Virus record (IMG/VR): IMGVR_UViG_3300029183_000168
Span: 1-5,282 of that record
Length of the DNA: 5,282 nucleotides
Reading direction: 5' to 3' (one strand)
Source of the DNA: a virus
In this document: one piece after another, positions 1 through 5,282 of the stretch
Numbering within the stretch: the stretch's first letter is position 1
Layout: every line of letters starts with the position of its first letter
Translations under genes and position numbers: made by a program
The notes under the pieces: model-generated
Told to the model about the DNA's origin: nothing
What the model saw: the letters and a program-made list of their open reading frames with translations, nothing else
The model's database searches: none

Positions 1-99
1 ATGGACCAGAATATTCAGCATGCTCGTGCTGTTACTGCTAAGGAGAAGTGGCTTGGTGACCAGGAGTTGTTGAAGTATCGTGCTGCTGAGGCTCGTTAT
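1..99. repeat. Terminal direct repeat, copy 1. It is identical to 5184..5282 and marks the overlap of a circular-genome assembly.
   Basis: A base-by-base comparison of 1..99 (atggaccagaatattcagc...gaggctcgttat) with 5184..5282 shows an exact 99/99 match. The repeat lies inside one continuous reading frame. Confidence 0.95.
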
Positions 100-333
100 G
101 GCTTTTATTTTGATAAGGATGGTAACCCAAAGGCACCTTTGCGTAACTTGTTGCAGATGGAGCATAATGCATCTATGGCTAATACTGCGAGGAGTGTTTC
201 TGAGTCGCGGTTAAGTGCGTTGTCCATTCCTGAACGTAGAGCTTTGGCTAAATTGTTTGATCAGGTTGGTTCTGGTGGTAAGAGTGTTCAGTTATTGCTG
301 CCTTTGTTGAGTCGTTTAATGTCGAGGAATTAA
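1..333 (+). CDS. VP2: DNA pilot (minor capsid) protein VP2, C-terminal 110 codons. It continues 4860..5183 across the circular junction. The ATG at position 1 is internal codon 109, not a start.
   Basis: The distance 5184-4860 is 324 nt, which is divisible by 3, so the frame of 4860.. runs directly into 1..333. The stop TAA lies at 331..333. There is no upstream sequence or RBS because the window starts mid-gene. Confidence 0.85.
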   Translation: MDQNIQHARAVTAKEKWLGDQELLKYRAAEARYGFYFDKDGNPKAPLRNLLQMEHNASMANTARSVSESRLSALSIPERRALAKLFDQVGSGGKSVQLLLPLLSRLMSRN

Positions 334-335
334 TT

Positions 336-782
336 ATGGGTATGTTCACTCGTGATCCGCGTCCTGGTGTTGATACGGGTCCTGGCCGTACTAAGCAGTC
401 ATTTAGAGATGATTGCGATATTAATGTTATTGTAGAGAAGCATGCTAAGACTGGTTTTCTGAATGCTTTGCAGGTGCCACCGCCAATGTATTTGGATTTG
501 GCTAGTGTTCCTGACTATCAGACTGCGGCTAATTATATGGCTACGTCTGAACAGTATTTTATGACTTTGCCTGCCCAGGTACGTGCTGAGTTTCAGAATG
601 ATGTTTCGCAGTTTATTGATTTCCTTGCGCAACCTGATGCGCATGAGAGGTTGAAGGATGTTGGACTAGCGGCAATTGATGAGATTGCTGATGATCCTAA
701 GTTGCCTGAACCGGAGCCTGTGGCTGGAGCGGATGCCCCGGTGCCGGCACCGGATGTTCCTGCTACGGATGTAAATCCGTAA
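336..782 (+). CDS. VP3: Internal scaffolding protein VP3 (gokushovirus-type)
   Basis: The ORF encodes 148 aa. A GAGG at 324..327 lies 8 nt upstream of the ATG, and the start is 2 nt after the VP2 stop. The N-terminal ...TKQSFRDDCDINVIVEKHAKTG... block matches what I recall as the conserved gokushovirus VP3 signature. Its position after VP2 is canonical. A second in-frame ATG at 342 is an alternative start. Confidence 0.8.
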   Translation: MGMFTRDPRPGVDTGPGRTKQSFRDDCDINVIVEKHAKTGFLNALQVPPPMYLDLASVPDYQTAANYMATSEQYFMTLPAQVRAEFQNDVSQFIDFLAQPDAHERLKDVGLAAIDEIADDPKLPEPEPVAGADAPVPAPDVPATDVNP

Positions 783-793
783 TGTTTTTTCCC

Positions 794-863
794 TGGCGGC
801 GGTCCGTCTTTTCGTACGCGTGCGCGTTCACGCGCGCGTGTGTGGGATGACGGCCCGCCGCCA
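794..863. other. Nested GC-rich stem-loop made of an outer and an inner stem
   Basis: The outer stem pairs 794..806 (tggcggcggtccg) with 851..863 (cggcccgccgcca), 13 positions with 1 mismatch. The inner stem pairs 816..826 with 831..841 around the loop ttca, giving 11 pairs of which 2 are G-T. The tracts 815..826 and 829..844 are strictly alternating pyrimidine-purine. Confidence 0.7.
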
Positions 864-870
864 ATTCCTT

Positions 871-901
871 CCGCGCGTAGCGCGGGCCCGCGTTAAGCGG
901 G
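871..901. other. Two adjacent short GC hairpins that overlap a 12-nt perfect palindrome
   Basis: The first hairpin pairs ccgcgc (871..876) with gcgcgg (880..885) around the loop gta. The second pairs cccgc (887..891) with gcggg (897..901) around the loop gttaa. The palindrome CGCGGGCCCGCG at 881..892 is its own reverse complement. Confidence 0.65.
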
Positions 902-914
902 TATTATTAAAAGT

Positions 915-953
915 AAAAATCCGGGGTTGCCGAAGGCAACGCCGGATTTTTTT
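915..953. terminator. Bidirectional rho-independent terminator
   Basis: A GC-rich stem pairs 921..930 (ccggggttgc) with 936..945 (gcaacgccgg), 9 bp plus one G-G mismatch, around the loop cgaag. Seven T follow on the + strand (947..953). An A5 run (915..919) precedes the stem, which reads as a T5 run after the same hairpin on the minus strand. Confidence 0.8.
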
Positions 954-985
954 CCTTTGTATGGCGCCAAGGCTTCGCCTGCGCT

Positions 986-1062
986 GCACACTTACTTCTT
1001 GCTGTAAGTGTGCCGACTGACACCGTCAGTCAGAGGGGGCCCCCTTGACAGAGGACCCCCTC
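986..1062. other. Three consecutive perfect stem-loops
   Basis: The first pairs gcacacttac (986..995) with gtaagtgtgc (1004..1013), 10 bp, around the loop ttcttgct. The second pairs gactgac (1015..1021) with gtcagtc (1025..1031), 7 bp, around the loop acc. The third pairs gaggggg (1033..1039) with ccccctc (1056..1062), 7 bp. The third stem-loop also contains the 12-nt palindrome AGGGGGCCCCCT (1034..1045). Confidence 0.7.
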
Positions 1063-1073
1063 GGTGTTATGTT
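1045..1073 (+). promoter_or_regulatory. Candidate sigma70-type + strand promoter
   Basis: The -35 element TTGACA (1045..1050) is a perfect consensus. A 17-nt spacer follows, then an extended -10 TG (1065..1066) and the -10 hexamer TATGTT (1068..1073, 4/6). It sits just downstream of the terminator, which is the logical position for driving a genome-length + strand transcript. The predicted start is near 1080. Confidence 0.4.
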
Positions 1074-1077
1074 TAAT

Positions 1078-1338
1078 TTATTTCTTCTTCTTTGGTGTTT
1101 CGATCTCCATTTGGTTTGGATCGGTTTCGCTGTCTTCGAGGAAAAGTATGTATGCTGAGGTTTGGTCGATGATGGCTCTCTGCCTGCGAGCCTTTGTGAG
1201 TAGGTTGGCTCTCATGGCTGTGAGTGCTGGATTTCCTGCTGGTGCTTGTGCGAGGTTGTTGAGTTCGGCCTCGGTTGCCTCGAGCGCTGCTTGCTGGCGC
1301 TGGAGCTTTGCGCGTTCGCGCGTCAGCGGAGTGGTCAT
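1078..1338 (-). CDS. Hypothetical 86-aa hydrophilic, predicted helical or coiled-coil protein with a KKKK C-terminus, encoded opposite to all other genes
   Basis: The ATG start (1338..1336) is preceded on the minus strand by AACAAGGAGGTCAA, a strong SD with 4-nt spacing. The amino-acid composition is balanced and protein-like (MTTPLTRERAKLQRQQAALEATEAELNNLAQ...). Codon position 1 is purine-rich and T-poor. A candidate promoter lies upstream and a bidirectional terminator lies downstream. I recognise no family. The fully overlapping + strand ORF 1064..1342 looks like its shadow (see noticed_but_rejected). Confidence 0.5.
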   Translation of the reverse strand: MTTPLTRERAKLQRQQAALEATEAELNNLAQAPAGNPALTAMRANLLTKARRQRAIIDQTSAYILFLEDSETDPNQMEIETPKKKK

Positions 1339-1365
1339 TTGACCTCCTTGTTAAGTGATACGTGT

Positions 1366-1394
1366 AATATAGTTGTTTCTTGGTCGAAGCGCAA
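1366..1394 (-). promoter_or_regulatory. Candidate sigma70-type promoter for the minus-strand ORF
   Basis: Read on the minus strand, the -35 element is TTGCGC (1394..1389, 3/6), followed by a 17-nt spacer and the -10 hexamer TATATT (1371..1366, 5/6). This would give a leader of roughly 20 nt that carries the AAGGAGG SD. Confidence 0.3.
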
Positions 1395-1422
1395 GTGTTT
1401 TTTGTAACAGGAGTGTAACAGT

Positions 1423-1779
1423 ATGAAGACGTGTTTGCAGATTGATTACGAAAGCCTGCGGTATTTCGAGGCGGATGAGTTTGATCATCCTGAGCGGATG
1501 AGTTTAGACTTCCTGTTACTTCTCGATCGCGTGCGTGGGCATGCGGGAGTTCCGTTTAGAATTTCGAGTGATTGGCGTGGCGACTCCCGTTCCCACGATA
1601 GCGGTTGTGCTGTTGATGTTTTATATGAGAATGAGACTGAGTTGTGGCATATTGTTTTTTCAGCTCAGTTGCTTGGTATTCGTCGGATCGGTATTTATGA
1701 TGAGCATGTGCATCTTGACATTGCTGATCGGACGATTTTCTTGCCGTCGCCCCGAATGTGGCACGGTATTTCTCGTTAG
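1423..1779 (+). CDS. Zinc D,D- or L,D-peptidase of the LAS/M15 superfamily (Peptidase_M15_3 / DUF882-like); candidate peptidoglycan hydrolase or endolysin
   Basis: The ORF encodes 118 aa. An AGGAG lies 9 nt upstream of the ATG. The H-x2-G-x-A-x-D motif SHDSGCAVD supplies H58 (1594..1596) and D65 (1615..1617). The H-x-H motif HVHLD supplies H95 and H97 (1705..1713). The surrounding pattern is F..DEF......M...FL..LD.VR...G.PF.I.S.WR. No signal peptide or TM segment is present. Confidence 0.75.
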   Translation: MKTCLQIDYESLRYFEADEFDHPERMSLDFLLLLDRVRGHAGVPFRISSDWRGDSRSHDSGCAVDVLYENETELWHIVFSAQLLGIRRIGIYDEHVHLDIADRTIFLPSPRMWHGISR

Positions 1780-1794
1780 CCTTGGAGGCTAATT

Positions 1795-1923
1795 ATGGCG
1801 AAGCGTCGCCGGATGTCTGGTCGTGGTTCGCGCCGTCAGTTTTCCCGTAGTGCCGGCGCTGGTTCTGTCCACCCTAAAAATCGGCTGCGTGCGCGGCCGA
1901 TGCGCGGAGGTATTCGTCTATAA
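1795..1923 (+). CDS. Small arginine-rich DNA-binding/packaging protein (phiX174 J / gokushovirus ORF8-VP8 analogue)
   Basis: This ORF is not in the supplied track. It encodes 42 aa: MAKRRRMSGRGSRRQFSRSAGAGSVHPKNRLRARPMRGGIRL. A GGAGG at 1784..1788 lies 6 nt before the ATG. Twelve of the 42 residues are R. The ...HPKN..RARPMRGGIRL C-terminus matches my recollection of gokushovirus ORF8-type proteins. Confidence 0.75.
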   Translation: MAKRRRMSGRGSRRQFSRSAGAGSVHPKNRLRARPMRGGIRL

Positions 1924-2030
1924 TGCCGGATGAAGTGATTCAGGCTTTGTCGTATTTGGTTGTGGCTTTTGTGAGCTGGTTCTTGCCTGCTCCGCGTTCT
2001 AAGAGTAAGCGTACTCGTAAGGACGACTAA
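1923..2030 (+). CDS. Hypothetical 35-aa single-pass membrane peptide with a basic C-terminal tail; holin or single-gene-lysis candidate
   Basis: This ORF is not in the supplied track. It encodes MPDEVIQALSYLVVAFVSWFLPAPRSKSKRTRKDD. Its ATG overlaps the stop of the preceding gene (TAATG at 1921..1925). Its stop at 2028..2030 lies 3 nt before the VP4 ATG, so the ORF exactly fills an otherwise non-coding 110-nt gap. Wobble positions are T/G-rich like the other + strand genes. A hydrophobic core of about 19 residues is followed by RSKSKRTRK. Confidence 0.45.
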   Translation: MPDEVIQALSYLVVAFVSWFLPAPRSKSKRTRKDD

Positions 2031-2033
2031 GCT

Positions 2034-2972
2034 ATGCCTTGTTATAAGCCTGTATATGGTTCGTATGCCAGAGGTAAGTTTATTCCGACTGGTGGCCATG
2101 CTGGTGATACTGCGATGGGCAGTGTTTCTTTTGGTACGCCTATGAGTGTGCCTTGTGGACGTTGCATTGGTTGCCGGTTGGAGAATTCCCGGCAGTGGGC
2201 TGTGCGTATGATGCATGAGGCCCAGATGCATGATGAGGTTTGTTTTTTGACGCTCACCTATGACAATGATCATGTCCCTGAGGATTACGGTCTTGTTAAG
2301 GATGAGTTTCCTTTGTTCATGAAGCGGCTGCGTAAGGAGATTTCTAAAGGCGACGATGGCCCGTATGGGCATCGGCAGGTTTCGTATTTCCATTGTGGTG
2401 AGTATGGTGATGAACGCAAGCGGCCCCATTACCATGCTGCCATGTTTGGTATTGATTGGCATGAGGATAGAGTGCTTGCCCGCATGTCTAAGGGCGGTTA
2501 TCCCTTGCTGTGTTCTCCACGTCTTAATAAGACGTGGGGTAAAGGTGAAGTCACTATCGGTGACTTGACCTTCGAGTCTGCTGCGTATATTGCGCGTTAT
2601 GTGACTAAGAAGGTGACTGGTGCTAAAGCTGAGACTCACTATGAGCGTGTTGATAGTGAGACCGGTGAGATTTATTCTGTTGAGCCTGAGTTCGCCACCA
2701 TGTCGCGTAATCCTGCTATTGGTAAGCGGTGGATTGAGAAGTTCCATGAGGAAGTTTTTTCCCATGATGAGGTAATTTCGCGTGGCGTTCCTGCTAAACC
2801 TCCGAGGTATTATGATAAGTTCCACGAGAAGATTGACCCGGAGGCGGCGGAAGCCGTGCGTAGGAAGCGTATGCGTGCGTTTGACGCTCGCGAGGGTACT
2901 GCGTCGCGACTCGGTGTGCGTGAGGTGTGCGCTGAAGCTGGTTTGTCTTTAACTCCCCGAGGTGATGTGTGA
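2034..2972 (+). CDS. VP4: Rolling-circle replication initiator protein VP4 (HUH endonuclease, phiX174 A-like)
   Basis: The ORF encodes 312 aa. An AAGGA lies 10 nt upstream. The N-terminal PCGRCIGCRLENSRQWAVRMMHE block is present. Motif 1 is FLTLTYD. The HUH motif is PHYHAAMF, with H132-Y-H134 at 2427..2435. The twin catalytic tyrosines lie in YIARYVTKK, with Y185 at 2586..2588 and Y189 at 2598..2600. Confidence 0.92.
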   Translation: MPCYKPVYGSYARGKFIPTGGHAGDTAMGSVSFGTPMSVPCGRCIGCRLENSRQWAVRMMHEAQMHDEVCFLTLTYDNDHVPEDYGLVKDEFPLFMKRLRKEISKGDDGPYGHRQVSYFHCGEYGDERKRPHYHAAMFGIDWHEDRVLARMSKGGYPLLCSPRLNKTWGKGEVTIGDLTFESAAYIARYVTKKVTGAKAETHYERVDSETGEIYSVEPEFATMSRNPAIGKRWIEKFHEEVFSHDEVISRGVPAKPPRYYDKFHEKIDPEAAEAVRRKRMRAFDAREGTASRLGVREVCAEAGLSLTPRGDV

Positions 2973-3259
2973 AGATTTTTGCGATTTATGATGATAAGTC
3001 TATGGCTTTTCAGCGGCCGTTTCCTGGTGAGACGGCTGGAGTGGTTACTCGTTCGTTGACGGATGTAGTTAATGACCCCAACCATGAGTTTTGTAAGTAT
3101 ACTGAGGATTTTATTCTGCATGAGCTGGGTGAATTTGATGAGCGGACAGGCGTGATCACCCCTTGTGAGACTGGCCCTGTCGTCGTGTGCCGGCTCTCGG
3201 CGCTCAAGGTGACCGGGACCCCTGAGCTGGTCGACGAGGCCAGGGAGGCGATGAAATGA
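2969..3259 (+). CDS. Small conserved gokushovirus non-structural protein (ORF5-like), function unknown
   Basis: The ORF encodes 96 aa. Its GTG start at 2969 overlaps the VP4 stop (GTGA). A GAGG at 2959..2962 lies 6 nt upstream. The sequence (M)KIFAIYDDKSMAFQRPF...VNDPNHEFCKYTEDFILHELGEFDERTG resembles a small protein I recall between VP4 and VP1 in gokushoviruses. The first in-frame ATG is at 3002, which would remove the conserved-looking N-terminus. Confidence 0.7.
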   Translation: MKIFAIYDDKSMAFQRPFPGETAGVVTRSLTDVVNDPNHEFCKYTEDFILHELGEFDERTGVITPCETGPVVVCRLSALKVTGTPELVDEAREAMK

Positions 3260-4857
3260 TGCGTGTGCCATCCACTCAACAGCATCGTTTCAGTGAGGTT
3301 CCACAGGCGAATATCCCGCGTTCGTCGTTTGATCGTTCGCATGGATATAAGACTACTTTTGATGCTGGTTATTTGATTCCGTTCTATTGTGATGAAGCGT
3401 TACCAGGTGATACGTTTAGTATGCGTGTTACTGCTTTTGCGCGATTAGCTACGCCGCTTAAGCCCATAATGGACAACTTGTTTATGGACTTTTTCTTTTT
3501 TGCGGTGCCTAATCGGTTGCTTTGGAATAATTGGGAGAAGTTCAATGGAGCCCAGGATGATCCGGGAGATAGCATTAGTTTTACTGTGCCAACTGTGTCT
3601 GGTTCTAATTTCCCTGCTGCTGGCTCTCTTGAGGATTATTTCGGTATTCCTGTTGCTGATTATAGCCCTGAAACTGTTACTTGGAACAACCTTCATGGAC
3701 GGGCATATAATTTTATTTGGAATGACTGGTTTAGAGATGAGAATCTACAGGATAGTGTAGTTGTTGATTTAGATGATGGCCCGGACAATCGTTCGGATTA
3801 TGTGTTGTTGAAGCGTGGCAAGCGCCATGATTATTTTACTTCGTGCTTGCCTTGGCCGCAGAAGGGTACTGCTGTTTCGATTCCTCTTGGTACGCAGGCT
3901 CCTGTAAAGGGTATTGGTAAGGAGTCTCTTGCTGAGACGACTGGTTCACAGACTGTGTTCGAGACTGGTGAGAGTGCTGCAACGTCTTTCGCTCGTTGGC
4001 ATAGTTTTGCTTCTGGTGGTGCTGATGAGATTTTCGTGGAGACTGTATCGCCGGGATATCCGGCTGTTTTTGCTGATCTTACTAATGCTACCGCTGCTAC
4101 TATTAATGACCTGCGTAATGCTTTCCAGACGCAGAAGTTGATTGAGCGTGATGCGCGTGGTGGTACTAGGTATATTGAGATTGTGCGTTCACACTTTGGT
4201 GTCATTTCGGATGATGCACGGATGCAGCGCCCCGAGTATCTCGGTGGTGGTACTGTTATGGTTAATGTGAGCCCTGTTGCTAATACTTCTGGTAATACCG
4301 GAGGTTCTGAGAATGTTAATCAAGGTGACCTGGCCGCGTTTGGTACTGCTTCTGCTCATGGTATTGGTTTTCATAAGTCTTTTACCGAGCATTGTACTTT
4401 ACTTGGTCTTGTTTGTGTCCGCGCTGATTTGACGTATCAGCAAGGTATGGAGCGTATGTGGTCGCGCCAGACTCGGTATGATTTTTATTGGCCGGCTCTG
4501 GCTCATATTGGTGAGCAAGCGGTTCTGAATAAGGAGATTTATACTACTGGCGTGGATGCTACTGATGATGCTGTTTTTGGTTATCAAGAGCGTTATGCGG
4601 AGTACCGGTATAAGCCTTCGAGGTTGACTGGCCTAATGCGTTCGACGCAAACTAATAGTTTGGATATCTGGCATTTGGGTCAAGAGTTTACTACTGCTCC
4701 TGCGCTTAATGCCGCCTTTATTGAGGAGAATCCTCCTGTCGATCGTGTCATTGCTGTGACTACTGAGCCGCATTTTATTTTTGATGCTTATCTTAGTCTC
4801 CGGTGTGCTCGACCGATGCCGTTGTACGGTGTTCCTGGTAATATTGATAGGTTCTAA
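3256..4857 (+). CDS. VP1: Major capsid protein VP1 (Microviridae F-protein family)
   Basis: The ORF encodes 533 aa. An AGGGAGG lies 7 nt upstream, and the ATG overlaps the previous stop (ATGA). The hallmark blocks FSEVPQANIPRSSFDRSHGYKTTFDAGYLIPFYCDEALPGDTF, MDNLFMDFFFFAVPNRLLW and TINDLRNAFQTQKLIERDARGGTRYIEIVRSHFGV are present. Confidence 0.95.
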   Translation: MMRVPSTQQHRFSEVPQANIPRSSFDRSHGYKTTFDAGYLIPFYCDEALPGDTFSMRVTAFARLATPLKPIMDNLFMDFFFFAVPNRLLWNNWEKFNGAQDDPGDSISFTVPTVSGSNFPAAGSLEDYFGIPVADYSPETVTWNNLHGRAYNFIWNDWFRDENLQDSVVVDLDDGPDNRSDYVLLKRGKRHDYFTSCLPWPQKGTAVSIPLGTQAPVKGIGKESLAETTGSQTVFETGESAATSFARWHSFASGGADEIFVETVSPGYPAVFADLTNATAATINDLRNAFQTQKLIERDARGGTRYIEIVRSHFGVISDDARMQRPEYLGGGTVMVNVSPVANTSGNTGGSENVNQGDLAAFGTASAHGIGFHKSFTEHCTLLGLVCVRADLTYQQGMERMWSRQTRYDFYWPALAHIGEQAVLNKEIYTTGVDATDDAVFGYQERYAEYRYKPSRLTGLMRSTQTNSLDIWHLGQEFTTAPALNAAFIEENPPVDRVIAVTTEPHFIFDAYLSLRCARPMPLYGVPGNIDRF

Positions 4858-4859
4858 TT

Positions 4860-5282
4860 ATGGATCCGCTGACTATCGCTGCTGTTGGCTTGCCTTTGTT
4901 AGGTGCTGCTTCTTCGGCTTTTGGTCAACGCTCTGCTAATAAGACTAATGTTAAATTGGCGCGTGAGCGCATGCAGTTTGAAGAGCAGATGAGTTCTACT
5001 GCTTGGCAACGTGGTACTGATGATATGCGTAAAGCTGGCATCAATCCTATGTTGGCCGCTGGTCTTGGTGGTGCTACCGGTGGTAGTGGTGCGCAGGCTC
5101 AAGTTGGTAATGTTGGTGCTGCTGCTACCGAAGGTGCATCTAGTGCTATGGCTATGCGTGTTGCTAAGAAGAATGTTGATCTCATGGACCAGAATATTCA
5201 GCATGCTCGTGCTGTTACTGCTAAGGAGAAGTGGCTTGGTGACCAGGAGTTGTTGAAGTATCGTGCTGCTGAGGCTCGTTAT
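4860..5282 (+). CDS. VP2: DNA pilot (minor capsid) protein VP2, N-terminal part. It is open to the window end and continues at 1..333 in the circular molecule, giving 218 aa in total.
   Basis: This ORF is not in the track because it has no stop within the window. The ATG at 4860 lies 2 nt after the VP1 stop. I translated it by hand with no stop through 5282: MDPLTIAAVGLPLLGAASSAFGQRSANKTNVKLARERMQFEEQMSSTAWQRGTDDMRKAGINPMLAAGLGG... The block N..LA....FQE.MS.TA.QR...DM..AG.NPMLA is, as I recall it, the conserved VP2 signature. Confidence 0.88.
   Translation, partial: MDPLTIAAVGLPLLGAASSAFGQRSANKTNVKLARERMQFEEQMSSTAWQRGTDDMRKAGINPMLAAGLGGATGGSGAQAQVGNVGAAATEGASSAMAMRVAKKNVDLMDQNIQHARAVTAKEKWLGDQELLKYRAAEARY
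5184..5282. repeat. Terminal direct repeat, copy 2, identical to 1..99
   Basis: It is an exact 99-nt match to the start of the window. Confidence 0.95.

Follow-up and report, generated by a model that had tools for sequence, protein, structure and literature searches.

A reverse-strand reading frame in a microvirus genome

No ssDNA phages are more abundant than the microviruses, whose genomes are regarded as strictly unidirectional, and the largest microvirus census removed reverse-strand genes by rule. Whether such a genome can hold a genuine gene on the opposite strand is the question raised by one locus of the window, i.e., the whole 5282-base stretch of DNA analysed here. An earlier note, made from the sequence alone, had claimed an 86-aa ORF with an ATG start on the minus strand, and this ORF is indeed present at 1078-1338. 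Here, we provide evidence that this ORF is very likely genuine, i.e., that it codes for a protein from the complementary (non-packaged) strand of a microvirus of the gokushovirus type, and we consider what its product and its position might mean for the phage.

The window contains a circular genome of 5183 nt, with bases 1-99 repeated at 5184-5282 as a terminal direct repeat; because this repeat begins at 5184, the 5183-nt unit is a complete circle, and VP2 spans its junction (Table 1). The genome is that of a gokushovirus-type microvirus. Its F-type major capsid protein, Chp2-type scaffold, Rep (VP4) and ORF5 (VP5) matched PF02305 (4e-176), PF09675 (9e-32), PF23343 (1e-19) and PF20577 (4e-22), respectively, PHROG matches agreed with these Pfam assignments, and the gokushovirus-type core genes all lie on the + strand. 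The + strand operon is opened, after a 343-nt leader, by orf118, whose product is 27-35% identical (tblastn) to annotated tailed-phage endolysins and M15-type peptidases, as well as to features labelled 'similar to peptidase' in a few microviruses. It had no match in Pfam or NCBIfam, and its PHROG endolysin match was sub-threshold (E 0.04).

Table 1 Features of the window discussed in the text, in order of position on the circle from VP1.
Feature	Position	Strand	Basis
VP1, F capsid	3256-4857	+	
VP2	4860 through junction to 333	+	
VP3, Chp2-type scaffold	336-782	+	
Bidirectional intrinsic terminator	914-953	both	hairpin flanked by A-run and T-run
Promoter P-plus: TTGACA, 17-nt spacer, extended -10 TG-n-TATGTT	1045-1073	+	consensus match and conservation
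Very likely protein-coding gene, 86 aa, ATG start, stop codon included	1078-1338	-	ORF list, sibling orthologue, frame-specific selection
Shine-Dalgarno (SD) site AAGGAGGT	1342-1349	-	single copy on either strand; 3 nt before ATG
Candidate promoter P-minus: -35 TTGCGC (1389-1394), 17-nt spacer, -10 TATATT (1366-1371)	1366-1394	-	consensus match and conservation
Direct repeat TGTAACAG-N3-TGTAACAG	1403-1421	+	conserved in sibling as TGTAACAG-N3-TGTGACAG
orf118, diverged M15-type peptidase, putative endolysin	1423-1779	+	tblastn
J-like protein, 42 aa, arginine-rich	1795-1923	+	
VP4, Rep	2034-2972	+	
VP5	2969-3259	+	

Several further features of the genome are worth noting. The orf118 product is without a signal peptide. 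After the J-like gene, a 35-aa ORF (1923-2030) encodes one hydrophobic helix and a basic tail. The ORF at the matching position (2884-3024) of the sibling genome described below (L008) is not homologous to it and encodes 46 aa, with a hydrophobic helix at the C-terminus; either product could be a membrane-active partner of the peptidase. Just 3' of VP3 lies a GC-rich segment of ~120 nt (783-912) that is missing from the sibling genome. As ssDNA it folds into a long hairpin of ~31 bp and two small hairpins (-44 kcal/mol, z = -5.9), and it might serve to prime the complementary strand or might represent a palindromic element that was inserted.

The minus ORF adjoins the M15-type peptidase gene on the complementary strand, with the two start codons 84 nt apart. 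Antisense shadow ORFs in this genome reach 329 aa; long reverse ORFs thus exist by chance, and ORF length by itself proves nothing here. The 329-aa example (1836-2825, minus strand, opposite VP4) has stops in both genomes in the aligned frame and an omega of ~0.9. The earlier note had also taken the hydrophilic character of the protein as a sign that it is real, which we consider a weak argument, as other ORFs on the A/C-rich minus strand seem polar-rich too (translations inspected by eye).

Third positions of the minus ORF are composed of A 0.37, C 0.36, G 0.22 and T 0.06, and those of the + strand genes of T 0.37-0.56 and A 0.06-0.11. The A/C-ending codons noticed earlier are therefore confirmed as unlike those of the other genes, the wobble composition of the minus ORF mirroring that of every + gene. 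This mirrored composition fits the strand bias in both lineages that carry the ORF, which indicates that the minus orientation is old, and the earlier argument against a recent inversion holds. As such, the minus gene represents a clean case of codon usage set by the mutation bias of the strand and not by the pattern of its neighbours.

An orphan protein shared by two lineages

The minus protein is an orphan, with matches limited to its own lineage and one sibling. It retrieved itself alone from an index of 5.8 billion proteins, and an exhaustive HMMER scan of 1.84 billion representatives returned only the query and a Kelch-like repeat protein (P0004), which we rejected as spurious because its score was built from five weak repeat matches. 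Similarly, tblastn of the 86-aa protein against 50,697 GenBank phage records gave no match at E values up to 10. All contigs carrying the protein were identical copies of the window genome (JGI, two Logan runs).

It was a homologue of orf118 (P0003, 71% identity) that led to the sibling genome. The contigs encoding P0003 (L008-L012, from independent ENA and Logan assemblies) represent a genome of ~5.1 kb with a gene order matching that of the window, and in L008 gene callers put an 88-aa minus-strand gene at the same position. The two minus proteins are 61-62% identical with a single 1-aa internal gap, and the genomes share 63% nucleotide identity over the ORF. Profile-seeded locus searches gave no match in IMG/VR or the JGI metagenomes and one in GTDB (L013, a Litoreibacter MAG), where the motif 'ELNNLAQAP' falls within a 502-aa ORF, sulfatase-like by sequence, on a chromosomal contig; we regard this match as chance. 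A capsid fragment with 79% VP1 identity (P0006) was considered as a third lineage, but it comes from the same sample as L012 and was taken as the VP1 fragment of the sibling lineage. Overall, across 5.8 and 1.84 billion proteins, IMG/VR, JGI metagenomes, GTDB and GenBank phages, the window and L008 are the only lineages with the minus gene. The next-nearest capsids are at most 68% identical and belong to ordinary genomes of 4.1-4.6 kb; in the two of these that we inspected, all called genes lie on one strand and the module is absent. Within each lineage all copies are identical over the minus ORF, i.e., there is no within-lineage polymorphism.

Frame-specific selection on the minus ORF

We compared the window and L008 frame by frame, so that the evidence on selection comes from one pairwise comparison between two lineages, with synonymous sites near saturation. 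Across 85 aligned codons of the minus frame, substitutions at codon positions 1, 2 and 3 numbered 26, 21 and 47 (p = 0.002), and pS was 0.66 vs a pN of 0.28 (Fisher p = 5e-7). Omega of the minus ORF was 0.226 in a protein-guided alignment and 0.28-0.29 in nucleotide-only alignments; for VP3, VP4, VP5, the J-like gene and orf118 of the same genome pair it was 0.26-0.45. In a six-frame test, the minus frame alone was open in both genomes, and it had the top identity (62%) and the top BLOSUM sum (253). The + frame that shares its wobble positions had an identity of 52-54% and a BLOSUM sum of 165, and was interrupted in the sibling by two stops in the protein-guided alignment and by one in the nucleotide-only alignment; the other long + frame has two stops in the window. 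Replacements were also more conservative in the minus frame (mean BLOSUM -0.38 vs -1.22 in the wobble-sharing + frame), although the omega margin between the two frames is moderate (0.23-0.29 vs 0.34-0.38).

The same six-frame test was calibrated on five known genes. The true frame ranked first in 5/5, with the wobble-sharing antisense shadow second (shadow-frame omega 0.45-0.62), and the minus ORF reproduces this true-frame signature. Because the first alignment had been guided by the minus-frame protein, we repeated the test on nucleotide-only alignments, where the gap runs were 6, 3 and 3 nt, all multiples of three, and the minus frame was still the best. Furthermore, we ran 20,000 neutral simulations with the observed substitution number and spectrum. 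The simulated protein identity was 36% with uniform placement and 44% with codon-position counts preserved vs 62% observed, and 0/20,000 runs reached the observed value. The minus frame stayed open in ~30% of neutral runs, and openness alone is hence not significant (P about 0.3).

Frame-by-frame comparison of selection in related genomes had been proposed in the earlier note, and it yields purifying selection together with codon periodicity in the minus frame. Where that note had named relatives that keep the + frame and break the minus frame as evidence against a gene, the sole diverged relative shows the reverse. The substitution pattern of the window-L008 pair thus indicates that the minus gene is kept by frame-specific purifying selection.

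These results bear on the other ways in which the locus could be read. A very improbable one is that the real gene is the hydrophobic 92-aa + ORF at 1064-1342, e.g., a membrane or lysis protein, and that the minus ORF is its shadow. This + ORF is open in the window, a membrane protein beside an endolysin would be biologically sensible, and long shadow ORFs do occur in this genome; in addition, its coordinates confirm the earlier claim that it shares wobble positions with the minus ORF, and it therefore inherits part of the conservation signal (omega 0.34-0.38). However, the stops in the sibling largely refute it. It starts with GTG and has no SD, its replacements are the less conservative ones, and its translation lacks D, N, Q, H and T, as had been pointed out from the sequence, in contrast to the real + strand genes; moreover, in every calibrated gene the true frame beats its shadow just as the minus frame beats this ORF.

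That the region is instead non-coding, serving the + operon as a 5' leader or as a group of cis-acting DNA elements, with an ORF open by chance and with RNA or DNA structure as the conserved property, we consider improbable. P-plus would yield a 343-nt leader over exactly the 1078-1338 stretch, the neighbouring non-coding blocks are strongly conserved, and the share of neutral simulations in which the frame stays open is in keeping with this reading. Yet three-base periodicity and a large synonymous excess are unexpected under structural constraint, every indel is a multiple of three, the stability of the leader RNA is unremarkable (z = -1.9), Rfam contains no match to it, and a leader would leave the conserved start codon and SD unexplained. 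It is barely conceivable that the arrangement arose through faulty assembly or through recent inversion of an ordinary + gene: chimeras are possible in metagenomic assemblies, but independent assemblies from several samples agree for both the window (JGI and two Logan runs) and the sibling (ENA and Logan), the arrangement is common to two lineages that are 37% diverged over the ORF, and the wobble composition speaks for an old orientation. We therefore continue with the minus ORF as a very likely gene.

Conserved expression signals and a convergent layout

Non-coding DNA has diverged between the window and the sibling apart from conserved islands, two of which, the SD and a promoter-like pair, lie on the minus strand. 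The SD of the minus ORF, AAGGAGGT, is the longest SD match of any gene in the genome, in agreement with the strong match described earlier. The spacer between SD and ATG, 3 nt in the window and 4 nt in the sibling (AGGAGG), lies near the lower limit of what is usual. Further upstream, the -10 of P-minus ends 27 nt before the ATG, and at the matching position the sibling carries TTGCGG and TATATT, likewise 17 nt apart, the spacer having diverged in sequence and kept its length. The claim of a plausible -35/-10 pair stands in that the hexamer pair is conserved in both genomes; its weak side is the -35, which matches 3/6 of the sigma-70 consensus and falls under the threshold of the scanner. For this reason, we call P-minus a plausible promoter only.

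On the other side of the gene, the terminator had been predicted to work in both orientations, and folding bears this out (-26.3 kcal/mol on the + strand and -23.9 on the minus strand; z = -5.7 and -5.4). It closes the VP1-VP2-VP3 block on the + strand and would also end a minus transcript. The terminator of the sibling is built in the same way around a stem of different sequence, and its minus side has just four U's.

P-plus is the top promoter-like site of the genome (10/12 plus TG) and the sole one in non-coding DNA, and its counterpart in the sibling is an identical site at the same position. It faces into the minus gene, its -10 ending 5 nt from the stop codon of the minus ORF. The earlier note had described a divergent placement beside the main promoter; the actual layout is convergent, because P-plus sits just beyond the minus stop codon and points inward. 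The two promoters are ~290 bp apart with the whole minus gene between them. A direct repeat, which reads TGTAACAG-N3-TGT(A/G)ACAG across both genomes, covers the orf118 ribosome-binding site and is located upstream of the -35 of P-minus; it is a possible operator or translational control site.

The region around P-plus is also structured. Three consecutive hairpins at 986-1062 (1960-2038 in L008) are conserved between both genomes, and a 36-nt block (997-1033) that includes the hairpin GACTGAC-ACC-GTCAGTC is 100% identical in window and sibling. A GC-rich stem in the same region differs in sequence between the genomes and keeps its pairing, and its loop holds TTGACA, the -35 of P-plus. The hairpin block is a candidate replication origin overlapping the main promoter, and, given the conserved hairpins, it may be replication, not transcription, that keeps the P-plus region conserved. 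When the hairpin block was used as a DNA search pattern, no viral match was obtained, and the seven metagenome matches were unrelated palindromes.

A predicted helical hairpin without known relatives

The minus protein is hydrophilic throughout, with 13 K+R, 11 D+E, no hydrophobic stretch and no Cys or His. AlphaFold2 run on the single sequence (mean pLDDT 87) gave helices at 4-30 and 37-71 joined by a short Pro/Ala loop, followed by a disordered C-terminal tail that is acidic and lysine-rich and ends in KKKK. The product is thus predicted to be a soluble antiparallel two-helix hairpin, and it probably pairs up into a helical bundle. The inter-helix loop reads AQAPAGNPA in the window and AQAPDQRPF in the sibling, and a conserved acidic tip is absent. 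Conserved polar positions include R7, E8, R9, K11, R14, Q15, Q16, N27, N28, Q31, R52, Q53, R54 and D58, numerous enough to hint at a specific binding partner.

The earlier note had seen neither a helix-turn-helix nor another known motif, and wider searches concur. Pfam, NCBIfam and PHROGs contain no helix-turn-helix match, and the model consists of two long helices only; sequence searches of Pfam, PHROGs, NCBIfam, PADLOC and PDB gave coiled-coil noise or no match, and Foldseek against PDB and a viral library gave generic two-helix hairpins, none at E <=0.001. The profile and structure searches suggested at the time hence returned no informative match. Some candidate functions can be set aside. 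A holin, spanin or single-gene lysis protein is ruled out by the hydrophilic, soluble hairpin model and because the protein has no transmembrane segment or signal sequence. A repressor of the CI/Cro/Cox/Apl type was rejected for want of a helix-turn-helix or winged-helix domain, and a DksA/TraR-like binder for want of cysteines and of a conserved acidic tip (Foldseek E >=1.7).

Possible roles and origin of the minus gene

A gene on the non-packaged strand is readable only from the replicative form, and the minus gene would accordingly be transcribed only after the incoming single strand has been converted to double-stranded DNA. Its transcript would start near 1359 from its own weak, sigma-70-type P-minus, cross the ORF and P-plus, and stop at the shared terminator, and the ORF would be translated through the very strong SD. 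In the other direction, a + transcript that begins near 1080 would run antisense to the minus gene throughout in its 343-nt leader and only then reach orf118; the two promoters would fire at each other across the entire minus gene. In the mechanism that we prefer, such a unit would slow or time the + operon (peptidase, J-like, Rep and later genes), by collision of RNA polymerases, by antisense pairing with the leader, by action of the protein on a promoter or host factor, or by a mix of these. We infer transcription and translation of the minus gene, oligomerisation of its product and a regulatory role from the features above. A brake or timer on the + strand operon is the most economical reading, since the minus gene lies between conserved facing promoters at the head of the operon; taken by itself, it is a tentative proposal and rather doubtful.

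Alternatively, the gene might encode a stand-alone accessory factor, e.g., for host takeover, for superinfection exclusion or as a lysis-timing partner of the peptidase, with the promoter layout being incidental. This is possible without being probable, and we consider it and the regulatory brake about equally likely. The position beside an M15 peptidase, shared with the sole published complementary-strand ORF of the family, is in line with an accessory role, as are the many conserved polar surface residues, which suggest a specific binding partner, and the fact that the whole module is missing from the nearest relatives. On the other hand, the protein has no transmembrane segment or signal sequence, it matches no defence or anti-defence family, and tailed-phage peptidase loci lack a neighbouring relative of it.

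Going further with the regulatory brake, the minus gene and the facing promoters could form a genetic switch in which antisense transcript and hairpin protein together hold down the operon for Rep, lysis and structural proteins, allowing the replicative form to persist as an episome (carrier state or pseudolysogeny) without an integrase. We rate this as unlikely; if true, the Microviridae would have a first dedicated regulatory circuit and, with it, a first validated ambisense organisation. The window genome contains no integrase, and a search for XerCD/dif sites with the E. coli motif only gave a best match of 17/28 to E. coli dif, no better than shuffled sequence.

We also considered that the minus gene was acquired together with the peptidase as a cassette and rejected this, as tailed-phage peptidase loci are same-direction lysis clusters without a relative of the minus protein. 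In two further microviruses with a peptidase gene, all annotated genes share one strand, and no such relative is present either. The minus gene may have arisen de novo in the leader or may have come from an unsampled source.

Comparison with known systems

The earlier note had stated that all known Microviridae genes are read in one sense, to which there is one published exception. In the gokushovirus Human_gut_33_003, Roux et al. 2012 (PMC3394797) described a 153-codon complementary-strand ORF beside an M15_3 peptidase gene, and the literature searched contained no further report of a complementary-strand microvirus gene. That ORF and the minus ORF are alike in that each lies on the complementary strand of a gokushovirus, adjoins a horizontally acquired M15-type peptidase gene and has no database homologues. 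The ORF of Roux et al. is about twice as long and comes from a single genome without comparative or signal evidence. The minus gene, in contrast, is backed by a diverged orthologue, by selection specific to its frame and by the conservation of its expression signals.

Other such genes may have been passed over by convention. Zucker et al. 2022 dropped opposite-direction genes in prophage curation, and later practice has assumed reverse-strand genes to be absent (Kirchberger et al.). A reverse-strand gene under selection implies that an orientation filter discards real genes, and re-mining thousands of microvirus genomes without the filter is justified. The head-on minus gene is, in addition, a testable candidate for the regulation behind the carrier-state or pseudolysogenic behaviour reported in gokushoviruses and other microviruses.

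At the level of the protein, the predicted fold resembles ColE1 Rop/Rom and the coiled coil of DksA, antiparallel two-helix hairpins of similar size, in a generic way only: Foldseek returned hundreds of hairpins, DksA chains among them with E values of about 2-3, and Rop was outside the top 50. Unlike DksA, the minus protein lacks both a Cys4 zinc finger and an acidic DxxDxA tip. The targets of Rop are pairs of sense and antisense RNA, which the minus locus should produce too.

At the level of the locus, coliphages 186 (pR/pL) and P2 (Pe/Pc) have face-to-face promoters, with transcription of a small gene opposing the lytic operon; these switches belong to integrating phages, employ helix-turn-helix repressors and have promoters tens of bases apart. 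The minus locus is like them in having two promoters that would fire toward each other, and unlike them in that its promoters are ~290 bp apart with a whole gene between, its protein has no helix-turn-helix and its genome no integrase. Circoviruses and geminiviruses, which have circular ssDNA, carry genes on both strands of the replicative form, with Rep and Cap split between strands as a family trait. Here, unlike in those viruses, one small accessory gene is reversed in one lineage of an otherwise unidirectional family. Both ambisense ssDNA viruses and switches built on convergent promoters are familiar from other systems, and the minus gene is therefore not a new biological category; it is an ambisense accessory gene of a microvirus.

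Follow-up and report, generated by a model that had tools for sequence, protein, structure and literature searches.

Peptidases of the M15_3 type have been known from microviruses since 2012, when their genes were described in five Gokushovirinae and six Alpavirinae, horizontal acquisition was inferred, and a role as endolysin was proposed (Roux et al., 2012; PMC3394797). One of these genes adjoins an ORF of unknown function on the complementary strand (PMC3394797). In several microvirus families, peptidases are now recognised as accessory genes associated with lysis, and there is evidence of their exchange (Kirchberger, 2022; PMC9239249); they also occur in cultured microviruses, namely the Occultatumvirinae roseophages (PMC11499846), vB_RpoMi-Mini (PMC9865509), and phiHBP1 (PMC13064476). 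Gokushoviruses lack a gene resembling phiX174 E, and their mode of lysis is experimentally open (PMC7062461). For Gp7 of the Tainavirinae member Ebor, a protein of 146 aa, the available portion of the published report describes peptidoglycan degradation in a zymogram, called by its authors the first experimentally verified case for an ssDNA phage; in that portion, Gp7 is identified through an HHpred match to PDB entry 6SSC and not as an M15 enzyme (PMC11980548). The literature searched yielded no biochemical test of a microviral M15 peptidase, which is not proof that none exists.

The gene described here was singled out by an original prediction, made from the DNA alone, as a LAS/M15 zinc peptidase and candidate endolysin of a microvirus. 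The novelty of such a gene was overrated in that prediction, M15_3 peptidases of Gokushovirinae and Alpavirinae having been described since 2012 (PMC3394797). Such peptidases are now treated as standard accessory lysis genes of microviruses. The general picture of microviral M15 peptidases, in the literature since 2012, is unchanged; what is new is a divergent M15A-like peptidase subfamily, invisible to Pfam, that is resident in gokushoviruses at a fixed position between VP3 and VP4.

The DNA analysed (5,282 nt; hereafter the window) covers the complete circular genome of a gokushovirus-type microvirus, with 5,183 unique nt, its first 99 nt being identical to its last 99 nt, an overlap that closes the circle. 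All core genes lie on the + strand, and the peptidase ORF sits in the accessory region, in the interval between VP3 and VP4 (Table 1). An Rfam scan of the whole window at E≤1 returned no match.

Table 1. Coordinates of the genes, motifs, and non-coding elements of the window, with the evidence for each.
Feature	Position	Strand	Evidence or remark
VP2 pilot protein, 218 aa	4860, across the junction, to 333	+	
VP3 scaffold protein	336-782	+	PF09675, E=9e-32
36-nt non-coding block	998-1033		100% identical in sister genome
Sigma-70-like promoter, TTGACA-17-TATGTT with TG	1045-1073	+	upstream of module; both hexamer regions conserved in L001
Complementary-strand ORF, 86 aa, basic (pI 9.2), helical	1078-1338	-	divergent from peptidase gene; AAGGAGG Shine-Dalgarno
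Shine-Dalgarno AGGAG of peptidase gene	1409-1413	+	9 nt upstream; kept in sister genome
Candidate endolysin, single-domain LAS/M15A-like zinc peptidase gene	1423-1779	+	ORF, homologues, fold, selection
Arg52 codon in [ST]-S-x-[YFW]-R motif; probable substrate-carboxylate binding residue	1576-1578	+	R in 100/101
H58-x6-D65 block (SHDSGCAVD), first two predicted zinc ligands	1594-1617	+	codons H58 1594-1596, D65 1615-1617; H in 99/101, D in 98/101
H95-V-H97-L-D99: predicted catalytic His, third zinc ligand, conserved Asp	1705-1719	+	family alignment
Arg-rich ORF, 42 aa, probable DNA-binding/packaging protein	1795-1923	+	phrog_10695, E=1.4e-12
35-aa ORF, candidate membrane-access partner	1923-2030	+	hydrophobic segment at residues 5-24, basic C-tail
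VP4 replication initiator	2034-2972	+	PF23343, E=1e-19; phrog_942, E=1e-108
VP5	2969-3259	+	PF20577, E=4e-22
VP1 major capsid protein	3256-4857	+	PF02305, E=4e-176

The peptidase ORF runs from an ATG to a TAG and encodes a protein of 118 aa (13.9 kDa, pI 5.4). Its Shine-Dalgarno sequence lies inside a direct repeat, TGTAACAG-GAG-TGTAACAG (1403-1421), and the block TTTTGTAACAGGAGTGT[A/G]ACAG hardly varies from the window to the sister genome (locus L001). All the motifs named in the original prediction were found at their residues and are conserved across 101 relatives: the two histidine blocks listed in Table 1, and upstream of them F15..D18-E19-F20 and G42.PF.I.S.WR52. Ahead of the first histidine, I47-S-S-D-W-R52 is the peptidase's version of the [ST]-S-x-[YFW]-R motif, which we take to be typical of the Peptidase_M15_3 family; R52 presumably binds the substrate carboxylate, as assumed from general knowledge of M15 enzymes. 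The N-terminus is hydrophilic and the Kyte-Doolittle maximum is 0.95 (17-residue window), so that the hydropathy scan revealed no signal, SAR, or membrane segment, in agreement with the predicted absence of a signal sequence.

Database searches with the peptidase alone were nearly empty. Pfam gave no match at E≤0.1 and none even at E≤10, NCBIfam and PDB sequence (phmmer) searches gave nothing, and the sole PHROG match was a marginal one to phrog_894, an endolysin family (E=0.042). A word-indexed homologue search found only the peptidase itself and one relative 71% identical to it. A profile built from these two sequences and run exhaustively with HMMER against 1.84 billion representatives recovered 985 proteins at E≤1e-3 and 112 at E≤1e-10, mostly single-domain proteins of 110-135 aa, of which 101 were aligned for the conservation counts. 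PF08291 (Peptidase_M15_3) was matched by 48 of these 101 at E≤1e-3, the best at 8.3e-22; the other Pfam matches were to PF05951 (Peptidase_M15_2/DUF882; eight relatives), the Hedgehog N-domain (two), and VanY (one). Ten of the 13 closest relatives matched PF08291 at E≤1, and one of the 13 gave a marginal match to Peptidase_M15_4. Relatives deposited in GenBank carry the labels endolysin, carboxypeptidase, or peptidase. The Pfam search suggested as a check on the original prediction, had it been limited to the peptidase, would have led to a wrong dismissal of the LAS/M15 assignment, since that search is empty.

Sequence homology to solved LAS members was reached at the profile level only. The family profile matched Hedgehog N-domains among PDB sequences at E=7e-5 with both blocks of the zinc site aligned, H58-x6-D65 lying against H..GRAVD of the Sonic hedgehog N-domain and H95-x-H97 against its HIH, and it matched 1lbu, the zinc D-Ala-D-Ala carboxypeptidase of Streptomyces albus G, at E=0.0085. 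The LAS signature, H-x(3-6)-D followed by H-x-H, is present in the right order and in conserved family columns. The motif residues named in the original prediction are the most conserved columns of the 101-sequence alignment (H95 90/101, H97 100/101, D99 89/101, R38 101/101, F15 100/101, E19 96/101, and F20 97/101; H58, D65, and R52 are given in Table 1). An AlphaFold2 model built from this alignment reached a mean pLDDT of 95.1 and a pTM of 0.87, superseding an unusable run from a two-sequence alignment (pLDDT 57.8). Its leading Foldseek matches in the PDB are mostly LAS enzymes (1lbu, ChiX, the RB49 and LysECD7 endolysins, VldE, MepA, and Ply500), with modest E-values of 0.01-0.3, and the top solved match is 1lbu (probability 1.00, TM 0.54). 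Among the predicted viral structures of BFVD, it matched phage proteins named Peptidase M15 or M15A with values reaching a TM of 0.80, an rmsd of 1.7 Å, and E=1e-10, and among these proteins are the peptidases of Microvirus mar50, mar54, and mar59. The model thus indicates a LAS fold, in line with the PF08291 matches of the relatives and the PDB matches of the family profile. The peptidase is a divergent, minimal, single-domain member of the LAS superfamily (MEROPS clan MD), closest to M15A/Peptidase_M15_3. It stays below the PF08291 threshold itself and belongs to that family transitively, through its homologues, and is therefore filed as a divergent M15A-like relative, not as a Pfam-defined member.

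The family profile's best PDB sequence matches being Hedgehog N-domains, an inactive or repurposed LAS domain with a binding or regulatory function of the Hedgehog kind, which would cleave no wall, has to be weighed. The peptidase has also lost a family-typical residue: position 74 is Arg in 87 of the 101 relatives, Leu in the window, and Met in the sister virus, a change that could alter specificity. The zinc and catalytic positions are nevertheless all retained, the relatives carry annotations such as phage peptidase or endolysin and are found in such a context, and the gene evolves under constraint, which together make a repurposed domain very improbable. Against its 71% identical orthologue in L001, the peptidase gene has a dN/dS of 0.45 (core genes 0.26-0.36), a value that indicates that it is under purifying selection.

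Residence in the virus is borne out by several lines of evidence. Two Logan assemblies, SRR4039778 and SRR4039777, carry this very protein flanked by the same neighbours, and the sister virus, which comes from three or more unrelated samples, has its orthologue in an identical gene order. A search of IMG/VR for related loci with the 13 closest sequences, together with the traced family representatives, placed a peptidase in the VP3-VP4 slot of at least 10 related gokushovirus genomes. For each of the four closest traced representatives (P0003, P0004, P0005, and P0012; 40-50% identical), the source is a gokushovirus contig of 4.5-4.9 kb with the gene order VP3, peptidase, (small ORF), VP4, and in four more IMG/VR gokushoviruses the slot holds a peptidase of 33-38% identity beside the Arg-rich small ORF. 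Peptidase identity to the window drops in parallel with that of VP1 and VP4: it is 71% in L001/L002 (VP1 79-81%, VP4 74%), 51% in L051 (67%, 55%), 49% in L052 (61%, 47%), 47% in L054 (47%, 40%), 40% in L053 (46%, 37%), and 33-38% in L019, L022, L037, and L049 (44-56%, 37-43%). This pattern, as far as sequence comparison goes, fits long residence and mostly vertical descent.

The T-rich wobble usage that the original prediction had read as a mark of a long-resident gene is present as described. At third codon positions, the peptidase gene has T 0.47 and A 0.07, as compared with 0.47 and 0.06 in VP4 and 0.56 and 0.07 in VP1; base composition is continuous across the gene, and codon bias and strand skew match those of the core genes. 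These observations bear on a possible assembly artefact, in which a bacterial or tailed-phage fragment would have been joined to a microvirus contig, as could be suspected from the nearest deposited VP1 relatives, whose genomes are shorter by 0.4-1.1 kb and, in the two checked, have no peptidase gene. Separate assemblies agree on the gene order, which is also that of the sister virus from at least three samples, and at least eight further gokushovirus genomes hold the gene in the same slot. A chimeric assembly was excluded on recurrence, synteny, codon bias, continuous composition, and circular closure, and its probability is vanishingly small; recurrence, shared codon bias, synteny, and parallel divergence all speak for the long-resident gene that had been proposed.

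Descent within the clade is less uniform. The deposited relatives at 62-64% VP1 identity have genomes of 4.0-4.8 kb, and a family-HMM check of two of them, in the range of 4.2-4.8 kb, detected no peptidase, so the gene is dispensable within the clade. Tailed-phage homologues are nearly as close to the window peptidase as those of gokushoviruses (39-45% identity), and a neighbour-joining tree of 33 peptidases over 117 columns is star-like, with gokushovirus and tailed-phage sequences interleaved; the tree was displayed without bootstrap values, includes an ORF (L010) that is probably in the wrong frame, and does not separate single from multiple acquisition. Because of the gene-less VP1 relatives, the near tailed-phage homologues, and the unresolved tree, the gene may have been gained, lost, or exchanged within the clade. 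When bacterial and archaeal genomes were scanned for signs of a host, two distant matches in Bacteroidales MAGs were all that emerged, and no host was inferred.

That close virus relatives infect without the peptidase also bears on a role in entry, in which a hydrolase carried by, or delivered with, the virion would open the wall locally for the VP2 pilot tube and the DNA to cross the periplasm. In tailed phages, structurally similar M15A-like domains occur as fusions with tail, Gp5-like, and tape-measure proteins, and the available portion of the Ebor report mentions traces of Gp7 in virions (PMC11980548). The window peptidase, however, is a stand-alone soluble protein of 118 aa, unfused to VP1 or VP2, the T=1 capsids of gokushoviruses have no known slot for a peptidase, and among tailed phages the closest homologues stand alone as well, one of them next to a holin gene. 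We consider an entry-associated function unlikely.

The reading that we prefer, and regard as probable, is that the peptidase is a zinc-dependent endolysin that stays in the cytoplasm until the inner membrane is breached and then lyses the cell. In the predicted active site, the zinc ion would be held by H58, D65, and H97, catalysis would fall to H95, possibly with D99, and R52 would bind the substrate carboxylate. Because it has no export signal, the enzyme would build up in the cytoplasm; a breach of the inner membrane would then give it access to the peptidoglycan, where it would cut peptide stems or cross-links, upon which the cell would burst and free the virions. Having neither a signal nor a membrane segment, the peptidase needs a membrane-breaching partner, which supports the earlier suggestion of an access factor. 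Function as an endolysin is suggested by analogy with the homologues, through their family matches and a holin neighbour: a 41% identical tailed-phage homologue (L012) has a holin (phrog_3427, E=3.6e-28) immediately upstream, and another (L013), flanked by small membrane ORFs, matches the endolysin family PHROG 894 at 1e-19.

No convincing holin or spanin candidate was found in the window genome. Together with the lack of an export signal, the lack of a convincing holin would fit an enzyme that acted from within the cytoplasm, cleaving precursors (D-Ala-D-Ala or the UDP-MurNAc-peptide stem) and so starving wall synthesis, with holin-free lysis at septation. Microviruses are known to lyse by blocking precursor supply, and among LAS relatives VanX and VanY act on peptidoglycan precursors. 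Such an enzyme would be the enzymatic counterpart of phiX174 E. Yet none of the 101 relatives matches the VanX model and one matches VanY, VanX is absent from the top 50 PDB fold matches, and the nearest homologues resemble canonical holin-partnered endolysins; precursor cleavage is accordingly given a low probability.

For the preferred endolysin, the breaching factor could be the hydrophobic 35-aa ORF that lies 144 nt downstream of the peptidase gene, or another small membrane protein. Between the two lies the Arg-rich ORF, which is 79% identical in L001 (dN/dS 0.32) and adjoins the peptidase in L019, L022, L037, L049, and L051-L054. The 35-aa ORF occupies exactly the interval from the Arg-rich ORF to VP4 and reaches a 17-residue Kyte-Doolittle maximum of 2.04. 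It matches no PHROG family and is unlike the peptide in the same slot of L001, L051, and L052, so that its sequence is not conserved even in the sister genome. The slot peptides of those three loci share a conserved hydrophobic C-terminus (...RYQISHWLGW[VI]AAIAQA...) and have no relatives in the protein collection or IMG/VR, and the more distant peptidase-bearing relatives have no small-peptide slot at all. The T-rich strand abounds in hydrophobic ORFs in alternative frames, and hydrophobicity is for this reason weak evidence of a membrane partner when taken by itself.

The complementary-strand ORF upstream of the peptidase is probably a gene. It is called in all assemblies, and comparison with L001 gives 61% amino acid identity, no stops, and a dN/dS of 0.26, better than every other frame. 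It has no homologues outside its own lineage, and Pfam returns only weak noise of the coiled-coil type; it is possibly part of the same accessory module as the peptidase. Within the non-coding block at 998-1033 lies a perfect hairpin, GACTGAC-ACC-GTCAGTC (1015-1031), and the complete identity of the block in the sister genome contrasts with the 47-81% identity of the proteins of the two genomes. Tentatively, and with considerable doubt, the peptidase and the 86-aa gene may, together with a small membrane peptide and the conserved hairpin and promoter, form a regulated microvirus lysis module.

As an observation in its own right, the complementary-strand gene and the perfectly conserved hairpin with its promoter are more unusual than the peptidase itself. 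A dif/XerCD site was also considered at 1063-1076, where TTATGTTTAAT resembles a XerD arm; it was rejected on inspection only, as no XerC arm precedes it.

The subfamily is of interest beyond this genome. A minimal M15A-like peptidase of about 110-135 aa escapes standard Pfam annotation while it diverges alongside the capsid and Rep genes, and surveys that rely on Pfam therefore under-count the lysis enzymes of microviruses. The window peptidase is a compact candidate with which a microviral M15 enzyme could first be tested biochemically, and it raises the question of how an endolysin is delivered by a 5-kb phage that has no recognisable holin or spanin.

Among enzymes of known structure, the zinc carboxypeptidase of S. 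albus G has the same H-x6-D/H-x-H zinc site, whereas it is 213 aa long as against 118 aa and 13% identical, and the bond it cleaves need not be that of the window peptidase. We take it to be the type enzyme of MEROPS M15A, with an extra N-terminal peptidoglycan-binding domain. ChiX, the T5, RB49, and LysECD7 endolysins, and Ply500 have the LAS fold in common with the window peptidase and serve in lysis or wall remodelling, but belong to other M15 branches and give weaker structural scores (TM 0.38-0.51); ChiX and the T5, RB49, and LysECD7 endolysins are L-Ala-D-Glu endopeptidases. Among lysis proteins of microviruses, phiX174 protein E has a lysis function in the same virus family, but it is an overprinted, non-enzymatic, MraY-blocking membrane protein, whereas the window encodes a predicted soluble enzyme, with an enzyme fold, in a non-overlapping gene of its own, and so falls outside the E-like class of small, usually overprinted membrane proteins. 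Ebor Gp7 is a peptidoglycan hydrolase encoded by a microvirus, and its zymogram activity demonstrates that muralytic enzymes can be part of a microvirus gene set; it is comparable to the window peptidase in the latter's proposed function (PMC11980548).

Closer counterparts are the M15_3 or "Peptidase M15A" endolysins of tailed phages (PHROG 894; for example that of Pseudoalteromonas phage H105/1), which have about 110-125 aa, the same motifs, and no signal peptide, are 35-45% identical to the window peptidase, and superpose on it as predicted structures with a TM of 0.8. In tailed phages, the gene stands in a lysis cassette with a recognisable holin, as in L012, whereas the window has no recognisable holin or spanin. 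The microviral M15 genes described in 2012 and later encode the same kind of stand-alone, small accessory peptidase with a proposed role in lysis, and the case with a complementary-strand ORF resembles the window in this respect too (Roux et al., 2012; PMC3394797). The window peptidase differs from them in being only 29-35% identical to deposited microvirus peptidases, in escaping detection by Pfam PF08291, and in its position between VP3 and VP4, where other families carry the gene between VP4 and VP1 or between VP1 and VP4.

The record ends in an exact direct repeat of 99 nt (positions 1-99 and 5184-5282), which is the assembly overlap of a circular genome whose true length is 5,183 nt and whose pilot protein, VP2 (218 aa), crosses the circle junction from 4860 to 333. 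Measured against its nearest deposited relatives by major capsid protein (VP1), the genome is ∼0.4-1.1 kb larger, and most of this excess is made up by a GC-rich non-coding region following the scaffold gene VP3, a complementary-strand ORF, and the M15-like peptidase gene. The coordinates of these and neighboring features are collected in the table.

Features around the peptidase gene of the window and their counterparts in related gokushovirus genomes
Feature	Coordinates	Strand	Description
GC-rich non-coding DNA, ∼295 nt	783-1077		after VP3
Imperfect palindromes	794-863 and 874-899		in GC-rich region
Hairpin, 17 bp	915-951		in GC-rich region, between A and T runs
Perfect hairpin	1015-1031		GACTGAC-ACC-GTCAGTC, inside 36-nt conserved block
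Sigma-70-like promoter	1045-1073		TTGACA-17-TATGTT with TG; downstream of conserved block
86-aa ORF	1078-1338	-	basic (pI 9.2), helical; divergent from peptidase gene
Direct repeat	1403-1421		TGTAACAG-GAG-TGTAACAG, brackets Shine-Dalgarno of peptidase
85-aa overprinted ORF	1535-1792		very hydrophobic; +1 frame inside peptidase gene
One-TM ORF of pre-VP4 slot	window 1923-2030; L001 2884-3024; L051 to 2280; L052 to 746		
VP4-overlapping alternative-frame ORF	window 2356-2568; L019 68-241; L022 938-1183; L037 3001-3258; L049 996-1253		

Presence of the peptidase is polymorphic within the clade, as family HMM searches detected no peptidase in L058 (KP087949) or L059 (MW202893), which share 62-64% VP1 identity with the window, while the peptidase-bearing genomes L051 and L052 lie at a similar VP1 identity (67 and 61%, respectively). 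The window protein carries leucine at position 74 (codon 1642-1644), where arginine is typical of the family (87 of 101 aligned relatives) and is kept in L051 and L052; the sister virus, L001, has methionine at this position. Loss of Arg74 may reflect altered substrate binding in the window/sister lineage.

Several non-coding elements accompany the gene. The 17-bp hairpin resembles a bidirectional terminator, and an analogous hairpin of different sequence occurs in L001. Further downstream, in a non-coding block of 36 nt (998-1033), the window and L001 match at every position (100% identity), against only 47-81% identity for their proteins, and the promoter that follows the block is also conserved in both genomes. 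Together, the block and promoter region possibly constitute a promoter/operator of the accessory module, or else a replication signal. The direct repeat at the peptidase Shine-Dalgarno site, nearly unchanged in L001, could be bound by a regulator of translation or transcription.

Hydrophobic ORFs are found both within and beyond the peptidase gene. The frame of the ORF overprinted on the peptidase is broken by a stop in L001; the T-richness of the strand probably accounts for this ORF, which is unlikely to be an embedded holin gene. In several gokushoviruses, the replication initiator gene VP4 is also overlapped by an ORF in an alternative frame, which has a single strongly hydrophobic segment (exemplified in L019, L037, and L049 by ...HITMRCFLVL.FWIV...LMYGGP.LW...). 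This ORF could encode a membrane or lysis protein overprinted on VP4, or could be a mere echo of VP4 conservation. Directly ahead of VP4, four related genomes encode a small one-TM ORF in two unrelated forms: in the window, an acidic N-terminus is followed by a TM segment and a basic tail, and in L001, L051, and L052, the N-terminus is basic and the C-terminus is hydrophobic and conserved (RYQISHWLGW[VI]AAIAQA). Relatives were sought for both forms and none was detectable; each form is a candidate for the peptidase's partner in the membrane.

Microvirus genes are normally laid out on a single strand. The complementary-strand ORF is preceded by a strong ribosome-binding site (AAGGAGG), and its third-codon-position usage mirrors the bias of the plus strand. 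Its L001 orthologue (2049-2315, minus strand) shares 61% identity with it, contains no stops, and gives a dN/dS of 0.26, compared with 54% identity, two stops, and a dN/dS of 0.42 for the plus-strand frame sharing its wobble positions, and it outscores all other frames in the window-L001 comparison. A homologue search outside this lineage returned none. These coding signatures suggest that the ORF is probably a real gene, and one complementary-strand ORF, likewise adjoining an M15 peptidase, has been described in a microvirus (Roux 2012, PMC3394797).

Follow-up and report, generated by a model that had tools for sequence, protein, structure and literature searches.

A conserved 35-residue membrane peptide gene of a gokushovirus-like microvirus as a candidate holin-type partner of a signal-less M15-type peptidase

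This analysis concerns how microviruses other than those related to phiX174 bring about lysis of their hosts. An endolysin in a microvirus is not new, having been proposed since 2012 (Roux 2012, PMC3394797), with verification for phage Ebor following in 2025 (PMC11980548), and in another paper of 2025 ssDNA phages are said to lack a holin plus hydrolase machinery (PMC11946311). The literature we searched neither names nor analyses a membrane partner of a microviral peptidase, and it offers no explanation of how a signal-less microviral enzyme crosses the inner membrane. Here, we analyzed a 5,282-nt stretch of DNA, termed the window, whose carrier is a gokushovirus-like microvirus, and asked what is encoded by a 35-codon open reading frame (ORF) lying between its J-like and VP4 genes, downstream of a peptidase-like gene (Table 1).

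Table 1 Features of the mini-gene locus in the window
Feature	Coordinates	Strand	Basis
LAS/M15-type metallopeptidase, 118 aa, signal-less, presumed endolysin	1423..1779	+	Alignments, fold, PF08291 in homologues
J/VP8-like arginine-rich DNA-binding protein, 42 aa, upstream gene	1795..1923	+	phrog_10695, E 1.4e-12
GGAGG Shine-Dalgarno-like motif	1906..1910	+	Sequence; 12 nt upstream of mini-gene ATG; putative function
TAATG stop/start overlap, J-like gene to mini-gene	1921..1925	+	Sequence; TAA 1921-1923, ATG 1923-1925
Mini-gene "family A", 35-aa single-pass membrane peptide (predicted)	1923..2030	+	ORF, homologues, pN/pS, wobble usage
Predicted membrane-helix coding stretch	1929..1985	+	AlphaFold helix, residues 3-20; most hydrophobic 17-mer, residues 5-21
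Basic C-terminal tail RSKSKRTRKDD	1995..2027	+	Flank charges; predicted cytoplasmic by positive-inside rule
AAGGA Shine-Dalgarno-like motif	2019..2023	+	Sequence; 10 nt upstream of VP4 ATG; putative function
VP4 replication initiator, downstream gene	2034..2972	+	PF23343, E 1.3e-19; phrog_942, E 1e-108

The ORF encodes the 35-aa peptide MPDEVIQALSYLVVAFVSWFLPAPRSKSKRTRKDD. Its position, its translation and the TAATG junction were as the first-pass annotation had described them, and its stop codon (TAA, 2028-2030) is separated from the VP4 start codon at 2034 by a spacer of 3 nt. The mini-gene thus has a 110-nt slot between J and VP4 to itself, without any overprinting, and starts 143 nt after the end of the peptidase-like gene. 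Of the two Shine-Dalgarno-like motifs, the upstream one sits within the conserved ...RGG... codons of the J gene, whose product ends in ...PMRGGIRL* at 66 loci, and the downstream one falls in the last codons of the mini-gene itself. The expectation that automated annotation would miss so short a gene proved wrong, because it is already called as a 35-aa gene in public assemblies (L088 and L089); the window product is likewise present in the protein library (P0121).

An open frame with a hydrophobic stretch is by itself not beyond chance. Among random 111-nt strings of the same composition 47% have an open frame and 3% are in addition equally hydrophobic, and 14 of the 34 stop-free plus-strand segments of at least 35 aa in the window genome, with its T-rich wobble positions, reach the same hydrophobicity. 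These figures, together with comparable J–VP4 gaps in other microviruses that contain hairpins only, speak for a chance spacer ORF that is hydrophobic through T-rich composition and is no gene, a view we nevertheless regard as barely credible, since the mini-gene is conserved in other genomes. Searching 1.84e9 (1.84 billion) representative proteins yielded two homologues, P0124 (37 aa, E 2.9e-4) and P0123 (44 aa, E 1.4e-4), both encoded in distant microvirus genomes and forming with the window peptide what we term family A. Within a 26-codon core the identities at codon positions 1, 2 and 3 were.54-.62,.81-.96 and.19-.38, respectively, with pN at.21-.32 and pS saturated (>=.75), so that conservation at the amino acid level persists where third positions are saturated. 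The mini-gene follows the wobble usage of the genome, as claimed at first pass, and does so in its own frame only: its third positions contain A.03, C.11, G.43 and T.43, in agreement with the other genes (A.05-.10, T.38-.58), whereas A reaches.20-.26 at the third positions of the remaining two frames. The start/stop overlap has equivalents in relatives (GTGA in L096, ATGA in L095), and neither a terminator between J and VP4 nor unusual RNA structure (fold z-score -1.15) was found, ruling out a non-coding spacer. Judged by this pattern of conservation, 1923..2030 is a genuine, conserved gene.

The family is small in the collections we searched. Profile searching across 5.8e9 proteins added no member to the three already known, and the peptide had no match in Pfam, PHROGs, NCBIfam, PADLOC or PDB sequences. 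A degenerate pattern of the 68-nt core had no match in IMG/VR, JGI metagenome contigs or GTDB genomes, the metagenome collection used being non-exhaustive in that the JGI contig L090 was not returned. One further protein, P0122 (266 aa, repetitive), matched residues 14-31 of the peptide at E 6.7e-5; it was judged a compositional match to the W-x-x-P-x-P-R-x-K-S-K-R stretch and set aside. Four further contigs with an identical VP4 carry an identical mini-ORF and therefore add no population-level information. Megablast against GenBank phages gave short VP1 matches only, and searching JGI metagenomes with VP4 confirmed no relative. A scan of GTDB for a host, made with a VP4 profile, gave distant matches only, from Bdellovibrionales, Opitutaceae and Bacillota MAGs at 35-43% identity.

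The peptide is predicted to be a small integral membrane protein with one transmembrane helix, in the layout acidic N-terminus, helix, P-x-P-R-x-K and basic tail. Its most hydrophobic 17-residue stretch (residues 5-21) has a mean Kyte-Doolittle value of 2.04, AlphaFold models a single helix, and the flanks carry charges of -2 (N-terminal) and +4 (C-terminal), bearing out the architecture proposed from the sequence at first pass. Across the three homologues the 17-residue mean is 2.0-2.2 in each case, and the signs of the flank charges are conserved (N -2 to -3, C +2 to +4). The helix is moderately hydrophobic, with a summed Hessa-scale value of +0.6 to +1.1 kcal/mol over 17 residues. Based on the positive-inside rule, we infer that the highly charged, hydrophilic C-terminal tail lies on the cytoplasmic side. 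Invariant in family A are P2, D3, V5, A8, S10, L12, A15, V17, W19, P22, P24, R25 and K27.

For the 118-aa product of the peptidase-like gene, the assignment to the M15 type holds. It contains the motifs S-H58-x2-G-x-A-V-D65 and H95-x-H97, matching the Zn-ligand patterns H-x(3-6)-D and H-x-H (here H-x6-D); across 38 homologues H58, D65 and H97 do not vary, nor does H95 in 4- and 13-sequence alignments. Its AlphaFold model (pLDDT 92.7) adopts a LAS fold, for which the best Foldseek match in the PDB was the Zn DD-peptidase 1lbu (prob 1.00, TM 0.56), followed by ChiX, the RB49 endolysin (an L-Ala-D-Glu peptidase), VldE and MepA, the Foldseek E-values being weak at 6.7e-3 and above. The protein itself gave no hit at Pfam and NCBIfam thresholds, and many of its homologues (E 1e-12 to 1e-23) carry PF08291, Peptidase_M15_3; among PHROGs it matched the endolysin family phrog_894 at E 0.04. 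The peptidase profile also matches Hedgehog N-domains weakly. Homologues in dsDNA phages are annotated as endolysins and adjoin genes for transmembrane proteins in lysis cassettes (see also Roux 2012, PMC3394797). We refer to the 118-aa protein as a presumed endolysin.

Family A and the peptidase occur together. A peptidase homologue is encoded in all three family A lineages, and this in three gene orders, namely peptidase–J–mini-gene–VP4 in the window, J–peptidase–mini-gene in L095 and J–mini-gene–peptidase in L096; the family A gene directly abuts the peptidase gene in two of the three, through the overlaps in L095 and L096 given above. This linkage to an endolysin-type gene, as found for holins, comes from three lineages in two clades. 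Because every genome with family A has the peptidase, the peptide is a good candidate for a holin-type partner. Neither the peptidase nor family A was present in any of 86 VP1- or VP4-related IMG/VR microviruses. More generally, a hydrophobic ORF occupies the J–VP4 gap in 4/7 peptidase-positive versus 1/58 peptidase-negative lineages (p 2.5e-4, uncorrected for phylogeny). The peptidase-less microvirus L030 has a 27-aa transmembrane ORF in this slot, and small membrane peptides at this position therefore need not depend on the peptidase. The alpavirus-like, peptidase-positive MG945442 offers nothing better than an unconvincing ORF of 47 aa behind its peptidase gene.

The expected conservation in relatives was borne out in part: synonymous-biased conservation extends to two distant microviruses, whereas the closest relative, L084 (VP4 74% identical), does not have the family A ORF. 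The window and L084 match at 74-77% on both sides of the locus, and positions 1915-2069 fail to align. Instead, L084, L108 and L113 contain in the same slot an unrelated small gene with a hydrophobic helix, termed family B (L084 2884-3024), on which purifying selection acts (in the L084/L108 pair, pN is.10 and pS saturated). An ORF in the ATG frame of L084 (MSREIVGVLML...) was rejected as the conserved gene, as stop codons close this frame in L108 and L113, and the conserved frame is therefore the TTG/GTG frame of family B. A 30-aa ORF of L093 was also discarded as a family B member (11-28% identity, no HMM hit). In the peptidase-bearing L103, L107 and L119 the junction ORF is absent, and an 85-aa transmembrane ORF, family C (L103 3001-3258), is overprinted in VP4, showing suppressed synonymous change (Fisher p 7e-4, 5e-4 and.086). 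A hydrophobic +1-frame ORF within VP4 of the window (2356..2568, 70 aa) was attributed to composition (synonymous-shuffling length P.47) and is not conserved in L084 or L108. The small-gene replacement in L084 speaks less against a lysis accessory than for one that can be swapped. The mini-gene behaves as a swappable cassette, with families B and C in other peptidase-bearing microviruses.

We regard holin-like release of the peptidase as the leading explanation for the mini-gene, with evenly balanced confidence. The pairing with the peptidase put forward in the first-pass annotation is strengthened by the conserved ORF and by the linkage in all three lineages, and weakened by the replacement of the ORF in L084. 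Also speaking against a holin are the small size of the peptide, the moderate hydrophobicity of its helix, the invariant polar and aromatic positions discussed below and the transmembrane ORF of the peptidase-less L030, and the co-occurrence comes from three lineages in two clades. In the proposed mechanism, the mini-gene would be translated late, from the same plus-strand message as the J-like protein and through the TAATG overlap. With its short acidic N-terminus in the periplasm and its basic tail in the cytoplasm, the peptide would cross the inner membrane once, through a helix some 18 residues long. The peptide would accumulate in the membrane and oligomerise, and the oligomers would permeabilise or depolarise the inner membrane, letting the cytoplasmic, signal-less 13-kDa M15/LAS peptidase reach the peptidoglycan; the two would form a minimal holin-endolysin pair. 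A broader version, which we put forward tentatively and with somewhat less than even confidence, is that peptidase-bearing microviruses might generally use a modular holin plus endolysin lysis with the smallest known holin (28-37 aa, one helix), for which at least three unrelated families (A, B and the VP4-overprinted C) would have been recruited and exchanged.

The peptide could instead be a single-gene-lysis (Sgl) protein, or amurin, blocking a membrane step of peptidoglycan precursors (MraY, MurJ or similar) like phiX174 E and LysM, with the peptidase auxiliary or otherwise used, which we consider unlikely. Overprinting in another gene is the usual arrangement of known Sgl genes, whereas the mini-gene is not embedded out of frame, and the genome does encode a muralytic-type LAS/M15 peptidase (predicted). 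Family A is, moreover, confined to genomes that also encode this signal-less peptidase, a cytoplasmic muralytic enzyme that would be useless without an export route, and no similarity was detected to solved Sgl or other PDB chains or in Pfam or PHROG, phiX174 E included, at E up to 0.1 or 1. On the other hand, size and single-helix architecture equal those of LysM (37 aa, single span; PMC12506998), the small transmembrane ORF of L030 occupies the same slot without any peptidase, and single-gene lysis is an established microvirus strategy (PMC3394797, PMC11946311). The invariant polar, aromatic and proline positions point in the same direction: P2, D3, S10, W19 and P22-x-P24-R25 resemble a surface for specific binding more than they do a general pore former, and LysM acts on MurJ via specific binding (PMC12506998).

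A role of the membrane peptide outside lysis, be it superinfection exclusion, action as a regulator or antiholin of a different lysis factor, or tethering of replication or assembly to the membrane, with the peptidase serving wall penetration at entry, seems to us improbable. The location of the mini-gene between a DNA-binding J-like gene and the replication initiator would suit it, as would phage Ebor, whose virions contain traces of the peptidoglycan hydrolase and whose 45-aa membrane protein is without an assigned role (PMC11980548). Against it, the linkage of family A, seen in three gene orders, is to the peptidase and not to J or VP4; small hydrophobic-helix genes of three unrelated kinds go with the peptidase, and peptidase homologues reside in dsDNA-phage lysis cassettes. 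The strongly cationic tail, and an ORF list of the genome with no spanin-like gene, would also be consistent with an outer-membrane disruptor, analogous to spanins or disruptins, whose tail attacks the outer membrane after wall cutting. This we consider very improbable, given that the tail is cytoplasmic by the positive-inside rule and that in L096 it consists of RRKQ only, so that a long cationic tail is not conserved.

Family A supplies a specific and conserved candidate for the membrane component that has been missing, with two unrelated analogues in sister genomes, and brings the question of microvirus lysis within reach of simple cloning. If the holin model is true, a 35-residue peptide would set a lower size limit for holins; if the peptide is an Sgl instead, it would be a new "protein antibiotic", and either result is useful. 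The modular two-component reading, if true, would overturn the textbook split between single-gene lysis by ssDNA phages and holin–endolysin lysis by dsDNA phages.

Among known systems, holins, a functional class in the definition of Young and co-workers, are small membrane proteins, exemplified by lambda S105, T4 T (single-TMD class III) and the phage 21 pinholin S68. They open lethal lesions in the membrane on a programmed schedule, trigger early in response to energy poisons, free a soluble endolysin and complement lambda S-amber. To our knowledge, characterised holins comprise roughly 60-220 aa and mostly 2-3 TMDs, and we know of no experimentally proven holin as small as 28-37 aa with one transmembrane helix. 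The mini-gene resembles those of dsDNA-phage holins in the charged, hydrophilic C-terminus of its product (predicted cytoplasmic), in its proximity to a gene for a soluble, signal-less endolysin and in the extreme sequence diversity and non-orthologous replacement typical of holins, here seen as the interchange of families A, B and C. It differs in its 28-37-residue, one-helix product without a dual-start motif and in its 5.2-kb ssDNA genome. No described holin family in Pfam, PHROG, NCBIfam or PADLOC, nor any PDB chain, matched, which is not decisive because holins are polyphyletic.

Small single-helix peptides of other kinds offer further parallels. TisB (29 aa), Hok (about 50 aa) and Fst (33 aa), which are membrane peptides of type I toxin-antitoxin systems, depolarise or permeabilise the inner membrane. 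With its single helix the mini-gene product falls in this 29-50 aa class, and a peptide of its size can therefore do what the model requires, although those toxins are chromosomal or plasmid-borne, are controlled by antisense RNA and are unconnected with any endolysin, and no type I toxin similarity was detected in Pfam or NCBIfam. Among single-gene-lysis proteins, phiX174 E needs Pro21, and the mini-gene peptide likewise has conserved prolines at the helix end. Like LysM (SglM) of levivirus M, a 37-aa MurJ inhibitor (PMC12506998), and the 91-aa MraY inhibitor phiX174 E (PMC3394797 and its references), it belongs to a minimal phage genome and to the same size class, its single membrane helix lying N-terminal to a basic stretch. 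In contrast to both, it is accompanied by a predicted muralytic-type enzyme and its gene is not overprinted; it has no sequence similarity to PDB chains including the deposited LysM complex.

The closest comparison is with other microviruses. M15-type peptidases were noticed in microviruses in 2012 and proposed as endolysins, unknown ORFs adjoining 5/11 of the peptidase genes besides one complementary-strand gene (Roux 2012, PMC3394797), and M15_3 peptidases are also present in Occultatumvirinae (PMC11499846). In phage Ebor, the peptidoglycan hydrolase Gp7 was verified biochemically in a zymogram of the purified protein, and Gp1 is a 45-aa predicted membrane protein (PMC11980548). The Ebor enzyme may not be of the M15 type, because its HHpred match was a different solved structure, 6SSC_A (PMC11980548). 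Like the phage of the window, these phages have gained a peptidoglycan hydrolase with a presumed role in lysis. Unlike in the earlier accounts, a specific peptide family is here conserved and co-occurs with the peptidase.

The window carries an exact 99-nt terminal repeat (1–99 and 5184–5282), indicating the circular 5183-nt genome of a gokushovirus-like microvirus assembled with an overlap, and VP2 is split because the record start is arbitrary on this circle. Palindromes within the GC-rich stretch 3' of VP3 include ccggggttgccgaaggcaacgccgg at 921–945, followed by a T-run, and a promoter-like TTGACA/TATGTT site lies at 1045–1073; comparable hairpins are also present 3' of VP3 in relatives, and this stretch may represent an origin or a terminator-promoter region. 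The adjoining minus-strand gene encodes a coiled-coil-like product that is 61% identical to a minus-strand ORF (2049–2315) of L084, the closest relative; similar minus-strand ORFs are found 5' of the peptidase gene in the microviruses L103 and L107, and another one in L001. It yielded no family match in Pfam (weak hits only), NCBIfam or PADLOC, and a complementary-strand gene in Microviridae was termed "highly unusual" by Roux 2012 (PMC3394797).

Coordinates of the genes and other features in the window and of the family B and C genes in related loci
Locus	Feature	Coordinates	Details
Window	VP2	4860 across junction to 333	
Window	VP3 scaffold	336–782	PF09675
Window	GC-rich non-coding stretch	783–1077	~300 nt, several palindromes
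Window	86-aa gene	1078–1338	minus strand
Window	Peptidase-like gene	1423–1779	118 aa
Window	J-like arginine-rich gene	1795–1923	42 aa, phrog_10695
Window	Mini-ORF (family A)	1923–2030	plus strand
Window	VP4	2034–2972	PF23343
Window	VP5	2969–3259	
Window	VP1	3256–4857	PF02305
L084	Family B	2884–3024	27–46 aa across the four loci
L085	Family B	2471–2611	
L108	Family B	2161–2280	
L113	Family B	663–746	
L103	Family C	3001–3258	+1 frame of VP4, 84–85 aa across the three loci
L107	Family C	996–1253	+1 frame of VP4
L119	Family C	2180–2434	+1 frame of VP4

Re-translation of the window returned the mini-ORF peptide as given in the first-pass annotation, and the TAATG overlap with the J-like stop, the 3 nt separating it from VP4 and its placement downstream of the peptidase gene (143 nt by our count) are all present in the sequence. 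Its wobble usage (third positions A.03, T.43, G.43) follows the coding pattern of the genome, as had been claimed, and usage in the other two frames is unlike it. Hydrophobicity peaks at residues 5–21 (17-mer, mean Kyte–Doolittle 2.04), the net charge being −2 N-terminal to this stretch and +4 C-terminal to it, and AlphaFold, using a three-sequence alignment, predicted a single helix for residues 3–20 with a disordered tail. Neither a terminator nor RNA folding out of the ordinary (z −1.15) was seen in the J–VP4 region of the window. The expectation that automated annotation would miss the mini-ORF did not hold: two Logan assemblies of this virus include it among their called genes, at 35 aa, and the protein library contains it. 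The RGG codons of the conserved J-protein ending (...MRGGIRL-stop; window 1901–1923, with equivalents in 66 loci) encode a GGAGG that lies just 5' of the VP4 start in most relatives and thus is probably the VP4 ribosome-binding site; in the window the mini-gene would have taken it over, and a putative site of VP4's own, AAGGA (2019–2023), lies within the last codons of the mini-gene.

Taken alone, the open frame, hydrophobicity and wobble usage of the mini-ORF are within chance. Random 111-nt spacers of the same composition contained an open frame in 47% and an equally hydrophobic one in 3%, and of the 34 plus-strand segments in the window that run for 35 aa or more without a stop, 14 match its hydrophobicity score. 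The T-rich, A-poor wobble positions render off-frame translations systematically hydrophobic, giving long, very hydrophobic +1-frame translations (e.g. 2356–2568 and 5011–5256); these are artefacts of composition and a trap for anyone seeking transmembrane mini-ORFs in this genome, with synonymous shuffling giving P.47 for the one inside VP4 (2356–2568).

A full HMMER search through 1.84 billion representative proteins recovered the mini-ORF itself and two short homologues, P0124 (37 aa, MNVPDDVWTALSHLLVAIVAWVVPFPRNKGRRDRHDD) and P0123 (44 aa, ...VPDEVVQAVSYLVIALVGWLLPSPRRKQ), both encoded in microvirus genomes (L095, 5027 nt; L096/L109, 4689 nt). These three family A peptides share 13 invariant positions (P2, D3, V5, A8, S10, L12, A15, V17, W19, P22, P24, R25 and K27). 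Across their 26-codon core, identity at codon positions 1, 2 and 3 was.54–.62,.81–.96 and.19–.38, with a pN of.21–.32 and a saturated pS of at least.75, a pattern that reads as the signature of purifying selection on a protein in the mini-ORF frame, so that the synonymous-biased conservation in microviruses proposed earlier as a check was borne out in these distant genomes. The mini-ORF is very probably a real gene; a spurious ORF, as the chance frequencies would allow, is extremely improbable. Profile searching of 5.8 billion proteins gave the same three peptides only, neither IMG/VR nor the JGI contigs nor the GTDB genomes held a match to a degenerate DNA pattern of the core, and the peptide matched nothing in Pfam, PHROG, NCBIfam, PADLOC or PDB, indicating that family A is a very rare, undescribed peptide family. 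Four repeats of a 266-aa repetitive library protein (P0122; motif SGW[FY]EPRPE[DN]KSKR) match mini-ORF residues 14–31 with an E-value of 6.7e-5, probably by compositional coincidence.

The 118-aa peptidase-like protein itself has no Pfam match, and many of its homologues carry PF08291 (Peptidase_M15_3) or the name zinc D-Ala-D-Ala carboxypeptidase. Alignment with 37 homologues showed H58-x2-G61-x-A63-x-D65 and H97 to be invariant, as is H95 in smaller alignments. The confident AlphaFold model (pLDDT 92.7) found its closest PDB folds, at weak Foldseek E-values, among LAS enzymes: the Streptomyces Zn DD-peptidase 1lbu, ChiX, the RB49 L-alanoyl-D-glutamate endolysin, VldE and MepA. Together these lines give coherent evidence for an M15/LAS peptidase, and by inspection its N-terminus (MKTCLQIDYESLRYFEADEF...) is without a hydrophobic signal. 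Homologues in three dsDNA-phage fragments lie in typical lysis cassettes (L114, 3926–4823; L097, 3065–4587; L118, 242–917), in which small genes with one or two TMDs overlap the homologue's start, among them a 70-aa two-TMD gene in L114, with TMD genes on both sides followed downstream by a spanin-like TMD plus coiled-coil gene in L097. The homologue of Pseudoalteromonas phage H105/1 is labelled endolysin in RefSeq, and 11 microviral M15_3 genes were likewise read as lysis enzymes by Roux et al. 2012 (PMC3394797).

The peptidase is encoded in each of the three genomes with family A, and the gene order differs among them: pep–J–A–VP4 in the window, J–pep–A in L095, where the A start overlaps the pep stop (ATGA), and J–A–pep in L096/L109, with GTGA overlaps on both sides of A. 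Elsewhere in this part of the virus family the peptidase is rare: among 86 IMG/VR microviruses retrieved by VP1 or VP4 similarity, none had it. The three genomes fall in two clades (VP1 of the window is 43% identical to that of L095 or L109), and their peptidases are 27–38% and their peptide cores 58–69% identical.

Conservation of the mini-ORF in relatives held in part: it is kept in L095 and L096/L109 and replaced in the closest relative, L084/L085 (VP4 74%, VP1 79% identical), whose genes are likewise arranged pep–J–x–VP4. The two sequences align at 74–77% on both sides of an unalignable segment (1915–2069), a difference that on this alignment is a cassette swap. At this slot L084/L085 encode a 46-aa ORF ending ...RYQISHWLGWVAAIAQAIATIVSSV, here termed family B. 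L108 and L113, likewise among the window's closest peptidase-bearing relatives, also carry it there, its start overlapping as GTGA. Between L084 and L108 pN was.10 with saturated pS, and identity was.33 at position 3 versus.94 at position 2, which shows family B to be under purifying selection. A second open frame in the L084 slot is closed in the other family B loci. The build of family B mirrors that of family A, with a basic N-terminus and then a C-terminal Ala-rich hydrophobic helix (W-x-G-W-[VI]-A-A-I-A); one slot in one peptidase-bearing clade thus holds one or the other of two unrelated small hydrophobic-helix genes.

In 66 distinct loci with both genes located, the J stop and VP4 start mostly overlap or lie at most 20 nt apart, and ~14 have gaps of 43–197 nt, with hairpins only in some and small ORFs in few. 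Loci without the peptidase include a 27-aa transmembrane ORF (L030, 3094–3177; VNNLANLLCILLALGLIGASLGFTGII), a 30-aa amphipathic ORF (L048, 3874–3966) and a highly basic ORF (L069, 3685–3785). The slot gives the impression of a general hotspot for insertions, possibly of gokushovirus lysis genes. A hydrophobic ORF fills the gap in 4/7 peptidase-positive versus 1/58 peptidase-negative lineages, an enrichment that is no more than indicative, as its Fisher p of 2.5e-4 takes no account of phylogeny.

Seeming counter-examples to a junction gene were L103, L107 and L119, with a gapless pep–J–VP4 order. Within their VP4, they share an ORF with a clear transmembrane segment (...TMRCFLVL.FW....), family C, found by HMM in these three loci only. 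By itself, its length is unremarkable against synonymous shuffling (P.12–.25). VP4 position-3 identity was.60–.74 within the overlap versus.39–.43 outside, identical codons were enriched there among VP4 codons for the same amino acid (odds ratios 2.0–4.2; p 7e-4, 5e-4 and.086), and the VP4 peak of synonymous conservation coincides with codons 71–150. We read family C as a putative third membrane-protein gene, overprinted in VP4, recalling phiX174 E inside D. With families A, B and C, each peptidase-bearing microvirus lineage examined in detail, leaving aside two 6-kb alpavirus-like records, has a conserved small hydrophobic-helix protein.

The holin–endolysin interpretation of the first-pass annotation is the best supported, and we infer it from a single-helix peptide with conserved −/+ charge asymmetry, start and stop codons coupled within the plus-strand operon, co-occurrence, often adjacency, with a signal-less LAS peptidase having lysis-cassette relatives, and unrelated peptides of like build standing in for family A. 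The peptide would insert N-out/C-in by the positive-inside rule, oligomerise and permeabilise the inner membrane, whereby the peptidase would reach the wall. By the classical bioinformatic criteria of the Young lab, a holin is a small protein that has one TMD or more and a charged C-terminus and is linked to an endolysin, and the mini-ORF peptide shows all of these features. Judged from sequence, a holin-like function has about an even chance of being correct. Against it stand the size of the peptide, as no proven holin is known to be so small, the invariance of polar, aromatic and proline residues, which points to a specific interface like that of LysM, a MurJ inhibitor of 37 aa (PMC12506998), and the small transmembrane ORF of L030, in the same slot without a peptidase. 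An Sgl-type inhibitor is rather unlikely, some other membrane role likewise doubtful, and disruption of the outer membrane very unlikely.

Full-text literature searching returned no paper in which a microviral endolysin is given a holin or other membrane partner. ORFs of no known function adjoin 5 of 11 microviral peptidase genes (Roux 2012, PMC3394797), the peptidase is given as the likely lysis gene in the Occultatumvirinae papers (PMC11499846), and Ebor Gp7 degrades peptidoglycan, the Ebor gene table also containing, unremarked, a predicted membrane protein of 45 aa (PMC11980548). ssDNA phages were still said in 2025 to lack holin and hydrolase machinery (PMC11946311); the mini-ORF is a candidate for a holin-type accessory that would represent a new minimal form in an unexpected virus family.
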